Shown here: positions 1-64,000 of the stretch, one piece after another
Layout of the letters: each line of letters opens with the position of its first letter
Position numbering within the stretch: position 1 is the first letter of the stretch
NCBI GenBank assembly: GCA_964482695.1
Contig: CAYZYP010000001.1
Span: 4,143 to 68,142, forward strand
DNA length: 64,000 bases
From: an uncultured Gammaproteobacteria bacterium
Lineage (GTDB): Bacteria; Patescibacteriota; Patescibacteriia; Magasanikbacterales; GWA2-37-8
Reading direction: 5' to 3'
Notes under the pieces: generated by a model
The model's input: the letters and a program-made list of their open reading frames with translations, nothing else
Database searches by the model: none
Told to the model about the DNA's origin: nothing
Made by a program: the position numbers and the translations under genes

Positions 1-19
1 TATATGATTAATATCATTT

Positions 20-811
20 ATGAAATATTGGCAATTAAACAATACTTGGTTACAAAGGCATTTGGCTTATCCAGCGCGGGTGGTTGTGTGGACCATTGCA
101 GACGTAGCTAATTTTATCGTCTTTCCTTTTATTTGGTTGGCTGTTTATGGTGACAGGCAAATTATTGCCGGCTTCACGCGCTCCGATATTGTTACTTATT
201 ATATTATAATCGCTTTTATTAGTCTTGGTTTTAGTTCTCATATCTCCGCTTATTTGCGTCAGGATATAATGGAGGGTGGGCTTAATACTGTTTTAGTTAG
301 GCCACTCAAGTATTTTTGGTATCGTTTCTTGCATGAATTATCTTATCGTATTGTAGCAGTTACTATCGCTATCTTTTTATTAGCGGTAGTGTTTATATTT
401 TTGCCACAATATATTATTCTACCAAAAAATATTGTTGGTGTTTGTTTGTTTATTCTTTCCTTATTTTTTTCTTTTTTAATATCTCATTTATTACAATGCG
501 TCATCGGTTATAGTTCTTTTTGGTTGGGTGAAACAGGCGCGGCCGATGGCATTAGGCATTTGTTGGAAAAGGTATTTTCTGGTGAATTGGCGCCTTTAGT
601 TTTTTTCCCAGTATATTTACAAATTACCGCCTCTTACTTACCTTTTAAATATACAATATATTTCCCGGCACGGATTTATTTGGGACAGGCAAATGGTAAA
701 GAGTTAGTTATTGGTTTTATGGTGTCTATAGCTTGGGTAGTTGGTTTATTATTAATATCGAGTTTAATGTGGAAAAGAGGATTAAAAAAATATGATGGGG
801 CAGGGATATAA
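20..811 (+). CDS. ABC-2 type transporter permease subunit (polytopic membrane protein)
   Basis: 263-aa ORF, highly hydrophobic with multiple predicted TM segments; first gene of a 3-gene unit ending in an ABC ATPase. Confidence 0.5.
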   Translation: MKYWQLNNTWLQRHLAYPARVVVWTIADVANFIVFPFIWLAVYGDRQIIAGFTRSDIVTYYIIIAFISLGFSSHISAYLRQDIMEGGLNTVLVRPLKYFWYRFLHELSYRIVAVTIAIFLLAVVFIFLPQYIILPKNIVGVCLFILSLFFSFLISHLLQCVIGYSSFWLGETGAADGIRHLLEKVFSGELAPLVFFPVYLQITASYLPFKYTIYFPARIYLGQANGKELVIGFMVSIAWVVGLLLISSLMWKRGLKKYDGAGI

Positions 812-840
812 TAAATTTTATTTTAAGTACGCGTAAATGT

Positions 841-919
841 TATGCCTGGCGCCAGCGGAAAAGACTTTTTGAATCGGCGGGCTATCGCCTCGCCGCTCAA
901 AAAGTATTTTCCGCTGGCG
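841..919. repeat. Palindromic intergenic repeat, family P1 copy 1 (gcgccagcggaaaa...ttttccgctggcg with nested gcgggctatcgcc core)
   Basis: Near-identical copy at 42909-42982; internal inverted repeat gccagcggaaaa(g/t)actttt(t)ga / tcaaaaagtattttccgctggc seen directly. Confidence 0.7.
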
Positions 920-947
920 AATTGACATAAAGACTAATTTTTTTGGC

Positions 948-1742
948 ATGAACCTAAAAAAATATTCTAAAATTTACAAAGTATTTGTGGAAAATGGTAT
1001 TTCCTATGTTACGCAATATCGACATGATAATTGGCTGAATATTTTGGTGCATGTTTTGTGGTTGGGAATGCTATTTTTAACCATTGAAATAATTTTTGGT
1101 CAAACTAACGCTATACTGGGCTGGTCTAAGCAAGAGGTGTATTTATTAACAGTGTTTTGGAGTATGGTTGACGAGGTGTTTGTTATTATTTTTAATGGTA
1201 ATCTGCCGCGCATTCCGGATGTGGTGACAGATGGCAAGCTTGATTTAATCTTGGTCAAACCGGTCAGCACTTTGTTTATGGTCAGCACCAATTTTTTCTT
1301 GTTTAGAGGCGTTTATCGATTAATTACTGTTCTTTTTGTTTTGGGTTGGTTATTTTGGCATTTTGATTATGGTTTTACTATTTGGCATTGGCCGTTATTT
1401 ATAATATTGGCATTAGGATCTATTATGGTTCAATACGCGGTTTATTTAATTATTAATACTTTAAGTTTTTGGTTTTTGCGCATTAACAATATTAATGACG
1501 CGGTGCGTTCTTTTGAGGTTATGGGTCGGTTTCCGTTTAATGTTTTTCCCAAGACAATTAAAATTATCTTTTTTACTGTTTTACCAATTGCTTTCAACGC
1601 TTATGTGCCGATGTCTATTGCTCTTAATCGTTGGCCATGGTATGGGATATTATATGCTTTTGTTTTTGTCATTTTTATTTTTTCACTGTCAATAAAATTT
1701 TGGCATTTTGCCGTTAAAAGGTATTCCAGCGCGTCGAGTTAA
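948..1742 (+). CDS. ABC-2 type transporter permease subunit (second membrane component)
   Basis: 264-aa hydrophobic multi-TM ORF immediately upstream of ABC ATPase. Confidence 0.5.
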   Translation: MNLKKYSKIYKVFVENGISYVTQYRHDNWLNILVHVLWLGMLFLTIEIIFGQTNAILGWSKQEVYLLTVFWSMVDEVFVIIFNGNLPRIPDVVTDGKLDLILVKPVSTLFMVSTNFFLFRGVYRLITVLFVLGWLFWHFDYGFTIWHWPLFIILALGSIMVQYAVYLIINTLSFWFLRINNINDAVRSFEVMGRFPFNVFPKTIKIIFFTVLPIAFNAYVPMSIALNRWPWYGILYAFVFVIFIFSLSIKFWHFAVKRYSSASS

Positions 1743-1760
1743 AATTTAATAACTAATTTT

Positions 1761-2744
1761 ATGTCCATCATCACCCTTAAAAATCTTTCCAAAACTTACG
1801 AATATTATAAAAAAGAACCGGGATTGCGGAATTCAATAAAAGGTTTGTTTCATCGTGAAAAATTATTTGCCAAAGCAGTGCGAGAAGTTAATTTTGAGAT
1901 AGCAGAAGGAGAGTTAGTTGGCTTTTTGGGCCCTAATGGCGCTGGTAAAACAACCACTCTAAAAATGTTATCTGGCATTATTTACCCTACCAGTGGTGAC
2001 GCGCGTGTCTTGGGGTTTCAACCATGGAAAAGGCAGGTGGTGTTTCAAAAACAGTTTGCCATTGTCATGGGCATGAAAAGCCAATTATGGTGGGATTTGC
2101 CAGCCATGGAAACTTTTATTTTAAATAAAGAAATTTACGAAGTGCCAGATAACCAATTTAAAGATCGTTTGAGAGAATTGTCGGAATTATTAGAAATTAC
2201 CGATCTTATCAATATACCAGTACGCAAATTATCTTTGGGACAGCGCATGAAATGCGAGTTAGTAGCCGCTTTAATTCATTCGCCCAAGGTGCTGTTTTTA
2301 GACGAGCCAACCATTGGTTTGGATGTTGTGTCGCAAAACAAGGTCAGGGAATTTTTAAAAGAGTATAATAAAAAGAAAAAAATAACTATTTTACTAACTT
2401 CTCACTATATGGAAGACGTTCAGGCCTTGTGTGAGCGGGTGATTATAATCAACCACGGCCAGTTAATTTATGATGGGAAATTACAAAATTTACTAGATAA
2501 ATATATTGATCATAAAATTTTGGAAGTAACTTTTTTAGAAAAAGTCGCTAAAAAAGATTTAGTGGGTATGGGTGAAATAAAAGAATGGGATCCAAAGAGG
2601 ATAGTTTTGGCAGTGCCTAAAATTGAAGCAAAAAAAGTGGCCGCTAGTATTTTGCAAAATCTGCCTGTTGATGACATTTTGATAAATGAAGTGGACATAG
2701 AGGATGTGGTAAGAAAGGTGTTTATTAGCGACGCAGTTGAGTGA
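1761..2744 (+). CDS. ABC transporter ATP-binding protein
   Basis: Walker A GPNGAGKTT, signature LSLGQRMK, Walker B LFLDEPTIGLD in translation. Confidence 0.85.
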   Translation: MSIITLKNLSKTYEYYKKEPGLRNSIKGLFHREKLFAKAVREVNFEIAEGELVGFLGPNGAGKTTTLKMLSGIIYPTSGDARVLGFQPWKRQVVFQKQFAIVMGMKSQLWWDLPAMETFILNKEIYEVPDNQFKDRLRELSELLEITDLINIPVRKLSLGQRMKCELVAALIHSPKVLFLDEPTIGLDVVSQNKVREFLKEYNKKKKITILLTSHYMEDVQALCERVIIINHGQLIYDGKLQNLLDKYIDHKILEVTFLEKVAKKDLVGMGEIKEWDPKRIVLAVPKIEAKKVAASILQNLPVDDILINEVDIEDVVRKVFISDAVE

Positions 2745-2834
2745 AATGTGGAAGCATTAGCTTCCACATTTCCGAGACGAGGAGCTAATATAGAGTTAGT
2801 ATCCTATATTTCTGGTATAAAGAGTTAATTTTTT

Positions 2835-4652
2835 ATGATTAAAAAACTATTCAAACTTCACTCCAAATTCCAACCAGCTGGCGACCAACCGCAAGCGATA
2901 GAAAAACTAATTAAAGGTATAGAAAAAGGGGATAGATACCAAACTTTAAAAGGCGTTACCGGTTCTGGAAAAACCTTTACCATGGCTAATGTGATAGCCA
3001 ATTTTGATATGCCGATACTTGTGATGGCGCCAAACAAAGCTTTGGCCGCGCAGTTGTATCGTGAGTATAAAAATTTTTTTCCGGAAAATTCTGTTAATTA
3101 TTTTGTTTCCTATTATGATTATTATCAACCAGAAGCGTATCTCCCTACCAGCGACACTTATATAGACAAAGAAGCGATGATTAACGAAGAAATAGATCGT
3201 TTGCGTCACGAGGCAACTAGCGCCTTGGCCACTAGAAAAGATGTGATAGTGGTAGCATCTGTTTCTTGTATCTATAATCTTGGTTTGCCAGAGAGTTATA
3301 CCGCGTCGTCTTTGCATTTGTGTCTTGGCCAATCAATTACGCGTGGTGATTTAACAAGGCAATTGGTAAAAATTCAATTTGAGCGTACTCCGGGGGCTTT
3401 GAGTCGCGGTAAATTTAGAGTGCGCGGTGATGACTTTGAAATTATGCCGGCAACAGGAGAAGTAATTTATCGGATAAGTTTGAGAGAACAGCAGGTGAAA
3501 GAAATATCCATTGTTAATTCTTTAACCAGAACAGTTAAAGAACAACTTAAAGAAATAATTATTTTTCCGGTAAAACATTTTGTTTCTTCTCAACCACAAA
3601 TTACGCGCGCGATAAAAGATATTAAAAGCGAGCTAAAAGAACGTTTATTATATTTTAAAAAGAAAAAGTTGTATATAGAAGAACAACGTTTAGAAAGGCG
3701 CGCTAGATATGACATGGAGATACTCAAAACATTAGGGTATTGCCATGGTATAGAAAATTATTCGCGCCATTTAACCGGCAAGTTAGCTGGTGAACCGCCA
3801 GAAACATTATTGGCCTATTTTCCTAAAAAAGAATTTCTTACCATCATTGACGAGTCGCACGTTGGTCTGCCGCAAGTGCGTGGTATGTATGAAGGTGATA
3901 AAAGCCGTAAAAATGTTTTGGTAGAATATGGTTGGCGTTTGCCATCGGCTTTAGACAATCGACCGCTTAAATTTAGCGAGTTTGAAGAACGAATTGGCCA
4001 GGTAATTTGTACGACAGCCACACCAGGGATTTTTGAATTAAAAAATTCAGTACAAATTGTAGAGCAAATTATTCGACCAACTGGCTTGATAGATCCACCG
4101 ATAGAAATTAAACCTGTTTTTGATAAAAAGAAAAATCAGGGTCAGATAGAAGATTTAATGAAAGAATTGGAAAAAATTGTTAAAAATAATGAAAGGGCGA
4201 TAGTTAATGTCTTAACCAAAAAAATGGCCGAGGACTTAAATGAATTTTTATTGAAGAAAAATTTTAAAGTTAATTACCTGCATTCAGACGTTAAAACATT
4301 ACAGCGCACGGAAATTATTACCAATTTTCGTAGAGGCAAGTTTAATGTTTTAATTGGCGTAAATTTATTACGCGAAGGTTTGGATTTACCAGAGGTAACA
4401 TTAGTAGCTATTTTAGACGCTGACAGAGAGGGGTTTTTACGTAGTGAATCCGCGCTTATTCAAACTATGGGTCGCACGGCGCGCAATGTTCGTGGCAAAG
4501 TTATTTTATACGCCGATACTATCACCGGCTCCATTAAACGCGCTATGAGTGAGGTTGAAATTCGGCGAAAAAAACAAATGGCTTATAACAAAAAACACGG
4601 CATTACTCCGCGCAGTATAGAAAAGGGGATAGAAGATACGTTTGAAAAATAG
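2835..4652 (+). CDS. uvrB: Excinuclease ABC subunit B (UvrB), short form lacking C-terminal UVR domain
   Basis: GVTGSGKTFTMANVI Walker A, helicase motifs, beta-hairpin region YYDYYQPEAY; 605 aa vs ~670 typical. Confidence 0.9.
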   Translation: MIKKLFKLHSKFQPAGDQPQAIEKLIKGIEKGDRYQTLKGVTGSGKTFTMANVIANFDMPILVMAPNKALAAQLYREYKNFFPENSVNYFVSYYDYYQPEAYLPTSDTYIDKEAMINEEIDRLRHEATSALATRKDVIVVASVSCIYNLGLPESYTASSLHLCLGQSITRGDLTRQLVKIQFERTPGALSRGKFRVRGDDFEIMPATGEVIYRISLREQQVKEISIVNSLTRTVKEQLKEIIIFPVKHFVSSQPQITRAIKDIKSELKERLLYFKKKKLYIEEQRLERRARYDMEILKTLGYCHGIENYSRHLTGKLAGEPPETLLAYFPKKEFLTIIDESHVGLPQVRGMYEGDKSRKNVLVEYGWRLPSALDNRPLKFSEFEERIGQVICTTATPGIFELKNSVQIVEQIIRPTGLIDPPIEIKPVFDKKKNQGQIEDLMKELEKIVKNNERAIVNVLTKKMAEDLNEFLLKKNFKVNYLHSDVKTLQRTEIITNFRRGKFNVLIGVNLLREGLDLPEVTLVAILDADREGFLRSESALIQTMGRTARNVRGKVILYADTITGSIKRAMSEVEIRRKKQMAYNKKHGITPRSIEKGIEDTFEK

Positions 4653-4656
4653 TTTA

Positions 4657-4807
4657 TATTTACATCTTTAATATATTTATTTTTAGACACATAAATTTTT
4701 TCCAGCGAAAAAATTTATTTAAGTGCTCGGCAAAAATCCCGACTTCGTCAGGACCATGCATTTTTGCCTCGCAAACTCTAAAAATAAATATATTAAAGAT
4801 GTAAATA
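4657..4807. mobile_element. MITE-like element copy A: 31-bp perfect terminal inverted repeats (tatttacatctttaatatatttatttttaga) flanking ~89-bp core
   Basis: Left TIR 4657-4687 is exact reverse complement of 4777-4807; core is reverse-complement homolog of 16211-16275. Confidence 0.7.
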
Positions 4808-5221
4808 CTATCTAACTTTTGTTAAATCACCATTAATAATAATTGGTTTAACGGCTTCAATTTCGGTTTTGCAATATGGCATATCGGGAATAGAATTCCA
4901 CATAAATATTTTTTGGTTTAAAACATGGGCAAAGCCAATTTCCATTAAAGTATTACCGCCAACATAGTTTTTAATGTCATTTTTATCAAAGTTTAGAACT
5001 AATACCGCGTCCGCACCTTGCATTTTTTTCCAAAATTCCCGAATAGCGTCTTGATTATTTTTTTGCCGCAGTTTAATTTCTTCAATTTCCGCGTCGTTTT
5101 TACCGATCATCGGTTTGTGCAGGTCGGAAATAAAAGCATCGTGGCCTAGTTTATCTAGTTCATTTTTTACTTCTATCATTTTGTCAGTAAATTGCATCGA
5201 GCCGATTATGCCGATTTTCAT
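4808..5221 (-). CDS. Nucleoside 2-deoxyribosyltransferase / Rcl(DNPH1)-like Rossmann-fold protein
   Basis: 137 aa; MKIGIIGS N-terminus and GADAVLVLNF...GGNTLMEIGFAHVLNQKIFMW resemble the NDT/Rcl family motif (D..G...E.G.A...K). Confidence 0.45.
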   Translation of the reverse strand: MKIGIIGSMQFTDKMIEVKNELDKLGHDAFISDLHKPMIGKNDAEIEEIKLRQKNNQDAIREFWKKMQGADAVLVLNFDKNDIKNYVGGNTLMEIGFAHVLNQKIFMWNSIPDMPYCKTEIEAVKPIIINGDLTKVR

Positions 5222-5234
5222 ATAAATAAGAATT

Positions 5235-5450
5235 TTATTTTAATTCAAAAGTATAAACGACATTAATTATTTGATTTTCGTTTTTTACATCGCAAGAAAC
5301 TTGTTTATTGTTTAATGTGTATCGAAGTAATTTTCCATTAATTTTCACAGTCATAATCTCTTTTTCGGAAAGCGGTATGCCACCTTGCCAATCATATTCT
5401 CCTTTAAAATCTCCATTAATAAAGATTGCTTTGGTATTTTTTTTGATCAT
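5235..5450 (-). CDS. Hypothetical small protein (71 aa), translationally coupled to flanking genes
   Basis: ORF start 2 nt downstream of upstream stop codon; no recognisable motif. Confidence 0.35.
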   Translation of the reverse strand: MIKKNTKAIFINGDFKGEYDWQGGIPLSEKEIMTVKINGKLLRYTLNNKQVSCDVKNENQIINVVYTFELK

Positions 5451-5455
5451 AAATA

Positions 5456-5797
5456 TTAAGGATAAAATTTTAACTCGCAGTTTCCTCCTACCAGTGAATA
5501 TAATATGCTTCGGACAGTCGCGTCTGTTTCTTTGGTTCTTTCGGGTTGTGAGGTTAGTCGATTTTCTCCTACAAGGGGAGGCTTAATCTCAAGACGTTCT
5601 CCTCTATTCATTACCGACCAGCCTTTTCCTAATTTTTCTGTAAATGTAGATTCCCAATCCGCGGGTATACTTGTTGGGTCGGAATACGGACCCAATGGGA
5701 GGTTTTTAATCACATATTCATTCTCATGTCCTCCCAATCCAAATTCAATAGTGATATGTGGTTTTTGTAATTGTTCTTTTCCATTTTCTGTTAACAT
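5456..5797 (-). CDS. Hypothetical protein (113 aa), first gene of minus-strand 3-gene cassette; locally GC-richer
   Basis: ORF only; no family recognised. Confidence 0.35.
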   Translation of the reverse strand: MLTENGKEQLQKPHITIEFGLGGHENEYVIKNLPLGPYSDPTSIPADWESTFTEKLGKGWSVMNRGERLEIKPPLVGENRLTSQPERTKETDATVRSILYSLVGGNCELKFYP

Positions 5798-5886
5798 ATT
5801 GGTTTTTTGAAGATTAATTAAGAAATAATATTATATTTTCGTTTATTATACCACTCCCATACTCAATAAATCAATAAATTTAGGGT

Positions 5887-5915
5887 TTGACTACCACCCC
5901 AACTAATGCTAAATT
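5887..5915 (+). promoter_or_regulatory. Candidate sigma70 promoter for uvrA (TTGACT-17-TAAATT)
   Basis: ttgact accaccccaactaatgc taaatt, 17-nt spacer, ~35 nt upstream of uvrA ORF. Confidence 0.35.
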
Positions 5916-5948
5916 ACCCACATACCCCCCTAGACCGTCAAAAAGCGG

Positions 5949-8465
5949 TTGATTTCATGTTTTATGGAAGACAAAATCATCATCAAAGGCGCCAGAGTGC
6001 ATAATTTAAAAAATATCTCTCTGGAAATACCAAAGAATAAAATAACGGTAATTACCGGCGTTTCTGGTAGTGGTAAATCCAGTCTAGCTTTTGATACTAT
6101 TTTTGCCGAAGGGCAGAGAAGATATATAGAATCATTATCTCCGTATGCCAGGCAATTTTTGGGTCAAATGGAAAGGGCTGATGTTGATGAAATAAATGGT
6201 TTATCACCAGCCATTGCCATAGACCAAAAAGCCCTTAGCCACAACCCACGTTCCACTGTTGGCACCCTAACCGAAATTTACGATTATTTACGTGTTTTGT
6301 ACGCCCGCTTAGGCGAGGTATATTGCCCGCAGTGTGATTTAAAAATAGAAAAATTAACAACCGACGAGATGTTGGATATAGTTATTGGCCAAGCCGAAGA
6401 ATTAGACGAAAAAATAGTCACCATATTTTCACCAGTCGTGCGCGAGCGCAAAGGGGAGTATTACCAATTGTTATATGATTTCTTAAATCTGGGATTTGAT
6501 CAAGCGCGCGTTGATGGGGCGTTAGTTTCTTTGCATGAAAGAATAAACTTAGCTCGTTACAAAAAACATAATATTGAAATAATGATTGATAGAGTAATGA
6601 TAAGTGATGTCAGCCGGTTAAACGAAGCCATAGAAAGTGCTTTACATCATAGCAAAGGATTGGTATTGGCAGTGTTTAAAGAAAAATCAAAAGAACCAAT
6701 AGAACGGTTATTATCCAGTAACTGGTCGTGCTCTAACGATGGTTTTTCTTTTCCCGAAATAGAGCCAAGACTTTTTTCTTTTAATAGTCCGGCTGGCGCT
6801 TGCCCGGATTGTCATGGTTTAGGGAAAGTAGAAATGTTTTCCAAAGAAATTTGTCCGGTTTGCCAAGGCAAGCGTTTAAAGCCAGAAGCCCTATCGGTAA
6901 AAATTAAGCATAAAAATATTTTTGAGGTTGCTTCCATGACCATAGAAGACATGTATACATTTTTTATTCAATACGAAATCAAAATGACTGAACGCCAAAA
7001 ATTAATAGCCCATCACGCCACTCGCGAAATTACCGACCGTTTAAAATTTTTACTGGAAGTTGGTTTGGACTATATTACCCTTTCTCGCGAATCTCATACT
7101 TTGTCTGGTGGTGAAGCCCAACGCATCAGATTATCTTCACAAATAGGTTCGCGTTTATCAAACACGTTATATGTTTTAGATGAACCTACCATTGGTTTAC
7201 ATGAACGCGACACCGATCGCTTGATAAAAACTTTAAAATCTTTACGCGATGCCAATAATACAGTTATCGTAGTTGAGCATGATGAACGGACGATTAAAGA
7301 ATCAGATTATTTGGTTGACCTTGGCCCCTTGGCCGGCGAACATGGGGGAGAGGTGGTGTACGTAGGGACAGGTCTAGACCTGTCCCTACAAGGCGATAAA
7401 TCTCGATCTCTTACCATCCAATACCTCACCAACCAACGCCAAGTAGAGGTGCCTAAAAAACGTCGCTGGAAAGAGACCGAAGAATTGTCTATTATCGGCG
7501 CGCGAATAAATAATCTTAAAAACATCAATGTTAAAATACCTTTACGCAAGTTTGTTTGTGTTTCTGGTGTTTCCGGCAGTGGTAAATCTTCGCTACTTTA
7601 TGATACTCTTTACGAAAATATTAATAGAATAAAAAGTAGATACAAAACATTGGAAGGTGCCAGTAAAATTACCGGTACTGAATATTTTGAAAAGGCAGTT
7701 ATTGTTGATCAGTCGCCAATTGGCCGCACCCCGCGTTCTAACCCAGCGACCTATACTGGCATTTTTACCCCTATTCGCGAATTTTTTGCTTCTTTAGAAG
7801 ATTCGCGTACGCGCGGCTATACTATTTCGCGCTTTTCTTTTAATGTCGCTGGCGGGCGTTGTGAAGCTTGCGAAGGCGCGGGAGCAAATTTAATAGAAAT
7901 GCATTTTTTGCCTCCCGTACTAGTGCCGTGCGAAGTTTGTCATGGCAAAAGATTTAGCCGTGAAACATTACAAGTTAAACATAAAAAGAAAAATATTGCC
8001 GATGTTTTAAAAATGACAGTTAGCGAAGCCGTTAAGTTTTTTGAACATATTTATTCTATCACTGACAAGTTAAAAGTTTTGCAAGAAGTTGGTTTGGGTT
8101 ATTTACAACTTGGCCAATCAGCCACTACTTTGTCTGGCGGCGAAGCTCAACGTATTAAGCTGGCGCGCGAATTAACTCAGCCATTAGGTCGTCGAACACT
8201 TTATTTACTCGACGAACCAACCGTTGGCTTGCACTACTTTGATATTGAAATGTTGCTGATGGTAATAAATAAATTAGTAGATAAAGGCAATTCCGTTATC
8301 ATGATAGAACACAATCTGCATATTTTAAAGTCTTGCGACTATATTATTGATCTAGGGCCCGAAGGCGGTGAAAAAGGCGGGCGAGTAGTGGCCAAGGGCA
8401 CGCCCGAAGAAGTAGGCGATAATCCTAATTCTTATACAGGGATGTATTTAAGAGAGATGTTGTAA
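5949..8465 (+). CDS. uvrA: Excinuclease ABC subunit A (UvrA), compact form (838 aa); true start probably MEDKIIIKG at ~5964
   Basis: Two ABC ATPase modules (GVSGSGKSSLAFDT..., GVSGSGKSSLLYDT...), zinc-finger cysteines, LSGGEAQRI signatures; insertion domain region replaced by short linker. Confidence 0.9.
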   Translation: MISCFMEDKIIIKGARVHNLKNISLEIPKNKITVITGVSGSGKSSLAFDTIFAEGQRRYIESLSPYARQFLGQMERADVDEINGLSPAIAIDQKALSHNPRSTVGTLTEIYDYLRVLYARLGEVYCPQCDLKIEKLTTDEMLDIVIGQAEELDEKIVTIFSPVVRERKGEYYQLLYDFLNLGFDQARVDGALVSLHERINLARYKKHNIEIMIDRVMISDVSRLNEAIESALHHSKGLVLAVFKEKSKEPIERLLSSNWSCSNDGFSFPEIEPRLFSFNSPAGACPDCHGLGKVEMFSKEICPVCQGKRLKPEALSVKIKHKNIFEVASMTIEDMYTFFIQYEIKMTERQKLIAHHATREITDRLKFLLEVGLDYITLSRESHTLSGGEAQRIRLSSQIGSRLSNTLYVLDEPTIGLHERDTDRLIKTLKSLRDANNTVIVVEHDERTIKESDYLVDLGPLAGEHGGEVVYVGTGLDLSLQGDKSRSLTIQYLTNQRQVEVPKKRRWKETEELSIIGARINNLKNINVKIPLRKFVCVSGVSGSGKSSLLYDTLYENINRIKSRYKTLEGASKITGTEYFEKAVIVDQSPIGRTPRSNPATYTGIFTPIREFFASLEDSRTRGYTISRFSFNVAGGRCEACEGAGANLIEMHFLPPVLVPCEVCHGKRFSRETLQVKHKKKNIADVLKMTVSEAVKFFEHIYSITDKLKVLQEVGLGYLQLGQSATTLSGGEAQRIKLARELTQPLGRRTLYLLDEPTVGLHYFDIEMLLMVINKLVDKGNSVIMIEHNLHILKSCDYIIDLGPEGGEKGGRVVAKGTPEEVGDNPNSYTGMYLREML
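7362..7389. repeat. 28-bp perfect palindrome gtagggacaggtctagacctgtccctac inside uvrA coding sequence, in a GC-rich patch
   Basis: Read directly; replaces the conserved EGTPEE segment at the end of UvrA ABC module I (translated VGTGLDLSLQ). Confidence 0.6.
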
Positions 8466-8467
8466 TT

Positions 8468-8725
8468 CTATTGATAAATGTCATGAGTACCAATTGAATG
8501 GAAGATAATTATATCATTCTGTCCAAATTCAAAAATAATACGGTATTTGTAACCAATAGAGAATGACCAAAAATTTTTAAGTCGGCCGCTAAGTTTGTGA
8601 GTTTTTAGTGATGGTGCGTGGCAATTTTCACGAAAAATTTGTTCGTTTTCTTCAGCGGTATCTTTAATATTATTAGGCAATTTTTTATACTCCCGAGCAA
8701 ATTTGGGAGTATAGACGATTTTCAT
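8468..8725 (-). CDS. Type II toxin, RelE/ParE superfamily
   Basis: 85 aa; MKIVYTPKFAREYKKL...HKLSGRLKNFWSFSIGYKYRIIFEF..DIIIFHSIGTH pattern typical of RelE/ParE toxins; 3 nt after the antitoxin gene. Confidence 0.7.
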   Translation of the reverse strand: MKIVYTPKFAREYKKLPNNIKDTAEENEQIFRENCHAPSLKTHKLSGRLKNFWSFSIGYKYRIIFEFGQNDIIIFHSIGTHDIYQ

Positions 8726-8727
8726 AA

Positions 8728-8943
8728 TTAACGTAAATCTTTAAGGGATTGAAGTGGTTTTGCTTTGCCAGCGGCAAATTCTTTTCTGCTTTTTTCTAGT
8801 TCATAAATAATTTTATTTTCCATTCGTTCACGTAAAATATGGCGAAAGAATTCGCTTACCGAAGCAAAACCACCAGTTTTAACCTCGTTCTTTATTTCTC
8901 TAACCATGATATTAGGTAAAGAGATATTTACAATATTGCGCAT
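8728..8943 (-). CDS. Ribbon-helix-helix (CopG/ParD-like) antitoxin
   Basis: 71 aa; ISLPNIMVREIKNEVKTGGFASVSEFFRHILRE matches RHH antitoxin N-terminal DNA-binding fold; immediately upstream of RelE-like gene. Confidence 0.65.
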   Translation of the reverse strand: MRNIVNISLPNIMVREIKNEVKTGGFASVSEFFRHILRERMENKIIYELEKSRKEFAAGKAKPLQSLKDLR

Positions 8944-8954
8944 AGACTTAATGT

Positions 8955-8990
8955 TATATGTAATAAATTGTAATAATTTGTATTACAATC
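8955..8990. promoter_or_regulatory. Candidate TA operator: palindrome attgtaata-atttg-tattacaat preceded by direct repeat tgtaataa
   Basis: Located 12-45 bp upstream of the RHH antitoxin start codon on the minus strand. Confidence 0.35.
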
Positions 8991-9015
8991 ATAACATGCT
9001 GCAAATTTTTGTCAA

Positions 9016-10272
9016 GTGCAAATTATGACCTCAAAAGATCAAGCAAAAAAGTTTCCTCTTTCACCGGGTGTTTATCGGTTTATAGATAAGAACGGTGGAA
9101 TTTTGTATATCGGCCGGGCAACCAATTTGCGTGGTCGGGTTTCGCATTACTTTGGAAAAGATATTGACCGCCGGATAGGCGAGATGGTTTCTTTGGCTAA
9201 AAATGTTAGATGCCAGAAAACCGATTCTATTTTGGAAGCGATTATTTTGGAAGCTAATTTGATTAAGAAATACTGGCCGAAATATAATATTAAAGATAGA
9301 GATGATAAATCATTTACTTATTTAGTAATTCCCAAAGGTGATTATCCCAAGCCGTTATTTATCCGCGGTCGTGAATTAGAAAAATTTCCAACTGCCAATG
9401 TTAATATTTTTGGTCCTTATCAAAACGCGGCATTGCTACGCAAGGCATTAAAAATAATCAGGCGGATTTTCCCTTATAGTACTTGCGTGCCCAATTCAGG
9501 GCGTCCTTGCTTTGATTATCAAATCGGTTTGTGTCCAGGTGTTTGCTTGGGTGCCATAAGTAAAAAAGATTATCAGAAAAATATTAAAAATTTAATTTTA
9601 TTTTTAAGCGGTGATAAAAAGAGGTTGTTTAAAAAGTTAAAAACAGAAAACCCAGAAGCGATTATTGCTTTAAAACAAATTCAGGACGTTGCGTTAATAA
9701 TAAATGATGAACAGACCTCCAATTGCCACCTTCTTCGCCACCGCCACAGCGGGATCCCGTTAAAGCGGGATAAAGAGGGGACAGATGGTGAATATAAGGA
9801 TTTTCGCGTAGAAGGTTATGATATTTCTCATTTTGCCGGTAAAGAAACCTATGGTTCTATGGTGGTGTTTAAAAATGGCCAGCCGGATAAAAGCCAATAT
9901 CGGCTTTTTAAAATTAAAACAGCGCCGGCCAGTGATGATTTAGCGGCGTTAACAGAAATGATAACCAGGCGGTTAAAACATTTAGAATGGCCAATGCCGG
10001 ATTTGATGGTGGTTGATGGCGGTTTGCCACAAGTCCGCCAAGTTTACAAAATTTTTAAAGTCGGCAAAGTAGACGTTTCTTTTGTTGGTATTTCTAAATT
10101 GCAGAATGATATTTTAGTTTTTCCTCCTGGCATTACCAAAACTTTCAGAGAGTTAGTAGAAGCGTCTAAACGGATGTTACTTCAAGTTCGCGACGAGGCG
10201 CACAGATTCGCGAATATGGCGAGAAAGAGGAAAATGGGAAAAACGTTGGAAAAAAATTATAATTTATCTTGA
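9016..10272 (+). CDS. uvrC: Excinuclease ABC subunit C (UvrC), compact form (418 aa) lacking C-terminal (HhH)2 region
   Basis: GIY-YIG N-terminus (GVYRFIDKNGGILYIGRATNLRGRVSHYF), Cys-rich middle, RNase H-like endonuclease segment VEGYDISHFAG. Confidence 0.8.
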   Translation: MQIMTSKDQAKKFPLSPGVYRFIDKNGGILYIGRATNLRGRVSHYFGKDIDRRIGEMVSLAKNVRCQKTDSILEAIILEANLIKKYWPKYNIKDRDDKSFTYLVIPKGDYPKPLFIRGRELEKFPTANVNIFGPYQNAALLRKALKIIRRIFPYSTCVPNSGRPCFDYQIGLCPGVCLGAISKKDYQKNIKNLILFLSGDKKRLFKKLKTENPEAIIALKQIQDVALIINDEQTSNCHLLRHRHSGIPLKRDKEGTDGEYKDFRVEGYDISHFAGKETYGSMVVFKNGQPDKSQYRLFKIKTAPASDDLAALTEMITRRLKHLEWPMPDLMVVDGGLPQVRQVYKIFKVGKVDVSFVGISKLQNDILVFPPGITKTFRELVEASKRMLLQVRDEAHRFANMARKRKMGKTLEKNYNLS

Positions 10273-10297
10273 CAAAAGCCATATTTTGTGCTATACT
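10269..10297 (+). promoter_or_regulatory. Candidate sigma70 promoter TTGACA-17-TATACT for the small acidic protein gene
   Basis: ttgaca aaagccatattttgtgc tatact overlapping the last codons of uvrC. Confidence 0.4.
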
Positions 10298-10354
10298 TAA
10301 TCTAAGTTTAAAGGCATTACCTTTAAATTTAGTTAGTTTTTAACTATAAAAAAT

Positions 10355-10624
10355 ATGGAAAGAACGCATCATAGCAAAATAGTAAAAGAGGATATAGAAG
10401 CAGACGAAGCGTTTAAAATGGGTCAACATCAGGATAGAATAGCATACGGCAGAGATCTAGAAGAAGCCAAGGCAACAATGAAAGCAGGCCTAGAAGAAGA
10501 AGAAAGAATACACCAACAAAATTTATCAGCCGAAGTGGCAATGAAAAGAGGCAAAAAAGCAGACGAAGAAGCCCATCAAAAGGGTTTGGCGGAAGAGCCA
10601 AAAGAATACGACAAAGCCGCGTAA
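10355..10624 (+). CDS. Hypothetical small highly charged (E/K/A-rich) protein
   Basis: 89-aa ORF with own promoter and strong terminator. Confidence 0.4.
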   Translation: MERTHHSKIVKEDIEADEAFKMGQHQDRIAYGRDLEEAKATMKAGLEEEERIHQQNLSAEVAMKRGKKADEEAHQKGLAEEPKEYDKAA

Positions 10625-10638
10625 AAATTTTTAAACAC

Positions 10639-10668
10639 AAAACCGCTCTAAAAAGGGCGGTTTTTTAT
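10639..10668. terminator. Rho-independent terminator (aaccgctc taaaaa gggcgg + T6), between convergent genes
   Basis: GC hairpin followed by tttttt on + strand; reverse orientation also partly U-rich. Confidence 0.6.
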
Positions 10669-10670
10669 TT

Positions 10671-12638
10671 TCATTGGCACAAAGGAAAAGTACAAGTTAC
10701 TTTTGTGCCTTTGTTTATTTCACTTTCTATCTTTATATCCCCATCATGATTTTTTATGATTCTTTCACAGATTGCCAAACCAAGGCCGGTGCCCTTTACG
10801 CTATTGTTGGTGTTATTATCAGCTCGATAGAAGCGTTTAAATAAATTTTGTAATTCTATCTTGGCTATGCCAATTCCACTGTCATTTATTACAAGTAAAA
10901 CATTATTTTTATCTCTTTTTAAATTAATAATTATTTTTCTTTCATTGGCAGTATATTTAAAAGCATTGCTTACCAAATTGGTTATTAATTCTTCTAGCTG
11001 TTTTGCTTGGCCAAACAAATAAATGTTGGGTTCTATATTAGAAATAATGTTTATTTTATTTTGTTTAGCTATAACTTGGAAGTATTCTATCAAATCAGTT
11101 AGTAAATAACTAAAATTTATTTTTTGTTTATTATTAACATCAAATTTAAAATCTAACCTAGCTAATTTTAACAAATCAGAAATAAATTTCGAAATATTAT
11201 CTATTGATTTAGAGCATATTTTAAAAGTGTCATTTTTATTGTAACTATTTTCCAGTTGGCACAATTCGCCTTTGATTATTGTTAAAGGAGTTTGTAAGGC
11301 ATGAGAAATATCTAACATCATTTGTGATTGTTTTTCTTGTAAATTTGTTATTTCTTTAGTTCTATTTTTTACCTTTTCTTCCAAATTTTTGGAATAATTT
11401 TTTATTTGTTCATAAAGCCGCGCTTTTTCCAAAGCCATGGTTACTTGGTAAGCAAACGTTTCTAATAATTTTAAATCTTGTTTGCTATAATAGTCACCAG
11501 AAAGTTTTGGTCCTAATAATAAAAAACCAATATTTTTATTTTCTAATAAAAGAGGCACACTGGCGGTTTTCTCGTGCCTGTCATCTATTGAATGTTGGCT
11601 ATAAGTTGTATTTAAAATATAACTAGCTGTACTGGCATGGAGAATTTGTTTTAATTTATCGTTAGTTTCATCAATAATATCTTGTTGATTAATATTTTTG
11701 TTAGCGATAAAACTTAATTCACGCAAAGCCTCGCTATAATTGTATTTATCTTTGAAAAATATTTTATCAGTAAAACGACGAAAGTACAGTTCTATTATTG
11801 GTACGGTAAAAATACCAAAAATAGTAGTAATAATAGCGCTGATAAAATAATTAAAGTGGCTATTGTTTTTTAATAAAACAAGCGAAGTAAATAATATTGA
11901 TAAATAAAATATTATAATAATGCTTAAAATAGCAATATAAATTAAACCGCGTTGGATGATTATTTTGATGTCTAGCAATTTATGTTTTAAGATGACGTAG
12001 CTAGTGAAGATAGCCAAGAAGATAGAAAATTGCGGTCCAAGACTGTAGAATCGAATCTCTCCAAGTAAAGGTAAAATTACGGTAAAAATAATCGCTCCAA
12101 ATAATACCAAAAAAACTCCCATTTTTATGTAGATGATTTGTCTTTTTTGTAGCCACGATGCTTTTGGATAATAGAATAATAAGCGTGTGCCGCCATAAAT
12201 CAAACCGCCCAAAAGAAAAAGTAAAATAGGATAACTAACGATGCCGAGGGTGATTTGCGTGGGCGCATTAGGCGGAAAAAATGTTTCTATTGTATATAAT
12301 TTGGTGAAACTACAAATAGAAAAAATAATACTGGGCGTTAAAAAAAGTATCTTTTTTATTTTACTTAGTCGGTTGTTGATAAAAAATTCTATAAAACATA
12401 AATGATAACTAACAAAAAAGACACCGCCTGTAACAGCCAAACCGCTATAAATTCGCAAAGCCAGATCGCTACTCGCGACATCAGCCATGGCATTACTGCC
12501 AACCCAAACCGTGATGAATAAAATATATAGTCCAAGGTATTTAGCGAGAATGTTGTGTTTCTTTTGTATAAAAACGAAAGCCGCGACCCCCAGGTTTATT
12601 AAAGTGAGAATCGCGGCGGAAATAGTGAAAATAAACAT
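10671..12638 (-). CDS. Sensor histidine kinase with large multi-TM N-terminal sensor region; no response regulator gene adjacent in this window
   Basis: H-box ISHALQTPLT, HATPase_c motifs NLVSNAFKYT, DSGIGI, GTGLGLAI; ~9 N-terminal TM helices. Confidence 0.8.
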   Translation of the reverse strand: MFIFTISAAILTLINLGVAAFVFIQKKHNILAKYLGLYILFITVWVGSNAMADVASSDLALRIYSGLAVTGGVFFVSYHLCFIEFFINNRLSKIKKILFLTPSIIFSICSFTKLYTIETFFPPNAPTQITLGIVSYPILLFLLGGLIYGGTRLLFYYPKASWLQKRQIIYIKMGVFLVLFGAIIFTVILPLLGEIRFYSLGPQFSIFLAIFTSYVILKHKLLDIKIIIQRGLIYIAILSIIIIFYLSILFTSLVLLKNNSHFNYFISAIITTIFGIFTVPIIELYFRRFTDKIFFKDKYNYSEALRELSFIANKNINQQDIIDETNDKLKQILHASTASYILNTTYSQHSIDDRHEKTASVPLLLENKNIGFLLLGPKLSGDYYSKQDLKLLETFAYQVTMALEKARLYEQIKNYSKNLEEKVKNRTKEITNLQEKQSQMMLDISHALQTPLTIIKGELCQLENSYNKNDTFKICSKSIDNISKFISDLLKLARLDFKFDVNNKQKINFSYLLTDLIEYFQVIAKQNKINIISNIEPNIYLFGQAKQLEELITNLVSNAFKYTANERKIIINLKRDKNNVLLVINDSGIGIAKIELQNLFKRFYRADNNTNNSVKGTGLGLAICERIIKNHDGDIKIESEINKGTKVTCTFPLCQ

Positions 12639-12670
12639 AACTAGTTTAAGAGCTGATTAAAATTGATTGC

Positions 12671-13381
12671 TTAGGGGTGTTTACACCGCAAAAGAATACT
12701 AAAATCTCTGCTCTGAGGATCGTGGAGAAAATTGGGCAAGACGGCCAGGATTACTATATGCGGATTATGTAAATATTTGCGCAAAATAAGATCAGGTTCG
12801 GCTAAAGTCGGCAGGTTTGGCAGTTCAGGTTTAGCTGGCAATGTAGGAGCAGCGCATCCGTTTACCATTTTAACACATTCCCAAACATACGATAAGGCAA
12901 GCTGTTTTTCTTGTTCCGGCCTAAAGCCGCTTACCACGGCCTGATTAAAGTAGTCGGAAAATCCGGGGATCCGCGAAACGCCGTGTAGTGGCTTGTGGCG
13001 CGAGTAGGCAAAGTCAACGCAAGCTTGCAGAAGTACGTGTCCGCTGCCGCGATCTACCGAGCAGATAGTAATGCCGAAGTGGCAGTTACCGTTTGGGTCG
13101 TGGACGTGGCGAGAGAATCCGTTATCTGTTAAGTCGTTAAAGGTGGCCAGTCGCGAGATTCCAGCGGCAGTTAGATGGGTAATAAAACAGTAAGTGAAGG
13201 CGGTTATTACGCCATTTTTTTCTGCCAACAAAAATCCCTCGGGGTAAACGTCTAACCATGTTTTGAAGTGTTCCTCCCTATACACTTCAGTACCGGCGTT
13301 TCCCCAAACTTTTTCTTCTACCGCGACGATTTGGGCGATGTCAGCCCAAGTTGCTTGGCGAATTTTTAGTTTTTCTGTCAT
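12671..13381 (-). CDS. GNAT-family N-acetyltransferase-like protein with unusual Pro-rich C-terminal extension; GC-rich gene
   Basis: N-terminal IRQATWADIAQIVAVEEKVW... resembles GNAT fold; local GC clearly above window average. Confidence 0.45.
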   Translation of the reverse strand: MTEKLKIRQATWADIAQIVAVEEKVWGNAGTEVYREEHFKTWLDVYPEGFLLAEKNGVITAFTYCFITHLTAAGISRLATFNDLTDNGFSRHVHDPNGNCHFGITICSVDRGSGHVLLQACVDFAYSRHKPLHGVSRIPGFSDYFNQAVVSGFRPEQEKQLALSYVWECVKMVNGCAAPTLPAKPELPNLPTLAEPDLILRKYLHNPHIVILAVLPNFLHDPQSRDFSILLRCKHP

Positions 13382-13396
13382 CAGCTTCTCCTTGGT

Positions 13397-13795
13397 TTAC
13401 TCGTGCAGGTTATTAACCGGAAATTCAAGCCCACGTTCTATCACTTGCCAGACAATCTTTTTGGCAGAGAACTTGGCCTTGACGTACGCGACCACTTTTT
13501 CCGGATCAAAGTTCTGGCAGGAAAATAGATCCATGAAAAAGCAGTCTTTTTTGCAGTAGGTGTGGATGCTGATGTGAGAGGTGACAATTAGGATTATGCC
13601 ACTCGCGCCAGCGACTGCTGAATCATCAAAACTCGCCACCACCGGCTGGCTTGCTTTTTGCATGCCAACCAACTCCGGCAGTTCTTCTAGCACTTGTTGT
13701 AGTAAGTTGGTGTCGTTTAATTTGTCTGGATCTGCTTGGTAGCAGTCCATAACAAGGTGCAGACCGTAGTATTTATCTTTTTCTCCAATTTCCAT
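13397..13795 (-). CDS. speH: S-adenosylmethionine decarboxylase proenzyme, small class 1 (SpeH/SpeD-like); start taken at MEIGEKDKYYGLHLVMDCY
   Basis: GLHLVMDCYQADPDKLND...IILIVTSHISIHTY...FFMDLFSCQNFDP matches pyruvoyl-dependent AdoMetDC core (HISIHTWPE-like). Confidence 0.65.
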   Translation of the reverse strand: MEIGEKDKYYGLHLVMDCYQADPDKLNDTNLLQQVLEELPELVGMQKASQPVVASFDDSAVAGASGIILIVTSHISIHTYCKKDCFFMDLFSCQNFDPEKVVAYVKAKFSAKKIVWQVIERGLEFPVNNLHE

Positions 13796-13830
13796 GTTTA
13801 TCTCCTTAGGTTGTGAAAGAGCGTTGTTTT

Positions 13831-14487
13831 TTATTTTGTTATTAACGGCGCTAGGATAGTGTTGTGTTTCCAGTACAAACATTCTTTTGGCGGATTGACA
13901 TAACAGATTTTTTTATCAATTTTTTTAAATCCAGCTTGCTGTAAATAGTGCAGATGATTAGGTGAAAAATTATCAACTTCATCTGAATAGTAAGTTAAAA
14001 TTCCGTTTGGTTTTAAAATTCGGTACGCTTCTGGAAAGAATTTAAAATGATTGCAATGGATTTCTTTTTTTCGTAAAGGATAGGTGTCAAACAAAATGCC
14101 GTCTATGCTGTTACTAGGAATAGTTTTAATTGTATCTTCCCAAAAACCTAAGATCGGTTCAATAGAAAAATTAGTTTGTTTTTGAAAATCAAAAATAGTC
14201 TTCCAAACTTGTTTGTTGGCTTCTATTATAATATGCTTTGTTATCTGGCGCTTCTGAATATATTTAGCAGAAATACCCATGCCAAAACCAACTTCCAAAA
14301 TAGCCCCGCCATTTTTAGTGGCAATTTCTGCTAGTAGTTTCATGTAATTGTCTTCCCAGCTTTCCATTATCGGGTGGCCGCAAATTCGCAGTTTATCCCG
14401 CGTGATAAAAATAGGTGCGTCCAGCCATTTTTGTCTGATATTTTTAAAGCCGATTTGTAGGCGAGTTTGGTAGGTATTAATATACAT
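13831..14487 (-). CDS. Guanidinoacetate N-methyltransferase (GAMT)-like SAM-dependent methyltransferase
   Basis: RICGHPIMESWEDNYMKLLAEIATKNGGAILEVGFGMGISAKYIQ...GILFDTYPL...LKPNGILTYY...ILAPLITK closely parallels GAMT (RILGKPVMERWETPYM...GGRVLEVGFGMAIAASKVQ...MITPLVTKG). Confidence 0.65.
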   Translation of the reverse strand: MYINTYQTRLQIGFKNIRQKWLDAPIFITRDKLRICGHPIMESWEDNYMKLLAEIATKNGGAILEVGFGMGISAKYIQKRQITKHIIIEANKQVWKTIFDFQKQTNFSIEPILGFWEDTIKTIPSNSIDGILFDTYPLRKKEIHCNHFKFFPEAYRILKPNGILTYYSDEVDNFSPNHLHYLQQAGFKKIDKKICYVNPPKECLYWKHNTILAPLITK

Positions 14488-14575
14488 AGGTGATTGGTAA
14501 TAATATTATCGACATTCATAATAGCATATACCTACCTATGAAATTATAAATTAAAGATAAAATAAAAATAAACTA

Positions 14576-14601
14576 TGTCACGTTAGTGACATAGTTTAAA
14601 A
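14576..14601 (-). terminator. Hairpin aactatgtcac-gtta-gtgacatagtt followed by T-rich run on minus strand; second similar palindrome at 14641-14672
   Basis: Perfect 11-bp stem; downstream (minus sense) tatttttatttt. Confidence 0.4.
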
Positions 14602-14716
14602 TTACACAACATTTTTTTCCATCCGTTTTTTAGCTCCTTGCTATGTTTACAATTAGTTTGTAAACATAGTGGGAAGCGGATGGGGGAGTCCGCTTGAAGG
14701 TGTGAGTGTAGAGGAA

Positions 14717-14995
14717 CTAGTACCGAATGCCCCAGATTTGCGAGTTGTACCTATAGGCATCGTCGGAGTAGTAGACTGTTTTTTCGACCTTGGGCTTCCG
14801 CCCGTTACTCTTCTTCAAAGCGTCGAGGCCGTTGCCTTTTCCGATGACCGGTGCGTTCGGCACCTTCTCCGGATCCATGCCCTTTTGGAGCTGGTATAGG
14901 CAGCCTCCGATCCAGGCGAGCGTCTGGACGTCGACTCCGAGTTGTCGGGCGAACTTTCTTTTTGTTGTCTTTCTTCTTCGTACTGTGGCGTTCAT
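14717..14995 (-). CDS. Small basic protein (92 aa) with possible HTH segment, in GC-rich patch; strong SD
   Basis: aaggaggtg 5 nt upstream of ATG on minus strand; KFARQLGVDVQTLAWIGG weakly HTH/excisionase-like; GC ~55% vs AT-rich surroundings. Confidence 0.35.
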   Translation of the reverse strand: MNATVRRRKTTKRKFARQLGVDVQTLAWIGGCLYQLQKGMDPEKVPNAPVIGKGNGLDALKKSNGRKPKVEKTVYYSDDAYRYNSQIWGIRY

Positions 14996-15104
14996 ACGCC
15001 ACCTCCTTTATCTAGCCCGCTGTAGCACCACACCATGATCGGCGAGGTGCAAAAGCAGGTCGTGTAATCAAAAATAACAAAGATATATATATATGTCAAT
15101 AGAC

Positions 15105-15145
15105 AAAAACAAAAAAATAGGGGCAGGTTTAAAACCTGCCCCTAC
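15105..15145 (-). terminator. Rho-independent terminator downstream of rplS (ggggcagg-tttaaaa-cctgcccc + U-run on minus strand)
   Basis: Perfect 8-bp GC stem then tatttttttgttttt in minus sense. Confidence 0.55.
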
Positions 15146-15165
15146 GATTAGAAAATATTTGAATC

Positions 15166-15513
15166 TTATTTTTTTACTTCTTTTTTCTTTTCTTTCATTT
15201 TTCTTTTGAATTTTGGATCACGCAAATAATGTAATTTAGCCCTTCTTACTTTGTATTCTTTAACTATCTGGATTTTGGCTACAGCTGGCGAATGAATAGG
15301 ATAAATTTTTTCCACGCCAACACCATCAGAAACTTTGCGCACAGTAATAGTGGCGCCAGCTTCGGCCCCGTGTTTGGCGGCAATAATTGTGCCTTCGTAA
15401 ATTTGAATACGTTCTTTTTCTTCGCCTTTAGTGTTCATTTCTTTAATTTTTTCATGCACCTTTACCACCATGCCTGGTTTGTAGGCATTTTTTTTATTTT
15501 GTTCTTCGGTCAT
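15166..15513 (-). CDS. rplS: 50S ribosomal protein L19
   Basis: [27 protein letters not shown]...RRAKLHYLR. Confidence 0.85.
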
Positions 15514-15548
15514 AAAATATATTTAGTATGCAAAACATGTTGCCAATA

Positions 15549-16145
15549 TTACCCTTTTTTCTTATTTTTGTCAACCATTTTCACGGTTCCTAGCCTATTT
15601 TGTATAATTTGCGCTATTTTATCAATAGTTTCCGTTAATTTACCTTCGGAATTAACTATCTGGTATTGAAATTTATCTTTTTTCTTTAATTCTATTTCCG
15701 CTGATTTAAGTCTTGCTCGAAAATCACCCTCGGTCATTTCACCGCGATTTTTAATATGATCCACCATCTGTTCGTAGTTTTCCGGCAGTAAAAAAATAGT
15801 AATACAATTATTTGGGAATTCTTTTATTAATTGTTCCGCGCCCTGCACGTCTATGTTAAAAAGTACCGGGTTTTTTTCCAATAATTTAATAGTTTCTTGC
15901 TTATGCGTGCCATAATAATCGCCATGCACCTTGGCCCATTCCAAAAATTCACCGGCTTTTTGACGCTTGTCAAATTCAGCAGTAGAAATATAGTACATTT
16001 TTTTATCTTCAACAGAATTTTGTCTTGGCCGGCGAGTGGTATAGGTAACACTAGAGCGCAAATTAGAAAAAGCTTTTAACAGCGATTTAGCCACCGTTGT
16101 TTTCCCAACGCCTGCCGGACCGCAGATAATAATTAAATTTTGCAT
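15549..16145 (-). CDS. gmk: Guanylate kinase
   Basis: GPAGVGKTT P-loop, TTRRPR, FLEWAKVHGDYYGT. Confidence 0.85.
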   Translation of the reverse strand: MQNLIIICGPAGVGKTTVAKSLLKAFSNLRSSVTYTTRRPRQNSVEDKKMYYISTAEFDKRQKAGEFLEWAKVHGDYYGTHKQETIKLLEKNPVLFNIDVQGAEQLIKEFPNNCITIFLLPENYEQMVDHIKNRGEMTEGDFRARLKSAEIELKKKDKFQYQIVNSEGKLTETIDKIAQIIQNRLGTVKMVDKNKKKG

Positions 16146-16182
16146 AAAGAGTGTTGAAGTATAAATACCCTTAGTATGTATA

Positions 16183-16327
16183 GTAATCCTTTAATTAAAT
16201 TATTTTTAGAGTTTGCGAGGCAAAAATGCATGGTCCCGACTAAGTTGGGATTTTTGCCGAGCATTTAAGTCAATTTTGCCGCTGGGCGAAATTGACGTGT
16301 CTAAAAATAATTAAACTAAAGGATTAC
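16183..16327. mobile_element. MITE-like element copy B (inverted orientation relative to copy A), TIRs (g)taatcctttaattaaattatttttaga / tctaaaaataattaaactaaaggattac
   Basis: 16211-16275 is reverse complement (few mismatches) of 4721-4790; imperfect ~28-bp TIRs read directly. Confidence 0.65.
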
Positions 16328-16329
16328 GA

Positions 16330-17313
16330 TTAATGCAAGTTTTTTAGAAAGCTCTCTAATTCTAATGGTAGTTCTATGGTAAATTTTTTCTTTTCATTTT
16401 TTAAATTCACAAAACCTAATTGACAACAATGCAAAAATAGCCGCCCGCATTTTTCGTCCCACTTTCGTTTTTGTTTTTTTTGAAAATATAACGGATCGCC
16501 AACTATAGGGTGATTATACGCCAAAAAATGCGTGCGGATTTGGTGCATACGGCCGGTATAGATTTTAACGCGCAAAAGAGTAAAATTCACAAAACGTTTT
16601 TCAACCAAAAATTCTGTTTTAGCTTCACGGCCATCATCCGACGTCAGTCCATCTTTAAGGTAAGGAATAGCCGCCATCCGGTCGCTATTTTTTGTTCTTT
16701 TAATTGGAAAATTAATTTCATCCCAATCTTTATGTATTTTACCGTGAACCAAGACTAAATATTCTTTTTCTATTTCTCTTTTTTTGAATTGTTCTTTTAA
16801 ACACCCAAACATTTTTTGTGTTCGTGCTACTACCAAAAGACCAGACGCTTCCTTGTCTAGACGGTGAACAATGCCAGGGCGTGTTTCCGGATCATCGCCA
16901 ACTTTTTTAATTTCCGGATATTTCTTTGCCAAAACAGAAGCCACACTCATCGATTCGCGAGCCATGGTTGGGTGAGTAAGCAAGCCAGATGGTTTGTTTA
17001 TTACCAGATAATCGTCGGTTTCGGCGACAATGTTTAATTTAGAATATTTAGCAGAGTTGGCAGCCGGCTTGGGCTGTTTAATTGTTTTAGGTAATTTAGG
17101 TTTTTTGATTATCTTAGATAGTATAATTTTGTCGCCATCTTTTATTAAATTACCGGCTTTTTTAGGTTGTTTATCATTAATTGTTATTTGTTTATTATCT
17201 ATCATTTTTCGTACTTGCGAGCGAGAGACGCCTAATTTTTTTGTCAAAAAAATATCCAGCCGTTGATTGGCAAGTGGCGCGGAAACTGTAAATGTGGTCG
17301 TAAGAGAAGTCAT
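16330..17313 (-). CDS. RluA-family 23S rRNA pseudouridine synthase (RluD-like) with N-terminal S4 domain; start taken at MTSLTTTF
   Basis: S4 motif VSRSQVRKMIDNKQITIN, catalytic HRLDKEASGLLVVA. Confidence 0.75.
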   Translation of the reverse strand: MTSLTTTFTVSAPLANQRLDIFLTKKLGVSRSQVRKMIDNKQITINDKQPKKAGNLIKDGDKIILSKIIKKPKLPKTIKQPKPAANSAKYSKLNIVAETDDYLVINKPSGLLTHPTMARESMSVASVLAKKYPEIKKVGDDPETRPGIVHRLDKEASGLLVVARTQKMFGCLKEQFKKREIEKEYLVLVHGKIHKDWDEINFPIKRTKNSDRMAAIPYLKDGLTSDDGREAKTEFLVEKRFVNFTLLRVKIYTGRMHQIRTHFLAYNHPIVGDPLYFQKKQKRKWDEKCGRLFLHCCQLGFVNLKNEKKKFTIELPLELESFLKNLH

Positions 17314-17319
17314 ATATAG

Positions 17320-17393
17320 TGGGCATGGATGGACTCGAACCATCGACATCCACCTTATAAGGGTGGCGCTCTAACCAACTGAGCTACATGCCC
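17320..17393 (-). tRNA. tRNA-Ile with anticodon UAU (reads AUA)
   Basis: Manual fold of reverse complement: acceptor GGGCATG/CATGCCC, D-stem GCTC/GAGC, anticodon stem CCACC/GGTGG with loop CTTATAA, T-arm GATGG-TTCGAGT-CCATC, discriminator A; no encoded CCA. Confidence 0.7.
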
Positions 17394-17473
17394 GTTAGCT
17401 GGGCATTATACCACTTTTCTTGATTTTTTCAAGGGTTGCCAAGAATTGTTAAAATTGCTAAAATACTATCATT

Positions 17474-18010
17474 ATGAATTTTGATGAAAAATCATTTTTT
17501 AAGATAAACGGATTATCTGGCAAAAACAAATTTTTTGATTATTTTAGTGTTTTTGGTGGTCGTTGGGTGTTGTTCATAATGGGCGGATTTTATGTGGTTT
17601 TGTCTTATCAAAGATTAATGTTAATTACCTTTTTTTATTACGCAATAGCCCTAGCAGGTTTTATTTTTTTTGTCTGGATTTTTAATTGTTTAATTGGAAA
17701 AATAGTGAAGCGTCAACGTCCTTATTTTACTTATTTCGGTAAAGTGAAAAGACTATATAGGCCAATGTTGGGTGAATGGAAATCATTTCCTTCTGATCAC
17801 GCTTCTTTTTCTTTAACCATTTTTTTCTTTTTATTACTGATGCGACCGGAATTGTGGTTGTTTTTTTTATTTATGACGTTGTGGATTTGTTGGGGGCGAG
17901 TTTATGGCGGAGTGCATTACCCGGCTGATATTTTGGCCGGTTGGTTAACAGCAATATTAAATATCACAGCTCTTTTGTCTTTAATTGTATTTATTATTAC
18001 TTATTTATGA
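17474..18010 (+). CDS. PAP2-family phosphatase (membrane)
   Basis: KRQRPYF, PSDHAS, GRVYGGVHYPADILAG motifs. Confidence 0.6.
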   Translation: MNFDEKSFFKINGLSGKNKFFDYFSVFGGRWVLFIMGGFYVVLSYQRLMLITFFYYAIALAGFIFFVWIFNCLIGKIVKRQRPYFTYFGKVKRLYRPMLGEWKSFPSDHASFSLTIFFFLLLMRPELWLFFLFMTLWICWGRVYGGVHYPADILAGWLTAILNITALLSLIVFIITYL

Positions 18011-18702
18011 AAGCAATAATCTTAGCCGGAGGCTTGGGAACACGTTTGCGTCCGTTAACCGATACTACCCCCAAACCACTTTTGCCAATCAAAGGTAAAC
18101 CGACTATGCAGTGGGCAATTGAAAATTTAAAAAAGCATGGTATTTTTAATATTACTTTGGCTATTAGTTTTTTTGCTGACAAAATTAAAGAATATTTTGA
18201 TAATGGTAGCCAGTTAGGTGTTAATTTGACGTATTCAATAGAGGCCGAGCCAATGGGCACAGGCGGTGCTGTTAGGCAAGCGGCCGAGCAAGTGGGGGAA
18301 AATGAGTTCGTTTTAATTTGGGGTGATAATTTAATGGATATTGATATTGGGCAGATGTTACTTCGGCACCAAAATTATAATGGTTTAATAACCATGGCTT
18401 TAACTCCGCGAGAAGACGTGGAAAATTTTGGAGTGGCTACTTTAGACGGCAATAAAATTATCGGCTTTGTGGAAAAACCAAAAAGAGAACAGGCGCCCAG
18501 TAATTTAATTAATGCTGGCGCGTTTGTCATTAATAAAAAGGCGTTGGATATTTTGCCTAATGGTTTTTCCATGATTGAAAAACAATGTTTTGAATTGTTG
18601 GCAAAACAGGGGATGGTTTATGGCTTTACGCATAGTGGACAATGGTTTCCGACAGATACTATAGAAAAATACGAAAAAGCGAATAGGAAATTTAACATTT
18701 GA
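18007..18702 (+). CDS. Sugar-1-phosphate nucleotidyltransferase (RmlA/short GlmU-N-like); start at MKAIILAGG
   Basis: MKAIILAGGLGTRLRPLTDTTPKPLLPI...GTGGAV. Confidence 0.7.
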   Translation: MKAIILAGGLGTRLRPLTDTTPKPLLPIKGKPTMQWAIENLKKHGIFNITLAISFFADKIKEYFDNGSQLGVNLTYSIEAEPMGTGGAVRQAAEQVGENEFVLIWGDNLMDIDIGQMLLRHQNYNGLITMALTPREDVENFGVATLDGNKIIGFVEKPKREQAPSNLINAGAFVINKKALDILPNGFSMIEKQCFELLAKQGMVYGFTHSGQWFPTDTIEKYEKANRKFNI

Positions 18703-18713
18703 GATAAGTTGAT

Positions 18714-19571
18714 ATGAGTAAGAAAAAAATTATAATCATTTTAATTTTAATCGCCATTCCTGTCTTTGTTTATTTTAGGCGAGAGCACAATAAACCAGCG
18801 CCGCAATTATTGCCAATCCGCGAAGAAATTGATATTACTATTATTCCCGGCTGGAATTTGCGCCAAATAGCGGCTGATTGGCAGAAAAAGGGACTGATAA
18901 AAAACGAAGATGAATTATATAAAAGAGTGGGTAAGCCGGCGTATGATTACACAGCCAATGGCCAAAAAGCGCCTATTTTAAGTTTTACCGACAATTATGG
19001 CAAAGATTTATATCCCTTGTTAGCGACTAGGCAAAAAGACGTTTCTTACGAGGGTTATTTTTTTCCAGATACTTATCGTATTTACAAAGATGCCAAACTA
19101 GAAGATATTTTAGAAAAAATTTTTACTAATTTAGAAGATAAAATAACCGTTGAGATGAGAGCGGAAATGAATAAGCAAAAACTCAATTTATTTACTGTTT
19201 TAACCATGGCCTCGTTGGTAGAAAGAGAGGCCCAGACAGAAACTGATATGAAAAAGGTGGCTGATATTTTTTGGCGGCGGTATGAAAAGGACTGGGCGCT
19301 CCAATCCTGCGCCTCGGTAAATTATGTGACTGGTAAAAGTACGCCTGCTATTTCGGCCGAAGATCAGAAAATAGATTCGCTGTATAATACTTATAAATAT
19401 CCTGGGTTGCCTTTGGGGCCGGTTGGCAATCCTAGTTTAACTGCTATAAAGGCCGTGCTTTATCCAGAAAAAAATAGTTATTGGTATTTTATGTCTGGGA
19501 CTGATGGGAAAATAAGATACGCGACAACGTTAGACGAACATAACGCGAATGTTTGGCAATATTTGCGATAA
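18714..19571 (+). CDS. mltG: Endolytic murein transglycosylase MltG (YceG-like)
   Basis: N-terminal TM anchor, LVEREAQTETD and C-terminal YceG-like segment. Confidence 0.65.
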   Translation: MSKKKIIIILILIAIPVFVYFRREHNKPAPQLLPIREEIDITIIPGWNLRQIAADWQKKGLIKNEDELYKRVGKPAYDYTANGQKAPILSFTDNYGKDLYPLLATRQKDVSYEGYFFPDTYRIYKDAKLEDILEKIFTNLEDKITVEMRAEMNKQKLNLFTVLTMASLVEREAQTETDMKKVADIFWRRYEKDWALQSCASVNYVTGKSTPAISAEDQKIDSLYNTYKYPGLPLGPVGNPSLTAIKAVLYPEKNSYWYFMSGTDGKIRYATTLDEHNANVWQYLR

Positions 19572-19590
19572 AAAAGATGTTTAATATTAT

Positions 19591-20859
19591 ATGTTAACCT
19601 TGGAATTTGATTACAATTTGCCAAAAGAATTAATTGCCCAAACACCAGCTAGCCCGCGTGATTCTTCGCGTTTGATGGTGGTTGATAGGAATAATCACGA
19701 TATTCAGCATAAACAGTTTAAGGATATTATTCAATATTTATCCAAAGGTGATCTGTTAGTTTGGAATAACACCAAAGTTTTTAAGGCGCGATTACAAGGT
19801 CGGGTTTTATTGGACGAGGAGACGGACAATATTTCTGACAGGCGAGAAAAAAAACTGGGTTTAACGGACAGGATTTTAAACATGCCGGCAATGGAGATTT
19901 TTTTGGTTCGGCCGATGGAAAATTTTGGCGTTTGGAAAGTGTTGGCTAAACCTGGTAGAAAATTACGCTTGGGGATGAAAATAGTTTTTGCCGAGGATTT
20001 TATTTGCGAAGTGATGATTAAAGAAAGCGACGGGACCATTTTGGTTCAATTCAGCGAAGACGACATGAGCGTACGGGCCAAGGCGAATAAGTATGGAAGT
20101 GTGCCTGTGCCGCCATACATTGAATTTGATAGTCGCTCTGTCATCCCGAGGAGGAGGAACGACGACGAGGGATCTCTGTCTGGACAATTGAGACAGAGAT
20201 CCCTCACTTCGTTCGGGATGACAAAAGAGTTGGCAGAACAATATCAAACCGTCTATGCTAAACACGAGGGTTCGGTGGCGGCACCTACCGCTGGCTTTCA
20301 TTTTACACCAGAATTGATAGAACAGTTAAAACAAAAAGGCGTTGAATTCGCCGAAGTAACTTTGCATGTTGGTTTGGGAACTTTTTTACCGGTTAAGACT
20401 GAAAAAGTGGAGGATCATAAAATGCATAGTGAGTGGATAGAATTAACAGCCGCTAACGCGGATAAAATAAATACAGCCAAAGCAGAAGGCAGGCGGGTTA
20501 TAGCAGTTGGTACTACAACAGTGAGGACATTGGAGGGCGTGAATTTATTTTGTCATCCCCGCGAAAGCGGGGATCCAGCCCAAAAGTTACAGACACTGGA
20601 TTCCCGCCTGCGCGGGGATGACAGTCGCGTTTATTACTTAAAACCATATACCGGCGACATTAACATTTTTATTACTCCCGGCTTCAAATTCCAGATTATA
20701 GACGCGCTAGTAACTAATTTTCACTTGCCAAAATCAACTTTAATTATGCTGGTTAGCGCGTTTGTTGGCGACACCAATTTTGTCTCGGATTGTTATCAAA
20801 AAGCGGTAGAAGCTAAATATCGCTTTTATAGTTTTGGAGATGCGATGTTGATTAAATAA
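19591..20859 (+). CDS. queA: S-adenosylmethionine:tRNA ribosyltransferase-isomerase (QueA) carrying two in-frame palindromic insertions
   Basis: MLTLEFDYNLPKELIAQTPASPRDSSRLMVV...; 422 aa vs ~340 typical. Confidence 0.85.
   Translation: MLTLEFDYNLPKELIAQTPASPRDSSRLMVVDRNNHDIQHKQFKDIIQYLSKGDLLVWNNTKVFKARLQGRVLLDEETDNISDRREKKLGLTDRILNMPAMEIFLVRPMENFGVWKVLAKPGRKLRLGMKIVFAEDFICEVMIKESDGTILVQFSEDDMSVRAKANKYGSVPVPPYIEFDSRSVIPRRRNDDEGSLSGQLRQRSLTSFGMTKELAEQYQTVYAKHEGSVAAPTAGFHFTPELIEQLKQKGVEFAEVTLHVGLGTFLPVKTEKVEDHKMHSEWIELTAANADKINTAKAEGRRVIAVGTTTVRTLEGVNLFCHPRESGDPAQKLQTLDSRLRGDDSRVYYLKPYTGDINIFITPGFKFQIIDALVTNFHLPKSTLIMLVSAFVGDTNFVSDCYQKAVEAKYRFYSFGDAMLIK
20139..20223. repeat. In-frame palindromic element 1 inside queA (outer tgtcatcccga/tcgggatgaca, inner gagggatctctgtct/agacagagatccctc)
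   Basis: Nested inverted repeats read directly; GC-rich vs flanking; translated as SVIPRRRNDDEGSLSGQLRQRSLTSFGMT. Confidence 0.7.
20551..20623. repeat. In-frame palindromic element 2 inside queA (perfect 13-bp termini tgtcatccccgcg / cgcggggatgaca)
   Basis: Termini are exact reverse complements; same terminal motif as element 1; translated LFCHPRESGDPAQKLQTLDSRLRGDD. Confidence 0.7.
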
Positions 20860-20861
20860 TT

Positions 20862-21566
20862 ATGTTGGATAAACTAAGGTTAGACTTGCAAAAAATAGCT
20901 GACCCGATAAAAGCGAAAAATTACGCGCGGTTTTTTAAAACTGGAAAAGGGGAGTATGGCGAAGGCGATAATTTTTTGGGTGTAGTTGTTCCAAACCAAA
21001 GACAAATTGCGGTTAAGTATAAAGATTTAAGTTTGGTTGATTTACAGAAATTATTGTCATCAAATATTCACGAATACCGGTTAACCGCTTTGTTTATTTT
21101 GGTTTCACAATATAAACAATTTAAAAAAGACAAGGAAAAGCGCGGAGTTATTATAAAATTTTATTTAAAAAATACAAAAAATATTAACAACTGGGATTTG
21201 GTAGATTCTTCGGCTCATTATATATTAGGTGATTATTTGCTTGATAAAAAAGACAGAAGTATTTTGTATAAATTAGCTAAATCAAAAAATTTATGGGAAA
21301 GGCGAATCGCTATTATTTCCACATTTGCTTTTATTAGAGCCAGGCAATTTGATAATACTATAAAAATTTCCGAAATTTTATTAAAAGACAAACATGATTT
21401 AATTCACAAAGCGGTCGGTTGGATGTTGCGTGAAGTAGGGAAGAGAAATAAAAAGGTTGAAGAAGGATTTTTACAAAAATATTACAGGCAAATGTCGCGA
21501 ACAATGTTGCGCTACGCGATAGAAAAGCTTCCAGAGAATGAAAGAAAAAGGTATTTAGATAAATGA
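20862..21566 (+). CDS. DNA alkylation repair protein (AlkD/AlkC-like HEAT-repeat glycosylase family)
   Basis: Overall similarity to the DNA_alkylation family (NYARFFKTGKGEYGEGDNFLGV..., WDLVDSSA, HKAVGWMLRE). Confidence 0.55.
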   Translation: MLDKLRLDLQKIADPIKAKNYARFFKTGKGEYGEGDNFLGVVVPNQRQIAVKYKDLSLVDLQKLLSSNIHEYRLTALFILVSQYKQFKKDKEKRGVIIKFYLKNTKNINNWDLVDSSAHYILGDYLLDKKDRSILYKLAKSKNLWERRIAIISTFAFIRARQFDNTIKISEILLKDKHDLIHKAVGWMLREVGKRNKKVEEGFLQKYYRQMSRTMLRYAIEKLPENERKRYLDK

Positions 21567-21584
21567 ATATTCAAAAATCCGAGT

Positions 21585-22268
21585 TTATAACTCGGATTTT
21601 AATTTAAGTGGATTGAAGTTAGTATTTACATCGTAGAAATCTTCATTTTCTTTTTTCTTGAGCCAACTAACCACACGATAAGTAACTGGCAGTAAAATAA
21701 TCTCGGTGCCGATTTTGAAGATATAGTTAGAAATCCAGATAATCCAAATTAAATTCCATGGCACAACACCGGCAAAAGCTATTAGTAAGAAAATAGTAGT
21801 GTCAAATAGCTGGCCAAATACAGTAGAGCCAATGGTTCGAAGCCAAAGCATTTTACCTTTGGTTTTTATTTTTAATTTAGCTAAGATGTAGCTGTTTATA
21901 AATTCTCCGCATAAGTAAGCGGCAAAACTACCCAAGACGATTCTGGGCACTACCCCCAATAGGGATCCAAAAGCGTTAGATTGGGCGATAGCAAATTCAT
22001 CCGCGGCTGATGGCAAAGTAGAGACAAGCCAAAAAACAATTATCATCAGTAAATTCATGGCAAAACCAGCCCAGATAACCCGTCTGGCACGGCCGTAGCC
22101 ATAAACTTCTGTTAGGATGTCGCCAAAAATATAGGCTAGCGGGAATATTATTGTACCACCATCAAAACTAAACCAGCCCAAAGACAATATTTTGGTGCTG
22201 GTAATATTAGAAAGAAGAAGCACGGTGACAAAAAAAGCAGTAATGAAATCCAAATATTTGTATTTCAT
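21585..22268 (-). CDS. yhhQ: Queuosine precursor transporter (YhhQ/Vut_1 family)
   Basis: FDGGTIIFPLAYIFGDILTEVYGY hallmark segment, 6 TM. Confidence 0.7.
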   Translation of the reverse strand: MKYKYLDFITAFFVTVLLLSNITSTKILSLGWFSFDGGTIIFPLAYIFGDILTEVYGYGRARRVIWAGFAMNLLMIIVFWLVSTLPSAADEFAIAQSNAFGSLLGVVPRIVLGSFAAYLCGEFINSYILAKLKIKTKGKMLWLRTIGSTVFGQLFDTTIFLLIAFAGVVPWNLIWIIWISNYIFKIGTEIILLPVTYRVVSWLKKKENEDFYDVNTNFNPLKLKSEL

Positions 22269-22302
22269 ATAGAAATTTTATTGCCTTAATGTCACCTGAG
22301 GC

Positions 22303-22335
22303 GTATTATTTAAAGTAGGGAACGGTTTTAAACCG
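22303..22335 (-). terminator. Hairpin tagggaacggtttaaaaccgttcccta downstream of rplK (minus strand)
   Basis: Perfect 11-bp stem between rplK stop and yhhQ start. Confidence 0.4.
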
Positions 22336-22349
22336 TTCCCTATAAATTT

Positions 22350-22772
22350 TTATTCAACTACGACTCCCATTTGCCTGGCCGTACCCTCTACCATCCTCAT
22401 GGCCGCTTCAACATCATTAGCGTTTAAGTCTGGCATTTTCTTTTCAGCTATTTCGCGTACCTGAGCTTTGGTAATTTTGCCAACCTTTTCTTGCAAAGGC
22501 TTGGCCGACCCCTTGGTAATGCCGGCCGCTTTTTTAATTAATTCCGGTACCGGTGGGGTTTTCATGATAAAGGTGAAACTCCGATCATCGTAAACAGTAA
22601 TAATTACTGGCACTACTTCACCTTTTTTATCTTTGGTTTTGTCGTTGAATTCTTTACAAAAACCTTGGATATTGACACCATGCTGGCCCAAAGCCGGGCC
22701 AATAGGTGGCGCTGGGTTAGCCGCTCCACCAGGAATTTGTAATTTTATTTGTGTTAAGATTTTTTTAGCCAT
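22350..22772 (-). CDS. rplK: 50S ribosomal protein L11
   Basis: [35 protein letters not shown]. Confidence 0.9.
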
Positions 22773-22848
22773 ATGTTTAATTTTATTTTAAAGTTAGGAT
22801 TGAGAAGCCTCTTAGTAGAGCAATCCTGTTTTTGATTAACTTCACGCG

Positions 22849-23394
22849 TCACAATTTTTTTACTTGCATCGCGTCCAATTCTGCTGGCGTTTCACGACCA
22901 AACATCGTAATAAGTACCTTTACCTTACCTCTTTCCTCGTCAACCTCACTAATTTTACCTTCAAAGTTTTTAAATGGGCCATCAGTAATGCGCACAGGTT
23001 GGCCAACTTCCAAATCAAGTTTATGTTGCGGATCTTCGGCCTGCATTCTTTTTAGTAAAACATCTACCTCTTTTTGATCAATAGGGGTCGGTGTTGTGCC
23101 AGAGCCAACAAAACCGGTTACGTTTGGCGTGTTACGCACCACATACCAAGAATCATCGGTAACTGTCATTTCTACCAACACATAACCAGGAAATATTTTT
23201 TCTTCTATTGTAGAACGTTTGCCATTTTTAATTTTTATCTTTTTTTCTTTTGGCACTAAAACATTAAAAATTTTATCTTGCATGTCAAAAGATTCAACGC
23301 GTTGCGCCAAATTGCTTTTAACGTTTTCTTCATAGCCGCTATAGGTGTGCAGTACATACCAGCGACGACCTAAATTGAGAGTTTGTTTAGCCAT
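22849..23394 (-). CDS. nusG: Transcription antiterminator NusG
   Basis: WYVLHTYSGYEENVKSNL NGN domain, KOW C-terminus. Confidence 0.9.
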   Translation of the reverse strand: MAKQTLNLGRRWYVLHTYSGYEENVKSNLAQRVESFDMQDKIFNVLVPKEKKIKIKNGKRSTIEEKIFPGYVLVEMTVTDDSWYVVRNTPNVTGFVGSGTTPTPIDQKEVDVLLKRMQAEDPQHKLDLEVGQPVRITDGPFKNFEGKISEVDEERGKVKVLITMFGRETPAELDAMQVKKL

Positions 23395-23446
23395 AGTATA
23401 AAAAAACTAAATTCTATTTTTGGTTTTATTATCTAGAATTTAGAGC

Positions 23447-23638
23447 TTATTTAATAATTGATTCTATTCCAAGATTAAAAATATAATCTAAAATACTAAA
23501 AAATAGCGCGACTCCAACACTCAAAGCAATTACCAAAATACTATAATTAATAGTTTGCTTTTTGGTTGGCCAGGTTACTTTTTTTAGTTCAAGGTAAGAA
23601 CCAATAAAGTAATTTTTAATAGAATTTATAACTGCCAT
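23447..23638 (-). CDS. secE: Preprotein translocase subunit SecE
   Basis: 63 aa, ELKKVTWPTKKQ + single TM; positioned before nusG. Confidence 0.8.
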   Translation of the reverse strand: MAVINSIKNYFIGSYLELKKVTWPTKKQTINYSILVIALSVGVALFFSILDYIFNLGIESIIK

Positions 23639-23790
23639 ATTTTTTGTTTTTTAAAACAGCCTTTTCGGCTGTATTTCAAAAATAATTATAGCCTAAAGGG
23701 TGCTATTTTGTCAAATGGGTTATACACAGAACCACTAATCTATTTTATTAGTTTTGTTGATTAGTGTAAATTCGTGAAAAAATTTGTGGT

Positions 23791-26040
23791 TCAGATATCC
23801 AAATTTTGTACTTGCTTGGCGTGTGTTTGAATGAATTTTTTGCGCGGTTCAACCTCGTCTCCCATAAGCACCTCAAAGATATTATTGGCTTCTTCGATGT
23901 CTTCCGCGGTGACTTTTTTCATCATACGATTTTCCGGATTCATAGTTGTTGTCCATAACTGGTCTGGATCCATTTCACCCAAACCTTTGTAACGTTGGAT
24001 GTTAATTTTGACCCCGCTAATTTTCATAATTTGATTTTCGTCGCTATTTTCTATTATTTCTTCATCGTCTTCTTTTTCGGCAACATCTTCTTTTTCTTTT
24101 GTCTCTTTAGGATTATTTTTTGTTGTTTTAGTATTTTTTGCCAAATCAGCTAAATGTTTTTCTTTTTCTTCGTCATTATAAACATAATGAGTTTCTTTGC
24201 CAAATTTAATACCATACAAAGGTGGCTGGGCAATATAAATATGGCCATTAGTTATTAAATCCGGAAAATGACGGAAGAAAAAGGTTAGTAGTAGAGTGCG
24301 GATATGAGCACCATCAACATCAGCATCTGTCATAATAACTATGTGATGATAGCGTAGCTTAGAGATATCAAATTGTTCGCCAATATTAGTGCCCAAGGCG
24401 ATAATCAAAGATTTAAGTTCGTTGTTAGTAAGAATTTTATCCAAACGAGCGCGTTCCACGTTTAATACTTTGCCGCGCAAAGGCAAGATTGCTTGGAATT
24501 CTCGATTGCGTCCTTGTTTGGCACTACCCCCAGCCGAATCACCCTCGACGATAAATAATTCTGTTTCTTCGGCGTTGCGGCTGCTGCAGTCGGCTAATTT
24601 ACCCGGTAAAGTAAAACCTTCTAAGGCACCTTTGCGCAATATGGTGTCGCGGGCTATTTTGGCCGCGTGTCGAGCTCTGGCCGAAAGCAAACATTTACCA
24701 ATTATATTTTCGGCGTCTTTTGGGTTTTCTTCTAAAAAAATCAGCATGGCTTCACTCATAACTGTGTCAACAGCAGATTTAACCTCCATATTGCCAAGCT
24801 TGGCTTTGGTTTGGCCTTCAAATTGTGGCTCCGGCACTTTGATTGAAATGATAGCGTTTAAGCCTTCGCGTACGTCCTCGCCAGTTAAATTATCATCTTT
24901 TTCTTTAAGGACATTTTTGTTGCGTGCATAGGTGTTTAAACTGCGAGTTAGAGCTGTACGAAAACCTGCCATGTGTGTACCACCTTCGGGATTAAATATA
25001 TTATTGGTAAAAGCAAAAACAGATTCGGTAAATTCATCGGTATATTGCAAAGCAATTTCAATTTTCATTTTTTCGTATTCTTTTTCTATATAGAAAACCA
25101 AATCGTTTTTTACCGTTTTATTTTGATTAAGGTGCCGGACATAAGAAGCAATGCCGCCTTCAAAATAAAATTGATAAGTTGTGTTGGGGAAGGGGATGGC
25201 GGTTTGATCTAAATTTTTTTCTTCTGTGTTACGACGATCGTTGATAATAATTCGTACGCCTTTGTTAAGGTATGCTTGTTGTCGGATATGGTCAACAATT
25301 GTTTTCCATTCAAAATTTAAGGAATCAAAAATAGTGTTGTCTGGTTTGAAAGTTATGATTGTGCCGGTATCTTTGCAGGCGCCGATTGGACGCACCTTTT
25401 TTATTGGTTCACCGCCATTTTTGTACTCTTGCATCCAAGCTTTACCTTCGCGATGGACTTCGGCTTTGCAATAAGAAGAAAGAGCGTTGACCACTGATAC
25501 ACCAACACCGTGTAAACCACCGGATACTTTATAGCCGCCATCGCCAAATTTACCGCCGGCGTGCAGTTTGGTTAAGACCACTTCTAGAGCGCTGATTTTT
25601 TCTACTGGGTGGATATCAACTGGAATGCCACGGCCATTATCTTTTACTTCTACCGAATGATCTGGTAGTAGTGTCATGGTAATTTCCGTGCAATAACCAG
25701 CCATGGCTTCGTCTATAGAGTTATCAATAACCTCCCAAACTAAATGATGCAAGCCCGAAGGTCCGGTAGAGCCAATATACATGCCTGGCCGGCGTCTAAC
25801 AGCCTCTAAACCTTCTAAAACAGTAATATTTTTAGCGCTATAGCCTTCGGATTTGGGTTTTTTGATTTTGGTTGTTTTTTGGTTTGTGGTTGCTGGCAGA
25901 GCAACTTCGGTTTTTTTGACAGCTACAGCAATTGGTTCTAGGGGTTTAATTTTTGCAATCTCATTTTTTTGATTAGAGGGTGGTTTTTTAATATTTGATT
26001 TTAGTTCAATTCTTCCTTTTTGTATTCGTTTTAATGGCAT
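23791..26040 (-). CDS. gyrB: DNA gyrase subunit B (type IIA topoisomerase ATPase subunit) with N-terminal basic extension and acidic C-terminal insertion
   Basis: GLHHLVWEVIDNSIDE, GGTH, EGDSAGGSAKQGR, QPPLYG, TOPRIM motifs. Confidence 0.85.
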   Translation of the reverse strand: MPLKRIQKGRIELKSNIKKPPSNQKNEIAKIKPLEPIAVAVKKTEVALPATTNQKTTKIKKPKSEGYSAKNITVLEGLEAVRRRPGMYIGSTGPSGLHHLVWEVIDNSIDEAMAGYCTEITMTLLPDHSVEVKDNGRGIPVDIHPVEKISALEVVLTKLHAGGKFGDGGYKVSGGLHGVGVSVVNALSSYCKAEVHREGKAWMQEYKNGGEPIKKVRPIGACKDTGTIITFKPDNTIFDSLNFEWKTIVDHIRQQAYLNKGVRIIINDRRNTEEKNLDQTAIPFPNTTYQFYFEGGIASYVRHLNQNKTVKNDLVFYIEKEYEKMKIEIALQYTDEFTESVFAFTNNIFNPEGGTHMAGFRTALTRSLNTYARNKNVLKEKDDNLTGEDVREGLNAIISIKVPEPQFEGQTKAKLGNMEVKSAVDTVMSEAMLIFLEENPKDAENIIGKCLLSARARHAAKIARDTILRKGALEGFTLPGKLADCSSRNAEETELFIVEGDSAGGSAKQGRNREFQAILPLRGKVLNVERARLDKILTNNELKSLIIALGTNIGEQFDISKLRYHHIVIMTDADVDGAHIRTLLLTFFFRHFPDLITNGHIYIAQPPLYGIKFGKETHYVYNDEEKEKHLADLAKNTKTTKNNPKETKEKEDVAEKEDDEEIIENSDENQIMKISGVKINIQRYKGLGEMDPDQLWTTTMNPENRMMKKVTAEDIEEANNIFEVLMGDEVEPRKKFIQTHAKQVQNLDI

Positions 26041-26177
26041 ATTATATTAGTGTTATTAGCGCCTAATTAGTATTATTAGCACTAACATTTTAGCATGTTT
26101 TGGATAAAGCGGCAAGAGGGCTAGCTAGGCTTTTAGTTTGTTTTCTGTTATAATAATTTTATTAAGTTAAATTTTTT

Positions 26178-27143
26178 ATGGTTAATTTATATAATTTTAA
26201 AAATAGGTCAGTCAACAGTCAGCCGCCAGAGACCAAAGAAGACAAAGCAAGCGAGGCGCCTAAAAAAATAACCGATTTTACTAAGTATGTAAAACCTGGG
26301 GGTGAGGGTTTGAGTGCCAAGGAATTAAAATGGGGTTTGTGGTTAAAAAAGCATGAAGTTTTATTGTATAAATTTTTGGTTGGTTTTCTGATTATTTTTA
26401 TCATTATTAATATTGTTTTTAGTTTTTGGCGTTGGGGTGTTTTTATAACGGGTATTTCTAAACAGCAAATTTTAGATAAGCAATTGTTAAGTTTTATTAA
26501 TTATAGTAGCGGCCATTCGTATTTTGGAGCTCAACCTTTGCAGATAATGGGCGTGCAAGTATTGGCTGGCGGAGTAAACAAATATGATATAATTGCCGAA
26601 GTATATAATCCAAATGATGACTTTATTACTTTTTTTAGTTATTATTTTACCGTAGGTAACGATAAAACCGTTTCCAAAAATACTTTTTTATTACCAGGAG
26701 AGGCCAGACCAGTAGCTATTTTGGGTATTGATAGTGGTACGGTTTTAAATTCTCCAACTTTGACCATAGAAAATTTACATTGGCAACGGGTATCTGCTCA
26801 CGAAATAAAAGATGCCAAGTCGTGGCAGGATTATCGTCTAGATTTTAAAATTAGCAGTACTACTTTTATGGCCGCGTCGGCAAAAACTGGCAGTGGTCCT
26901 GATGCAAATGTTATTCAATTTAAATTAACTAACAGCAGTCCGTATAATTACAAGGAGTCAGAATTTTATATTGGCTTGTATCAAGGAAGCAGTTTTGTTG
27001 GTTTACTGCCATTACGCTTGGATTCTTTTAAATCATTGGAAACAAAAGATATAGATGTTCGCAGTTTTGTTACTAATCTTAATATAAATAATGTTGTTAT
27101 TTATCCGCTAATAAATGTGTACAATAAGAATGTGTATTTTTGA
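26178..27143 (+). CDS. Hypothetical membrane-anchored protein (single TM)
   Basis: ORF with one hydrophobic segment; no motif recognised. Confidence 0.4.
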   Translation: MVNLYNFKNRSVNSQPPETKEDKASEAPKKITDFTKYVKPGGEGLSAKELKWGLWLKKHEVLLYKFLVGFLIIFIIINIVFSFWRWGVFITGISKQQILDKQLLSFINYSSGHSYFGAQPLQIMGVQVLAGGVNKYDIIAEVYNPNDDFITFFSYYFTVGNDKTVSKNTFLLPGEARPVAILGIDSGTVLNSPTLTIENLHWQRVSAHEIKDAKSWQDYRLDFKISSTTFMAASAKTGSGPDANVIQFKLTNSSPYNYKESEFYIGLYQGSSFVGLLPLRLDSFKSLETKDIDVRSFVTNLNINNVVIYPLINVYNKNVYF

Positions 27144-28252
27144 TATTTATTGTTGGTATGTCTATTTTTCGGCGTTTATCTCTTCGTAATTTTGATTGGC
27201 CGTTACTGGTTGCCGTAATTATGTTAATGGCGATAGGACTAGTGGCTATTTATAGTATTGACCTGTCGCGCGGCACAGAACTAACTTTTTTTAAAAAACA
27301 ATTAATTGCCGTGGCGATTGGCATGATTTTGGCATTAGTTATCAGTTTTTCGCAAAGTACTTTGTGGTACAATTTAGCAAAATGGTGGTTTTTCACCGTG
27401 ATAATACTTTTGGTTTTAGTTTTATTGTTTGGTAGTATTATTCGCGGTACTAGAGGTTGGTTTGAAGTGGCTGGTTTTACTTTTCAGCCAGTGGAAATCG
27501 CGAAATTAGGATTGATATTGATTTTGGCTTATATTATTTCTAATTTTGGCCGCCGTTTTGAACGGCCGCTTTTTTTTTATGGCACTGCTTTTGTTGCATT
27601 TTTGCCGGTAGCGTTGGTTTTGTTGCAACCCGATCTAGGGTCGGCGATTTTGTTGGTTTGCATTTGGTTTGGTTTAATGTGGCTAATAGGCGCTAGGCGT
27701 TTGTTTATAGCCACTTTTATTTTGTTTATAGTAGCGGCTTCTTTTGTCGGTTGGCGTTTCTTTTTAAAAGATTATCAAAAAAATAGGCTGATAACTTTTA
27801 TTGATCCTAGCCGCGATCCTTTGAAAGAGGGTTATAATGTTAATCAATCAATTATCGCCGTGGGAGCAGGAAAATTATTTGGTCGTGGTTTGGGTTTTGG
27901 TTCACAAAGCCAGCTTAAATTTTTGCCAGAAGCGCAGACAGATTTTATTTTCGCGGTAATTGGCGAGGAGTTGGGATTAGCGGGCGCGATGGCCTTGTTG
28001 ACATTGTTCGGAATTATTTTTTGGCGGTTGATTTTAATGATTAAGCGGTCTACAGACGATTTTATATCAATTACCGCTAGTGGCTCGTTGATTTTATTTT
28101 TTGCCCAATTTTTTACCAATATTGGCGCTTGTTTAGGGTTGTCGCCTATTACCGGAGTGACCTTGCCTTTTGTAAGTTATGGCGGCTCGTCTTTGGTTGC
28201 CAATTTAATATTAGTAGGCATTTTAGAAAGTATGGCTAGAAAACAGCTCTAA
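27140..28252 (+). CDS. SEDS-family peptidoglycan glycosyltransferase (FtsW/RodA)
   Basis: 10 TM; QPVEIAKLGLILILAY, LPEAQTDFIFAVIGEELG. Confidence 0.8.
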   Translation: MIFIVGMSIFRRLSLRNFDWPLLVAVIMLMAIGLVAIYSIDLSRGTELTFFKKQLIAVAIGMILALVISFSQSTLWYNLAKWWFFTVIILLVLVLLFGSIIRGTRGWFEVAGFTFQPVEIAKLGLILILAYIISNFGRRFERPLFFYGTAFVAFLPVALVLLQPDLGSAILLVCIWFGLMWLIGARRLFIATFILFIVAASFVGWRFFLKDYQKNRLITFIDPSRDPLKEGYNVNQSIIAVGAGKLFGRGLGFGSQSQLKFLPEAQTDFIFAVIGEELGLAGAMALLTLFGIIFWRLILMIKRSTDDFISITASGSLILFFAQFFTNIGACLGLSPITGVTLPFVSYGGSSLVANLILVGILESMARKQL

Positions 28253-28319
28253 TATTACATATACTCTTGACAATATGTGGAAAATCAATTAATATCTTCT
28301 TATCTTTAAAAAAAGGTTT

Positions 28320-28649
28320 ATGTTGGCAAAGGGCGAAGAAAAGCAGCCAGAATCTTGGCGGCAAGGCTTAAAACTAATCAATCAGTGCCCGGTATGTGGG
28401 AGCGATTTTAATAAAAAAATCGCTAAATTTTTTGGTAAAGGAAAAGGATCACAGTTGGTGCATATTACTTGTGTTAAGTGTAAAGGAAATTTTGTAGCCA
28501 ATATTATGATATTTAACAAAGGGGTAAGTACTATTGGTATGATAACAGATCTAAGTTTTGAAGATGTTAAAAAATTACACAACAGCGCGCCAATAGAAGT
28601 AGATGAGGCGATTGAAGGTTATAAAAGATTATTTATTGATGGAAAATAA
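28320..28649 (+). CDS. Hypothetical zinc-ribbon protein
   Basis: CPVCGS...CVKCKG pair; own TTGACA-17-TAATAT promoter at ~28269-28297. Confidence 0.4.
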   Translation: MLAKGEEKQPESWRQGLKLINQCPVCGSDFNKKIAKFFGKGKGSQLVHITCVKCKGNFVANIMIFNKGVSTIGMITDLSFEDVKKLHNSAPIEVDEAIEGYKRLFIDGK

Positions 28650-28730
28650 GGAAAAATAGTTTGTAGAATTATAAAGTTATAAAATTATTAAAATATTTTT
28701 TAACTTTATAATTTTATAACTAATAATAGT

Positions 28731-29447
28731 ATGGATTATAATTTAAAATCACAAAAACGCGAAGAAAAAGGAGAAAAGGTACGTAGCAAACAAATAGTGC
28801 CAGCGATTGTTTATGGCGCCAATGGTAAAAATATTTCATTGTCTCTAGACAGAGATGAATTTAATAAATTATATAAACAAGCAGGCGAATCTAGCTTGAT
28901 TGATTTGTTTGTAGGCGAGCAAAAAGAAGGAAAAGTTCTTATTCAAGCTGTGCAGTACGACCCAGTAACAGATAGAGTTACGCACGTTGATTTGCGTCGT
29001 ATAGACATGAATAAAGAAATTATAACAGATATTTCATTGCAACTTATCAGTGAAGCGCCAATTATCAAGGAGCAGGGCGGTACTTTAGTGAAAAACATTG
29101 ATCAAGTTAAAGTAAAATGTTTGCCTGGAGCGTTGGTTTCGGCAATCACCGTTGATCTATCAGTAATTAAGAGTTTTACCGATGTGATTAAAGTAAAAAA
29201 TTTAATTTTACCACCAGGTATAACTATTATCAGCCCAAGTGGCGACGATGTAATAGCCAAAGCTATCCCAGCTTTAACCGAAGAAGAAATTAAAGCCATG
29301 GAAGCAAAGGGTGCGGCAGATATCGCGAAAATTGAAGTTGCTGGCGCCAAAGAAGAAGTTGTCGAAGGCGAAGAAGCTACTGGCGATGGCAAGAAAGAAG
29401 AGAAAAAAGATGAAAAGAAAGAAGATAAGAAAGATGAAAAGAAATAA
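28731..29447 (+). CDS. rplY: 50S ribosomal protein L25 (Ctc form) with K/E-rich tail
   Basis: SQKREEKGEKVRSKQIVPAIVYGA... Confidence 0.8.
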   Translation: MDYNLKSQKREEKGEKVRSKQIVPAIVYGANGKNISLSLDRDEFNKLYKQAGESSLIDLFVGEQKEGKVLIQAVQYDPVTDRVTHVDLRRIDMNKEIITDISLQLISEAPIIKEQGGTLVKNIDQVKVKCLPGALVSAITVDLSVIKSFTDVIKVKNLILPPGITIISPSGDDVIAKAIPALTEEEIKAMEAKGAADIAKIEVAGAKEEVVEGEEATGDGKKEEKKDEKKEDKKDEKK

Positions 29448-29462
29448 AATTTTAAAAAACAC

Positions 29463-29495
29463 ACATCCCGATTTCCAGTCGGGATGTTTTCTTTA
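29463..29495 (+). terminator. Rho-independent terminator after rplY
   Basis: acatcccgatttccagtcgggatgt hairpin + tttcttt. Confidence 0.6.
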
Positions 29496-29508
29496 GGGAC
29501 TATTTGTT

Positions 29509-30570
29509 TTGATTATGGATTTCCAATTTTTAAAATATCTTGAGGATAAAAAATTTTTAATACCTTTTTTCTTATTTGTTAGTTTTTTGTTTTTATTAGC
29601 AATTAGCTACTGGTCGTATGTTTACTTTACGACCAATAAGTTTTTTTTACAGTTTAATAATAATTTGTCTAATAAACAGCCTGTTTATTTTTCTCAATTA
29701 GACGGCAGTTTGGTCACAAGTAAACAAGACCAAATACCAGAAATAGTTGGTATAATGATTGATAATCATCCAGACGCCAGGCCACAGAGCGGTTTATCAG
29801 AGGCAAGCGTGGTGTATGAAGCTTTGGTAGAAGGAGGCATGACTAGATATTTAGCGATTTACAATAAAGAACAAGTAGTAGAAAAAGTTGGCCCGGTGCG
29901 TAGCGCCAGACCATATTATATTGATTTTTTAGGAGAGTACGGACATCCAGTGTATATGTTTTGTGGCGGTTCACCACAGGCTTTGGAAGACGTAAAAAGC
30001 GTTAATTTGTTGGCTGGCAATGAAATTTATTTTGGCAGTTATTATTGGCGAGATAATGCGCTTGTCTCGCCGCATAATTTATTTACCAGCAGCAGCTTGT
30101 GGAAAAAATTATCTAGTAATTTTAATAAAAATAGCACTTCTTCTGTTTGGTCTGGTTGGCAATTTAGTAACAGTGTCACTTCCAGCAAAGATATTAAAGA
30201 TATTATTCTGTCTTTTTCATACTATTATGAAGTAGAATGGAAATACAATGAAAACAAAAATAATTACGAACGTTATATTGATAATGTTCAGCAGAAAGAT
30301 AGCGCAGGCATGGTTCTTACCGCCGATAATATATTAATACAATTTGCGCCCGTTCAATTATTAGATGAAGTTGGTCGTTTACAAATTGATACCAGCGGCG
30401 GCGGCGAAGCTAGGGTGTTAAGAAAGGGTGGCATGATATATGGCGCGTGGAAGAAAGAAAATAGCCGCACTAGATTTTATGATAAAGAAGGCCAGGAAAT
30501 ATTTTTGGTTCCAGGGAAAACTTGGGTTGAAGTATTGCCGGCAAATGCAATAATTAAAGTATCTAATTAA
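29509..30570 (+). CDS. DUF3048 (YerB-like) domain protein, membrane anchored
   Basis: IMIDNHPDARPQSGLSEASVVYEALVEGGMTRYLAIY resembles DUF3048 core. Confidence 0.55.
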   Translation: MIMDFQFLKYLEDKKFLIPFFLFVSFLFLLAISYWSYVYFTTNKFFLQFNNNLSNKQPVYFSQLDGSLVTSKQDQIPEIVGIMIDNHPDARPQSGLSEASVVYEALVEGGMTRYLAIYNKEQVVEKVGPVRSARPYYIDFLGEYGHPVYMFCGGSPQALEDVKSVNLLAGNEIYFGSYYWRDNALVSPHNLFTSSSLWKKLSSNFNKNSTSSVWSGWQFSNSVTSSKDIKDIILSFSYYYEVEWKYNENKNNYERYIDNVQQKDSAGMVLTADNILIQFAPVQLLDEVGRLQIDTSGGGEARVLRKGGMIYGAWKKENSRTRFYDKEGQEIFLVPGKTWVEVLPANAIIKVSN

Positions 30571-31534
30571 ACAGGCTTATAATAACTATCCGATCTTGTC
30601 CGGCAAGATCTTTTTTTATTTTTACACTAGCCTTTGGAAGTAGGCCGTTAATTATTTTGGTTATTTTTTCAGTTTGACTAGGGTCTATTTCTAATAATAC
30701 CGTAACATTATAATATTTGATATTAGATATCAGATATTGGATTTGTTTTATCAGTTTTTTGTATAAAGATAACCCGTCATTTTTATCGGCGATAAGAGCC
30801 TGGCGTGGTTCATGCTGAATAGTTGGTGAAAAAGCGAATTGTTGGCCAGTGAGATAAGGGAGATTGGCGGTGATTATGTAATTTACGATTGCAGACCTGC
30901 CCGCCAGATGGCAGGCGGGTTGCAGATTTAAGATTTTTTCCATTGGTTGTAATAAGTCTCCATGCAAGAATTGAATTTTTGTATTATGTTTTTGAGCGTT
31001 TGTTTTAGCAACGCGTAAAGCCGGGTGCGAAACATCAATAGCATAGGCAACTATTTGTTTGTTTGTTGCTTTGTCCAGTGGTTTATTAATTGAAATAGGA
31101 ATACACCCCGATCCAGTGCCCACGTCAATAATCGCTAGTTTGTTAATCGCTAGTTGTTCACTATTAATTTGTTTAACAACCTCTTCTACCATTAGCTCTG
31201 TTTCTGGCCTGGGAATAAGCACATGCTTATTAATATAAAAGTCCAAGCCGCAGAATTCTTTGTGTTTGGTAATATAGGCTACGGGCCAGCCTTTTTTAAA
31301 CAGACGCAGATAATAAAAAAAGCGTAATTTTACTAACAAGCCTAATTTATATTCCGGGTGAGAATAGATAAATTCTTTTGATTTATTAATGGCGCGTGCG
31401 AGAAGAATAATTGCGTCCAATTGTTTATTGGGGTTAGATATATTTAAATTTTTAAGGGCGTCTTTTATAATCATAAACTTTAAATCCCGAACTCTAATTA
31501 GTTGTTTTTTTAGTGTAGAGCAAAAGTCCATCAA
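30563..31534 (-). CDS. prmC: Release factor glutamine N5-methyltransferase PrmC (HemK)-like
   Basis: GWPVAYITKHKEFCGLDFYINKHVLIPRPETE, VGTGSGCI, N(L)PY motif. Confidence 0.65.
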   Translation of the reverse strand: MMDFCSTLKKQLIRVRDLKFMIIKDALKNLNISNPNKQLDAIILLARAINKSKEFIYSHPEYKLGLLVKLRFFYYLRLFKKGWPVAYITKHKEFCGLDFYINKHVLIPRPETELMVEEVVKQINSEQLAINKLAIIDVGTGSGCIPISINKPLDKATNKQIVAYAIDVSHPALRVAKTNAQKHNTKIQFLHGDLLQPMEKILNLQPACHLAGRSAIVNYIITANLPYLTGQQFAFSPTIQHEPRQALIADKNDGLSLYKKLIKQIQYLISNIKYYNVTVLLEIDPSQTEKITKIINGLLPKASVKIKKDLAGQDRIVIISLFN

Positions 31535-32981
31535 GTTCCGGTATACATAGCGGGTAGATAGTTTTTAGTCGCCAGCCTTGTTTTTCTAAAATTTTTGGCA
31601 CATGTACGCCAACATAGTCGTTGTTTAAAATTAAGATTTCGTCATAATTGTCTAGTTGGTTATTTTTAATCCAAGCTTCAACTTCTTTATCTTCGTGTTT
31701 AAAGCGAATAAAATTTCTTTTGATAATGGCTTCATCCCAATCGGTTTCTTTTTCTTGAAAGTAAGGCAGTGCCACCAGGGATTGATTATAATACCTGTCT
31801 ATTAAAGGTTTAAAGATAAAACTATTATAAATAAAAATTTGTTTTTTATTTTTGTTAATATTTTGACCGACATATTTATTAATATCGCCCCAATTATTAA
31901 CTGGTAAATTGACGAAAAAAAGGGAAAATAGTCCTGGCAGTAAAGCAATCAAGATGCTTAAATAAGTTAAAGGGGGGAGTTTATTGGTAAAATAAACAAT
32001 AGAATAGGCGCTAAGTAAAGTTATAAAAGGCAAGGCAACAATAATAAATTTAATACTCCAGATTTGTAAACAAGCGGCTATTATAATAGGCAAGAAAACA
32101 AACAATAATAAATAAAAAAAGTTTTTGTCTGCGTGATTGTTGTTTTTTTGTTTAATTAATATCAAAATTATTGATAGGAGTAAAATAATGAAAAAAAGCA
32201 AACTAGTTTGCCAGAAGATAGGCCCAAAAATTAATAATTGCACTGTTTTAACAATAACCTCTAGATTGTATGGAATGTTAAAAAACCAAGCCCCATGAGC
32301 GACGTCGGAATTTAGTTTATTACCTATAGCTGGTATGGCCCAGATTAGCCAAATCAGAAAAGGCAGGATGTTTATTTTTAAATATTTTTTGATTTCGGTT
32401 TTTTCATTTAGCAATATTATAAGCAGTTGCGTTATAAAGATATAACACGATGTCAGGTGGGTAAAGAGTAATAATGTATTAACAAAGGCGAAAATAATAG
32501 CATTTTTTTTGTTATTCTGTTTTTTAACAAAAATTTTAAAAAAATAATCAACCGAAATAATAGTTAACATTAAAAATAGGCTATAACCTCTAGCAGTGGC
32601 CGAAGTTAATATGTGGTATGGGTGCAGAGCTAGCATTAGGCCAGCGATTAGGGCGATTTTTGGATTAAAAATTCTTTTGCTAAAATTATACAAAAAATAA
32701 ACGCTTAAAGAACCAAAAATTAGGCTTGGTATTCGCGCCCAAAATTCGTTGGCTGGGAAAATATAAAACCATAATTTTAAAATAAACATGTGTAGCGGCG
32801 GGTTTGTTTCCCATGTCCAATATTTTAGGCTTAAACCCCACGGTTTTTGGCTGTAAATAAAACTAAATATTTCATCAAACCAAAAATCGCCGTATTTGAT
32901 AATGGTGATGTATCGAAGAATGACACCAACAGCAATAATGATTATTAGAGGTAAATATTTTTTATAACGCGTGATATTCAT
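31494..32981 (-). CDS. GT-C superfamily glycosyltransferase (ArnT/PMT-like, GT39/83-like)
   Basis: ~12 TM, early FDEIFSF (DE motif) in first loop. Confidence 0.5.
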   Translation of the reverse strand: MNITRYKKYLPLIIIIAVGVILRYITIIKYGDFWFDEIFSFIYSQKPWGLSLKYWTWETNPPLHMFILKLWFYIFPANEFWARIPSLIFGSLSVYFLYNFSKRIFNPKIALIAGLMLALHPYHILTSATARGYSLFLMLTIISVDYFFKIFVKKQNNKKNAIIFAFVNTLLLFTHLTSCYIFITQLLIILLNEKTEIKKYLKINILPFLIWLIWAIPAIGNKLNSDVAHGAWFFNIPYNLEVIVKTVQLLIFGPIFWQTSLLFFIILLLSIILILIKQKNNNHADKNFFYLLLFVFLPIIIAACLQIWSIKFIIVALPFITLLSAYSIVYFTNKLPPLTYLSILIALLPGLFSLFFVNLPVNNWGDINKYVGQNINKNKKQIFIYNSFIFKPLIDRYYNQSLVALPYFQEKETDWDEAIIKRNFIRFKHEDKEVEAWIKNNQLDNYDEILILNNDYVGVHVPKILEKQGWRLKTIYPLCIPELDGLLLYTKKTTN

Positions 32982-34414
32982 TTTTTAATTTTTCTAAATA
33001 ATAATACCTTATTTTGATCATAAATTAGCTCAAATTCATTTGTTTTTTTTATTTTTTCAATTTCTTGCAAATATTCTGGATAGAGCAAAGGCAGTACGCG
33101 GTGACAATTGGTGTTTAAAAATATATAATCGCTTTTTGGCCAATTTATTGGAAATTCATAGATTTGCGCGCGGCTCGCGACGCGTGGAACCAGAGTATTG
33201 TCGGCTGTTACCGAGGCGTTACGCGGTATTAACGCCATGGCTTTAATGATGTCCGGTCGTTCTTGGCGAAAATAATGTTTAGCGGTAAAAATTTTGGTTA
33301 AATTTCCGCCTTCGTTAAACGGCACCGCTAACATTAAAATAAAGTTTATTAGAATTATGAGTGTTAAAATAAAATAGGTAGAAATAAAACGTAAACGTTG
33401 TAGAACCAGAGGAACGCCTATGGCCACGATAACAGAAAATTCTACCGAGTATTGGTATTGTGTGCCCCAATAATTCATATTTTGCGCTAAAAATTTCTGG
33501 GCAAAAAGTGGTACGAGTAAAATAGCTAGTCGTGGGTAAAAGAAAACTAAAAATCCTCCGGAAGTTAAAAAGAAATTCCATGTTAATAATTTAAGCGGAT
33601 GGTTAAAAGAAGCAGTGATAATTTCCATCGGCCGACTTAAAATATTTAGTAATGCCTCTAGCGGCCCATTGCCGTATTGCTGGTAATTGCCCCAAAAAGC
33701 GTAAGAATTTTGCAGAAAGAATGGTATCACTATTTTAATGACTAACAAGAAATAGATTAAACTAATAGCTGCTGTGATGAGTCCGTGAAAACGCAGTTTG
33801 CCTTTTTCAAAAATAATTAAAGATAATCCTAAAAATAAGGCAATTAAAGATAAATTTTCTTTGGCCAACAAAAGAAAGCCGAGCAGAATATAATAGTAAG
33901 TTATTTTCTTTTTTTCCAAAGCGTACAATATCCACGGCAAGAACATAATGCCAACAACATTGTTGTGGTAATCATAAGCCAAAGCAGAATAGTTGCCGTA
34001 AAAAAAATAAAAAATAAGCAGTCCGCCAAAAGCCAATAAGATATCTTGCGTTTTAAGTTTGATAAATAAGTAGACTCCCAGGCCGCCAAGTAAAATAGCA
34101 ATAATTTGGAATATCAATAAGGTGTAAGAACCGAACAGCCAATAAAAAGGAGAGACAATAAGCATTAATATCGCGAAATGGTTGCCTAATAAGATTGGTA
34201 CCTCATAAATAGTATTTGGCGCGATAGTAAAGTGAGCATATTGATACACGGCTTGATTGTAGATGCCAAGATCCCAAGCTGTTGTTTGGAAATTGTAATG
34301 TGGTACTATAGAGACAATAGAGTATAAGATGGCGAAAAAAGTAATAATGACGGCAAGCCATTTACTTTCGTGAGCGGCAAAATGTTGTTTTACTGCTGTC
34401 AGTGAGTTGGTCAT
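32978..34414 (-). CDS. DUF2079-family polytopic membrane protein (putative GT-C-like)
   Basis: Many TM; N-terminal region HYNFQTTAWDLGIYNQAVYQ. Confidence 0.5.
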   Translation of the reverse strand: MTNSLTAVKQHFAAHESKWLAVIITFFAILYSIVSIVPHYNFQTTAWDLGIYNQAVYQYAHFTIAPNTIYEVPILLGNHFAILMLIVSPFYWLFGSYTLLIFQIIAILLGGLGVYLFIKLKTQDILLAFGGLLIFYFFYGNYSALAYDYHNNVVGIMFLPWILYALEKKKITYYYILLGFLLLAKENLSLIALFLGLSLIIFEKGKLRFHGLITAAISLIYFLLVIKIVIPFFLQNSYAFWGNYQQYGNGPLEALLNILSRPMEIITASFNHPLKLLTWNFFLTSGGFLVFFYPRLAILLVPLFAQKFLAQNMNYWGTQYQYSVEFSVIVAIGVPLVLQRLRFISTYFILTLIILINFILMLAVPFNEGGNLTKIFTAKHYFRQERPDIIKAMALIPRNASVTADNTLVPRVASRAQIYEFPINWPKSDYIFLNTNCHRVLPLLYPEYLQEIEKIKKTNEFELIYDQNKVLLFRKIKK

Positions 34415-34440
34415 AATGTTAAGTATAGGGTTAGTATTCT

Positions 34441-35193
34441 TTATTCCTCTGACCTATGTTTTTCTTCTTTTTTCAGGACGCATATTATCGAGACCCCACA
34501 AGGCAGTTTGATAAAATTTAGCGCCAGTGATTCTAGATAAAAGATAAATCCTAGTATTTTATTTAGATATTTATTTGGCATAAAGTCATCGGCCAGACCA
34601 AATTTTATATTGAATAAGTTTTTAAATAGTCTGTATATTAATATTGGTAGAAATAAAATAGCATTATAGTAACTAATAAATTCTATTTTTAAGCCGCTAT
34701 TTTTAAAAATTTGTTTTAATTTTCCAATTGTATAACGCCTTTTGTGCTGGAGCAGTGAATCGTGTTCTGACCATAAAAAATTAAAAGCCGGAATAGTTAT
34801 AACAACGAGCCCGTCTTTTTTTGTTAAGTCGTTTAATTTTTTAATTGAATCTTTCTCATTATCAATATGTTCTAAAACATCCAGCATGGTTATTAGATCA
34901 AATTTGTCGCTAATATTATCTTCGGGAAAACGACTTTTAAATATAGACAAAGAAGGAGAACGTCGTTTCGCGAATTTTATGGCTTCATCTGAAAATTCTA
35001 AACCACACACGTCAGTTGAAAATTGTTGTAGCCACACTAGGTTAAAGCCTGTTCCACAGCCAATATCTAGCGCTTTGACTATTTTTTTGTTTAAGAATTT
35101 TTTTAATAAATTTCCGATGATTAATCTTTTTCCGGCGTGCCACCAATGGAATTCTTCTACTTCTGACATTTGTTTATAAGCGCGTATATCCAT
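34441..35193 (-). CDS. Class I SAM-dependent methyltransferase
   Basis: ALDIGCGTGFN motif I. Confidence 0.6.
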   Translation of the reverse strand: MDIRAYKQMSEVEEFHWWHAGKRLIIGNLLKKFLNKKIVKALDIGCGTGFNLVWLQQFSTDVCGLEFSDEAIKFAKRRSPSLSIFKSRFPEDNISDKFDLITMLDVLEHIDNEKDSIKKLNDLTKKDGLVVITIPAFNFLWSEHDSLLQHKRRYTIGKLKQIFKNSGLKIEFISYYNAILFLPILIYRLFKNLFNIKFGLADDFMPNKYLNKILGFIFYLESLALNFIKLPCGVSIICVLKKEEKHRSEE

Positions 35194-35262
35194 ATTATTA
35201 AGAATGTTGAATAACTATTTTATATTCGTCATTTTAAAACAAAATTCGCCATGAGTTCATTA

Positions 35263-36006
35263 TTAACGATGACGTGCTAGCATCCTGATTAGATCATAGA
35301 TAGACAATAAGGCGTCTCTTACCACATTAACCCTAGTATCTCTATTGTCAGACCAGATGACGCCAACCTCTTTAAGCTGGTAGTTGTTTTTTTTTGCTAG
35401 AAATAAAATTTCCGCGTCAAATACCCAACGGTTTATCATGGCCATGGAAAATATTTTTATGGCTGCTTTTTTGGAAAAAATTTTAAAGCCACAATTAAAG
35501 TCTTTGATTTTTACTCCTGTGGCCAGTTGAGACAAAAAAATGTAAAATTCGCCCATTTTTTGTCGACACCATGGCTGTTTTTTAGCTAAAAAGCTGTCAC
35601 AGCCTCTTCTGGTGCCGATTATTATCGGCAGGTGTTGAGCTATGAAAGGCAGAAATTTTTTTAATTCATCGAGCGATGTTGACATATCGGCGTCAATATT
35701 TAAGATATAGTCGCCATTTGCCGCCAAAATGCCTGTTTTTATGGCAAAACCTTTGCCTTTATTTGGTTGATAGTTTATCAGTCTAATTTGTTGATCCGTT
35801 TGTGCATTAATAAAATTTTCTATTATTTTTTTCGTGTTATCGCTGCTGCCGTCGTCTATAAAAATAATTTCTGTTTTTAATTCAGTATTAGTGCGCCAGT
35901 ATTTTTTGATTTCCTGAAAGGTAATATCTAATCTTTTTTCTTCGTTGTAGACCGGTATGACAATTGATAAAAAAAGAGTATCCTTTATTTTTTCCTGAGT
36001 TGTCAT
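35263..36006 (-). CDS. GT2 glycosyltransferase (Dpm1/polyprenyl-phosphate sugar synthase-like)
   Basis: LSIVIPVYNEEKRL...FIDDGSSDNT, DAD motif. Confidence 0.7.
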   Translation of the reverse strand: MTTQEKIKDTLFLSIVIPVYNEEKRLDITFQEIKKYWRTNTELKTEIIFIDDGSSDNTKKIIENFINAQTDQQIRLINYQPNKGKGFAIKTGILAANGDYILNIDADMSTSLDELKKFLPFIAQHLPIIIGTRRGCDSFLAKKQPWCRQKMGEFYIFLSQLATGVKIKDFNCGFKIFSKKAAIKIFSMAMINRWVFDAEILFLAKKNNYQLKEVGVIWSDNRDTRVNVVRDALLSIYDLIRMLARHR

Positions 36007-36084
36007 AATTTTAGATCGTTATTTTATATTGTTAAATAATTAATATCCCTTGGCGCAAGAAATAACATTTACGCGCACTTTAAT

Positions 36085-37137
36085 TTATTCAACTTGATAA
36101 TCAGCTGTTTTTAAAGCCTCAATAATTGGTTCTAAATTGCCTTCTAAAACATTGCCAATATTATTCCAACTTTGGTGGATGCGGTGGTCGGTAATTCTGT
36201 CTTGAGGGAAGTTATAAGTACGAATTTTTTCACTGCGATCGCCAGAGCCAATCTGCGCTAGGCGTTTTTTTGTCATTTCTTTTTCTTGTTTCTCTTTTTC
36301 TAGCGCGTACAATCTGGCGCGCAAAACTGCCATGGCTTTTTCTCTGTTAGCGGTTTGCGAACGTTCGTCTTGACACTGCACGATAGTATTAGTTGGTATA
36401 TGAACTATACGAACAGCGGAGTAAGTGGTATTAACACTTTGTCCGCCATGCCCGCCAGCGCAAAAAGTATCAAGACGTAAGTCTTTTGCTTCTATTTTAA
36501 ATTCTGCTTCTTCTATCTCTGGTAAAATGGCCACAGTAACAGTAGAAGTGTGTACGCGGCCGGATTTTTCAGTATCTGGCACTCGTTGCACGCGGTGCAC
36601 GCCCATTTCATATTTTAAATCTTTATTAACATTCTTTCCTTTGATAGAAAAAATAATTTCTTTAAAACCGCCGATGCCAATTTGGTTTGAACTAAGAATA
36701 CGCGTTTTCCAATGTTTGTTTTCCGCGTAACGGCTGTACATGCGGAATAATTCAGCGGCGAACAAAGCCGATTCATCACCACCAGCGCCAGCCCTAATTT
36801 CGACTATAACATCTTTTTTGTCTAGCGGATCTTGCGGGCGATTCATTTCGGATAAAGTTTTTTCTAGATTTTCTTTTTTATCTTTTAATTCCTGTATTTC
36901 TATACTGGCTAATTCACGCATTTGTTCGTCGGTTTCTTTGTCGATAATAATTTGTGTTTCTACACTGGCCTCTTCTATTTTTTTTAATTCTTCAATTTTT
37001 TCTATAATCGGCTGTAATTCGTTGTATTCTTGACCGGTTATTTTTAATTTTTTCGGATCATTAATCACAGCCGGAGTTTGTAAGCTGTTTTCTAGTTCAA
37101 CAAATTTTTGTAATAATTGAGTGTATTTTTGTAGCAT
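36085..37137 (-). CDS. prfA: Peptide chain release factor 1
   Basis: GGQ motif [12 protein letters not shown], PxT-like region. Confidence 0.9.
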
Positions 37138-37159
37138 ATCGTTTAGCCATGTTGTTTTA

Positions 37160-37267
37160 TAGTCTAAGTTATATACTGATTTTTTGTTGTCAATGGAAAC
37201 CCTCGGGAGGGCGACTGAGCGGAGCGAAGGAGTTTTGACAACAGAAAATCAGTATATAACTTAGACT
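37160..37267. repeat. Long hairpin/MITE-like: 34-bp inverted repeat (tagtctaagttatatactgattttttgttgtcaa) with 1 mismatch around a 41-nt GC-rich core
   Basis: Arms 37160-37193 and 37235-37267 reverse complementary; lies between rpmE stop and prfA start. Confidence 0.6.
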
Positions 37268-37333
37268 GAACTATATTATACCATAAATAAAAACAGACCC
37301 AAGATAATTGTAGTCTGTTTTATCATAAATTAC

Positions 37334-37636
37334 CTAAGCTTTCTTTTTTTCTTGACCAGTTTTTTCCGCTGCCTTTTTAGCCTGGGCTGTCGCTTTTTTA
37401 ACTTTTTTACCTTTACGTTTAAGCGCTGATTCGGTTTGTTTTTCCGCGCGGGCTTCAAATTTTTCTACTCTACGGGCAGTATCAACAAATTTTTGTTTGC
37501 CAGTATAAAATGGATGGCATTTATTACAAAGTTCCACGCGAATTTCTTTTAGCGTACTGCCAGTAGTAAAAGCATTGCCACAAGCGCAGGTTACTTGGCA
37601 ATCAGTATGGTATTTAGGATGAACGTCTTTTTTCAT
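37334..37636 (-). CDS. rpmE: 50S ribosomal protein L31 with K/A-rich C-terminal extension
   Basis: [25 protein letters not shown]...[13 protein letters not shown]. Confidence 0.85.
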
Positions 37637-37720
37637 AGTTTATTAGTTTTGTTTTAAGTGTGCATATAATAGCAATAAACTCTATTAAAGTCAACTATTG
37701 TTTTATCCCCATTAATATCG

Positions 37721-37749
37721 CTTGACTAAAACTGTTGTTTTAGCTATAA
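37721..37749 (+). promoter_or_regulatory. Consensus sigma70 promoter TTGACT-17-TATAAT for rpsB-tsf
   Basis: ttgact aaaactgttgttttagc tataat. Confidence 0.55.
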
Positions 37750-37764
37750 TTTAAGCCATAATTT

Positions 37765-37900
37765 TAATCACTCACCCGCCTTCGCCCCAAAGGGGCTCCG
37801 GCGGGCAAGTCAACTGGCTTGCCTGCTTAAAATATTTTCCTCCTCTAAACACTTAGAGGTAGCGGCGGGGAGGTATCCCATTTGGGATTAATTAAGGAAA
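37765..37900 (+). promoter_or_regulatory. GC-rich structured 5' leader of rpsB (candidate S2 autoregulatory leader)
   Basis: cacccgccttcgccccaaaggggctccggcgggcaagtc...ggtagcggcggggaggtatccca: multiple complementary GC segments in otherwise AT-rich DNA. Confidence 0.4.
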
Positions 37901-37906
37901 AAAAAT

Positions 37907-38683
37907 ATGGTCAAGTTACCTACACTTGTCGAGATGCTAAAAGCTGGCGTGCATTTTGGGCACCAGAAGTCGCGTTGGCATCCAAAAATGGAAAAGTTTA
38001 TTTTTACCACGCGCAATAACGTGCATATTATTGATTTAGAAAAAACCTCAGAAGAATTGAACAAAGCTTTGGATTATGTAAAAAATTTAACAAGTAGCGG
38101 CAAAGTAATATTATTTGTCGGTACTAAACACCAAGCCAAAGAATTGATTAAAAACGCCGCGACAAGTTGCGGGGCGCCATATGTAACCGAAAGATGGATT
38201 GGTGGATTGCTCACTAATTTCAACGAAGTTAAAAGACGTCTTAAAAAATATCGTGAATTAAAAGAACAAGTAGCGACAGGCGAGATAGAAAAGTATACTA
38301 AAAAAGAACAAAGCGAATTAAAAAAGAAATTAGAAAAAATGGAAAGGTATTTATCTGGTTTAATAGATCTTAAAGCCATGCCAGATGCTTTGTATATCGC
38401 AGATATGCGGGTAGACAAGACAGCTTTGAGCGAAGCTGCGCGCAAGAAAGTGCCTGTAGTGGCTGTTAGCGACAGTAACACCAATCCAGAAAAAGTTACT
38501 CGCGCTATTCCAGCCAACGACGATGCTGTTAATTCTATAAAAATTATAGTTGATTTAATAGCCGAAGCGGTAAAAGAAGGAAAATTAGAACTAGAGAAAA
38601 AACAGTTAGAAGTTTCTGTTGCCAAAAAGCCGGAAGTAGTTAGAAAAGAACGCAAGGCGCAAAAGAAAGAAGAATCTTTGTAG
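37907..38683 (+). CDS. rpsB: 30S ribosomal protein S2
   Basis: LKAGVHFGHQKSRWHPKM. Confidence 0.9.
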   Translation: MVKLPTLVEMLKAGVHFGHQKSRWHPKMEKFIFTTRNNVHIIDLEKTSEELNKALDYVKNLTSSGKVILFVGTKHQAKELIKNAATSCGAPYVTERWIGGLLTNFNEVKRRLKKYRELKEQVATGEIEKYTKKEQSELKKKLEKMERYLSGLIDLKAMPDALYIADMRVDKTALSEAARKKVPVVAVSDSNTNPEKVTRAIPANDDAVNSIKIIVDLIAEAVKEGKLELEKKQLEVSVAKKPEVVRKERKAQKKEESL

Positions 38684-38729
38684 AAACAAGCTGGTTTCTC
38701 GTATAGGTTTAAAATTAATTTAATCTATT

Positions 38730-39599
38730 ATGATTATCTCCACTCAAGATATTTCTCAATTGCGCGCGACAACTGGCGCTGGCATGATGGATTGTAAAAA
38801 AGCTTTAGAAGAAGCAAATGGCGACAAAGAAAAGGCCGCAGAAATTTTGCGCAAGAAAGGTATTGTTAAAGCCGCTAAAAGAGCCGACAAAACAGCTGCC
38901 GAAGGTTTGGTACAAATTAAGGTTCAGGGTAAAACAGCAGTAATGGTAGAAGTAAATTCTGAAACCGATTTTGTTGCCAAGAATGATGATTTCAAAATGT
39001 TGATTGAAAAAATAATGGATAGTTTGTTAGAAAATAAACCGGCAAACTTGGAGCAGGCTTTGAATGTCGAAGCCAATGGCAATAAAAAAACTCAAGATCT
39101 ATTAACCGAACTAACCGGGAAGATTGGTGAAAAATTATCTTTCCGCCGTTTTGTTGTTTTAGAAAAGAATGATAACGAGGTTTTTGGCTCGTATACTCAT
39201 ATGGGCGGTAAAATCGGCGTTTTGATTTTACTTGTCGGTGGTACAGAAGAATTAGCGCGCGATATTGCCATGCACGCGGCAGCAGCTAACCCAAAATATT
39301 TAGATAGATCACAAATAGCTAACGATGTGCTAGAAAAAGAAAAAGAAATTTATAGCGAACAATTAAAAGTTCAGAATAAGCCGGCTAATATTATAGAAAA
39401 TATTTTAAAAGGCAAGTTAGAAAAATTTTACGAAGAGGTTTGCTTGCTTGATCAGGTATACATTAAAGATGATAGTAAAAAAGTTGGACAAATGTTGGGT
39501 GGCGACGTGAAAATAAAACAGTTTATACGTTATGAATTGGGAGAAGGGATAGAAAAGAAAAGTAGCGATTTCGCGGCCGAAGTAAACGCGCAGTTATAG
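38730..39599 (+). CDS. tsf: Elongation factor Ts
   Basis: ISQLRATTGAGMMDCKKALEEANGD UBA-like N-terminus. Confidence 0.9.
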   Translation: MIISTQDISQLRATTGAGMMDCKKALEEANGDKEKAAEILRKKGIVKAAKRADKTAAEGLVQIKVQGKTAVMVEVNSETDFVAKNDDFKMLIEKIMDSLLENKPANLEQALNVEANGNKKTQDLLTELTGKIGEKLSFRRFVVLEKNDNEVFGSYTHMGGKIGVLILLVGGTEELARDIAMHAAAANPKYLDRSQIANDVLEKEKEIYSEQLKVQNKPANIIENILKGKLEKFYEEVCLLDQVYIKDDSKKVGQMLGGDVKIKQFIRYELGEGIEKKSSDFAAEVNAQL

Positions 39600-39693
39600 G
39601 TAAAAAATGCTTTGTTAGTGTTAAACTAAAACACTCTGACTAAAGTTGGGGTGTTTTAATTTTGATGGATGTTTGGTATAATAGTAACGTTTT

Positions 39694-40965
39694 ATGCGTA
39701 TTGTAGATAAAATTTTAAGTGATCGTTTTTTTAAAAACAGTGCTATTTATTTTACCGGGACAGTAGCAGTTGGCTTTTTGAATTATTTATTTCACCCAAT
39801 ACTTAGCAGATTAATGGGAGTGGAAGATTTTGGCGATGTACAAGCCTTTTTATCGTTTTTTGTTTTAGTAGGACCTTTGGTAGCGGTTTTTGGCAGTATT
39901 TGTGTTAATATTACGGCCCACAGCGGAGACGAGAAAGAAAAGATAATAATTATTTCCCATTTAAGAAAAATAGCCTTTTACGTGGCCGCGGCTGTTTTTT
40001 TGTTTTTGCTAGCCAGCAGTTATTTTTTAAAAGGATTTTTTAATTTTTCTTCTCTGTCTTCTTTTATTTTGTTATTAGTTTCTCCATTACTTGTGGTTTC
40101 TATTACCATGAGGAATGCTTTCTTGCAGGGTACGCGCAATTTTAAGTCATTGGCGTATAATGGAATAATAGCTTCAATTAGCCGTTTGGTTTTTTCGGTT
40201 TTGTTTGTCGTTATTGGTTGGCACGTTTTTGGAGCGGTCTGCGGCATGTTGATGGCACAATTGGTTACTTTGGGATATTTGTTTTGGAAAACAAAAGATA
40301 AATTAACTTTTGTTCCGGTGTTAGGTCCGTTATTTACAAAAAAAATTTATGGCGAGTTGGGGTATGGTTTATTGGTGTTGGTTGTTTCTTTAACCGCGAC
40401 TTTTCTTTATAGCGCCGATGTTTTGGTTGTCAAACATTATTTTTCCGCGACTCAAGCCGGGTTATATAGCGGCATAGCCATAGTAGGCAGGGTTATTTTT
40501 TTTCTCAGCGCTTCTGTCGGAGCGGTTTTGTTTCCTTCTATAACCAAAGATAATACGGTAGCGGAAAATAATAAATTACTGTTTAAGGCTTTGTTTATTG
40601 TTTTTTTGCTTGGTGGCAGCGCCTGTTTATTTTTTGTTTTATTTCCCAGCTGGCTGGTTCACTTACTGATAGGCTCAAGATATTTAGATTATGTTTATTT
40701 ATTGCCTAGATTAGGGCTTTTGTCGTTTTTGGCGGCAATAGCGCAGATTTTGTTTTTTTACTATCTAGCTCTGCGGCAAAAATTTATATTATTTCCGGCA
40801 ATTATCGGCGTAACGATAGATGTGTTGCTTTCATATTTTAATCATGCTAATCTATACGCGATAGTGAATAATTTTATCTTTGGCAGTTTAACTGTGATAA
40901 TACTTTTGATTATTCCACGGCTGTATGTATATTTTAAACCAAAAACATGGCAGAAAATAAATTAA
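39694..40965 (+). CDS. Polysaccharide/oligosaccharide flippase (MOP/Wzx-like)
   Basis: ~12-14 TM protein, first gene of glycan locus. Confidence 0.55.
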   Translation: MRIVDKILSDRFFKNSAIYFTGTVAVGFLNYLFHPILSRLMGVEDFGDVQAFLSFFVLVGPLVAVFGSICVNITAHSGDEKEKIIIISHLRKIAFYVAAAVFLFLLASSYFLKGFFNFSSLSSFILLLVSPLLVVSITMRNAFLQGTRNFKSLAYNGIIASISRLVFSVLFVVIGWHVFGAVCGMLMAQLVTLGYLFWKTKDKLTFVPVLGPLFTKKIYGELGYGLLVLVVSLTATFLYSADVLVVKHYFSATQAGLYSGIAIVGRVIFFLSASVGAVLFPSITKDNTVAENNKLLFKALFIVFLLGGSACLFFVLFPSWLVHLLIGSRYLDYVYLLPRLGLLSFLAAIAQILFFYYLALRQKFILFPAIIGVTIDVLLSYFNHANLYAIVNNFIFGSLTVIILLIIPRLYVYFKPKTWQKIN

Positions 40966-41888
40966 TATCCATTATTGTTCCGGTTTATAATGAAGAGGAA
41001 AATATACCTCTGCTTTACGATGAGTTAAAGCAAGAATTGGCTAAATTAAACTACAATCACGAATTGATTTTTGTTGACGACGGTAGTACTGACAAAACAA
41101 AAGAAATTATCAACAAATTAATTGACAGTGACCAAAATATTAAATTAATAGAGTTTACCAGAAATTTTGGCAAAGAAGCGGCCACTACCGCCGGTATTAA
41201 TATGTGTAATGGCGATGCTTGTATAATATTAGACGCGGATTTACAACATCCAATAAAATATATTCCAGAATTTATCAAAAAGTGGGAAACAGGCGATGAA
41301 GTGGTAATAGGCGTCAAAAGCAAAGAAAACGAAAGAAGTTTTTTTAGACGAGCCTGTTCGTCATTATTTTATTGGCTGATGAACAGTATATCTAGTACGC
41401 CAATCATACCTCATTCTACTGATTTTAGATTGTTAGATAGAATAGTAATAGACGAATTTAATAAATTAACCGAACGTAACAGAATGACTAGGGGGTTAGT
41501 GGCTTGGCTTGGTTTTAAAAGAAGCCACATTACTTTTATTGTTGGCGAAAGACACGCTGGCAAAGTGAAATATAGTTATCCCAAGTTATTTAAATTGGCG
41601 ATGCATACTTTTGTCGGACATAGTTTATTGCCTTTAAAATTAGCCGGTTATTTGGGCATATTTATTACTTTTTCTTCTGGCTCATTAGGTTTTTTCATTT
41701 TAATTGAAAGGTATATTTTAAACGATCCTTGGAATTTGGGTTTTTCCGGCCCTGCTATTTTGGCCATAATAATCTTGTTTTTAGTAGGTATAATTTTGAT
41801 TTGTCTTGGTTTGATAGCTTTGTACGTCGGCAATATTCATGGCGAGGTAAGGGGCAGGCCGTTGTATGTGATTAGAAGGAAATTGTAA
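40947..41888 (+). CDS. GT2 polyprenyl-phosphate glycosyltransferase (ArnC/Dpm1-like) with C-terminal TM pair
   Basis: ISIIVPVYNEEENI...IFVDDGSTDKT...ILDADLQHP. Confidence 0.7.
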   Translation: MAENKLISIIVPVYNEEENIPLLYDELKQELAKLNYNHELIFVDDGSTDKTKEIINKLIDSDQNIKLIEFTRNFGKEAATTAGINMCNGDACIILDADLQHPIKYIPEFIKKWETGDEVVIGVKSKENERSFFRRACSSLFYWLMNSISSTPIIPHSTDFRLLDRIVIDEFNKLTERNRMTRGLVAWLGFKRSHITFIVGERHAGKVKYSYPKLFKLAMHTFVGHSLLPLKLAGYLGIFITFSSGSLGFFILIERYILNDPWNLGFSGPAILAIIILFLVGIILICLGLIALYVGNIHGEVRGRPLYVIRRKL

Positions 41889-41938
41889 TTTTCGTATTTC
41901 GTATCCTATTGATTTTATAACTAATATATTAGCATTAT

Positions 41939-42877
41939 ATGTCAAAACGCATTCTTGTCACAGGCGGCGCCGGGTTTATTGGTTCTCATTTATGTAAAAG
42001 GCTTTTGCGTGATGGCCATGAAGTTTTGTGTTTGGATAATTTTTTTACTGGCTCCAAAGATAATGTGATGGAGCTGTTGGACAACAAATACTTTGAGATT
42101 ATCCGCCACGATGTCACCCAGCCAATTTTGTTAGAAGTGGACGAGATTTATCATTTGGCTTGTCCGGCTTCGCCTATACACTATCAGTATAATCCGGTGA
42201 AAACTATCAAAACCAATATCATGGGGACTCTTAATATATTAGGATTGGCCAAAAGAGTGGGCGCTAAATTTTTGTTTACGTCTACTTCCGAGGTCTATGG
42301 TGATCCAAAAGAGCACCCGCAAAAAGAAACGTATAACGGCAATGTTAATTGCGTTGGCACGCGTTCGTGTTATGACGAAGGTAAGCGTTGCGCGGAAGCG
42401 CTATGCATAGATTACCATCGGATGAACAAAGTTGATATCCGTATTGTGCGTATTTTTAATACCTATGGGCCGAATATGCACGCCAGTGATGGCAGGGTGG
42501 TGTCTAATTTTATTGTTCAGGCTTTGCAGAATAAAGATATTACTATTTATGGTGATGGCTCGCAGACAAGATCTTTTCAATATGTGGACGATTTAGTAAA
42601 TGGTTTGATTTTAATGATGAATAACCCCTCTGGCTTTATTGGGCCGGTGAATATTGGTAATCCACATGAATTTACAATAAAGGAATTAGCGGAAAAAGTT
42701 TTAAAATTTATTCCTAAAAGTAAAAGCAAACTTGTTTTTCAACCATTGCCAGCCGATGATCCAAAACAAAGAAAACCAGATATATCTTTGGCTAAAAAAG
42801 AACTGGGTTGGGAGCCGGAAGTTGATTTAGTGGATGGGTTGAAAAAGACGATTGGGTATTTTAGAAAGAAGTTATAA
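41939..42877 (+). CDS. UDP-glucuronate decarboxylase (UDP-xylose synthase)-like short-chain dehydratase
   Basis: [39 protein letters not shown] closely parallels the UXS N-terminus. Confidence 0.7.
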
Positions 42878-42908
42878 ACGCGGTAATATTTAAAGTTTAC
42901 TTAAATTA

Positions 42909-42982
42909 TACGCCTTGCGCCAGCGGAAAATACTTTTGAATCGCGGGCTATCGCCCGCGCTCAAAAAGTATTTTCCGCTGGC
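42909..42982. repeat. Palindromic intergenic repeat, family P1 copy 2
   Basis: Matches 841-919 over ~70 bp with nested inverted repeats. Confidence 0.7.
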
Positions 42983-43018
42983 GTGGCGCGTGAATAATAT
43001 TAGTTTGTTAATAAAGTT

Positions 43019-43996
43019 ATGTTACGTTACAGTTTTATTATCCCGGTCAAAGAAATAAATGATTATATCAGAGAATCAGTGAAAAAGATTTTAGAGATAG
43101 AGCGTGATGATTATGAAATTATTATTTATCCCGATAAGATAAATAGTGAAATATGGAAAAAAACCAGGCAAATTGCTAGTGGCTTTGGCGGGCCGGCGAT
43201 GAAAAGGAGCTTGGCTTTGAAAGACGCCTTGGGAGAGATTTTAATTTTTATTGATGATGATGCTTTTCCGGAAAATAATTTTTTAGAGACGCTGGAAAAA
43301 GATTTTGTAGCTAGCCAAGTGGCGGCTGTTGGCGGGCCGGCGATTACGCCGAAAACTGACAATTTTTGGCAAAAAGTATCTGGGGCGGTATTTTTAAGTT
43401 CTTTGTCTGGTGGTTATCCGGAAAGGTACGTGCAAGTAGGCGACAAAAAATTTGTTGATGATTGGCCTAGTGTAAATTTATCAATTCGCAAAGATGTTTT
43501 TAGAGAGTTAGGCGGTTTTGATTGTAATTATTGGCCGGGTGAGGATACTAAATTGTGTTTGGATATAGTTGATAAATTACAGAAAAAGATTTTATACGAT
43601 CCTGGTTTGATTGTTTATCATCACAGAAGGCGGGGGCTGTTGAGGCATTTAAAACAAGTTGGGGGTTATGGCATACATCGTGGCTTTTTTGCCAAAAAAT
43701 TTCCTGGAAACTCGTTAAAATTTAAATATTTTCTTCCTAGCGCCTTTCTATTGTTTGTTATTATTGGAATAGGAGCAAGTTTTTTTTCATCGTTGCTGTT
43801 TAAAATATATTTATTAGGTTGGGTAATTTATTCTCTAGCTTTAACAAAAGCTTTTGTTGATATCAAAAAATACGAAAAAAACAATTTAGTAGTTTTAAAT
43901 TCATTATATTATATTTTTTTTACTCACCTTATTTACGGATTTAGATTCTTGCAAGGTTTTATTTTTACCAAGGAATTAAAAAGTAAATATAGGTAG
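43019..43996 (+). CDS. GT2 glycosyltransferase with C-terminal TM segments
   Basis: FIIPVKEIN..., DDD motif region IFIDDDAF. Confidence 0.6.
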   Translation: MLRYSFIIPVKEINDYIRESVKKILEIERDDYEIIIYPDKINSEIWKKTRQIASGFGGPAMKRSLALKDALGEILIFIDDDAFPENNFLETLEKDFVASQVAAVGGPAITPKTDNFWQKVSGAVFLSSLSGGYPERYVQVGDKKFVDDWPSVNLSIRKDVFRELGGFDCNYWPGEDTKLCLDIVDKLQKKILYDPGLIVYHHRRRGLLRHLKQVGGYGIHRGFFAKKFPGNSLKFKYFLPSAFLLFVIIGIGASFFSSLLFKIYLLGWVIYSLALTKAFVDIKKYEKNNLVVLNSLYYIFFTHLIYGFRFLQGFIFTKELKSKYR

Positions 43997-44002
43997 TTTA
44001 AT

Positions 44003-45508
44003 ATGAAAATTTCTATCTCGTACCCACCACTAGAATCAGAAAAGGGAGTACCACTACTTTCTCAAAATCGTCAATTTCAATGGTTTAACAGTCCAACTTA
44101 TATTTATCCCATGATTCCGGCTAGCGCCGCCTCGCTTCTTAAACAAAATGGTTATGAGGTTTTTTGGGATGATGGAATTGCGGAAGGGTTAACTTATGAT
44201 GAATGGTTAAAAAGAATTATTAAAGAACAGCCAGATGTGGTAGTAATTGAAACAAAAACGCCAGTTGTTAAAAGGCATTGGCAGATTATTGATGAATTGA
44301 AGCAGAAAAGTTTAGAGATTAAAGACTGGAAATTAAAGGTTGTTTTAATGGGGGATCATGCTACGGCTATACCCGAAGAATCAATGAAAAATTGCCAGTC
44401 AGATTTTGTGATTCAAGGCGGTGATTATGATTTTATTTTGTTAAATATAGTAAACTATTTAAGCGGTAAAGAAGATTTGCGTGGTGGGGTTTGGTTTCGC
44501 GAGACCCCCCCATCTCCCCCCCTTATCAAGGGGGGGATAAAGGAGGGGTATAGATGTAAAGGTCCTTATGATCTACATAACCATTCTTTAGACGAGCTGC
44601 CAATGATTGATCGCGAGCTAACCAAATGGCAGTTATACGCTTTTAAAAATGGTAATTTTAAATATACGCCCGGTTCGTATATGATGAGCGCCAGAGATTG
44701 TTGGTGGGGAAAATGTTCATTTTGCTCTTGGACAACTCTTTTTCCAGGAGGCAATTGGCGTACGCGCTCGGCTAAAAAAGCCCTAGACGAAGTTGGGCTT
44801 TTGATTGGTCTAGGCGTTAAAGAAATTATGGAAGATAGTGGTAGTTTGCCTATTGGCGAGTGGCTAAAGGAATTTTGCCAAGGTATGATTGAAAGGGGAT
44901 ATAACAAAAAAGTGGTGATGAGTTGCAACATGCGGATAAACGGAATTAAGGATATTGAAATATGGAAATTAATGAAAAAAGCCGGATTTAGATTTGTTTT
45001 GTTTGGGTTGGAATCAGCAAACCAAAAAACTTTGGATAGGATAAATAAAAATTTAAAAGTAGAAGAGATTGAACCAGGACTTAAAATGTGCAAAGAGGCT
45101 GGTTTAGAGCCTCACATAACAGCTATGATTGGCTACCCATGGGAAAGCAAACAAGATGCCAAAAGAACCGTAGATTTGGCCAGAGATTTATTTAAAAAAG
45201 GTTATGTTGATACCCTGCAGGCAACTATTGTTATACCATACCCCGGTACGCCTTTGTATAAAGAATGTTTAGAAAATGGTTGGTTAAATTTTACTGATTA
45301 CGACCGTTTTGATCAACGCGAACAGGTGATGAAGTCGGAATTAACCACCGCGGATGTCAAAGAACTAACACAGGGGTTGTACAAATCTTTTATTACCCCC
45401 AAGTTTATTTTGCGAAAAATAATTGGCATTAAAAGCTGGAATGATGTAAAATTCTTATGGCGAGCCGGGTGGAAGGTCTTGGGACATTTGGGGGATTTTG
45501 GGAAATAA
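44003..45508 (+). CDS. B12-binding domain / radical SAM domain protein (putative sugar-modifying class B radical SAM enzyme)
   Basis: N-terminal cobalamin-binding-like Rossmann segment; Cys cluster CWWGKCSFC (Cx4Cx2C); C-terminal TIM-barrel-like region. Confidence 0.5.
   Translation: MKISISYPPLESEKGVPLLSQNRQFQWFNSPTYIYPMIPASAASLLKQNGYEVFWDDGIAEGLTYDEWLKRIIKEQPDVVVIETKTPVVKRHWQIIDELKQKSLEIKDWKLKVVLMGDHATAIPEESMKNCQSDFVIQGGDYDFILLNIVNYLSGKEDLRGGVWFRETPPSPPLIKGGIKEGYRCKGPYDLHNHSLDELPMIDRELTKWQLYAFKNGNFKYTPGSYMMSARDCWWGKCSFCSWTTLFPGGNWRTRSAKKALDEVGLLIGLGVKEIMEDSGSLPIGEWLKEFCQGMIERGYNKKVVMSCNMRINGIKDIEIWKLMKKAGFRFVLFGLESANQKTLDRINKNLKVEEIEPGLKMCKEAGLEPHITAMIGYPWESKQDAKRTVDLARDLFKKGYVDTLQATIVIPYPGTPLYKECLENGWLNFTDYDRFDQREQVMKSELTTADVKELTQGLYKSFITPKFILRKIIGIKSWNDVKFLWRAGWKVLGHLGDFGK
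44503..44549. repeat. In-frame GC-rich palindromic insert with C7/C7/G7 homopolymer runs inside the radical SAM gene
   Basis: gagaccccccc atct ccccccc ttatcaa ggggggg ataaaggagggg read directly; translated RETPPSPPLIKGGIKEG. Confidence 0.6.
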
Positions 45509-45527
45509 TCAATACAATTTGCGGTAC

Positions 45528-45556
45528 TTGACATGCGATTAGTTTTAAGGTATAAT
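45528..45556 (+). promoter_or_regulatory. Perfect consensus sigma70 promoter TTGACA-17-TATAAT upstream of abiEi
   Basis: ttgaca tgcgattagttttaagg tataat. Confidence 0.6.
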
Positions 45557-45585
45557 TTCAATAGATTATTAAATTTAATAATTAA

Positions 45586-46206
45586 ATGAAATATCAAGAT
45601 TTTAAAAAAATCATAAATAAGCCATATTTTAGCACTTTGGATATTGTTCTCAAAGATATTAATGTATATAATTATCAATTGTCGTTGTGGCAAAAAAAGG
45701 GCTATCTTGGACACTTAAAAAGAGGACTCTATTTTTTTACTGAACAAGAAAATTTGTTTTCAATTCAAGAAATTTCTTTTTTATTGTACGATCCAAGTTA
45801 TATAAGCATGGAATCGGCGTTGAGTTATTATGGAATTATTCCTGAAATGGTGTACGCGCAAACAGCTATTTCAACAAAGACGACTCGAAAATTTTCCAAT
45901 AAATTTGGTCATTTTATATATCGCCACATTAATCCGAGATTATTTTTTGGTTACAACCCGGTTGAACTTTCGTTTGGTAAATATTTGATGGCAGATCCTG
46001 AAAAAGCGTTGCTGGATTACCTGTATCTAAATTTAGGAAAGATTAACGATGAAAATGATATAGTAGAATTAAGAATAAATTGTTTGGAATTAAAGAAAAT
46101 TATTAATATAAAGAAAATTAACGCGTATCTAAGAGAATTTAATATGCGTAAGTTAGAAAGAACAGTTAATAAATTGTTTGAGATATGCTCACATTTGGAC
46201 AATTAA
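45586..46206 (+). CDS. abiEi: AbiEi-family antitoxin/transcriptional regulator (type IV TA / abortive infection)
   Basis: LSLWQKKGYLGHLKRGLYFF and SMESALSYYGIIPE...ADPEKALLDYL resemble AbiEi N- and C-terminal domains. Confidence 0.65.
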   Translation: MKYQDFKKIINKPYFSTLDIVLKDINVYNYQLSLWQKKGYLGHLKRGLYFFTEQENLFSIQEISFLLYDPSYISMESALSYYGIIPEMVYAQTAISTKTTRKFSNKFGHFIYRHINPRLFFGYNPVELSFGKYLMADPEKALLDYLYLNLGKINDENDIVELRINCLELKKIINIKKINAYLREFNMRKLERTVNKLFEICSHLDN

Positions 46207-46967
46207 AAAGATATTATCCAGACAGCGTAAATATTCCGTCAAAAAATTTATTGGTGGAATATTTGCAATATGAAATTCTTGATTCATTGTATAAACAAAA
46301 AGAAAGCGCGTATTTGAGCTTTATTGGTGGAACCGCGATTCGTATCGTGTATGGAGGTAATCGTTTTTCCGAAGATTTGGATTTTGATAATTTTGGTTTA
46401 TCTTTTGCTGATTTTCAACATTTGATGGATAAAATTGTGGAAGACATGAAAATCAAGGGTTTTTTAATGGACGCGCGCTTAGTGCAAAAAGGCGCGTATC
46501 ATTGTTATATTCGTTTTCCACATATTCTGCAAGCCGCTAATTTGAGCGATATAAAAGGGGAAAAAATATTGGTAAGGGTAGATGCTACGTGGAAAGAAAA
46601 AATATTAGAGCCTGTTTTTTATACGCTAAATAGGTTTGATATTTATCGCAATATACTTGTAAATCCGGAAAATATAATTCTTTCTCAAAAAATGATGGCG
46701 ATACTTGGTCGTAAAAGAGAAAAAGGGCGAGATTTTTTTGATGTCAGCTATTTGTACGGGATGACAAAACCAGACTTTTCATATATTGAAAAGATTATGG
46801 GTATTTCTAGAGAGGAATTTGTTGCTAACTTGCTCGCGAAATGCGACGCGTTGGATTTTAAATCTCTCGCGAAAGATGTTGAACCATTTTTAATGAACCC
46901 AGAACAAATTAGCAGGGTATTGGGTTTTAGAGAATTTATTTACGAAATGAGTAAGAGAGGTATTTAA
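46185..46967 (+). CDS. abiEii: AbiEii/AbiGii-family nucleotidyltransferase toxin
   Basis: LSFIGGTAIRIVYGGNRFSEDLDFD matches AbiEii NTase motif; 22-nt overlap with abiEi. Confidence 0.7.
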   Translation: MLTFGQLKRYYPDSVNIPSKNLLVEYLQYEILDSLYKQKESAYLSFIGGTAIRIVYGGNRFSEDLDFDNFGLSFADFQHLMDKIVEDMKIKGFLMDARLVQKGAYHCYIRFPHILQAANLSDIKGEKILVRVDATWKEKILEPVFYTLNRFDIYRNILVNPENIILSQKMMAILGRKREKGRDFFDVSYLYGMTKPDFSYIEKIMGISREEFVANLLAKCDALDFKSLAKDVEPFLMNPEQISRVLGFREFIYEMSKRGI

Positions 46968-47163
46968 TGCCTTTTCAAAAAGATATTAAAATGTTAGTTG
47001 AAATTCAAAAAGTGAATAGTAAAATTAGCGTTAATATTTACTATCAATATAAATTAATTATCAATGTATAATTAGATATATCTTTTTAAGCAGTTAATGT
47101 CTAAAAAGTAATATATTTTTATGAAAAGGTGCTGAGTCAGATATAAATTTTGTTAGAAGCTCG

Positions 47164-47171
47164 CCCCCCCC
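47164..47171. repeat. Poly-C tract (C8) immediately upstream of GT2 gene start
   Basis: tcg cccccccc tg read directly; lies between an upstream ATG (47150) and the likely start ATG (47189). Confidence 0.6.
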
Positions 47172-47188
47172 TGATAATTTTTATTAAT

Positions 47189-48010
47189 ATGAACCCATTA
47201 GTTTCGGTAATCATCACCACCAAAAACGAAGAGAAAAATTTAGAGAATTGTTTAAAATCAATTAAGGCGCAGACCTATAGTCCAGATAAGATAGAAATTA
47301 TCGTGGTTGACAATGATTCTAGCGATACAACCAAAGAAATCGCGTTACAATATACTCAATTAGTATTTAACAAAGGGCCAGAGCGATCAGCGCAGAGAAA
47401 TTATGGTGTTGAGAAAAGTAGTGGAAAATATTTTTTGTATTTAGACGCCGACATGATTTTAAGCGAGAAAGTTGTTGCGGAATGCGTGGAAAAAATGGAA
47501 GCAGATAGTGATTTGGTTGGCCTATATATTCCAGAAATAATCATGGGTGATAGTTTCTGGTGCAAGGTACGGCGGTTTGAAAGGGTATTTTATAATGGGA
47601 CGGTGATAGACTGTGTACGATTTATAAGAAAAGACAAATTTATAGAAGTAGGTATGTTTGATTTGTCTATGACTGGACCAGAGGATTGGGATTTGGATAA
47701 AAAATTAAGAAATAAAGGCAAGGTTGAATTAATAACAGAAAAGTTGTATCATAATGAAATAGAATTTAATTTAAGAAAATATTTATCTAAAAAGAGTTAT
47801 TACGCGAAAAGTTTTGAGACATATATTAGAAAATGGGGGAAAGATGATAAAGATGTAAAAAAGCAGTTTGGTTTTTACTATAGATTTATAGGAGTTTTTA
47901 TAGAGAAAGGGAAGTGGAAAAAATTATTTTTTCATCCCATTTTAACTCTAGGCATGTATTTCTTAAGGGGGTTGGTGGGTATTAGGTATTTGTTTAATTT
48001 TTTATATTAA
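47189..48010 (+). CDS. GT2 glycosyltransferase; start taken at MNPLVSVIITT
   Basis: VSVIITTKNEEKNL...IIVVDNDSSDTT...LDADM. Confidence 0.65.
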   Translation: MNPLVSVIITTKNEEKNLENCLKSIKAQTYSPDKIEIIVVDNDSSDTTKEIALQYTQLVFNKGPERSAQRNYGVEKSSGKYFLYLDADMILSEKVVAECVEKMEADSDLVGLYIPEIIMGDSFWCKVRRFERVFYNGTVIDCVRFIRKDKFIEVGMFDLSMTGPEDWDLDKKLRNKGKVELITEKLYHNEIEFNLRKYLSKKSYYAKSFETYIRKWGKDDKDVKKQFGFYYRFIGVFIEKGKWKKLFFHPILTLGMYFLRGLVGIRYLFNFLY

Positions 48011-48069
48011 CATATAAATTAATTTGTTTAGAAAATAAAAAATTTATTTCTCCCTCACTAATTTAAAGT

Positions 48070-49113
48070 ATGAAAAAAGCTCTCATAACCGGCGTCACAG
48101 GTCAGGATGGTTCATATTTAGCGGAACTTCTTTTAGAGAAGGGCTATAAAGTGTATGGCTTGCAACGCAAGGTAAGTACTTTTAATACGGAACGTATAGA
48201 TCATTTTTATGATAAGCCGGGGTATGAAAATTTTCTAGGTATATATGGCGACTTAACCGACGCTAGTAGTATTAGTCGAATTATTGAAAAAGTTGAACCA
48301 GACGAGATATATCACCTAGGAGCGCAGAGTCATGTACGAGTTAGTTTTGATATCCCCGAATACACGGTAAATGTTGATGCGTTGGGCACTCTTAGGATAT
48401 TAGACGCAATTAAGGAAAGTGGTATTAGAACTAAATTTTATCAAGCATCTTCTTCCGAGATGTTTGGTAAAGCACAAGAAGTGCCACAAAAAGAAACCAC
48501 ACCGTTTTATCCTCGCAGTCCTTACGCTTGCGCCAAAGTTTTTGCTTATTGGATTACTCAAAATTACCGTGAAGCATATAATCTTTTTGCTTGTAATGGT
48601 ATTTTATTTAACCATGAATCACCGCGGCGTGGTGAAACTTTTGTCACTAGAAAAGTAACCCGTGGTTTGTCTAGAATAAAGTTAGGTTTAGATAAAATTT
48701 TAAAATTGGGCAATTTGAATGCTAAAAGAGATTGGGGGTATGCTCCAGAATATGTGGAAGCTATGTGGTTAATGTTGCAACAAAACGAACCAGATGATTA
48801 TGTAATAGCCACAAATGAGAGCCATACTGTTAGAGAATTTATCGAAGAGGCCGCTAAATTATTTGATATATCTTTGGAATGGCAGGGCCATGGGTTGAAT
48901 GAAAAGGGGGTAGACAAAAAAACGAATAAAATAATAGTAGAAATCGATCCTAAATATTTTCGTCCAGCCGAGGTGGACATATTAATAGGTGACTATTCTA
49001 AAGCCAGAACAAAACTAGATTGGGAACCAAAAGTAAAATTTAAAGAGTTGGTAAAGATTATGGTTAAAGCCGATTATGAAAAAGAAAAGCGTTCCTTTAT
49101 TCCTGTTAAATAA
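48070..49113 (+). CDS. gmd: GDP-mannose 4,6-dehydratase
   Basis: [29 protein letters not shown], YxxxK region, overall GMD length and motifs. Confidence 0.85.
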
Positions 49114-49234
49114 AAGAAAGAATATCTTTGGTTTGGCTAAGGTGTTCTTTTTGAAGTGTTATAACCACTCGAAAATAATAATTTTATAGTATTAATTAAA
49201 AGAATTTTAAATTGCGAGTAAATTAAAATGTTAT

Positions 49235-50473
49235 TTGTCTGTGAAATTTATGAATGTAGAACTGGATAAAAAAAATTTTGATATATTATTTCTCTCTATT
49301 TATGAATCGCCTACGTTGACTAATGTGAGAAATTATATATTATCAAAAACACAATCAAAATTTGATTTTATGATTTTTGGATTATTGGCGAATAAAAACA
49401 ATAAAACATATAAAGACGTTTATTTCGTCAGATCAAATGGAGAGAAAATAAATAAAAGTGCTTCTTATAAATTTTGTCTAAAGACCCCATTTTTAGAATT
49501 GTTCCAATTTTTTTCTCAATTAAAAGTTTTTTTTGTTCTTTTAAAAATTATCAAGAATAAAAAATATGATATTTGTATTGCTCAAACACCAACTCTCGCT
49601 GTCTTGGGATTGCTTCTAAAGAAAATTGGTAAATGTAAAATGACCATTGCCCACGTTACCGATATTTATAATGAAGAAAATAAGGGTTTTATAAATAATA
49701 TTTTAATTTCAGTGCAAAAATTGTTACGTAGGATAGCCTATAAAAACGATTTTATTTGGTATCAACATGAAGGTGTAAAAAAATGGGATGAAAAACGTGG
49801 TTTTGTAACAAATAATTTTTTTATCGAAGGAGAGTCGTTCGATTTTGAAGAAGTTCAGCGAAGTCTAGGTGTTAAAAAAAAGACAAATCAAGTTTGTTAT
49901 GTTGGGAGAATGGATAAATATTCGGGGTTAGACATCGCTATAAAAAGTATTAAGTTGATAAGGGACAAAATACCGGATATTTTTTTAGCGGTAATAGGTG
50001 GGTATTTAGAGAAAGATATTATTTATTATAAAAAATTAGCTAATCAGGAGGGGGTTTCCGACGCGGTTAAATTTTTTGGGTATATTCCCGATAAAAATGA
50101 TGTAAAAAAAATTATAGCAGAGTCTGTATTAGGGTTCGCTATATATAGTCCTGATAAAAAAAATGGTGTGTTATATACTATCCCCGGCAAAGTTTTAGAT
50201 TATTTACAAGCAGGAGTTCCTGTAGTAATAACCAAACAAGGGCCCCAAGTAAAAGATGAAATTAATAAGTATAATGCAGGAATTTTAGTAGAATACGATA
50301 CCAAAGATATAGTAAATAAAGTGACTAATGTACTACTGCAAAAGGATAAATTAAAGGAATTACAAGACGGGGTTTTAAAATTGACGTGCAATTTAGGCCA
50401 TGATAAGATACAGCTAAAATTATATAATAAATTTGTTGAGGTATATGGTAATTTTGCCAAGATTAAAGATTGA
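49235..50473 (+). CDS. GT4-family (GT-B) glycosyltransferase
   Basis: C-terminal EGVSDAVKFFGYIPDKNDV...GKVLDYLQAGVPVV nucleotide-sugar binding half. Confidence 0.5.
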   Translation: MSVKFMNVELDKKNFDILFLSIYESPTLTNVRNYILSKTQSKFDFMIFGLLANKNNKTYKDVYFVRSNGEKINKSASYKFCLKTPFLELFQFFSQLKVFFVLLKIIKNKKYDICIAQTPTLAVLGLLLKKIGKCKMTIAHVTDIYNEENKGFINNILISVQKLLRRIAYKNDFIWYQHEGVKKWDEKRGFVTNNFFIEGESFDFEEVQRSLGVKKKTNQVCYVGRMDKYSGLDIAIKSIKLIRDKIPDIFLAVIGGYLEKDIIYYKKLANQEGVSDAVKFFGYIPDKNDVKKIIAESVLGFAIYSPDKKNGVLYTIPGKVLDYLQAGVPVVITKQGPQVKDEINKYNAGILVEYDTKDIVNKVTNVLLQKDKLKELQDGVLKLTCNLGHDKIQLKLYNKFVEVYGNFAKIKD

Positions 50474-50510
50474 AGATTAAAAAATATAAATAATTTTAAT
50501 AAAAAATTAT

Positions 50511-51686
50511 ATGGTGGCACAGCGTGCGTCGTGGAAATTACAAGAAAGTATTTTAGAACAAAATGATTTTGAGGATTTAATAAAATTTGTTAAAGCAACC
50601 GACCAATTTACCCAATCTGTTAAAGTTAGGGAATTTGAAACAAAGTTTGCCGAATGGCAAGGATGCGAGTATTGTGTTTATGTCAATTCTGGCAGCTCGG
50701 CCAATTTATTGTTGATTAATTCTTGGAAAACATTAAGGGGTTGGTCGTTCCAAGATGAGATAATTGTTCCAGCTGTTACTTGGCCAACTAATGTTACTCC
50801 AGTAATACAAAGTAATCTTACTCCAATTTTTGTTGATGTAAATTTAGATGATTTATCTTTTGATTATAAACAATTAAGTAGTTCTATAACGGCAAAAACA
50901 AAGGCAATTTTTATAACACACCTGTTGGGGTTTCCAGCCGATATTAATAAGATAAAAGAAATTATCGGCGATCGAGATATAATAATTTTAGAAGATTGTT
51001 GTGAATCAATGGGCGCCCAAATTAAAAATGTGAAAGTAGGTAATTTTGGTTCTGGTGGAACCTTTAGTTTTTTTTGGGGTCACCACATGACTACCGTTGA
51101 AGGCGGCATGATTTGTACAGATGACGAAGAGCTTTATAAAATGTTGTTATTGAAACGTTCTCACGGGTTGGCTCGAGAGTTGCCCAAAGAGTATCACGAA
51201 GAAATAAAAAAACGTTATTCCGATATAGATTTTAAATTTTTATTTTTAACAGATGGTTTTAATGTGCGAAACACAGAATTGCACGCTGCCATAGGGCTAG
51301 CTCAATTAACGAAAATTGATGGTTTTATCAAAAAAAGAAATGAAAATTATGGATTATTTTTGGATATTTGCTCTGACTATGATAATTTAATTTTAATTAA
51401 AAAAGAAGGCACATCATCTTTTGCCCTACCTTTTGTTTTTAAAGAAAAATCAAAAAAGGAGGAATTCGAAAAATATATTATAGAAAAAGGAATAGAAGCC
51501 AGGCCTCTTATTAGCGGGAATCTTTTGCGACAGCCATTTTTGAAAGAATATTACAACCCAGCACGTTTCCAAAATGCAGATTTTTTACATATGAATTCTT
51601 TCTATATAGGGAATAATCAATTTGTAAATAAAGATAGATTGGCTATCCTAGACTCTTTAATGAAAACATTTTTTAGTAAATCATGA
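50511..51686 (+). CDS. DegT/DnrJ/EryC1-family PLP/PMP enzyme, ColD/E1-like 3-dehydratase type (His in place of Schiff-base Lys)
   Basis: FSFFWGHHMTTVEGGMICTDDEE: HH where aminotransferases have K. Confidence 0.55.
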   Translation: MVAQRASWKLQESILEQNDFEDLIKFVKATDQFTQSVKVREFETKFAEWQGCEYCVYVNSGSSANLLLINSWKTLRGWSFQDEIIVPAVTWPTNVTPVIQSNLTPIFVDVNLDDLSFDYKQLSSSITAKTKAIFITHLLGFPADINKIKEIIGDRDIIILEDCCESMGAQIKNVKVGNFGSGGTFSFFWGHHMTTVEGGMICTDDEELYKMLLLKRSHGLARELPKEYHEEIKKRYSDIDFKFLFLTDGFNVRNTELHAAIGLAQLTKIDGFIKKRNENYGLFLDICSDYDNLILIKKEGTSSFALPFVFKEKSKKEEFEKYIIEKGIEARPLISGNLLRQPFLKEYYNPARFQNADFLHMNSFYIGNNQFVNKDRLAILDSLMKTFFSKS

Positions 51687-51704
51687 TTAATAAAATCATC
51701 AATT

Positions 51705-52643
51705 ATGAATAAAAAAATTAAAATTTTTGTTGCCGGCGGTACAGGTTTTTTAGGTAAGAGAATTATTAACAAATTAGAGAGTATCGGACATAATTATTGT
51801 TCAACTTCTTTGAGCCAAGGGGTTGATTTTCGCGATCTAAGGCAGGTAATTAATTATTTTGAAAAAGAAAAACCGGAAATAGTGATTAATTGCGCGGCTT
51901 GTGTTGGAGGCATACAATTTGTCGCGGAACATGAAGGAGAAATATATTTTAATAATATTTTAATTAGCGCCAATCTAATTGAGTGCGCAAGAAGATTCAA
52001 GGTGCAAAAATTTATCAATCCAATTTCTAATTGTTCTTATCCCGATGTTTTAGAAAAGGATTTCAAAGAATCTGAATGGTGGAACGGACCGCTTCATCCT
52101 TCTGTGCTGGTTTACGGATTTGTTAAGAAAGCAATTTGGGTTCAAGCTAATGCTTATTACAATCAATACAGAATGAAATTTTTGAATTTTATTATTCCCA
52201 ACATGTATGGACCGGAGGATCATTTTGACGAATTTCGTTCGCATGCTTTGGGGGCTTTAATAACAAAAATAGTTAAGGCTAAGGAAATAAAATTGCCAAA
52301 AGTAATAGTTTGGGGGACAGGCAAACCGATTAGGGAGTGGCTATATGTGGATGATTGTGTAGAAGTTTTTACCAAGGCTCTAGACATGGAGCCGATGATT
52401 GAACCAATAAATATTGGGCAAGGAAAAGGTATCACTATTAAGAATATGGCAGAAATGATAAAGAGAGTTGTAAATTATGAAGGAGAATTGGTTTTTGATG
52501 ATTCTAGACCAGACGGCGCGCCACGCAAAGTAATGAATATAGATAAAATGGAAAAAATATTTAATTGGCTGCCGCCAACTAAATTAGAAGATGGTATTAA
52601 AAATACAGTGGATTGGTATTATAAAAATCATATTAATAAATAG
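51705..52643 (+). CDS. GDP-L-fucose synthase-like / GDP-L-colitose synthase-like NAD(P)-dependent epimerase-reductase
   Basis: IFVAGGTGFLGKRI, extended SDR fold, Fcl-like length. Confidence 0.6.
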   Translation: MNKKIKIFVAGGTGFLGKRIINKLESIGHNYCSTSLSQGVDFRDLRQVINYFEKEKPEIVINCAACVGGIQFVAEHEGEIYFNNILISANLIECARRFKVQKFINPISNCSYPDVLEKDFKESEWWNGPLHPSVLVYGFVKKAIWVQANAYYNQYRMKFLNFIIPNMYGPEDHFDEFRSHALGALITKIVKAKEIKLPKVIVWGTGKPIREWLYVDDCVEVFTKALDMEPMIEPINIGQGKGITIKNMAEMIKRVVNYEGELVFDDSRPDGAPRKVMNIDKMEKIFNWLPPTKLEDGIKNTVDWYYKNHINK

Positions 52644-52647
52644 TTTT

Positions 52648-53064
52648 ATGCATGCGCATGAAAAATTAATTGAAGATCGGGGGGTGATAATAGCCAAAGT
52701 AATCAAAAATCATGAATGGCCAAAAAATTTAAAATTTTACTCAACAGAAGATGATTTTTTGCAAGTAGCAACTTGGAATTATAATTCCGGCAAACATTTG
52801 AAGGCACATGGTCATAAAATATGTGAAAGAGTTTCAAACAGGACTAATGAGTTATTATTTATTAAACAAGGTAAGCTTAAAATATATTTTTACAACGGCC
52901 GAAACAAACTAATTGCTGAAGTAGTAATAAAGACAGGTGATATGGTGGTAGTTTATGCTGGAGGCCATGCTTATGATATTTTGGAAGATTATACCCAGGT
53001 TTTAGAAGTAAAAAACGGTCCTTATCCTGGTTTAGAACTAGATAAAAAGGTAATAGAAAAATAA
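52648..53064 (+). CDS. WxcM/FdtA-like cupin sugar 3,4-ketoisomerase; start at MHAHEKLI
   Basis: Double-stranded beta-helix-like segments (KAHGHK, GDMVVVYAGGHAYDI). Confidence 0.45.
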   Translation: MHAHEKLIEDRGVIIAKVIKNHEWPKNLKFYSTEDDFLQVATWNYNSGKHLKAHGHKICERVSNRTNELLFIKQGKLKIYFYNGRNKLIAEVVIKTGDMVVVYAGGHAYDILEDYTQVLEVKNGPYPGLELDKKVIEK

Positions 53065-53074
53065 AGATTAATGT

Positions 53075-54169
53075 ATGCTAGAGTTAAAGCAAAAATTTTT
53101 TAACCAGATGGAACCATGGTATGGTGAAGAAGAAATACAAGCAGTTACTGATTATTTGCGTGGTGGCGGTTGGATTATGGAATTTAAAAAGACCAAAGAA
53201 TTTGAAAGAATGATTTGTGAATTTACTGGCGCTAAATATTGCAGTGTAGTCAGTAATGGCACTGTAAGTTTGTTTATCGCTCTTAAAGCTATTTGTTTGG
53301 AGCAGGGCGACGAAGTGATAGTACCAGATTATACCATGATAGCTACTCCCAACGCTGTGCTTTTGGCTGGTGGCAAACCAATTTTTGTTGATGTTGATGA
53401 TAGTGTGTGTTTGGATGTAGAAAAAGTAAATAAAGCAATCACCAGTAGAACAAAAGTTGTTTTTCACGTAAGTATTAATGGCCGAGCTGGGAGGCTGAAA
53501 GAATTGAAAGAATTATGTGATAGAAAAAATGTTATTTTATTAGAAGATGCCGCCCAAGCAATTGGTTCGTTTTACCAAGGCAAACATTTAGGTCGTTTTG
53601 GAGCTATTGGTAGTTTTTCATTTAGTGTTCCTAAAATTATTACTACTGGTCAAGGTGGGGCTTTAATTACCGATGACGAACAATTATATAAAAAAATTTG
53701 TAAAATTAGAGATTTTGGTCGTATTAGTGGGGGGGTGGATATTCATGACGAAGTAGGTTGGAATTTTAAGTTTACTGATTTACAGGCTGTTTTTGGCATA
53801 GAACAAATAAAAAAAATATCAGATAGAATAGAAAGAAGAAAAAAAATATACCGTTTATATCAACAAGAGTTAGGTGGTATGGAACAGATAAGATTTATTA
53901 AAAATGATTTTAATGAAACTACCCCCTGGTTTGTGGAAATTTTAGTAAAAGAACCGAGCAAATTGCAGAATTATTTAAAAGAACATGGCATTAGTAGCCG
54001 ACCTTTTTACCCAGCTATCCACACCCAAAAGATATATAGTTATGTTCAAGGGGATTTTGCCAAGGCATCATATTTTGGCACTCATGGTTTGTGGTTGCCT
54101 TCGGCAAGCCAAATAACAAATGAGGAGGTAAAATATATTTGCAATTGGATAAAATCATTTTATGGTTAA
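53075..54169 (+). CDS. DegT/DnrJ/EryC1-family PLP-dependent sugar aminotransferase (FdtB/perosamine synthetase-like)
   Basis: [26 protein letters not shown] with conserved Lys. Confidence 0.7.
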
Positions 54170-54719
54170 ATTATATTATCAGTTTTTAAAAATTTTTGGT
54201 AAGTTATATAAATTTTTTTTTAGGAATAATTTTATTGCTGGAAAAAATTTTCAATTGTATCTTGGTGGCGGTATTATTGGAAAAAAAGAGTTTATAAGAA
54301 TAGGAAATAAAGTAATTTTATTTGGGTGGTTAATAAGTGACGGCGGTAAAATTATTATTGGTGATAGCACGGTAATTCATAAAAAAACAATTATTCGTTC
54401 GATGGGAGAAATTAAAATAGGAGCGCATTGTGATATCGCCAGCGAAGTTTATATTCAGGATCATAATAGTATGTCGTTAAATTATTTAGATCGTAGGCGT
54501 TGCGAAGGTGAGATCGCGCAAAAGCCCGTATTTATAGGTGATGATGTTTGGGTGGGAAGAAGAGCCATGGTAATGAAAGGTGTTATTATTGGCGATAGAG
54601 CTGTGATCGGCGCGGGTGCCGTTGTAACCCATGACGTACCGGCAGACAGTATCGTAGCAGGCAATCCTGCGGTTATAGTAAAATATTTAAAAAATGATCA
54701 TGGTGATAAACTTGGCTGA
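54162..54719 (+). CDS. Left-handed beta-helix (hexapeptide) sugar N-acetyltransferase (FdtC/WbbJ-like)
   Basis: [48 protein letters not shown]. Confidence 0.65.
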
Positions 54720-55878
54720 AAAAAAATTTTTAATTTTAACGCATACCTTTGCGACCGGTCCAACACAAGAATTGAGAGATTTTTTGTTAAAAAATAAATC
54801 CTATTTTGCTTTCATAGAACATCCTTTCCCTTATAATAAAAAGCAGATTTTTTCTAAAATAACTTGGTTTAAAGATGGACAGCCAATAAAATTTTTAGAA
54901 AGTATTGCTGTAAAAGGGCCAGATATATTATTTTATATTAAAGATTTTGTTTATACTTTATATTTTGTAATTAAGGGACGACAGCATTATGATTTGTGTG
55001 TTGCTGCTGACACCTTGAATGCTTTTTCAGCTTGGTTTTTAAAAAAAATAGGTTATATTAATAAGGTGATTTATTGGACAATAGATTATACTCCAAAGAG
55101 ATTCAATAATTATTTTTTAAATAAAATTTATCATAGGTTAGATAAATTTTGTTGTTATCACTGTGATTTTTTGTGGAATAGCTCTCTTAGGATGCAGGAA
55201 GCCAGAGAAGATAGTGGTGTCCGCATGGGAAAATGCGCCGAGGAAATAGTTGTTGAGGACGGCTGTCATTTTGAAAATATAAAGCGATTTCCTGATGGCG
55301 AAATGAGCAGATTTAAATTAGTTTTTATGGGTCATCTGGTTAAAAATAAAGGCGTTGACTTAATTATTAATATTTTGCCAATTTTATTAAAGGATTATCC
55401 GGAGATTACTTTTACTATAATTGGCACGGGAGAAGAAGAAGACAATCTCAAAGAGTTGACTTGTAGGTTGGAAATCCAGAGTAAAGTTGTGTTTAAGGGA
55501 TATGTAAAATGTCATCGAGAAGTAGAAGAAATTATTGCATCTTGTGGAATAGCTGTGGCTCCCTATGTGCCAGATTTAGGAAGTTTTAGTTTTTTTTCTG
55601 ACGTTGGTAAGGTAAAAGTATATTTAGCTTGCGGCTTACCAGTTTTAATTACCGATGTTCCCCAAATAGCTCGGGAAATTGAAGAAAATGAGGCCGGTTT
55701 AATATTTAAATATAATGAAGACAGTTTAATTAGAAAGTTGAGGTTTCTATTGGCTGACGAGAAAAAGTATTTAAAATATAGAAATAATGCTATATTTTTT
55801 ATTAAAAATTTAAGTTGGGATAAAATATTTACAGTAGCGCTAGACAAAACTATCGCCAGTTTGTATAAAACAATTTAA
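54694..55878 (+). CDS. GT4-family glycosyltransferase
   Basis: [15 protein letters not shown]...GIAVAPY...[11 protein letters not shown]. Confidence 0.6.
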
Positions 55879-55884
55879 TGATTT

Positions 55885-56802
55885 ATGAAATTATCAATAG
55901 TAATTACGACAAAAAATCGGCAACAAGATTTGTTGAATTGTTTACATTCTATTTTACTTTCTGTTTTTTCCAGCAAGTTCGAAATTATTATAATTGATGA
56001 TTGTTCAAAAGATGGCACTGAAAAACTTGATGACGTCATCTTACAAACGATGTTTAATTTTAAAAATATTAGAATTTATCATTACGAGGAATCTTTGAAA
56101 CTGGTTAAAGCGAGAAATGTTGGCGCGAAATTGGCGAAAGGTAAATATGTTTTATTTATTGACGATGATAATGTTGTTGAAAATAAGATGATTCAATCGC
56201 TGGTTGATTTTGCGAATGAAGATGGCGAGTATAAGATAATTGGTCCGACTATGTATAGAAGTGACGCTAAAAAATATCTAAGTTATCAAAAGTTTAATTT
56301 TTTTACTGGTAAAACTACGGGTGTAGTTGTTTGTTCATTAAACAAAATTAATAATAGCGATGGTGTCCCTAATGTTTTTCTAATTAAACAAGAAGTATTT
56401 AAAAAATGTGGTTATTTTGACGAAGATTTAATTCAAACATATACAGAACCAGATTTTACTTTTCGTGCCAAAAGATATGGTTATAAAAGCGGAATTATGA
56501 ACGGTGTGAAAGTGTATCATAATGTGGAAGAAAAAAATCCCCACTCACCGCGTGCGTTAGGTGGTATGTTCAGCCAAAAGGCTTACTGTTTGATACGTAA
56601 TCGGTTTGTTATTATCGGACGATACGGTAAGTGGTATCATAAATTTATTTTTTTATTATTTTTTTCATGGATATGGCCGTGTATGTATTCTTTTTTTATG
56701 TTACGTTTTTGTAGATTTGAATTAATAAAATTGTATTGGTTTGGATTTAGGGATGGAATTATATTTTTTTTAACTAAAAAATTACGTAATTCCTTATCTT
56801 AA
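55885..56802 (+). CDS. GT2 glycosyltransferase with C-terminal membrane segment
   Basis: LSIVITTKNRQQDL...IIIDDCSKDGT...FIDDDN. Confidence 0.65.
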   Translation: MKLSIVITTKNRQQDLLNCLHSILLSVFSSKFEIIIIDDCSKDGTEKLDDVILQTMFNFKNIRIYHYEESLKLVKARNVGAKLAKGKYVLFIDDDNVVENKMIQSLVDFANEDGEYKIIGPTMYRSDAKKYLSYQKFNFFTGKTTGVVVCSLNKINNSDGVPNVFLIKQEVFKKCGYFDEDLIQTYTEPDFTFRAKRYGYKSGIMNGVKVYHNVEEKNPHSPRALGGMFSQKAYCLIRNRFVIIGRYGKWYHKFIFLLFFSWIWPCMYSFFMLRFCRFELIKLYWFGFRDGIIFFLTKKLRNSLS

Positions 56803-56847
56803 GTTTAAAATAGCAGTTGATTTTTGTAGTATTTAAATAAATTAAAT

Positions 56848-57540
56848 ATGGGTTCTTCTTTACAAGAAAGGTATCAACGTAATAGTTATCATAAATTTCA
56901 AAGATGCCAAATTGAATTTTTTTTATCTTGTCTTACTGCCAGTAATTATAAAAATACATTGGATGTTGGCTGTGGTAAGGGATTTTTTAGTTATATAGGG
57001 GCTAGACAAAAAAAATTTGAGAATTGTTATGCCTGCGATGTTTATAATGATTATCAAATTGAAGAAATAAGTAAATTTGCCAATGTTATTTATAAGCCGG
57101 TAAACAAAAATGGAACATTGCCATTTGTCGACGATTTTTTTGATTTAGTTTTTTCTGTAGATGTTATAGAACACGTTGAAGACGACATAAAGTTCATTAG
57201 AGAAAAAATAAGAGTGTGTAAGCGTGGAGGAGAGATAATAATAGGTACTCCTAATTATTTTCGAATTACAAATTTATTTTTGTTATTTTTGGGTAAATTA
57301 AAATATCCTAGAAAAATGGGGGTAGACTCTTATGGCGATGTCATTCATTTAAGAGAATACAGTCTTAATAAATTAATAGATAAAGTTATTTTTGCTTCAG
57401 ACGGTTTGATTATTAAAAAAGATATAGAGGTATTGCCTTGTTGGTTGGGTATAATGCTATATAATATTGGTTTAAATACTGTACCTTTTTTTTTAAAATG
57501 GATGTGCCAGTTTTGGTTTATTAAATTTAAAAAAAAATAA
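56848..57540 (+). CDS. Class I SAM-dependent methyltransferase
   Basis: LDVGCGKGFFS, VDVIEHV. Confidence 0.55.
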   Translation: MGSSLQERYQRNSYHKFQRCQIEFFLSCLTASNYKNTLDVGCGKGFFSYIGARQKKFENCYACDVYNDYQIEEISKFANVIYKPVNKNGTLPFVDDFFDLVFSVDVIEHVEDDIKFIREKIRVCKRGGEIIIGTPNYFRITNLFLLFLGKLKYPRKMGVDSYGDVIHLREYSLNKLIDKVIFASDGLIIKKDIEVLPCWLGIMLYNIGLNTVPFFLKWMCQFWFIKFKKK

Positions 57541-57542
57541 AC

Positions 57543-57701
57543 TATGTGTGGTATTTTAGGATTAGTTAATAGAAGTGGTGAGCCAGCCGATAGAGAAGTT
57601 TTTTCTAAAATGTTGGACACTTTGAATAAAAGAGGACCAGATCAGACAGGTGTTTTGATGGTGGGTTTTTTAACAAAAAGTTTAAAAGGCAATTATTCGT
57701 A
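57543..57701 (+). pseudogene. Truncated N-terminal fragment of a glutamine-hydrolysing asparagine synthase (AsnB/WbpS-like)
   Basis: 52-codon ORF MCGILGLVNRSGEPADREVFSKMLDTLNKRGPDQTGV... matches the AsnB N-terminal nucleophile region (MCGI...RGPD) then terminates. Confidence 0.55.
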
Positions 57702-57720
57702 GAATATTTTTAAAATAAAG

Positions 57721-58503
57721 TTGACAGCAGTTTTTTACTATTACATATATTTGATTTTAATTATTTTATTCAACATTTTTTGTGATATTATGAAAATTAA
57801 AGATTGGTACAAAATATATTTTTTGATATTTCCTTTGCGTTTGATTAGATATCATAGTTATCGAATTGGGATTTTTGTAAAAAAAGTAGTAGAGTCATGC
57901 GATGAAAAAGATAAAAAAATATTAGATGTAGGTGCTGGAGACTGCCCATATAAAAAATGTTTTAAACATATCCTATATTTTTCTCAAGATGTCCGGCAAA
58001 ACAAAAGTAGGTCTATTGATTTTGTTGGTGATATTAATACCGGTTTGAATGAGATAAATGACAATTTTTTTGATTATATTCTCTGCACGCAAGTATTAGA
58101 ACATATTAAAGAGCCCAAAAAGGCTTTTAAGGAATTTTATCGCGTATTAAAACCAGGTGGAAAAGTTTTTTTAACAACCCATTTGTGTTTTGAAGAACAC
58201 ATGATACCTTATGATTATTTTCGTTTTACCAAGTACGGACTTAAATATTTAGGAGAATCTTCTGGTTTTGCGATGGAACATATAGCACCACACGGCGGGG
58301 TATTTCACCTGTTGGCTCTCATTGTAGATACTATCCCGATTAAAATATTTTTTAAACGCCAAAGTTTTTGTTATCATCTTTATTTAATTCTGTTTACTAT
58401 ACCAATTTTAATTTTTAATAGCCTATGCTATTTGTTAGATTTTTTAGATAAAGAGAAAATAATGACTTTAAATTACGAATGTGTTTATTATAAGAAAAAA
58501 TAA
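57721..58503 (+). CDS. Class I SAM-dependent methyltransferase (start possibly MKIKDWY at ~57791)
   Basis: ILDVGAGDC, VLKPGGKVFLTT. Confidence 0.55.
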   Translation: MTAVFYYYIYLILIILFNIFCDIMKIKDWYKIYFLIFPLRLIRYHSYRIGIFVKKVVESCDEKDKKILDVGAGDCPYKKCFKHILYFSQDVRQNKSRSIDFVGDINTGLNEINDNFFDYILCTQVLEHIKEPKKAFKEFYRVLKPGGKVFLTTHLCFEEHMIPYDYFRFTKYGLKYLGESSGFAMEHIAPHGGVFHLLALIVDTIPIKIFFKRQSFCYHLYLILFTIPILIFNSLCYLLDFLDKEKIMTLNYECVYYKKK

Positions 58504-58556
58504 GAGGCAAACATTTATTTTTTGTTTGTTTAATTTATTTTCGCTATTGTTTTTTT

Positions 58557-61244
58557 ATGTTGTGGCTTAAAGGTATAAAAAAAAGATTGTATTACGTTAG
58601 CTGTCGTTTGAGGGGTAAAATATATCCGTTATCCTTTTTTGTTATAGGGCTTCTGTCTTTATTGTGGTTTGAAAAATCTACATTAATAGCCGGCGGTAGT
58701 TTTAATTGGCCTGTTGATTTTGTTTATTATTTTAAAGATACAATATCTGGTTGGCGACATATAGATTTATTTGGTAATTACAACGTAAGACAATATGCTT
58801 ATTTATTTCCCTATGCTATTTTAGGTTATTTTTTCCAATTAATTTTTGATAATTCTTTGGTTTATGAAAAATTTTTATTTTATACTTGTTTTAGTTTTTC
58901 TGGGTTTTCAATGTATATATTGGCAAGAAGATATGGAATAAGTAAGACAGCCTGTTTTCTTGCCGGTTTATTTTATATGTTTTCACCGTTTGCTCTTTTG
59001 GTTGTGTGGTACCTATCAATTGGTTTTTATTTCCCTTTTTATAGTTTTTTACCTTTGTATATCTTGTTACTGCTAGATTTTTTAGAAAATCGGAGGGATC
59101 TTTGTTTGACTTTATTTTTTTTAACTATCTTACCGTTATCAATAACTTTCGGCAACCCAACTTTTTTACTATTAATAGTTTTTTTCTTTATAATTTATTT
59201 TTTTTATCATTTGTTTGTTGGTTCAGACAAGCTAGCCTTGATAAAAAAATTTGCAATATTTTTTATTTTTTATTTCCTTATTAATCTATATTGGATAAGC
59301 CCGCTAATTTTTGATTTGAATAATCAATATGTGGCGGCCGACAATCAGACCGTACTGCAAACTGCAAGTGACGCAGAAAATATCAAATTGAACAGTTTTA
59401 AAAATTATGAAAATTTTAGGAATTTTGGCCTGTGGAGTTTCCACGCTGAACACGATGGAGACTATTATTATCCTTGGCACGGGTATTATTTGTCTAAAAT
59501 TTTTATAATTTTTTCTTTTATTATTCCATTAATTTTATTATTTTCTTTTGTTGATAAAAATATTAAAGATAAAAAGAGCAGGTTGTTTTGGGTTGTTATT
59601 TTTATTATTTTTTTTACTTTAAATGCCTTAGCGAATGTAAAAATAGGCACTAGCCTAGCTTTGATTATTCAGAGGATTCCTTTTTTAGAAAGGGCTTTTC
59701 GTGGAGGTGGAACTAAATATGGTTTCGTGTATACCCTAGCTTTTTCGATGGTATTAGCTTACGGTTTTGATTTTTTGAAGAAAAAATTTAAATATTATAT
59801 TTTAGTGTTAGCAGTGCCTATCATGATAATAGGTTTTCCTTTTATAACAGGAGATGTGGTTTATCGCGGAGGGCGTATCATGACTGCTTATCTAGCCCAA
59901 GTACCAAAAGAATATTTTTTATTAAAAAATTATTTACAAGATCGCAAACTTAATGGGCGTGGTTTAGTTTTCCCAACTGCTTTTTTTTATAGTTATTTTA
60001 ACGAATGGAACGCGGGTTATAGTGGTACAGATTATTTAAGAGAATTTACCAAAGAACCAATTATTAGCACCTCGGATGGTTTATTGGTTCCATATATATA
60101 TAAGGTGGCAGGTTTAAAGAATGGCCACCTTCCGTTTGTATTAGATATTTTTAATATTAAAAATATTATTTATCGTGCCGACTATAATGTAAACGGTAAA
60201 TTTTTTAGTATAGACGAATCATTATTTTCCACAATAAATAGTAAGATTGTTTATGACAACGATATTTTTACTGTGTCACAGAGAAATAGTTCATGGCCAC
60301 ATATCTATATTCCGGACAAAATTATTAATTGCGTCGGCGGTGTGGAAAGTTTAGTGCGTTGCGTTGGTGTTTTTGACTATGATTTTCGTCCAGTGATATA
60401 TTTTAGTGGACAAAATAAGGACAAAAGTTTTCTAATAGATAAAAATGAATATAATAAAGTTGAATCAACGCCCCATCTAGAATTTGAAAAAATTAATTCC
60501 ACCAAATATCGTCTTCGTATTCACCAAACCTCTAGCATTTTTCCTTTAGTTTTTAGTGAGAATTACCACAATAGTTGGAAAGTCTATGTCATGAAATCAA
60601 AAAATTTAAAGACAGAATTTGAAAGTGGACTAGATAACAAAGTTATTAATTATAAAATATTAGCTAATAACGAAGATGACCAGGCCACCAAATTAGAATT
60701 AGAAGATTTCATTAAAAAAGGTTTTGTTTCTACTTTAGGCGACGGCTCAGAAAAACAAATTAAACATAAAAAATATGAAAATGGTCAAGAAAAGTTAGAT
60801 TATATTGAAAAATATAATATTGACTTTATCTCCAAAAATTTTCAAGGCACCATCCAAAACAACAATCTCCCAAAAGGAAAATTTTACGAAACGTGGTTGG
60901 CTGGAAAATTGGGAGAAAAAAATAATGGAATCACGCAAAAGATTTTTAGTCTTGTCCAAAATAATAGTATAAAACAATTACCCGAAGAAAATCACTTAAC
61001 AGCCAACGGCTATGCTAATAGCTGGCTAATAGAAACCGATAAAATTTGTTCGCAGACTGATTTTTGTGTCAAAAATCCCGACGGCACCTATGACTTTGAA
61101 TTAGTAGTGGAATTTTGGTCGCAGCGGTTATTTTATATTGGCTTGTTTGTATCTGGCATCACTTTGTTTGGTTGTCTTGGTTATTTAATGTATGATATTT
61201 TAAAAAAAAGGGGGAGGGGAAAAGACCAAGAGGTAAAAAAATAG
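58557..61244 (+). CDS. Large polytopic membrane protein (895 aa): ~13 N-terminal TM, large extracytoplasmic domain, C-terminal TM; putative GT-C-type glycosyltransferase
   Basis: Hydrophobicity pattern only; no diagnostic motif found (no WWDYG). Confidence 0.4.
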   Translation: MLWLKGIKKRLYYVSCRLRGKIYPLSFFVIGLLSLLWFEKSTLIAGGSFNWPVDFVYYFKDTISGWRHIDLFGNYNVRQYAYLFPYAILGYFFQLIFDNSLVYEKFLFYTCFSFSGFSMYILARRYGISKTACFLAGLFYMFSPFALLVVWYLSIGFYFPFYSFLPLYILLLLDFLENRRDLCLTLFFLTILPLSITFGNPTFLLLIVFFFIIYFFYHLFVGSDKLALIKKFAIFFIFYFLINLYWISPLIFDLNNQYVAADNQTVLQTASDAENIKLNSFKNYENFRNFGLWSFHAEHDGDYYYPWHGYYLSKIFIIFSFIIPLILLFSFVDKNIKDKKSRLFWVVIFIIFFTLNALANVKIGTSLALIIQRIPFLERAFRGGGTKYGFVYTLAFSMVLAYGFDFLKKKFKYYILVLAVPIMIIGFPFITGDVVYRGGRIMTAYLAQVPKEYFLLKNYLQDRKLNGRGLVFPTAFFYSYFNEWNAGYSGTDYLREFTKEPIISTSDGLLVPYIYKVAGLKNGHLPFVLDIFNIKNIIYRADYNVNGKFFSIDESLFSTINSKIVYDNDIFTVSQRNSSWPHIYIPDKIINCVGGVESLVRCVGVFDYDFRPVIYFSGQNKDKSFLIDKNEYNKVESTPHLEFEKINSTKYRLRIHQTSSIFPLVFSENYHNSWKVYVMKSKNLKTEFESGLDNKVINYKILANNEDDQATKLELEDFIKKGFVSTLGDGSEKQIKHKKYENGQEKLDYIEKYNIDFISKNFQGTIQNNNLPKGKFYETWLAGKLGEKNNGITQKIFSLVQNNSIKQLPEENHLTANGYANSWLIETDKICSQTDFCVKNPDGTYDFELVVEFWSQRLFYIGLFVSGITLFGCLGYLMYDILKKRGRGKDQEVKK

Positions 61245-61335
61245 GCAAAATAATTTTGATTTGCTTTTCATGATGTTAAGTGATAATATATTGTAAGGAG
61301 TTAACATTTAAGATTTAATTCTAATAATTTTTAAT

Positions 61336-62565
61336 ATGCCCCAGCCCTCAATAGAAGGAGAAAAAAAAGGAGTTTTGACCAAGTTAATAATTGGCGTTGT
61401 CTTGGTTTTGGTTGTCGCCGGCGGTCTAGTTTATTATTTTCTAGCCTTTTTTAAAGGCAGTTCATCTAGCATTTATCAATCAGGTGTTGAGCTAAAAGAA
61501 GTCAAAGTGCAAAAAATTACTTCACAAACCAGTGATTATGCCTGGCAAGTAGGCAGTAGTACTATGGCTTCTAGAGTAAAAATAACTAATTTTGAAAATA
61601 ACGAAAAATGGCAGGGTGGCGGGGTTTATGATACCTCTGTTTACTACGAGGGCTCACAGAGTCTAAGCTTGGTTAGCGTTGACAGAAAAGAAATTAAAAC
61701 TTATTTAAAGAAAGATTTGGATTTGTCAAACATGGAGTACGCGGAATTTATGATTAATATCAATGACAAAAACGCCATAGAAAATATCTATCTAGAGTTT
61801 GGCGATTTAGAGATGAATAATTATTATAGCTATAATTTATCAAATTTAGAGAATGGCTGGAATTTTGTTCAAATACCAAAAAAACAATTTGTGGCTACGC
61901 TTGATGGCAAAACTAGCTTTGATTGGGACAAAATAAAAAAGGTGCAGTTACGCGCTAATTCCAGAGTTGATTCAATGCTAATAGCCAGAGTAGATATGTT
62001 GCGTGGCATTGTTAATTCGGATAACTTTATTAAGAATTGGAAAGTTTATAACGATCTTGAGAAAAAAACTTTTAGTTTGTATCAAGTTGGCGACAGAGAT
62101 GGTTTAGTGGTTCGTAATTTAGGATCTTCCAGAGCTGTGTTAAACGATGTTAAAAATGCCAAGAATTTTATTTATTCAGCTTCTATATCGCCGCAATCCA
62201 ATTCTTTAAGTGGTTTGTTTATTCGTGGCAATTATACCAATGGCTATGGTTATTATTTTCTAATTGGTGGTGTAAGGGAAAATACTTGGCAGATAACAAA
62301 ATTAGGCAACAAAGGGTGGCTAACGGCCAGTGATGTAATAAGAGGCACTATTGGCAACGAAGTATTTCAAAATGACAAAGAATATTGGCTAAGAGTAGAA
62401 GCCAATAGCAGCGATATGAAGTTTTATTTATCTTTTGATGGTGATAAATATTATCAGTTAGGAGAATTAAAAGATTCAGAATTTACCAGCGGCGGGATTG
62501 GCGTAGCCGTGTTGAGTAATTTAGGCTGGAGCGTGTTTAATGATTTTATGTATAAGAAATTATAA
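61336..62565 (+). CDS. Signal-anchored secreted/surface protein, hypothetical
   Basis: N-terminal TM then 380-aa beta-rich domain. Confidence 0.4.
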   Translation: MPQPSIEGEKKGVLTKLIIGVVLVLVVAGGLVYYFLAFFKGSSSSIYQSGVELKEVKVQKITSQTSDYAWQVGSSTMASRVKITNFENNEKWQGGGVYDTSVYYEGSQSLSLVSVDRKEIKTYLKKDLDLSNMEYAEFMININDKNAIENIYLEFGDLEMNNYYSYNLSNLENGWNFVQIPKKQFVATLDGKTSFDWDKIKKVQLRANSRVDSMLIARVDMLRGIVNSDNFIKNWKVYNDLEKKTFSLYQVGDRDGLVVRNLGSSRAVLNDVKNAKNFIYSASISPQSNSLSGLFIRGNYTNGYGYYFLIGGVRENTWQITKLGNKGWLTASDVIRGTIGNEVFQNDKEYWLRVEANSSDMKFYLSFDGDKYYQLGELKDSEFTSGGIGVAVLSNLGWSVFNDFMYKKL

Positions 62566-62581
62566 GCGACGCAGGCGAGTG

Positions 62582-62605
62582 AAAAGCAAACTTGTTTGCT
62601 TTTTC
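62582..62605 (+). terminator. Rho-independent terminator (aaagcaaac-ttg-tttgcttt + ttcg)
   Basis: 9-bp stem then T-run, immediately after stop of preceding gene. Confidence 0.55.
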
Positions 62606-62675
62606 GAGCCGAGGAGTTTATACACCCCGTGGTCTTCGCCACAGGAGAGGGTTTATAAAAGTTACACAAAACATA

Positions 62676-63656
62676 ATGAATTTTGTAATTTTTTTAGGCA
62701 AATTAAAAATTTTTCTATTTAAGCGCGGTTTGGTATTAATTGAAAGTTTAAAAATAATCTTTGCCAAAATGCTGGCCGACGCTCGGAAACAGCCAATAAC
62801 AACTTTGGCCGTGTTTGTTGTTTTTAGCGCGCTGTTTTTTATATTTGATAACAAATTAGCCGCTTTACTTATAGCTTCTATAATTCCGATTATTGTTTTT
62901 CGTTGGGATCCGCGGATTTATTTTGGTTTTGCCTTATTATTTTTGTTTGTTACGCCATTTTTTTTAATTTTTCAGCAAGAATATTTGGCAGAACAAATGG
63001 CTATTTACACCTATTATTTGCTTTGCGCCGGAGTAGTTTGCCAAATTATTGAATACGCGCGCGATAATCGAGATGGAGGTGGAGCGACAAAAGAATTTAA
63101 ACAATGGGCTAAAATTAATATTAGTAGTTTAGTTTTAATAATTATTGTTATATTATTTTCCGTTGGTTTTTATTATATAAATAACAAATTTACCAAACAG
63201 CTGGCCGCACAAAACAAACTTTTAATGCAAATGGGAGGTTACAAAGTAGAAGAAGCCGACAAAGAATTGGGGAAATTAAAAAAACAAATAAAAGATTTGG
63301 TTGATTTATATAGCGGCGTCTCTGTTTCTTCTATTAATAATTTAACCAGCAGTTCGGCTAGCGGCGCTGTTTTAAAAACAAAGCCTATTACAGTAGAAAT
63401 ATTAAATGGTACTCTGTCAAAAGGGATGGCTACTGATTTAGGGGATCTTTTAAAAAATAAAGGATTTACAATAATAAGTGTCGGCAACGCTAACGGCAAT
63501 TATACTACCACTACTATTTTTTATAATTCCACCGGCAAGAATTACGCCGAAGCAGTAGAAAAAGAAGTGAGTAATTTTTATTTTACCCAAACACAAGAAT
63601 CTTCTGCTAAATTAAACAGTGATGTTTTGGTGATAATTGGCACTAAAAAGAAATGA
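62676..63656 (+). CDS. Membrane protein with C-terminal LytR_C (LytR/CpsA/Psr C-terminal) domain; start taken at MNFVIFLGK
   Basis: ITVEILNGTLSKGMATDLGDLLKNKGFTIISVGNANGNYTTTTIFY...VLVIIGTK. Confidence 0.55.
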   Translation: MNFVIFLGKLKIFLFKRGLVLIESLKIIFAKMLADARKQPITTLAVFVVFSALFFIFDNKLAALLIASIIPIIVFRWDPRIYFGFALLFLFVTPFFLIFQQEYLAEQMAIYTYYLLCAGVVCQIIEYARDNRDGGGATKEFKQWAKINISSLVLIIIVILFSVGFYYINNKFTKQLAAQNKLLMQMGGYKVEEADKELGKLKKQIKDLVDLYSGVSVSSINNLTSSSASGAVLKTKPITVEILNGTLSKGMATDLGDLLKNKGFTIISVGNANGNYTTTTIFYNSTGKNYAEAVEKEVSNFYFTQTQESSAKLNSDVLVIIGTKKK

Positions 63657-64000
63657 GAAAAAAAATAATTAAATTTCTTCCCATAGCCTATTTTATCGTA
63701 TTGGCTTTAGCGATTTTAGGGCCGCTACTCAAGCCTGGCTATGTTTTTTTATTAGATTTTGTTTTAGCGCCAACCTCTTATTTTAATTTCAGTAATTATT
63801 TAAACGGCCAAAGTTTGCTTGCTTCTCTACCGTATAATCTTGTTGTTTATTTATTATCTTTGTTGATACCAGCGTGGATTATTCAAAAAATAATCTTCTT
63901 TTTTATTTTTTTCTTCAGTGGTTTCGCCATGTGGCGGTCTTTGCCAGAAAAATTGGGAGTAGGCCCACGTTTAATAGCAAGCACTTTTTTTGTTGTTAAT
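63654..64000 (+). CDS. Partial (5' end only) polytopic membrane protein, runs off window
   Basis: ATG overlapping previous stop; MRKKIIKFLPIAYFIVLALAILGPLL... hydrophobic. Confidence 0.35.

Follow-up and report, generated by a model that had tools for sequence, protein, structure and literature searches.

A probable MITE-like palindromic insertion element with a branched fold at two gene ends of a groundwater Patescibacteria genome

What kind of sequence is a 151-nt inverted repeat that occurs twice, in opposite orientations, directly behind the stop codons of unrelated genes? The question is raised by a stretch of 64,000 nucleotides, which we analysed as a whole and refer to as the window. 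Its source is a Patescibacteria genome from groundwater metagenomes, and the relatives identified by their Gmk proteins are labelled Magasanikbacteria. We consider the repeat probably to be a non-autonomous MITE-like palindromic insertion element, residing in a groundwater Patescibacteria genome related to Magasanikbacteria. The two copies, here called A and B, and their parts are placed as follows.

4657..4807, minus strand: copy A, the 151-nt element; the minus strand is the better-folding one, and the copy scores 164.5 bits with model R1
4657..4687, minus strand: arm of the outer stem of copy A (the 3′ arm on the minus strand), pairing perfectly with 4777-4807
4777..4807, minus strand: the other arm of that stem (the 5′ arm on the minus strand), adjoining the stop codon 4808-4810 of a 137-aa ORF
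4724..4773, minus strand: hairpin P2 of copy A, with a tandem GA/GA internal loop, an AUGCAUG bulge, an apical 8-bp stem and a GAA triloop
4691..4718, minus strand: hairpin P3 of copy A, a 12-bp stem with a GCUG loop, in which four pairs are changed on both sides relative to copy B
16180..16330, plus strand: copy B, the 151-nt element; the plus strand is the better-folding one, and the copy scores 170.2 bits with model R1
16180..16210, plus strand: 5′ arm of the outer stem of copy B, pairing with 16300-16330 with 3 mismatches in 31 positions
16300..16330, plus strand: 3′ arm of the outer stem of copy B, the last base of which is the last base of the rluD stop codon
16214..16263, plus strand: hairpin P2 of copy B, belonging to the conserved block
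16269..16296, plus strand: hairpin P3 of copy B, a covarying stem with the conserved GCUG loop

Based on the letters of the window alone, an earlier note had described copy A as an element with perfect 31-bp terminal inverted repeats around a core of ~89 bp. Our inverted-repeat check agrees: the 31-nt arms at 4657-4687 and 4777-4807 are 100% complementary and enclose 89 nt, within a weaker extended inverted repeat that spans 4645-4819. Inside the core, where the note had reported palindromes, ATAAATTTTTTC/GAAAAAATTTAT forms one at 4691-4718. The note had also reported an inverted second copy with slightly diverged terminal repeats. Such a copy is present, with arms that are 90% complementary and again 89 nt apart; its extents needed revision, since the copy covers 16180-16330 and not 16183-16327, and the core 16211-16299 and not 16211-16275.

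Read on opposite strands, the minus strand of copy A and the plus strand of copy B align without gaps over all 151 nt, while BLASTN reports 85.7% identity over 133 nt. The copies lie 11.5 kb apart and are the only two in ~74 kb of this genome. Within the window, a 22-mer of the core is found at copies A and B only (0 expected in shuffled sequence), and a window scan with 17-mers of the core was likewise restricted to the two copies. The element is AT-rich, with a GC content of 27-34%. Its sole ORF encodes 33 aa in copy A, whereas in copy B a stop codon cuts it off after 5 codons; we rejected a small protein gene on the ground that this ORF is not conserved between the copies, so that the repeated, inverted-repeat element which the earlier note had placed at gene ends is also non-coding. 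Because the element is carried by independent JGI and ENA assemblies that are 99.99% identical, it is no assembly artefact.

Both copies are predicted to adopt an identical three-way junction, made of an AT-rich outer stem of ~31 bp and the hairpins P2 and P3. In P2, a 3-bp base is followed by the tandem GA/GA internal loop, a 7-bp stem, the AUGCAUG bulge and the apical 8-bp stem with its triloop; P3 consists of a 12-bp stem and the GCUG loop. RNA folding, a check that the earlier note had proposed, gives energies far beyond those of shuffled controls for both copies. The minus strand of copy A and the plus strand of copy B fold at -66.2 and -67.4 kcal/mol, and their opposite strands at -57.2 and -56.0 kcal/mol; z-scores for all four strands range from -10.7 to -12.4, and none of 200 shuffles folds equally well. 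The A(-)/B(+) strand is thus better by 9-11 kcal/mol with RNA parameters and by 3.5-4.6 kcal/mol with DNA parameters, which reproduce the same architecture and the same strand bias. This bias is due to G-U pairs on A(-)/B(+), where the pair cells include 5 G-U as against 1 A-C.

Of the 151 aligned positions, 33 differ between the copies, 31 of them in paired columns. In twelve pairs both partners have been replaced without loss of standard pairing. Standard pairs fill 97.5% of all pair cells, and none of 500 shuffles reaches any of the five measures that we used. When the differences are placed at random, a count of 13 doubly changed pairs is never obtained in 100,000 placements (P < 1e-5). 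Judged from the sequences, the compensatory evolution is unusually clean for a comparison of only two copies, and the folded shape is unusually well preserved.

The differences are also unevenly spread along the element. Identity between the copies is 50% in the distal 20 bp of the outer stem and 68% in P3, compared to 100% in the proximal 11 bp of the stem (TTATTTTTAGA / TCTAAAAATAA) and 93% in the junctions and P2. Put as two blocks, there are 4 differences in 83 nt of the conserved block versus 29 in 68 nt of the variable block (Fisher p = 1.6e-8). Poorly matched as they are between copies (50%), the two arms of each copy remain 95-100% complementary to each other over their distal 20 bp. 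From the covariation, the concentration of differences in paired columns and the uneven identity, it follows that the fold is under selection, or that it is homogenised within each copy. One block, comprising the proximal stem, the junctions and P2, is constrained in its very sequence and almost invariant. The distal termini are not conserved, which is atypical of terminal inverted repeats bound by a transposase, and the pattern as a whole points to selection on the fold.

A unit of ~150 nt stands at two unrelated housekeeping loci, in opposite orientations and behind intact native stops. Its neighbours are housekeeping genes (uvrB, uvrA, uvrC, rplS, gmk and rluD). Copy A is flanked by a convergent gene pair, with the uvrB stop codon at 4650-4652 and that of the 137-aa ORF at 4808-4810. 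Copy B separates the rluD stop from the gmk start and runs antisense to the two genes; the rluD stop codon at 16330-16332 overlaps the last arm base of copy B by 1 nt, and the gmk ATG at 16145 is 34 nt from the copy. These stop coordinates agree with the observation, made before, that both copies sit exactly at gene boundaries, namely at the stop of the 137-aa gene (4808-5221) and at that of rluD. RluD, UvrB and the 137-aa protein all retain their native lengths, and therefore each copy lies just behind an intact stop codon. The C-terminus of RluD (…FLKNLH*), for example, is as long here as in relatives, which places copy B immediately behind the native stop codon.

Neither site is occupied in relatives. 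The gene order rluD-gmk-rplS is kept in four relatives (L144, L148, L145 and L146/L147; Gmk identity 88%, 87%, 83% and 75%, respectively), in which the gap between rluD and gmk measures -4 nt, 34 nt, 20 nt and 6 nt, compared to 184 nt in the window. Subtracting the gap of L148 from that of the window leaves 150 nt, that is, the size of the element. The nearest relatives by uvrB (UvrB 77-78% identical) have no room for copy A: uvrA follows uvrB after 23 nt in L132, and an unrelated convergent gene follows after 3 nt in L133-135. The genes upstream of uvrA in L144 and L146 were rejected as uvrB candidates, as they are not uvrB. The length of 137 aa is shared by homologues of the gene beside copy A (100% coverage), and in other genomes the next gene follows within 4-52 nt, with the element absent.

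The lack of room at the uvrB loci of relatives and the element-free homologues of the 137-aa gene argue that both copies are lineage-specific insertions, and the empty sites argue that the element is an inserted MITE-like repeat. Mobility, or at the least insertion, is demonstrated by the empty sites. The counter-reading named in the earlier note, that relatives would carry the same sequence as conserved intergenic DNA, fails at both loci, since the rluD-gmk junction is empty in the four relatives and the nearest uvrB loci have no room. We also considered whether the element could be part of a mobile unit of the 137-aa gene, and rejected this because the gene occurs elsewhere without it.

The 137-aa gene (4808-5221, minus strand) deserves a description of its own. 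It encodes no Pfam domain and has more than 2,700 homologues, which form a plateau at 76-83% full-length identity. Its hosts include many CPR phyla, DPANN archaea (Woesearchaeota and Pacearchaeota) and a MAG labelled Marinimicrobia, and many of the homologues lie on very short contigs. Taken together it looks like a highly conserved, horizontally spreading small gene whose function is predicted by no domain. The uvrB-uvrA spacer in which it lies (4653-5948) is a variable spot: it measures 1.3 kb in the window, where it holds copy A, the 137-aa gene and two small ORFs, and 23 nt in L132, and it contains an unrelated 121-aa gene in L133-135. The 137-aa gene is absent from this spacer in the nearest relatives; the 121-aa gene of L133 was tried as its orthologue and rejected for lack of any similarity.

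We searched for further copies with model R1 in ~1.46 Mb of Patescibacteria DNA and in ~10 kb of extra flanks of the same genome. No third copy was found in the ~74 kb of this genome, and no homologue in 80 Patescibacteria uvrC loci, the nearest-relative uvrB loci, the gmk relatives or the loci with the 137-aa gene; the weak matches lack the core and are ordinary hairpins, apart from an unrelated branched one. Exact-pattern scans gave 0 matches in GTDB representative genomes and 48 loci in JGI metagenomes, all attributable to chance in a collection that evidently lacks the source sample. The matches in viral contigs are also all chance, and BLASTN found no match in plasmids. With Rfam 15 at gathering thresholds, only a tRNA-Ile was found in the window and nothing at the element, and permissive scans of both copies returned only spurious long-hairpin miRNA matches far below threshold. 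This tRNA-Ile (17319-17393, minus strand) has a TAT (UAU) anticodon, an uncommon way of decoding AUA in bacteria. It lies immediately upstream of rluD, and the listed start of the rluD ORF overlaps it.

The description of the element as a non-autonomous terminal-inverted-repeat element holds in part: the inverted repeats and the empty sites bear it out, while the termini are only 50% identical and no transposase is encoded in the window. The search for a cognate transposase thus came back empty over the window, as it did for an integrase and a reverse transcriptase. The target-site duplications that were to be sought at the empty sites could not be defined either, as no direct repeat consistently flanks both copies. 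The target duplication of Correia elements is TA. The TA/TA that ends copy A on both sides forms a palindrome by itself and is inseparable from the arms. The exact ends are ambiguous, with ATAGTA/TACTAT in common at one boundary. The suggestion that the copies supply terminators is plausible as a generic hairpin effect, whereas a terminator scan found no canonical site with a GC stem and a U-tract at either copy. A promoter scan at the element did not rise above chance, and an independent promoter within it was rejected accordingly.

Several other known kinds of element were tried and rejected. A hammerhead ribozyme was discarded because CUGACGA in copy A is CCGACUA in copy B and because there is no Rfam match. 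The differences between the copies are not adenine-specific and both copies are intergenic, which rules against a DGR TR/VR pair. The neighbours (uvrB, the 137-aa gene, rluD and gmk) and the lack of a reverse transcriptase in the window speak against a retron msr-msd RNA.

Four other explanations have to be weighed against an inserted MITE-like repeat, and two of them start from the RNA-like or structural character of the conservation. The copies could be two paralogues of a stand-alone structured sRNA gene, transcribed from A(-)/B(+), with P2 and the junctions binding a protein or a target and with new sites reached via gene duplication or transfer and not by transposition. Invariant loops and junctions beside covarying helices are what such a gene would display, the strand bias (5 G-U cells versus 1 A-C, with A(-)/B(+) folding better) fits it, and, read that way round, both copies have 5-6 consecutive T a few bases beyond the stem. 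These T-runs, which lie 7-9 nt beyond the AT-rich outer stem, are the antisense of the native Lys codons that end uvrB and rluD; for this reason they belong to the target sequence and not to the element, and we rejected them as its own terminator. An exact placement at stop codons of two unrelated loci is typical of small insertion elements, and no promoter above chance, no Rfam family and no homologue in the 1.46 Mb of related Patescibacteria DNA lend themselves to an sRNA gene. A perfect 31-bp duplex is also unusual for a bacterial sRNA and would be a substrate of RNase III. An sRNA gene is unlikely on this balance, and we hold it to be quite as unlikely, or slightly more so, that the element is mobile in a structure-specific way, with folded ssDNA or RNA recognised by an HUH/Y1-type or other hairpin-binding enzyme instead of terminal repeats served by a DDE transposase. 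In that case the distal stem could vary freely, or intrastrand templating could rebuild it, which would account for distal 20 bp that are 50% identical between copies and 95-100% complementary within them, next to a proximal 11 bp and a P2 that are nearly invariant. P3 covaries too, a feature for which an end-binding transposase cannot account, and the folds are stable with DNA parameters as well. IS200/IS605 ends carry subterminal hairpins without a long terminal inverted repeat, and REPs are typically GC-rich; both look different from the element, no candidate enzyme is encoded in the window, and divergence of sub-families combined with selection on an RNA hairpin explains the two-copy data equally well.

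Two further explanations do without either an sRNA gene or a hairpin-binding enzyme. That the sequence is a locally evolved cis-regulatory or terminator hairpin that was never mobile agrees with its position at gene ends, including the convergent pair at copy A; the same 151-nt layout at two unrelated loci, the emptiness of both sites in relatives and the lack of any canonical terminator scored there make this very improbable. Hardly any weight can be given to the last one, in which the element closes a gene cassette at its 3′ end as an integron attC site. Copy A does adjoin a small, widespread gene in a variable spacer, and attC sites conserve structure more than sequence. Nonetheless, copy A has an outer stem paired perfectly over 31 bp, with neither an unpaired spacer nor extrahelical bases, the element is conserved at its centre, the very part that varies in attC, the window holds neither an array nor an integrase, the copies are inverted and 11.5 kb apart among housekeeping genes, and the 137-aa gene occurs elsewhere without the element. 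There is, finally, a rather unlikely broader reading, in which the element is a structure-specified mobile unit of a kind undescribed in Patescibacteria, either a mobile structured sRNA gene or a hairpin-recognised ssDNA element, and not a degenerate IS. The proximal stem, junctions and P2 may in that case be the recognition module of an enzyme or an RNA-binding protein, with the distal stem and P3 free or re-templated at each copying.

We return to the preferred reading, a MITE-like insertion element. In common with prokaryotic MITEs, the element is shorter than ~500 bp without a conserved ORF, has terminal inverted repeats and is missing from the corresponding sites of relatives; it departs from them in the distal 20 bp of its arms, which are 50% identical, and in the lack of a transposase in the window. 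By analogy, the closest architectures are those of the bcr1 repeat of Bacillus and the Correia elements of Neisseria. The group A repeat bcr1 of the Bacillus cereus group is ~155 bp long, non-coding and of a distribution not conserved between relatives, and its ends pair to close two independent stem-loops, a structure maintained by compensatory base changes (PMC3184786). The likeness to our element lies in the described size and structure, as 151 nt and paired ends that close two stem-loops with compensatory changes are found here too. Found only in the B. cereus group, bcr1 is present in 11-130 copies per genome, and its mobility has been linked to a TTTAT motif or to 5-bp direct repeats (PMC3184786). 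Here, by contrast, there are 2 copies in ~74 kb of a genome from a different phylum, and a single TTTAT (4653-4657) stands beside copy A, while neither the opposite side of copy A nor copy B has one.

Correia/NEMIS elements and MITEs such as QMITE2 of Coxiella are ~100-200 bp long, AT-rich and intergenic, often at gene ends, with terminal inverted repeats of ~23-29 bp, and their transcripts form very stable stem-loops (PMC10969869; PMC3184786); QMITE2 is flanked by direct repeats of 7-9 bp (PMC10969869). The element resembles them in size, inverted repeats, AT-richness and location at gene ends. However, they have conserved termini, defined duplications and many copies, as opposed to 50% identical distal termini and 2 copies in ~74 kb. 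ERIC/RUP and SPRITE elements share the size, the inverted repeats, the AT-richness, the gene-end location and the stable transcripts, and they too have conserved termini and defined duplications (PMC10969869; PMC3184786). Interspersed palindromic repeats with a bias to the 3′ ends of genes, including convergent ones, are known, and roles at the RNA level have been suggested for them (PMC10969869; PMC3184786). Compared to these, our element has no canonical terminator motif and forms a three-way junction, not a simple hairpin. REP/RAYT-associated palindromes, in the account that we cite, are 20-40 bp long with a GTAG or CGTC tag (PMC3733652), unlike an element of 151 nt that is branched and has 27-34% GC.

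How might such an element have arrived, and what would it do? We propose that an enzyme encoded elsewhere in the genome copied it into both sites, and that the invariant block would be the part recognised by this copying enzyme or by a host factor. The fold would form in single-stranded nucleic acid, either a transcript or ssDNA. Once inserted, the element would be transcribed within the neighbouring mRNAs, and the transcripts would then carry a hairpin of about -56 to -67 kcal/mol, which would end those of uvrB and the 137-aa gene and stand between rluD and gmk. Such a hairpin could act as a 3′-end barrier against exonucleases or read-through, as a stabiliser or as a site of processing by an enzyme such as RNase III, and at the rluD-gmk junction it could uncouple two formerly overlapping genes. 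We infer that the most likely consequence is a generic one, namely a co-transcribed stable hairpin at gene ends.

A MITE-like repeat is an ordinary kind of element, and this one is notable mainly for its host phylum and for its clean compensatory evolution. Descriptions of interspersed palindromic insertion elements are scarce for the small and streamlined genomes of Patescibacteria (CPR), and our literature search returned nothing relevant on them in this group. At the rluD-gmk junction, the recent insertion of a very stable hairpin would have split two formerly overlapping genes, and the case would illustrate, in nature, how a small mobile element can rewire an operon. With compensatory evolution this strong between only two copies, the element is a candidate for asking what is selected, an RNA fold or a DNA recognition structure. 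On the practical side, repeats of this kind can interrupt metagenome assemblies, and they can be taken for RNA genes by mistake.

The window also contains other repeats. A GC-rich double palindrome, TGTCATCCCCGCGAAAGCGGGGATCCAG / CTGGATTCCCGCCTGCGCGGGGATGACA, occupies 20551-20623 (plus strand) inside a queA-like ORF (19591-20859) and is translated in frame as …CHPRESGDPAQKLQTLDSRLRGDD…; this putative in-frame palindromic insertion is reminiscent of the Rickettsia palindromic elements. Two GC-rich long-stem hairpins, at 850-919 and 42918-42983, have the arm CGCCAGCGGAAAA(G/T)ACTTTT… in common and are both intergenic between co-directional genes, forming a second small family of palindromic repeats unrelated to the 151-nt element. 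Another inverted repeat, at 37161-37267, consists of 33-nt arms of 97% complementarity on either side of a 41-nt spacer; it sits just upstream of where a prfA-like gene (36085-37137, minus strand) starts, and ~640 nt before rpsB, which starts at 37907.

Several independent JGI and ENA contigs start or end within a few bases of ~2043-2049, in an ABC-transporter ATPase gene, which suggests a repeat or a strain-variable junction that breaks assemblies. Finally, two toxin genes were noted in the window: a ParE/HigB-like toxin with a 71-aa partner (8468-8725, minus strand) between uvrA and uvrC, and an AbiEii-type toxin gene (46185-46967, plus strand) inside a glycosyltransferase cluster.

Follow-up and report, generated by a model that had tools for sequence, protein, structure and literature searches.

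[quoted passage not shown]

Introduction

In mammals, the sanitising pyrophosphatase DCTPP1 makes nucleoside monophosphates (NMPs), and the N-glycosidase DNPH1 (Rcl) acts on them. The phosphate-binding loop of DNPH1 has the sequence FCGSIRGG, and nucleoside 2-deoxyribosyltransferases (NDTs) carry the N-terminal motif YxAG. LOG/PpnN enzymes also cleave NMPs, into base and ribose 5-phosphate. CPR and DPANN organisms cannot make nucleotides de novo and depend on scavenging.

Here we analyse a locus in which three small genes, g1, g2 and g3, lie between uvrB and uvrA of a CPR bacterium. The protein encoded by g3 shares the alpha/beta fold of DNPH1/Rcl and BcmB/MilB in Foldseek comparison and is of similar size (~130–140 aa). 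The logic proposed below for g3 is also that of DNPH1 and DCTPP1, namely an N-glycosidase acting after a sanitising NTP pyrophosphatase. However, g3 is only 13–18% identical to DNPH1 and BcmB/MilB, sequence searches started from g3 miss them, and a helical insert (residues 33–56) and many family-specific invariant residues are peculiar to g3. The nearest Pfam family is NDT (PF05014), yet g3 scores below its gathering threshold, lacks the N-terminal Tyr (Y7 in NDT), and has genomic and domain associations that suggest nucleotide rather than nucleoside substrates. LOG/PpnN proteins (SLOG) resemble g3 in their related Rossmann-like scaffold and in a GGxGTxxE-type motif, to which GGNTLME corresponds in g3, but the structural matches of g3 favour the NDT branch; one g3 relative gave a weak match to SLOG cluster 4, and Pfam LOG did not match g3 at E ≤ 1.

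The same spacer carries an inverted repeat, el1, of which a second copy, el2, lies elsewhere in the window (the whole 64-kb stretch of DNA analysed). Like REP/BIME, ERIC and Correia-type MITEs, it is short, non-coding, repeated, self-complementary and intergenic, and lies near gene 3' ends. It differs from them in that its core matches no Rfam family, only two copies are seen, its arms covary instead of being conserved, and neither a transposase nor a target-site duplication was identified for it.

Results and discussion

Organization of the locus

All three minus-strand ORFs that a preliminary description had placed between uvrB and uvrA are present, at 4808–5797 (Table 1). The gaps between them measure 5 nt and 13 nt, in place of the 2–5 nt first given, and the reported difference in reading frame applies to g2 alone, since g1 and g3 share a frame. 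The GC content is 0.392 for g1, 0.269 for g2 and 0.341 for g3, compared with 0.397 for uvrA and 0.352 ± 0.040 for the mean of the window ORFs. Thus, g1 is richer in GC than g2 and g3, as had been noticed, but it lies 1 sd above the ORF mean and level with uvrA and is therefore not a compositional outlier. The low outlier is g2, and the values of g1 and g3 are unremarkable.

Table 1. Positions of the genes and elements discussed in the text
Feature	Position	Strand	Description
uvrB	2835-4652	plus	context gene; UvrB Pfam domains
el1	4645-4819	plus	palindromic repeat of ~150 nt; outer stem and two internal hairpins
g3	4808-5221	minus	ORF, 137 aa; NDT/DNPH1 fold, predicted nucleotide N-glycosidase
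g2	5235-5450	minus	ORF, 71 aa; small all-beta protein
g1	5456-5797	minus	ORF, 113 aa; first gene of apparent operon; near-orphan
promoter-like site	5845-5874	minus	upstream of g1; TTGATT-18-TATAAT with extended -10 TG
uvrA	5949/5964-8465	plus	context gene; public gene call from ATG at 5964 gives 833 aa
el2	16180-16330	minus	second copy of the repeat; from stop codon of RluD-like pseudouridine synthase gene, upstream of gmk

The promoter-like site (read from 5874 to 5845) has the top consensus score within 4500–6100, matching 10 of 12 positions, and is identified by this consensus match alone. The close spacing and this single consensus promoter suggest that g1, g2 and g3 are probably transcribed together. 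Searches for the exact protein sequences of g3 and uvrB yielded two contigs only, which come from the same groundwater site and have an identical gene order. The uvrA–uvrC spacer of the same uvr cluster is occupied by a ParE/RHH pair.

The explanation that we favour overall, and to which we give somewhat better than even credence, is that the spacer holds three unrelated genes, of which g3 encodes an NMP N-glycosidase and g1 and g2 have independent histories, and that the inverted repeat is a structured repeat.

The inverted repeat

The arms of el1 (4645–4687 and 4777–4819) match at 88% over 43 nt and are separated by 89 nt. They contain a perfect core of 29 nt (4659–4687 and 4777–4805), and the element measures 147–175 nt overall. 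Its predicted fold has an energy of −58.3 kcal/mol (z = −9.8). The outer arm overlaps the stop codon of uvrB, with the perfect core beginning 6 nt past it, and the far arm overlaps the stop codon of g3, with the perfect arm ending 2 nt before it. The copy el2, 11 kb away, scores 197 bits with the covariance model and shares an identical 37-nt core, GGACCATGCATTTTTGCCTCGCAAACTCTAAAAATAA. In both copies, the element begins where the upstream sense gene ends, at its stop codon or at most 3 nt past it. In contrast to the core, the outer arms of the two copies are only ~65% alike while each remains self-complementary, and compensatory changes occur in 9 of the 53 stem pairs. Such changes argue for selection on the structure and not for a shared transposase-binding sequence. 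The inverted repeat is a copy of a genome-specific, structured intergenic repeat of ~150 nt located at gene 3' ends, and as such is of minor interest as a pointer to RNA or DNA elements of CPR bacteria.

The window holds two copies, and a covariance-model search of ~220 kb of sequence found no further one, either in ~9 kb more of the genome or in 200 kb of other CPR loci. In a metagenome scan, a 24-nt piece of the variable arm matched twice, both times by chance in AT-rich coding sequence, and scanning viral contigs with the conserved core gave no match. The element does not have the make-up of an intrinsic terminator: el1 is not a GC-rich stem followed by a U-tract, its 29-bp outer stem being AT-rich, and a terminator scan returned no site inside it.

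The preliminary description had taken the repeat for a MITE that bounds the three genes. The terminal inverted repeat is real, and its perfect arm does lie 2 nt from the g3 stop codon; however, it does not mark a cassette boundary, since it is found at one end of the trio only and is better described as belonging to the uvrB 3' end. We therefore regard a transposase-mobilised MITE marking the insertion boundary of a cassette as rather unlikely. Several traits are those of a MITE, namely long terminal inverted arms, a length of ~150 nt without coding capacity, a second copy sharing the 37-nt core, and TA dinucleotides on both sides of the perfect arms of el1. Against this reading, the termini are not conserved between the copies and carry the compensatory changes described above, the flanks of el2 show no matching target-site duplication, both copies sit in sense orientation directly at the end of the upstream gene, and the added genome sequence and CPR loci yielded no more of them.

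Distribution and constraint of the g3 family

More than 2,700 sequences (90% clustering) from CPR/Patescibacteria and DPANN archaea make up the g3 family, at 65–83% identity, and clustering at 50% identity groups them into 962 clusters; the best 120 homologues of g3 itself are 76–83% identical. Between g3 and its homologues, dN is 0.10–0.34 and pS is 0.73–1.0, that is, saturated. Apart from g3, the loci compared share only two ORFs with this genome; in four comparisons, the proteins of these ORFs show 36–40% identity, against 76–83% for g3, so that g3 is conserved to roughly twice their degree. Judged from these sequence comparisons, the family is under extreme purifying selection.

The saturation of synonymous sites relative to all homologues also speaks against a recent arrival of g3. 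Together with its unremarkable GC content, this led us to reject a recent horizontal acquisition, and the idea of g3 as newly arrived accessory DNA falls with it. In other genomes, its neighbours include core genes: in a Moranbacteria genome, murA and mreB flank a homologue, and homologues lie downstream of secA in seven loci. Members of the family that are named in any source are called “hypothetical protein”, no Pfam or NCBIfam model exists for them, and a full-text literature search found no paper on the family in CPR or DPANN. If the predicted function is correct, the scavenging metabolism of CPR and DPANN organisms would have as one concrete component a dedicated, highly constrained N-glycosidase tied to house-cleaning pyrophosphatases. 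The family, which occurs in two domains of life, among the CPR and DPANN radiations, would then also make a useful marker.

Fold and active-site residues of g3

The AlphaFold2 model of g3 has a pLDDT of 90.9, with lower confidence in the helical insert. Foldseek ranks 1–18 in the PDB are all NDTs, the CMP N-glycosidase BcmB, DNPH1 or the unannotated conserved protein 7m5h, with probabilities of 0.98–1.0 and moderate TM scores (0.43–0.62); the top three (6evs, 2a0k and 7o62) are NDTs. At the sequence level, g3 reaches 18.1 bits against PF05014 (E = 0.003), below the gathering score of 28.8, while 50 of 87 family members match this model at E ≤ 0.01 (best E = 7.6e-8) and a tandem paralogue exceeds the gathering score with 29.6 bits. 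PDB sequence searches with g3 alone, with the 87-sequence profile and with the paralogue gave nothing significant. The proposed resemblance of the last gene to NDT/Rcl proteins is thus supported by the predicted structure and by the relatives, and the Pfam comparison bears it out for the relatives and the paralogue but not for g3 itself. On the basis of the model, the family of g3, which carries no annotation, falls within the NDT/DNPH1 (Rcl)/BcmB superfamily.

The motif YxGGNTLMEIGFAH holds Glu94, a residue that 38 close homologues share without exception and that is conserved in at least 90% of 87 diverse ones. It lies in an E-x-G motif after the fourth strand, and a weak hhalign alignment (E = 0.013, probability 3%) places it on Glu104 of DNPH1. 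Glu104 is the nucleophile of DNPH1 and part of the triad Y24-D80-E104 (PMC10603095). When G7-S8 of g3 is aligned to G27-S28 of DNPH1, Y24 falls opposite the invariant Gly4, a placement given by the motif alignment alone. With Gly at the Tyr position, the Tyr-Asp-Glu triad of g3 is incomplete, and its chemistry could differ. The weak hhalign alignment puts D80 of DNPH1 beside F63 of g3, and the invariant D58 starts the same helix; D58 is hence a candidate for the general-acid Asp (D72 in NDT, D80 in DNPH1). Ser8 is conserved in the family alignment, and the N-terminal G-S loop of g3 resembles the FCGS loop of DNPH1. Further invariant residues are H27, H35, K41, Q53, K54, D58, R61, W64, Y86, H99, Y116, C117 and E120.

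Predicted function of g3

Domain fusions and gene neighbourhoods link g3 relatives to enzymes of nucleotide house-cleaning. NTP pyrophosphatase domains are present in 14 of 20 multidomain relatives (PF01931 in nine, NUDIX in two, MazG in two and Maf in one), in a Saccharibacteria MAG the g3 end overlaps with a Ham1 gene, and NUDIX genes lie within 5 kb of g3 in 5 of 35 loci. These fusions and neighbours belong to distant relatives (35–45% identity) and not to the 137-aa core clade, whose members nearly always stand alone, in contexts that vary. The associated enzymes produce NMPs, and this recurrent link suggests that g3 catalyses a reaction of NMPs. From the fusions and adjacency, together with S8, we infer that g3 probably cleaves the base off nucleotides as an NMP/dNMP N-glycosidase. 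It would hydrolyse the N-glycosidic bond of NMPs, possibly non-canonical ones, with Glu94 as the nucleophile, and release the free base and (deoxy)ribose 5-phosphate. It would act on what house-cleaning NTP pyrophosphatases produce, and its role may be the sanitation of the nucleotide pool and/or the salvage of base and pentose in nucleotide scavengers. This comes near the nucleoside-salvage trio that had been offered as an alternative for the locus, except that the role would fall to g3 alone and not to the trio.

We consider it unlikely that g3 is a genuine NDT, which would swap bases between deoxynucleosides for salvage instead of hydrolysing nucleotides. In favour of an NDT, PF05014 is the best Pfam family for g3, its three best Foldseek matches are NDTs, and CPR and DPANN organisms rely on nucleosides that they scavenge. 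However, PF01931, NUDIX, MazG, Maf and Ham1 all yield NMPs and not nucleosides, the N-terminal motif of the wider family, xCGS, resembles the phosphate-binding loop of DNPH1 and not the NDT motif, and the catalytic Tyr is absent from g3.

Somewhat less probable still is that the glycosidase assignment is wrong and that g3 binds nucleotides or has a regulatory role, or carries out other chemistry, on an NDT/SLOG-like scaffold. The incomplete triad, the many extra invariant residues and the helical insert would fit such a protein, and conservation this extreme is unusual in a simple hydrolase. On the other hand, the motif GT/NT-x-x-E-x-G, with its invariant Glu, is what marks the glycosidases and transferases of this superfamily, and the consistent association with NMP-producing enzymes speaks for the N-glycosidase.

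The N-glycosidase reading may also be taken further. In this extended form, g3 would represent an undescribed, near-invariant family, kept at about 80% identity, that is a hallmark of ultra-small episymbionts and came to be shared by CPR bacteria and DPANN archaea presumably through an old inter-domain transfer. It would perform an N-glycosidase step at the centre of the sanitation or recycling of scavenged nucleotides. Independently of this, the 150-nt element could be a new structured 3'-end RNA motif and not the relic of a transposon. We put this forward only tentatively.

Three unrelated genes

The three genes are distributed independently: g1 has 1–2 homologues, g2 has 55 and g3 has more than 2,790. 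Neither g1, g2, uvrA nor uvrB was found by tblastn within 5 kb of g3 in 35 loci from other genomes, and the other two genes of the trio were not found at the g2 loci or at the single g1 locus. Whole-region blastn against all 61 loci from other genomes revealed none with two of the three genes, and the DNA homology of each gene ended at its own ORF limits. The comparison across genomes that had been suggested thus gave no second locus, and the independent distributions and missing co-occurrence contradict the notion of an undescribed small system. The uvrB–uvrA spacer holds three unrelated small genes and not a functional module. With the three-gene system gone, nothing new comes from the trio as such. 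What does stand of the accessory-DNA idea is that spacers of the uvr cluster contain small accessory genes, the ParE/RHH pair being an example.

The missing co-occurrence also largely refutes a role in defence. A novel defence or toxin module, in which an NDT/SLOG-like effector and two partners were acquired as a mobile cassette, might be read from the co-oriented, tightly spaced genes behind one promoter-like site, the toxin-antitoxin pair in the next spacer, the patchy, accessory-like distribution of g1 and g2, and weak Foldseek matches of g3 to TIR domains far down the list, but it is very improbable, since the three genes do not co-occur elsewhere among the loci compared, PADLOC-DB gave no defence-model match for any of them at E ≤ 1, PHROGs gave nothing for g1 and g2 and non-significant matches only for g3 (E 0.02–0.04), no family member was found in the 2.9 million viral contigs of IMG/VR, and g3 itself is core-like, with extreme purifying selection, saturated dS and housekeeping neighbours elsewhere.

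Both g1 and g2 are real genes that arrived in the uvrB–uvrA spacer independently. A single homologue of g1 was found among 5.8 billion proteins, with 88% amino acid identity; the two loci are 89% identical at the nucleotide level up to the ORF limits, and the flanking genes differ. The dN/dS of 0.22 indicates purifying selection and thus a real coding gene. No match to g1 was found in Pfam, NCBIfam, PHROG or PADLOC, and it is a lineage-specific near-orphan. The 55 homologues of g2 occur in CPR bacteria and DPANN archaea at 45–80% identity, with different neighbours in each lineage examined. Nothing significant was found for g2 in the PDB, and its matches to uncharacterised phage proteins are all weak. 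Its AlphaFold2 model (pLDDT 95) is an all-beta protein of five strands, and the motifs MIKKNTKAIF and GGIPLS are conserved among the homologues.

The g3 family

The item to carry forward from the uvrB–uvrA spacer is g3, one of three minus-strand ORFs (g1, g2 and g3) lying there. It encodes an unannotated, extremely conserved protein of CPR (Patescibacteria) and DPANN with a predicted nucleoside 2-deoxyribosyltransferase (NDT) fold. The preliminary description had called this protein NDT-like, and structure prediction bore this out. The AlphaFold2 model is alpha/beta (pLDDT 90.9). A Foldseek search of the PDB gave as its 18 best matches only nucleoside 2-deoxyribosyltransferases, BcmB (a CMP N-glycosidase), DNPH1 (Rcl) and the unannotated conserved protein 7m5h. 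The g3 protein itself falls below the PF05014 threshold, but 50 of 87 diverse family members match this profile, and a tandem paralogue scores above the cut-off. On the model, membership of the NDT/DNPH1 superfamily is very likely. In a weak hhalign match, Glu94 of g3 lies opposite Glu104, the nucleophile of DNPH1; motif alignment places the invariant Gly4 of g3 opposite the catalytic tyrosine Y24 of DNPH1 (catalytic roles from PMC10603095). The canonical triad is thus incomplete, and we therefore treat g3 as a separate family of the superfamily rather than as an NDT or an orthologue of DNPH1.

The best 120 of more than 2,790 g3 homologues in a 5.8-billion-protein collection are 76–83% identical to g3 across the full 137 aa. 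The CPR sources of the best homologues include Woesebacteria, Moranbacteria, Gribaldobacteria, Nealsonbacteria, Saccharibacteria, Peregrinibacteria and other groups; DPANN sources are Woesearchaeota, Pacearchaeota, Aenigmatarchaeota, Micrarchaeaceae and Nanoarchaeia. Searched exhaustively, 1.84 billion cluster representatives yielded 962 related clusters. In a 38-sequence alignment, 53 columns are invariant, including GSMQF, NxDK and YxGGNTLMEIGFAH. Because synonymous sites are saturated against 16 homologues (proportion of differences, 0.73–1.0) while dN is low (0.10–0.34), this conservation does not stem from recent transfer, and the earlier idea of acquired DNA does not hold for g3 as a recent event. 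Other proteins common to the window and the g3 loci are 36–40% identical (two ORFs, four comparisons, no others).

Elsewhere g3 has housekeeping neighbours: murA and mreB on either side in one locus, secA upstream in seven, and ruvX or recO beside it in others. Homologues at 55–75% identity also occur on contigs L024, L035, L038 and L039, which are binned as Methanosarcinales, Gammaproteobacteria and Pseudobdellovibrionaceae. The Gammaproteobacteria-binned contigs, at 6–10 kb, are short and possibly mis-binned DNA of CPR or DPANN origin; the Pseudobdellovibrionaceae contig, at 333 kb, may represent genuine spread beyond CPR/DPANN.

Predicted function of g3

A Pfam scan covered twenty multidomain g3 relatives, such fusions being limited to more distant relatives (35–45% identity). 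An NTP pyrophosphatase domain is present in fourteen of them, and four unrelated folds are represented: PF01931 (ITPase/XTPase type) in nine, NUDIX in two, MazG in two and Maf in one. Furthermore, an overlapping Ham1 (ITPase) gene comes after some g3 homologues (L025, 3580–4541), with one such overlap in a Saccharibacteria MAG, and NUDIX genes lie within 5 kb of the g3 homologue in 5 of 35 loci. [quoted passage not shown] On the simplest interpretation, the NMP that all of these partners yield is what the g3-type domain acts on: a house-cleaning pyrophosphatase would convert the mostly non-canonical NTP to NMP, and the g3-type domain would then cut its N-glycosidic bond. We give about even weight to the prediction that g3 is an N-glycosidase acting on NMPs. 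A nucleotide N-glycosidase downstream of house-cleaning pyrophosphatases is a testable role, and a full-text literature search found no description of the g3 family in CPR or DPANN.

A second NDT-like paralogue lies directly downstream of the g3 homologue in one locus (L023, 5001–5820) and one gene further in another (L031, 5001–6462). In L024 (3826–4682), an overlapping 148-aa gene appears NDT-like by eye, with no Pfam match.

The three-gene spacer

The window, whose DNA is also carried by groundwater metagenome contigs, is low in GC (0.347) and has the look of a CPR (Patescibacteria) genome. As an observation the preliminary description is largely right. The three ORFs of the proposed cassette are present, and in two independent assemblies the public gene calls agree with their models; their spacers are 5 and 13 nt, not 2–5 nt. 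The region's best promoter-like site (TTGATT-18-TATAAT with TG) precedes g1 by 48 nt, and a minus-strand scan between the genes found no terminator-like site, which together with the short spacers makes co-transcription plausible.

Features of the window discussed here
Feature	Position	Strand	Remarks
GC-rich palindromic repeats	850-919; 42918-42983		at least 2 copies
uvrB	2835-4652	+	flanks three-ORF spacer
el1 inverted repeat	arms 4645-4687 / 4777-4819		29-nt perfect core, far beyond chance
g3	4808-5221	-	137 aa ORF
g2	5235-5450	-	71 aa ORF
g1	5456-5797	-	113 aa ORF
uvrA	5949/5964-8465	+	flanks three-ORF spacer
ParE/RelE-like toxin + RHH antitoxin	8468-8943	-	85 aa, PF05016, E = 7e-7; 71 aa, PF01402
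Very low GC (0.21-0.30)	about 10800-12000		just downstream of uvrC
AT-rich inverted repeats	11113-11537		inside low-GC stretch
el2	16180-16330		opposite orientation to el1; between RluD-like pseudouridine synthase gene and gmk
tRNA-Ile (UAU)	17319-17393	-	only tRNA in window
Intergenic hairpins	37161-37267; 20551-20623		33-nt and 28-nt arms

The region consists of three independent small genes juxtaposed by chance, and g1-g2-g3 is very probably not a conserved trio. Their distributions differ widely: in the same protein collection g1 has one homologue and g2 has 55. By tblastn, g1, g2, uvrA and uvrB were absent within 5 kb of g3 relatives in 35 loci, all from other species, and the surroundings of g2 homologues (seven look-ups) and of the g1 homologue (one look-up) lacked the other two genes. 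When positions 4600–6000 were compared with 61 loci by blastn, nucleotide homology started and stopped at each gene's own ORF and no locus matched two of the genes. The proposed undescribed small system, for which a co-occurrence check had been suggested, thus finds no support and is judged wrong. A phage-defence or toxin module is likewise unsupported: PADLOC matched none of the three, g3 had only non-significant PHROGs matches, and 2.9 million viral contigs held no relatives of g3 or g2.

Although g1 (0.392), noted earlier as GC-richer than its surroundings, exceeds g2 (0.269) and g3 (0.341), it is close to uvrA (0.397; ORF mean 0.352, sd 0.040), and GC content gives no sign of foreign origin for the cassette. 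From 10 nt upstream of its ATG to its stop codon, g1 is 89% identical in nucleotides to its sole homologue, whose flanks are unrelated to the window; with a dN/dS of 0.22 against that homologue, g1 is a real gene, one that moved as a single-gene unit.

In the g2 protein the N-terminus (MIKKNTKAIF) is strongly conserved, and a GGIPLS motif is also present; its model is a five-strand all-beta fold (pLDDT 95), with no informative neighbours in PDB or BFVD. Its homologues adjoin NADAR and rubrerythrin genes in one context and ribosomal protein genes in another. DNA-repair or helicase genes neighbour g2 in 3 of about 7 distinct contexts (uvrA in the window, SbcCD, and a DinG-like helicase), counts too few to build on. 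One archaeal homologue closely precedes a tRNA and the 23S rRNA gene (L056, 5001–8606). In the ribosomal-protein context, the start of g2 on a further archaeal contig is overlapped by 4 nt by a gene for a LAGLIDADG homing endonuclease (L059, 885–1996); g2 may thus travel with selfish elements, although this is no more than a hint.

A toxin–antitoxin pair occupies the uvrA–uvrC spacer, and thus both spacers of the cluster carry small opposite-strand genes. As for the tRNA-Ile, AUA in bacteria is normally read by a lysidine-modified CAU tRNA, so its UAU anticodon is unusual.

Palindromic repeats

The inverted repeat el1, described earlier as a MITE bounding the cassette, does exist and has a second copy, el2. 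Each copy begins at the stop codon of the gene upstream or no more than 3 nt past it, in that gene's sense orientation, and el1 is therefore better called a uvrB 3' appendage than a cassette boundary. The 186-nt stretch spanning el1 (4640–4825) folds at -58 kcal/mol (z = -9.8). Each copy has an 89-nt interior, and the two share identical stretches of 37 and 17 nt; the outer arms and first inner hairpin have diverged, with self-complementarity kept in each. With 9 of 53 predicted pairs changed on both sides, the pattern favours selected structure over a common transposase-binding terminus. The copies may be a MITE-like relic, a REP-like element or a functional 3' RNA structure. A TA target-site duplication is compatible with el1 but not el2, Rfam held no matching family, and the small amount of additional sequence searched gave no further copies.

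The arms of a separate GC-rich palindromic family share CGCCAGCGGAAAA(G/T)ACTTTT, and with two more long hairpins the genome seems rich in intergenic palindromes.

Follow-up and report, generated by a model that had tools for sequence, protein, structure and literature searches.

The perfect palindrome embedded in the uvrA gene of this groundwater Patescibacteria (CPR) genome is very probably a copy of a GTAG-tagged double-foot REP hairpin, the partner class of the RayT/TnpA_REP proteins. Its 5′-GTAG at the stem base, together with CTAC at the 3′ end, places the same GTAG-hairpin on both strands, and this double-foot form goes with the subclass 2.4 TnpA_REP (group 4 RAYT) proteins, relatives of the Y1 HUH single-strand DNA transposases.

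The element lies at positions 7362–7389 of the window (the whole 64,000-nucleotide stretch of DNA analyzed) and reads GTAGGGACAGGTCTAGACCTGTCCCTAC; as the first-pass annotation had stated, it is its own reverse complement over the full 28 bp, with 14 + 14 bases and no spacer (arms GTAGGGACAGGTCT and AGACCTGTCCCTAC, GTAG foot on both strands, no strand assigned). It is the longest of the spacer-less palindromes in the window. A search permitting up to three mismatches matched it once in the window versus 0 in 100 dinucleotide-preserving shuffles, and we estimate the expectation for such palindromes under a uniform model at ~2e-4 per 64 kb. The palindrome is also found in a second, independent ENA assembly of this organism (L129), and is thus not an assembly artefact. 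A chance palindrome or an artefact, with which the single occurrence of the exact sequence in the window would agree, is barely conceivable against the shuffles, the second assembly, the reading frame that continues on both sides and the family membership described below; the palindrome is real, non-random and far beyond chance. The locally GC-rich setting that had also been pointed out is borne out, GC content being 54% at 7300–7399 versus 34.7% across the window. Part of this local excess comes from conserved Gly/Pro/Ala-rich DLGPLAGEHGGEVV codons just upstream, which are GC-rich in relatives too.

As single-stranded DNA the 28-mer is predicted to form a 12-bp stem with a 4-nt loop (−13 kcal/mol, z = −5.4 relative to shuffles), and either strand would fold in this way and display the GTAG foot. 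This geometry conforms to the rules given for REPs (fully paired basal stem of 7–20 nt, loop of 2–5 nt; Quentin, Siguier, Chandler & Fichant 2018, PMC6006769), and the sequence GTAG-GGACAGGTCTAGACCTGTCC-CTAC carries both of the feet (5′ GT[AG]G, 3′ C[TC]AC) that bound the fully paired hairpin of the double-foot REPs of subclass 2.4 (= RAYT group 4) in that work. The in-frame translation is VGTGLDLSLQ (V467-G-T-G-L-D-L-S-L-Q476); as the length of the copy is even (28 nt, centered on CTAG), the frame is shifted in the right arm. No second copy lies close to 7362–7389 to make up the inverted doublet of a REPIN, all three copies in the window being singletons. An Rfam scan of the window at gathering thresholds returned one tRNA only, an E-value scan of 5200–5960 gave nothing credible, and literature string searches with the hairpin sequence and with peptides (GRFETCPY, GAGLKPAPT and others) retrieved chance primer matches only.

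Two sister hairpins occur in the window. One, at 15117–15145, reads GTAGGGGCAGGTTTTAAACCTGCCCCTAT on the minus strand followed by T7, an arrangement fitting an intrinsic terminator; it is the top terminator-like site of our scan and lies 21 nt past the stop codon of rplS (15166–15513, minus strand, L19 confirmed by Pfam). The other, GTAGGGAACGGTTTTAAACCGTTCCCTAT at 22315–22343 (no strand assigned), lies 7 nt past the stop codon of rplK (22350–22772, minus strand, L11 confirmed by Pfam) and has a stem of the type found inside most RayT genes (VGNGLKPFPT). All three hairpins fit TAGGGNNNGGT..ACCNNNCCCTA, versus 0 fits in shuffles, and their stem positions 6–8 (ACA, GCA, AAC) differ yet stay complementary. 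The 3′-end location typical of REPs is thus seen in two of the three window copies, and hairpins so placed can act as terminators or 3′-end stabilizers. No family members besides these three occur in ~73 kb of this genome, and no two of them share a stem subtype, so that there is no sign of recent amplification here.

Beyond this genome, the hairpin belongs to a wider family with the consensus G-TAGGGGCGGGTTTGAAACCCGCCCCTA-C, present in many phyla with compensatory stem changes. Scanning species-representative genomes with TAGGGNNNGGTYTN{0,5}ARACCNNNCCCTA gave at least 120 loci in many phyla, where the whole collection would be expected to yield an estimated ~10 by chance. Full complementarity at the three unconstrained stem positions is seen in 111 of the 126 copies listed (chance 1.6%), and a G before and a C after, completing the GTAG...CTAC feet, are found in 110/126 of the copies listed, feet that the search pattern did not demand. 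Of 130 ACA-stem copies taken from metagenomes, 21 are the exact uvrA 28-mer, lying in unrelated flanks, several of which are AT-rich and intergenic. The earlier idea that the uvrA element could be a decayed copy is therefore to be abandoned, as the element is intact and its family widespread, and the converse worry, that of a chance codon arrangement found nowhere else, falls with the 21 identical copies elsewhere, intergenic loci included. ORFs that span a hairpin have a median length of 133 aa across genomes, as compared with 370 aa at control positions. In-frame copies encoding VGTGLDLSLQ occur in LepA, an Elp3-like radical-SAM protein and a glycosyltransferase, with further in-frame hairpins in NadE, RsmE, MoeA and an RM methylase. 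The core reading of the first-pass annotation, an in-frame palindromic element within a housekeeping gene, is supported.

A signal of the DNA-uptake type, or a site for a dimeric protein, would be conserved as double strand rather than as hairpin. Uptake sequences (of Neisseria and Haemophilus) pair up as terminators and are enriched in repair genes, the symmetry of the present element reaches its center (TCT|AGA, TTTNAAA), and both the outer TAGGG and the inner GGT are retained from phylum to phylum. We consider such a site highly improbable, since stem positions 6–8 vary freely and covary between arms (in the 111 of 126 listed copies noted above), the signature of intrastrand pairing and not of a fixed recognition word, and since the hairpin is specifically linked to Y1 HUH genes.

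This link was revealed by targeted search only; clustering the ORFs of the 120 hairpin loci listed identified no protein family that consistently adjoins the hairpins. A RayT-like ORF is present at 20 of the 120 loci listed, and in 19 of these the hairpin lies inside that ORF. Two loci (L100 and L018) hold Y1_Tnp (PF01797) genes that are both flanked by the hairpin and contain it, with Pfam matches at 1e-8 and 4e-7. In the RayT loci of Moranbacteria (L124) and Paceibacterota (L126/L127), and in L128, one hairpin lies upstream, 20–50 bp from the start codon, and a second lies within the ORF; in L128 this second hairpin has the same 12-nt arms as the uvrA copy. The loop following the HUH motif is VGNG[LF]KPFPT, or a variant covarying with the palindrome, in at least 99 of the best 120 RayT homologues, and in a Patescibacteria-rich RayT clade it is VGTGLDLSLQ, identical to the UvrA peptide. 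The same hairpin DNA also occurs translated in a further frame, giving RDRSRPVPT; to judge from these readings, the conserved entity is the DNA and not the peptide. The associated proteins in other genomes (P0121–P0360) show NH[IFV]H, WQ and YIxNNP motifs, as do the subclass 2.4 proteins (which occur in many phyla at low copy number), plus an in-frame REP between HuH and Y, and by motifs and predicted fold they would be assigned to TnpA_REP subclass 2.4/RAYT group 4. In the window and about 9 kb of extra flank (~73 kb) we found no RayT-like ORF, nor a further hairpin copy in the extra flank, and none of the best 120 RayT matches falls on the 203,376-bp contig. A query with an approximate E. 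coli YafM sequence gave no Pfam Y1_Tnp match, and a weak match to it led to the L100 RayT. A solo-TIR footprint, or mini-MITE with TA duplication, was also considered for the palindrome; it was dropped after the RayT link and the published "double foot" description.

The host gene (excinuclease ABC subunit A; 5949–8465, plus strand) is an intact ORF, its database protein P0001 starting at the ATG at 5964. Its segment around the palindrome aligns to residues 542–671 of the solved UvrA 9gxk, the palindrome falling opposite "vaegtveeikq---npnsvtgeyl" in the variable linker that follows the final strand of ATP-binding module I, which confirms the location proposed earlier, at the end of ABC module I. 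Alignments and the DNA of relatives define a hypervariable stretch, residues 469–481 of P0001 (7368–7406, plus strand), between the invariant G468 and S482, within which relatives carry unrelated sequences or other palindromic elements. In the AlphaFold2 model this linker is coil, with pLDDT < 50 at residues 473–476. It had been suggested that the palindrome replaces a conserved AEGTPEE motif; this stands for the comparison with more distant and solved UvrAs, where alone the canonical AEGTPEE-type motif occurs, and not for the closest relatives, which read YAGPTKDIKKEKNK / YAGPTKDISKVKDSR at the site. The canonical peptide is absent from all 120 closest UvrAs. Two relatives (L130 and L131) harbor 85–100 nt palindromic elements of the GTCATYSCGAG type at the same position; with such other inserts at the same site, the linker is a permissive hotspot. 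In the relative L001 (91% identical) the site is occupied by a different GC-rich stretch, 30 nt longer, pieces of which (GAAGGGGAG.., ..CCACTAC and GAAGGGGCAG) may resemble decayed GTAG-REP halves.

The lengths at this site bear on how the copy arrived. The UvrA with the palindrome exceeds its closest element-free relatives, L002 and L003, by 1 and 2 codons, respectively, and so looks like a replacement and not a clean insertion; an element of 28 nt (not a multiple of 3) with a net gain of 1–2 codons excludes simple insertion, ~22–25 nt of native sequence having been lost or overwritten. L003 natively reads TAT GTA GGG at the same codons, so that the left arm could be partly native. An origin in situ would have a native quasi-palindrome in the linker perfected by intrastrand template switching at replication, with no mobile element involved; it would draw on this net change of merely +1 or +2 codons, on the GTA GGG of L003, and on the match of G468, D472 and S474 to residues of relatives. 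We regard it as very unlikely, as the identical 28-mer at 21 unrelated loci and inside RayT genes has flanks unrelated to uvrA, and the 12-nt arms agree with the family consensus; that the same 28 bases arose independently is not credible. A hybrid is possible, in which copying was templated from another REP and primed on native GTAGGG microhomology, and this we count under the REP explanation.

Under the REP explanation, a folded GTAG hairpin would, by analogy with studied systems, be the substrate bound, cut and rejoined by the RayT-type enzymes. That a RayT moved the uvrA copy, and when it arrived, we infer. Its arrival with almost no net length change may reflect any of three routes: a larger REP cluster that collapsed, an insertion accompanied by a deletion, or replacement templated by another REP copy (REP dissemination mechanisms are still called "poorly understood" in the literature). 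The copy would be tolerated in uvrA in that it has no stop codon in the frame used, it retains the conserved Gly and supplies a Thr matching the canonical "GT", and the flexible surface linker between the two ATP-binding modules appears to take almost any sequence. It is most likely a tolerated passenger without function for UvrA, and presumably neutral.

We weighed against this a cis-element selected in uvrA, namely a terminator or attenuator internal to the gene, a site of RNase action or translational pausing, or a switch cleavable by RayT and modulating nucleotide excision repair. In its favor, no other sites in the region look as terminator-like as the two sister copies, replication and repair genes are noted as hosts of many intragenic REPs (Di Nocera, De Gregorio & Rocco 2013, PMC3733652), and the uvrA palindrome is still perfect. 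Selection for such a function is nonetheless quite unlikely: the uvrA copy is followed by AAGGCGATAAAT with no T-run and is not listed in the terminator scan, the ORF is intact, and the same 28-mer occurs in unrelated genes (those for LepA, the Elp3-like protein and the glycosyltransferase), while the unrelated sequences and other elements that relatives hold at the site speak for tolerance rather than conserved function. A more elaborate proposal is unlikely as well, in which the UvrA module I–II linker is actively targeted and captures two unrelated palindromic families in Patescibacteria, the REP entering by templated replacement primed on native GTAGGG, or in which the perfect hairpin is retained so that RayT can address it as a switch on nucleotide excision repair.

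Several known systems bracket the uvrA copy. The palindromic inserts of the queA family (GTCATYSCGAG...CTCGSRATGAC) are likewise in frame and GC-rich, and occupy the same UvrA site in L130 and L131; they differ in being 75–100 nt long, with other termini and no GTAG foot. The inserts in queA itself, of about 75–90 nt, have GTCATCCCGAG...TCGGGATGAC-type ends in place of a 28-nt GTAG...CTAC hairpin, and the uvrA palindrome (28 nt) lacks the GTCATYSCGAG / CTCGSRATGAC termini, so that the family difference proposed by the first-pass annotation holds. Rickettsia palindromic elements (RPE), reportedly described by Ogata and colleagues in 2000 as lying in frame in housekeeping genes at surface-exposed tolerant positions, share with the uvrA copy a palindromic nature, an unbroken frame and a site of that kind. 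To our knowledge, RPEs are mostly longer, unrelated in sequence, confined to Rickettsia and without a known dedicated transposase.

The E. coli REP/BIME system with its TnpA_REP (YafM; structure 4ER8, Messing et al. 2012, PMC3479197; Corneloup et al. 2021, PMC8266576) is alike in that a GTAG guide plus hairpin is recognized as single-stranded DNA by a Y1 HUH enzyme, and in that REPs function near gene 3′ ends; its REPs are imperfect, bulged, single-footed and arranged in BIMEs at hundreds of copies, whereas the uvrA hairpin is perfect, two-footed and low-copy. Also similar are the GTAG-tagged REPs within ORFs reported by Di Nocera et al. (PMC3733652), many of them in repair genes (uvrA of Thioalkalivibrio, both uvrA of Opitutus terrae, uvrB of R. 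conorii); like the uvrA copy these intragenic palindromes lie entirely in ORFs with the frame unbroken, and, like the sisters in our window, REPs of that study are mostly extragenic and close to gene 3′ ends. There, the GTAG tag is unpaired and at one end, and over 50% of insertions consist of dimers or clusters adding 20–30 residues; the uvrA copy is instead one symmetrical unit that leaves the net length almost unchanged. The group 4 RAYTs occur at low copy number and are distributed across 17 classes (Bertels et al. 2017, PMC5581495), and the double-foot survey (PMC6006769) drew on complete genomes from Cyanobacteria, Bacteroidetes and "various phyla", whereas the present host is a member of the Patescibacteria (CPR) with no cognate gene found in ~73 kb.

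The hairpin is of an ordinary and already described kind, here in a bacterial group that has been little studied: an odd perfect palindrome in an essential repair gene is explained as a member of a described repeat class, and the GTAG double-foot REP class with its RayT partners is extended to the Patescibacteria (CPR). The peptides VGTGLDLSLQ, VGxG[LF]KPxPT and RDRSRPVPT in CPR and environmental proteins become readable as REP-encoded, and such peptides need to be masked when sequences are aligned, domains called and phylogenies built; the UvrA linker is marked out as an insertion-tolerant site. Identical 28-mers in many unrelated contigs, together with REPs inside their own transposase gene, offer a clean system for REP spread, and templated replacement, if true, would mean that REP hairpins overwrite coding sequence without length change.

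The uvrA gene (window 5949–8465, + strand; database protein P0001, 833 aa) contains a 28-nt palindrome, GTAGGGACAGGTCTAGACCTGTCCCTAC (7362–7389), which, as the first-pass annotation had reported, is perfect over 14+14 nt without a spacer; it is read in frame as V467-GTGLDLSL-Q476. Allowing up to 3 mismatches, the palindrome has 1 match in the window and 0 in 100 shuffles, excluding a chance arrangement, and a second, independent assembly of this organism (locus L129) contains it too, excluding an assembly artefact. The single-stranded form has a folding energy of −13 kcal/mol (z = −5.4). Its initial description as part of a GC-rich patch at the end of ABC module I is borne out on both counts: local GC is 54% versus 34.7% for the window (the excess stems partly from conserved upstream Gly/Pro/Ala codons, GC-rich in relatives too), and the segment aligns with residues 542–671 of the solved UvrA 9gxk, whose sequence opposite the palindrome region (“vaegtveeikq---npnsvtgeyl”) ends ATP-binding module I.

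Two sister hairpins lie in the window, ATAGGGGCAGGTTTAAAACCTGCCCCTAC (15117–15145, 21 nt past the rplS stop, with T7 next on the − strand) and GTAGGGAACGGTTTTAAACCGTTCCCTAT (22315–22343, 7 nt past the rplK stop). The shared pattern TAGGGNNNGGT..ACCNNNCCCTA gives 3 matches in the window versus 0 in shuffles, and stem positions 6–8 vary among the three hairpins with complementarity kept. The copies at 7362, 15117, and 22315 represent three separate stem subtypes (ACA, GCA, and AAC), each recurring in many distant phyla, a mix at odds with the usual picture, in which a genome amplifies a single REP family specific to its lineage.

Scanning one genome per species with the pattern TAGGGNNNGGTYTN{0,5}ARACCNNNCCCTA yielded at least 120 loci (a sample of copy number and taxonomic spread), against a chance expectation that we estimate at ~10 in the whole collection. 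Hosts include Dehalococcoidia, Anaerolineae, Omnitrophota, Nitrospirota, Planctomycetota, several proteobacterial classes, Actinomycetota, Bacteroidota, Spirochaetota, Patescibacteria, and others. The family consensus is G-TAGGGGCGGGTTTGAAACCCGCCCCTA-C, the outer G and C both being present in 110 of 126 listed copies though the search pattern left them free. The three free stem positions are fully complementary in 111/126 (chance 1.6%), and because the arms covary in this way, a word recognized in double-stranded DNA is an unlikely account of the conservation. The hairpins fall mostly outside long ORFs (median spanning ORF 133 aa versus 370 aa at control positions); clear in-frame cases (NadE, RsmE, MoeA, an MMPL transporter, and an RM methylase) are nearly always read as V-G-x-G-[LF]-[KR]-P-x-P-T.

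When metagenomes were scanned for ACA-stem copies (GTAGGGACAGGTYTN{0,3}ARACCTGTCCCTAC; at least 120 loci, again a sample), 21 of the 130 copies listed were the exact CTAG-centered uvrA 28-mer, in unrelated flanks, so the refuting condition set in the first-pass annotation, a palindrome found nowhere else, does not apply. Many of these identical copies reside on contigs of 31–41% GC, some between A- and T-runs. In an Elp3-like radical-SAM protein and a glycosyltransferase, the 28-mer is again in frame and encodes VGTGLDLSLQ; LepA has a TTAG-centered variant (one base changed) that still encodes this peptide. Template switching purely in situ would also make a perfect palindrome, but is contradicted by the 21 identical copies among those listed; repetition of one 28-mer at unrelated loci rules out independent origin in place.

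The palindrome in uvrA is a double-foot GTAG REP in intact form, which upholds the earlier suggestion that it may belong to a family other than that of the queA inserts. It is of the same type as the REPs of TnpA_REP subclass 2.4 (RAYT group 4; motifs NH[IFV]H, WQ, and YIxNNP), which have a “double foot” of 5′ GT[AG]G and 3′ C[TC]AC, with hosts in “Cyanobacteria, Bacteroidetes and various phyla”; in-frame REPs within tnpA_REP, between HuH and Y, are unique to this subclass (Quentin et al, 2018, PMC6006769). Group 4 spans 17 bacterial classes, with flanking repeats of low abundance (Bertels et al, 2017, PMC5581495), and GTAG-tagged REPs lie mostly downstream of genes (Di Nocera et al, 2013, PMC3733652).

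Unbiased clustering of ORFs around the hairpins gave no enriched neighbor family; RayT-like genes near hairpins were found by targeted search, which ties the hairpin type to RayT genes of other genomes, among them Patescibacteria. At L100 (Desantisbacteria) and L018, Y1_Tnp (PF01797) ORFs have the hairpin both flanking and internal, and RayT loci L124 (Moranbacteria), L126/L127 (Paceibacterota), and L128 carry one hairpin 20–50 bp upstream of the start and another within the ORF, that of L128 having the same 12-nt arms as uvrA's. Upstream of the L128 gene (9941–9968) there is also a further 28-nt perfect spacer-less palindrome, GTAGGGAACAAAAATTTTTGTTCCCTAC, with the same feet and an AT-rich core. 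RayT is present at 20 of the 120 metagenome loci listed, with the hairpin internal to it in 19. Among RayT homologues, which JGI annotates as “REP element-mobilizing transposase RayT”, VGNG[LF]KPFPT directly follows the HUH motif in at least 99 of 120 listed; palindrome-consistent variants are VGTGFKPVPT, VGEGFKPSPT, VGDGLKPSPT, VVTGLKPVTT, and VETGLKPVST. A Patescibacteria-rich clade (within P0241–P0360) has exactly VGTGLDLSLQ at the internal REP position, where the element is read as VGTG[LR]DLSLQ or, in another frame by some members, RDRSRPVPT. Several genes of the P0241–P0360 set (e.g., P0278, P0360, and P0270) contain 2–5 tandem REP-derived repeats. Two reading frames of the same DNA imply that DNA, not peptide, is conserved, which suggests from sequence comparison that the hairpin DNA is what RayT genes maintain internally.

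The host is a groundwater Patescibacteria (CPR) organism, and the top named matches to its UvrA are from Magasanikbacteria and Parcubacteria. At the palindrome spot, relatives of ~80% identity carry AT-rich YAGPTKDIKKEKNK or YAGPTKDISKVKDSR and no palindrome; the window UvrA is one codon longer than that of L002 and two longer than that of L003. At 91%, P0002/L001 is the sole closer relative among the matches listed; its stretch here is also GC-rich but of different sequence and 30 nt longer, and P0022, P0023, P0027–P0031, and P0047 have 27–35 additional residues at the same point. The extra DNA in L130 and L131 is an 85–100 nt palindromic element with GTCATYSCGAG...CTCGSRATGAC ends, that is, of the window queA family. 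Invariant G468 and S482 bound this variable stretch; in an AlphaFold2 model (mean pLDDT 80.9), residues 469–482 are predicted as coil after strand 466–468, with pLDDT <50 at 473–476. Since relatives carry such differing sequences and elements here, the site is permissive, a hotspot tolerating many sequences. Selection of the hairpin as a regulatory element is conceivable but lacks support: the T-run is absent after the uvrA copy, the reading frame is unbroken, and relatives do not conserve the site. In L001 (2758–2871), the hotspot holds a 75-nt GC-rich stretch with pieces (GAAGGGGAG, CCACTAC, and GAAGGGGCAG) resembling decayed GTAG-REP halves; judged on sequence, these could be what is left of a REP cluster carried by the common ancestor of the two lineages.

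Elsewhere in the window, queA (Pfam Queuosine_synth; 19591–20859, + strand) carries two in-frame palindromic inserts of the other family, at 20137–20226 (ends GTCATCCCGAGG...TCGGGATGAC; perfect 15-bp inner stem, 20167–20205) and 20552–20622 (ends GTCATCCCCGCG...CGCGGGGATGAC). The single tRNA of the 64 kb is a tRNA-Ile with anticodon TAT (17319–17393, − strand), an uncommon isoacceptor in bacteria. A 0.7-kb gap (5222–5948) separates a 137-aa ORF from uvrA, with GC of 41–45% over 5500–5750 versus 35% for the genome; two − strand ORFs of 71 and 113 aa are called in it, neither matching Pfam, and no Rfam family matched the gap. Directly between uvrA and uvrC, a putative ParE/YafQ/HigB-like toxin ORF (weak Pfam matches) with a 71-aa partner occurs at 8468–8725 (− strand) and at L129:3505–3980, the position being occupied in L003 and L130 by Gmad2/Germane-domain genes instead.

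Cognate TnpA_REP processes single-stranded REPs in vitro, and the mechanisms of REP dissemination are still poorly understood (Corneloup et al, 2021, PMC8266576). The ~73 kb of this genome that was examined contains neither a RayT gene nor a REP copy beyond the three; the uvrA hairpin was probably placed by a RayT that is present now, was present formerly, or acted before horizontal transfer. Since 28 is not divisible by three and UvrA gained only 1–2 residues, ~22–25 nt of the native stretch must have been deleted or overwritten. A larger REP cluster may have collapsed, an insertion may have been followed by deletion under selection for linker length, or another REP may have served as the template for copying, with priming at native GTAGGG; L003 has this sequence at the corresponding codons. 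The hairpin would be a neutral passenger in UvrA. The uvrA element represents already described biology, a further example of a double-foot GTAG REP, here intragenic in uvrA.

Follow-up and report, generated by a model that had tools for sequence, protein, structure and literature searches.

A conserved cassette of Candidate Phyla Radiation bacteria combines a GAMT-family methyltransferase with a SpeD-like decarboxylase, a GNAT-fold protein and a histidine kinase

What is made by a relative of guanidinoacetate N-methyltransferase (GAMT), a pyruvoyl-type decarboxylase homologue of the SpeD family and a GNAT-fold protein when their genes lie side by side in a bacterium? We addressed this question for a stretch of 64 kb (hereafter the window), for which an earlier note had offered two answers: a non-canonical pathway modifying a polyamine or guanidino compound, or a GAMT-fold aminopropyltransferase fed by a SAM decarboxylase. 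The comparison with methyltransferase loci of 80 species-level genomes, and with a wider set of 160 loci, favours the modification of a guanidino compound.

Composition and spread of the cassette

All three ORFs are present on the minus strand where the earlier note had placed them, and the gene of the GAMT-like protein (13831..14487) indeed adjoins those of the SpeD-like (13397..13795) and the GNAT-fold protein (12671..13381). The unit is bigger than was described, as it also includes a histidine kinase gene (10671..12638, minus strand), is widely conserved and occurs with fused genes. The order GAMT-like, SpeD-like, GNAT-like and multi-pass histidine kinase is collinear in 15 of the 80 species genomes, spread over many classes of the Candidate Phyla Radiation (CPR), and an OmpR-type response regulator is encoded upstream in 13 of these 15 loci (16/80 for the methyltransferase loci overall). 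The cassette recurs on metagenome contigs (L085-L094, L160), and three proteins (P0090, P0097, P0114) are fusions of the GAMT-like and SpeD-like enzymes. No flanking synteny is common to the loci compared. In the window, neighbouring genes of the cassette are 15-35 nt apart, and the SpeD-like and GNAT-like start codons each have an AAGGAG site ahead of them. Based on this combination of collinearity, recurrence in metagenomes, fusions, short gaps and differing flanks, the window carries one copy of a cassette that is conserved across the CPR.

The methyltransferase is also encoded in other surroundings. No part of the neighbourhood is as persistent as its pairing with the kinase, found in 32/80 loci. 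A SpeD-like gene is missing directly downstream in 58/80 loci. In 14 genomes, mostly labelled as Saccharibacteria, a homologue of alanine-racemase-fold Lys/Orn/Arg decarboxylases (5gjm, E 8e-49) adjoins the methyltransferase; AdoMetDC has no analogue of this kind. In Saccharibacteria, the decarboxylase and methyltransferase genes are convergent instead of co-directional, and lineage synteny could account for part of the decarboxylase association. Four of the 80 loci (L026, L027, L039, L071), all outside the CPR cassette type, have an amidinotransferase neighbour of the SxtG/HsvA/AGAT type (E 9e-112 to SxtG). In 10 loci, the third enzyme is a PurD-like ATP-grasp enzyme, and one locus (L069) has a DUF2156/LPG_synthase_C protein instead; a third enzyme with a predicted amide-forming role, be it GNAT-fold, ATP-grasp or DUF2156, thus recurs across loci. 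EamA or LysE exporters are frequent neighbours as well. Among the bacteria carrying the cassette are many tiny groundwater CPR species. A defence system or prophage islet was considered and rejected: PHROGs and PADLOC linked the cassette proteins to neither phages nor defence, apart from similarities that are generic for methyltransferases or kinases, and the cassette is kept in many genomes without mobile-element genes.

The kinase (655 aa) comprises approximately 8-9 transmembrane segments with short loops, as judged by hydropathy, followed by a weak GAF match and by HisKA and HATPase_c domains (Pfam). The terminal position of its gene in the cassette is conserved: in 15 species loci, the GNAT-like gene is followed immediately by that of a full-length orthologue (34-46% identity, E values as low as 0). 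A tblastn search found no response regulator in the 64-kb window, leaving the kinase without a partner there. Just downstream of its stop codon, a consensus scan reported a hairpin with flanking A/T runs (10639..10664) on the plus strand only; given these runs, we infer that it also ends minus-strand transcription and is probably a bidirectional terminator closing the four-gene unit. At the other end, an Rfam search of 14450-15200, prompted by a GC-rich island upstream that might be a structured RNA or a regulator remnant, returned terminator-like hairpins only.

The base composition of the unit is mosaic. A block with a GC content of 0.44-0.55 (12700..13800) covers exactly the SpeD-like and GNAT-like genes, which rank highest among the 59 window ORFs (mean 0.353, sd 0.040). 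The GNAT-like gene, whose elevated GC had been recognized in the earlier note, reaches 0.474, and the SpeD-like gene 0.454 (GC3 0.53). The rest of the cassette has values of 0.30-0.34, and both the GAMT-like (0.339) and the kinase gene (0.296) are genome-typical. The extent of the block over two genes suggests that this pair has been replaced inside the cassette. The same mosaic is present in one other locus (L005), most other cassettes being compositionally uniform. As for a donor, TS-type SpeD-like proteins from genomes of ~50% GC (L023, L024) are not clearly nearer to the window protein than other orthologues.

Residue patterns and folds of the three enzymes

The 218-aa methyltransferase resembles GAMT along its whole length, as the earlier note had claimed. 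In a PDB sequence search, its residues 19-218 match residues 18-235 of human GAMT (3orh, E 1.5e-40), rat GAMT follows (1xcj, E 4e-38) and the next PDB family scores just E 2e-4, so that the similarity far exceeds the generic SAM motif. The protein is no ordinary spermidine synthase. Its identity to animal GAMT is ~40%, and a public database carries the precomputed tag PF27704 (GuanidinoAc_N-MeTrfase). Motif I (LEVGFGMGISA in the window, LEVGFGMAIAA in rat) and Glu89, the acidic residue ending strand 2 (IIIE89AN versus IIE89CN), are kept.

In rat GAMT, Glu45 reportedly binds the guanidino group, and loop residues L170/T171 are said to bind the guanidinoacetate carboxylate via their backbone amides. 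The former function appears preserved: Glu45 and Asp134-Thr135 (rat numbering) are invariant in the 24 sequences scored initially, and the aligned segments keep both in all 81 sequences of the alignment (the window protein and 80 prokaryotic homologues). Asp134 is catalytic in GAMT (PMC12471008, PMC12842229). The carboxylate-binding loop, in contrast, is gone. As judged by sequence alignment rather than coordinates, the window protein and all 80 homologues lack the 13 residues of rat C168-K180, and an invariant acidic Y-S-D-E motif follows the deletion in 81/81 sequences. By this alignment, the methyltransferase belongs to a prokaryotic clade without the carboxylate-binding loop of GAMT. The deletion and the adjacent YSDE motif indicate that the substrate tail is probably cationic. 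In combination with the whole-length homology, the kept Glu45, Asp134-Thr135 and motif I, and the amidinotransferase neighbours elsewhere, these features predict that the enzyme places a methyl group on a guanidino nitrogen of a cationic guanidino-amine.

The decarboxylase homologue is listed as an ORF of 161 aa (13397-13882), yet its real start is the ATG at 13795, which has the AAGGAG ribosome-binding site ahead of it and was chosen in three of the four public gene calls. The 52 nt that the listed ORF seems to share with the methyltransferase gene are thus an artefact of ORF listing, and the protein is a class-1b SpeD/SpeH homologue of 132 aa. It matches Pfam AdoMet_dc (PF02675) with E 6e-26, PDB AdoMetDC matches being no better than 1e-11. 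The unusual cleavage site TSHIS reported earlier is confirmed (VTSHISIHTY), and Ser, His and Cys align with S63, H68 and C83 of T. maritima. The surrounding motif, T-S-H-I-S-I-H-T-Y-C-K, differs from the E-S-H-x-x-I-H-T-W-P-E of true AdoMetDCs: Thr replaces Glu ahead of the pyruvoyl Ser and Lys replaces Glu four residues past His. In AdoMetDC, these two Glu residues contact the adenine and the ribose hydroxyls, respectively (PMC1282579). The study on neofunctionalised SpeD proteins reports a Pro that every bona fide AdoMetDC keeps and that SpeDA arginine decarboxylases do not conserve (PMC10407285). By our own assignment of this residue to the P of HTWPE, it is Cys in the window (HTYCK) and S, E, A, C or P in orthologues. 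Of the Gln/Thr/Phe/Tyr signature of ornithine-specific SpeDC, with positions inferred from a single printed sequence, just the Thr before Ser matches; the window segment SHISIHTY is AdoMetDC/SpeDA-like, versus SLISGHFAN in the D. phosphitoxidans ODC domain (Fig. S5 of PMC10407285).

The spermidine-synthase motif GGG[DE]G is absent from every frame of the window, in agreement with the earlier statement that no spermidine synthase gene is present, and from ~2000 neighbouring ORFs in 160 loci. The loss of both Glu residues and of the Pro, the missing SpeE motif and the PLP decarboxylase found in the same place elsewhere argue against a SAM decarboxylase, and the predicted substrate is arginine or another basic amino acid. 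Three observations count against this prediction. The 161-aa ORF passes TIGR03330, albeit narrowly (76.7 bits versus a cutoff of 75.65). The SAM-contact positions vary among cassette orthologues, most of which keep Glu before Ser, and five loci (L008-L010, L017, L018) keep Glu at His+4. Finally, SpeDA arginine decarboxylases are, by their authors' own statement, hard to distinguish from AdoMetDCs by sequence (PMC10407285).

The third protein (236 aa) belongs to an unnamed family without a match in Pfam, NCBIfam or PDB sequence searches. Its AlphaFold (AF2) model has a GNAT fold (pLDDT 89.5, pTM 0.85). The closest Foldseek matches are CurA GNAT-L and the decarboxylase/loading domains of GphF and SxtA (E 6e-10 to 8e-9), with ordinary GNATs next; 151 PDB structures match at E<=1e-3, and all of the 50 listed are GNAT or GNAT-like domains. 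An R-G-S-G-H-V motif (R-G-x-G, P-loop-like) with nearly invariant G112 and G114 may be set beside the reference GNAT pyrophosphate-binding motif Q/R-x-x-G-x-G/A, and R8, D14, E22, W42, R137 and D197 are invariant. Ordinary sequence searches returned just two, then seven homologues; the family becomes visible only in an exhaustive profile search, with 838 representatives at E<1e-3, and a distant relative (P0247) matches Acetyltransf_1 over the same region. Judging by its model, the protein is predicted to use acyl-CoA and to be either an N-acyltransferase or a malonyl-type decarboxylase. Its earlier designation as a GNAT acetyltransferase holds for the fold alone.

A predicted agmatine pathway and its rivals

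We propose that the cassette leads from arginine to agmatine, followed by guanidino N-methylation and acylation, under two-component control and outside classical polyamine metabolism; judged from the sequence comparisons, this proposal has about an even chance of being right. The SpeD homologue would have been neofunctionalised to decarboxylate an amino acid, most likely arginine as in SpeDA, and would supply agmatine. Using SAM, the GAMT-like enzyme would methylate a guanidino nitrogen of an agmatine-type cationic guanidino-amine, presumably the chain-proximal one by analogy with GAMT and Rmt2. The GNAT-fold enzyme would then modify the free primary amine with an acyl-CoA, and the product or a precursor would be tied to the kinase of the operon, as an input that is sensed or an output that is controlled. 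The acylation step is weakened by the nearest structural relatives being malonyl decarboxylase domains and not N-acyltransferases. In addition, all of these partners are missing from 29/80 methyltransferase loci, and at one (L007) the methyltransferase is accompanied by the regulator and kinase alone, which indicates that the methyltransferase can function without a dedicated decarboxylase and counts against the proposal.

The same enzymes might act in reversed order, with L-arginine methylated on its guanidino group before the SpeD-like protein decarboxylates N-methylarginine to N-methylagmatine and the GNAT-fold protein acylates it. The methyltransferase does come first in gene and fusion order, and the acidic YSDE motif could bind the alpha-ammonium of arginine. 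Gene order is, however, a poor predictor of reaction order, and a carboxylate-bearing substrate is disfavoured by the loss of the carboxylate-binding loop, for which no conserved replacement basic residue was identified. A parallel exists in saskemycin, whose N-methylagmatine units are attributed to an SznE-like enzyme and are proposed to derive from methylarginine, via a different methyltransferase family (PMC12637814). On balance, we regard the reversed order as unlikely. Creatine formation from guanidinoacetate by an ordinary bacterial GAMT is suggested by the ~40% identity, the Pfam family tag and the JGI names of the homologues. It would have to proceed with the guanidinoacetate carboxylate-binding loop deleted in 81/81 sequences and with a decarboxylase, not AGAT, as the cassette partner, and tblastn found no amidinotransferase in the 64-kb window; we give it hardly any credence.

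The aminopropyltransferase of the earlier note would combine a true SAM decarboxylase with a GAMT-fold protein using dcSAM on a guanidino compound or amine, in place of the missing spermidine synthase. Fusions of SpeD to the aminopropyltransferase SpeE have reportedly been found and provide a precedent; Pfam and TIGR03330 place the SpeD-like protein in AdoMetDC, its Ser, His and Cys are intact, and speE motifs are absent from both the window and the 160 loci. This reading is nonetheless improbable: the window protein has lost the Pro specific to AdoMetDC along with both SAM-contact Glu residues, positions that vary across the family, motif I and the other GAMT motifs are unchanged without a GGGDG-type acidic residue selecting dcSAM, non-homologous PLP basic-amino-acid decarboxylases and amidinotransferases substitute for the SpeD-like protein in other lineages, and most methyltransferase loci (58/80) have no SpeD-like gene directly downstream. 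Yeast Rmt2, a protein arginine methyltransferase acting on the delta nitrogen, has a GAMT-like catalytic domain, and the methyltransferase of the cassette may likewise modify the delta nitrogen of arginine in a protein such as the kinase, the regulator or a ribosomal protein, with the decarboxylase and GNAT-fold protein serving another purpose. The loop deletion should open the pocket, and the persistence of the methyltransferase-kinase pair, up to the minimal locus L007, fits such a role. The decarboxylase fusions and the amidinotransferase, decarboxylase, ATP-grasp ligase and exporter neighbours point instead to a small-molecule pathway and no target protein is indicated, so that we consider protein methylation very improbable.

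Relation to known systems and meaning

The cassette resembles several known systems in part. With the AGAT-GAMT creatine pathway (EC 2.1.1.2), it shares the fold and family of the methyltransferase with its SAM- and guanidino-binding residues, and in other lineages even the amidinotransferase neighbour; it differs by YSDE in place of the 13-residue loop, by pairing the methyltransferase with a decarboxylase and by adding a GNAT-fold enzyme and a two-component system. SpeD homologues neofunctionalised to pyruvoyl arginine or ornithine decarboxylases (SpeDA/SpeDC) have been described (Li, Liang, Phillips & Michael, JBC 2023, PMC10407285). The cassette protein is like them in its class-1b SpeD fold, the kept Ser/His/Cys, the lost Pro, the occurrence in CPR and DPANN and the lack of a speE partner, and unlike SpeDC in its signature. 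SpeDA/SpeDC cluster with agmatinase, SpeY, HSS or SpeE, whereas the cassette protein clusters or fuses with a GAMT-family methyltransferase, a partner of which that paper makes no mention. SpeD-SpeE pairs and fusions likewise join a SpeD-family gene to a Rossmann-fold SAM-utilising transferase, but the transferase of the cassette is of the GAMT family without the dcSAM-selecting acidic motif, and its SpeD homologue lacks the SAM-binding residues. The GNAT-like domains of CurA, GphF and SxtA (2ref, 6mfc, 7uci; TM 0.60-0.66, query-normalised) share with the AF2 model the GNAT core and an extended C-terminal part; the cassette protein has no detectable sequence similarity to them and stands alone instead of being a PKS domain, in a cassette without an ACP or PKS gene.

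The agrBDCA, comQXPA and cqsA-cqsS systems combine, within one operon, genes for biosynthetic enzymes, for a response regulator and for a multi-pass kinase without a large external domain. The likeness is one of architecture alone, with zero homologous proteins, and export and sensing of a product would be hypothetical for the cassette. We nevertheless entertain, as a rather unlikely extension, that the cassette is a self-contained small-molecule signalling module that converts arginine, SAM and acyl-CoA into an autoinducer of the N-methyl, N-acyl agmatine type. Following the logic of agr, com or cqs with new chemistry, the multi-pass kinase, devoid of an external domain, would detect this molecule inside the membrane, and the operon would receive feedback from the OmpR-type regulator, while cassettes with an ATP-grasp or DUF2156 protein instead of the GNAT-fold enzyme, a PLP decarboxylase instead of the SpeD-like protein, or EamA exporters would represent dialects of one system. 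To our knowledge, no endogenous signal has been reported in CPR.

Literature searches on GAMT with SpeD or polyamines, PF27704, Parcubacteria GAMT, and methylagmatine or agmatine methyltransferase found no published description of the cassette. The idea is cheap to test, as three small soluble proteins suffice. The prokaryotic methyltransferases, a sister clade to the animal creatine enzyme, occur in at least 313 species-level genomes, and the proposed function, if true, would bear on the origin of animal GAMT. It would add a new branch to arginine and polyamine metabolism, leading to guanidino-N-methylated, acylated agmatine, and a new type of partner for the recently found neofunctionalised SpeD decarboxylases. 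The pathway would be wired into one of the few two-component systems retained by CPR bacteria, and would thus be a candidate means for these reduced, host-dependent cells to sense or condition their surroundings.

The four-gene unit and its conservation

The window contains a run of four head-to-tail genes on the minus strand, separated by 15-35 nt. They encode a GAMT-like methyltransferase (14487-13831, 218 aa), a SpeD-like protein (13795-13397, 132 aa), a GNAT-like protein (13381-12671, 236 aa) and a membrane histidine kinase (12638-10671, 655 aa). Both the SpeD-like and the GNAT-like gene have an AAGGAG ribosome-binding site. A hairpin at 10639-10664 probably marks the downstream end of the unit, and another hairpin is located upstream at 14598-14569. 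A 161-aa ORF that seemingly overlaps the methyltransferase gene is a listing artefact, since the start of the SpeD-like gene is placed at 13795 in three of four public gene calls. The window (GC 0.35) resembles the Candidate Phyla Radiation (CPR) because the closest homologues of its proteins are found in Parcubacteria and Paceibacterota. Public database records trace the same contigs to groundwater metagenomes.

With one genome searched per species, relatives of the methyltransferase turned up in 313 genomes, and 80 loci were retrieved; represented are many CPR classes, DPANN archaea, Gemmatimonadota, Xanthomonadales, Desulfobacterales and a few actinomycetes. With the window proteins as tblastn queries, the collinear order methyltransferase, SpeD-like, GNAT-like, kinase was recovered in 15 of the 80 loci, and it recurs on metagenome contigs L085-L094 and L160. 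Full-length alignments with the kinase orthologues give 34-46% identity, and in 13 of the 15 collinear loci the gene directly upstream encodes an OmpR-type response regulator (Response_reg plus Trans_reg_C); a two-component operon thus surrounds the three enzyme genes. The genes flanking the unit in the window (rplS, gmk, uvrC) adjoin no other copy of the cassette, the order of which is therefore kept without surrounding synteny. In three proteins (P0090, P0097, P0114) the methyltransferase and SpeD-like domains are fused.

Cassettes at 50-60% identity to the window proteins are present in the MAGs L002, L005, L014, L022, L034, L041, L050 and others. MAGs such as L002, L005 and L014 are titled 'uncultured Gammaproteobacteria' or 'uncultured Bdellovibrionales' but carry a CPR-type cassette, the largest such records being L002 (a contig of 1.34 Mb) and L005 (1.23 Mb, labelled chromosome). 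The taxon names on these records look unreliable.

The base composition of the unit is mosaic. The earlier note had singled out the GNAT gene as GC-rich, which its value of 0.474 confirms, but the SpeD-like gene is high as well (0.454, GC3 0.53). These are the two GC-richest of 59 ORFs (mean 0.353, sd 0.040) and are covered exactly by a GC-rich block at 12700-13800; the methyltransferase (0.339) and kinase (0.296) genes do not stand out from the genome. L005, whose SpeD-like and kinase proteins are the nearest orthologues in any fetched locus, shows this mosaic too; composition is even across most other cassettes. The mosaic is most simply explained by a GC-richer relative having supplied a copy of the SpeD-like/GNAT-like pair that took the place of the original two genes in an already existing cassette.

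By tblastn, no response regulator is encoded anywhere in the 64 kb of the window. The place of the regulator gene in other cassette copies is occupied by a 92-aa ORF on the minus strand (14717-14995, flanks 14560-15145) with a GC of 0.54 and a GC3 of 0.70, compared to 0.35 for the genome. It is equipped with an AGGAGG ribosome-binding site, a promoter-like TTGACA-17-TATTTT at 15099-15071 and terminator hairpins on both sides. The ORF has no match in Pfam or PADLOC, a marginal one in PHROG (E 0.0098) and no homologue in 160 related loci, and it is absent from public gene calls. Possibly, a small gene of foreign origin has taken the regulator's place here. Nearby, a tRNA gene (17320-17393, minus strand; Rfam 77.6 bits) overlaps the 5' end of ORF 16330-17349, the longest ORF for an RluD-like pseudouridine synthase, so that the true start of the latter gene must be located further downstream.

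Residue signatures of the three enzymes

The similarity of the methyltransferase to guanidinoacetate N-methyltransferase does extend along the whole protein, as proposed from the sequence earlier (human GAMT E 1.5e-40, rat GAMT 4e-38). The next family after the GAMTs scores just 2e-4, and the public database tags the protein as Pfam PF27704 GuanidinoAc_N-MeTrfase. In the numbering of rat GAMT, by chance identical to that of the window protein, Glu45, Glu89, Asp134-Thr135 and motif I are conserved in 81 of 81 aligned sequences. Asp134 takes the proton of the guanidino nitrogen during methyl transfer (PMC12471008, PMC12842229). All 81 sequences miss 13 residues matching rat C168-K180, including L170 and T171, and carry an invariant Tyr-Ser-Asp-Glu motif after this deletion. 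The backbone amides of rat L170 and T171 are reported to hold the carboxylate of guanidinoacetate (Komoto 2004). Judged from the sequence alignment, the family has kept its SAM and guanidino machinery with the carboxylate-binding element swapped for acidic side chains, and would probably favour a guanidino compound with a cationic tail, e.g., agmatine. The window protein shares a family with creatine-forming GAMT, yet does not pass as such an enzyme.

The SpeD-like protein matches Pfam AdoMet_dc (E 6e-26) and passes TIGR03330 only narrowly; its cleavage motif is VTSHIS, in agreement with the earlier note. In AdoMetDC, the Glu preceding the pyruvoyl Ser is in contact with adenine; a second Glu, at position +4 from the His, binds the two hydroxyls of the ribose (PMC1282579). 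A Pro in the motif region is completely conserved in true AdoMetDCs, but not in the SpeD-derived arginine decarboxylases that were discovered along with ornithine decarboxylases of the same origin (PMC10407285). Compared to the class-1b reference E-S-H-x-x-I-H-T-W-P-E, the window protein reads T-S-H-I-S-I-H-T-Y-C-K, retaining the Ser, the His and the downstream Cys and having lost both Glu residues and the Pro (taken as the P of HTWPE). It belongs to the SpeD family, but differs from AdoMetDC at all three of these residues; its features would match those published for SpeD-derived arginine decarboxylases (PMC10407285), and the ornithine-type signature (Gln, Thr, Phe, Tyr) is absent from it. 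Orthologues in the cassettes share the motif [E/T]-SHIS-x-H-[T/S]-Y-x-x with K, N, L, A, S or E at the last position, the T-S variant being common to a subgroup (L005, L023, L024, L086, L087).

A large class of SpeD homologues among the loci L101-L164 (e.g., L104, L114, L118, L120, L121, L138) carries ESHISIHTFP[K/A/N], in which the Pro is retained and the ribose-binding Glu lost. Most of its members have no adjoining GAMT-like gene, and by our own reading of the sequences they repeatedly occur with rnhB, rpmF, an ABC-2-type permease and a GT39/ArnT-like membrane protein of 620-710 aa.

The third gene had been described as a GNAT acetyltransferase, of which the GNAT part stands by fold only. 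The protein has no sequence match in Pfam, NCBIfam or the PDB. An AlphaFold model built from eight sequences adopts a GNAT fold (pLDDT 89.5, pTM 0.85), with the GNAT-like decarboxylase/loading domains of CurA, SxtA and GphF as best PDB matches (E 6e-10 to 8e-9), ahead of ordinary N-acetyltransferases; a distant relative matches Pfam Acetyltransf_1 over the same region. Two distant relatives (P0258, P0264) have a c-di-GMP-binding PilZ domain fused N-terminally to the GNAT-like domain, and a third protein (P0247) combines the latter with an amidohydrolase.

Partners of the methyltransferase

Across the 80 species loci, the methyltransferase occurs with regulator, SpeD-like, GNAT-like and kinase genes in 13 loci, with the same set and no regulator found in two, with regulator, SpeD-like and kinase genes in two, with regulator and kinase in one, and with the SpeD-like gene only in one. 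Ten loci combine it with a PurD-like ATP-grasp enzyme and a kinase, usually with an EamA transporter upstream; in L050 the EamA and ATP-grasp genes are separated by an additional SpeD-like gene. In 14 loci, mostly labelled Saccharibacteria, it adjoins a PLP decarboxylase of the alanine-racemase fold, closest to the Lys/Orn decarboxylase 5gjm (E 8e-49), ODCs and a viral arginine decarboxylase, and an EamA transporter adjoins this decarboxylase in six of them. Four loci place it near an amidinotransferase close to SxtG (E 9e-112), HsvA and AGAT, in one case within a PKS cluster and in two with a LysE-type exporter. Four others have the kinase only, and 29 none of these partners. The third enzyme varies and is always of a predicted amide-forming type; in L069 the GNAT-like position is taken by a DUF2156/LPG_synthase_C protein.

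In the following neighborhoods the PKS, acyl-CoA-synthetase, small-GNAT and LysE labels come from our own reading of the sequences. A Desulfamplus MAG (L027:3266-12705) has its GAMT-like gene flanked by a 1538-aa PKS and the SxtG-like amidinotransferase, with an acyl-CoA-synthetase-like gene downstream, which looks like a natural-product cluster for a putative N-methylguanidino polyketide. Two other MAGs (L026:7482-11168, L039:7308-11164) share the order small GNAT, GAMT-like, SDR, LysE-type exporter, amidinotransferase. In addition, a histidine kinase recurs with an unannotated pair, a membrane protein of ~270 aa and a ~95-aa protein starting MxTVTLSQIA, beside the GAMT-like gene in L036, L042, L045, L051, L064 and L066 (mostly labelled Saccharibacteria) and beside SpeD-like and DUF2156 genes on contigs L146, L147 and L159. 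This trio could represent an additional module of the system.

A predicted guanidino pathway

The earlier note had left the choice between a non-canonical polyamine or guanidino-compound route and a GAMT-fold aminopropyltransferase. The guanidino route fits the partners better: two unrelated kinds of basic-amino-acid decarboxylase, or an enzyme that creates a guanidino group, adjoin the same methyltransferase, and therefore a guanidino-amine substrate is compatible with the neighborhoods and a supply of decarboxylated SAM (dcSAM) is not. The same reasoning was applied by the Michael laboratory to the agmatine-dependent SpeY pathway, in which arginine decarboxylases of different folds interchange (PMC13625781). 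The earlier note saw no spermidine synthase gene in the window; the GGG[DE]G motif of spermidine synthases is absent from it, and also from ~2000 ORFs around 160 related loci.

For the guanidino route we propose that the SpeD-like pyruvoyl enzyme would decarboxylate arginine to agmatine, the GAMT-like enzyme would methylate a guanidino nitrogen in a SAM-dependent reaction, and the GNAT-fold enzyme would acylate the primary amine; decarboxylation and methylation could occur in either order. The chances of this scheme in full are about even. The narrower proposal, a guanidino methyltransferase paired with an amino-acid decarboxylase rather than AdoMetDC with an aminopropyltransferase, seems somewhat more probable. 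The first 285 residues of the kinase contain about 8-9 membrane segments connected by short loops only. Such a multi-pass, short-loop build is featured by kinases sensing ligands or stress within the membrane. The window kinase might either sense the product of the pathway or merely control the operon.

Our literature search returned no paper mentioning a GAMT-like partner for SpeD homologues, the cassette or the fusions. The cassette brings known enzyme families together in a new, conserved combination, and would predict a metabolite so far undescribed in these organisms.
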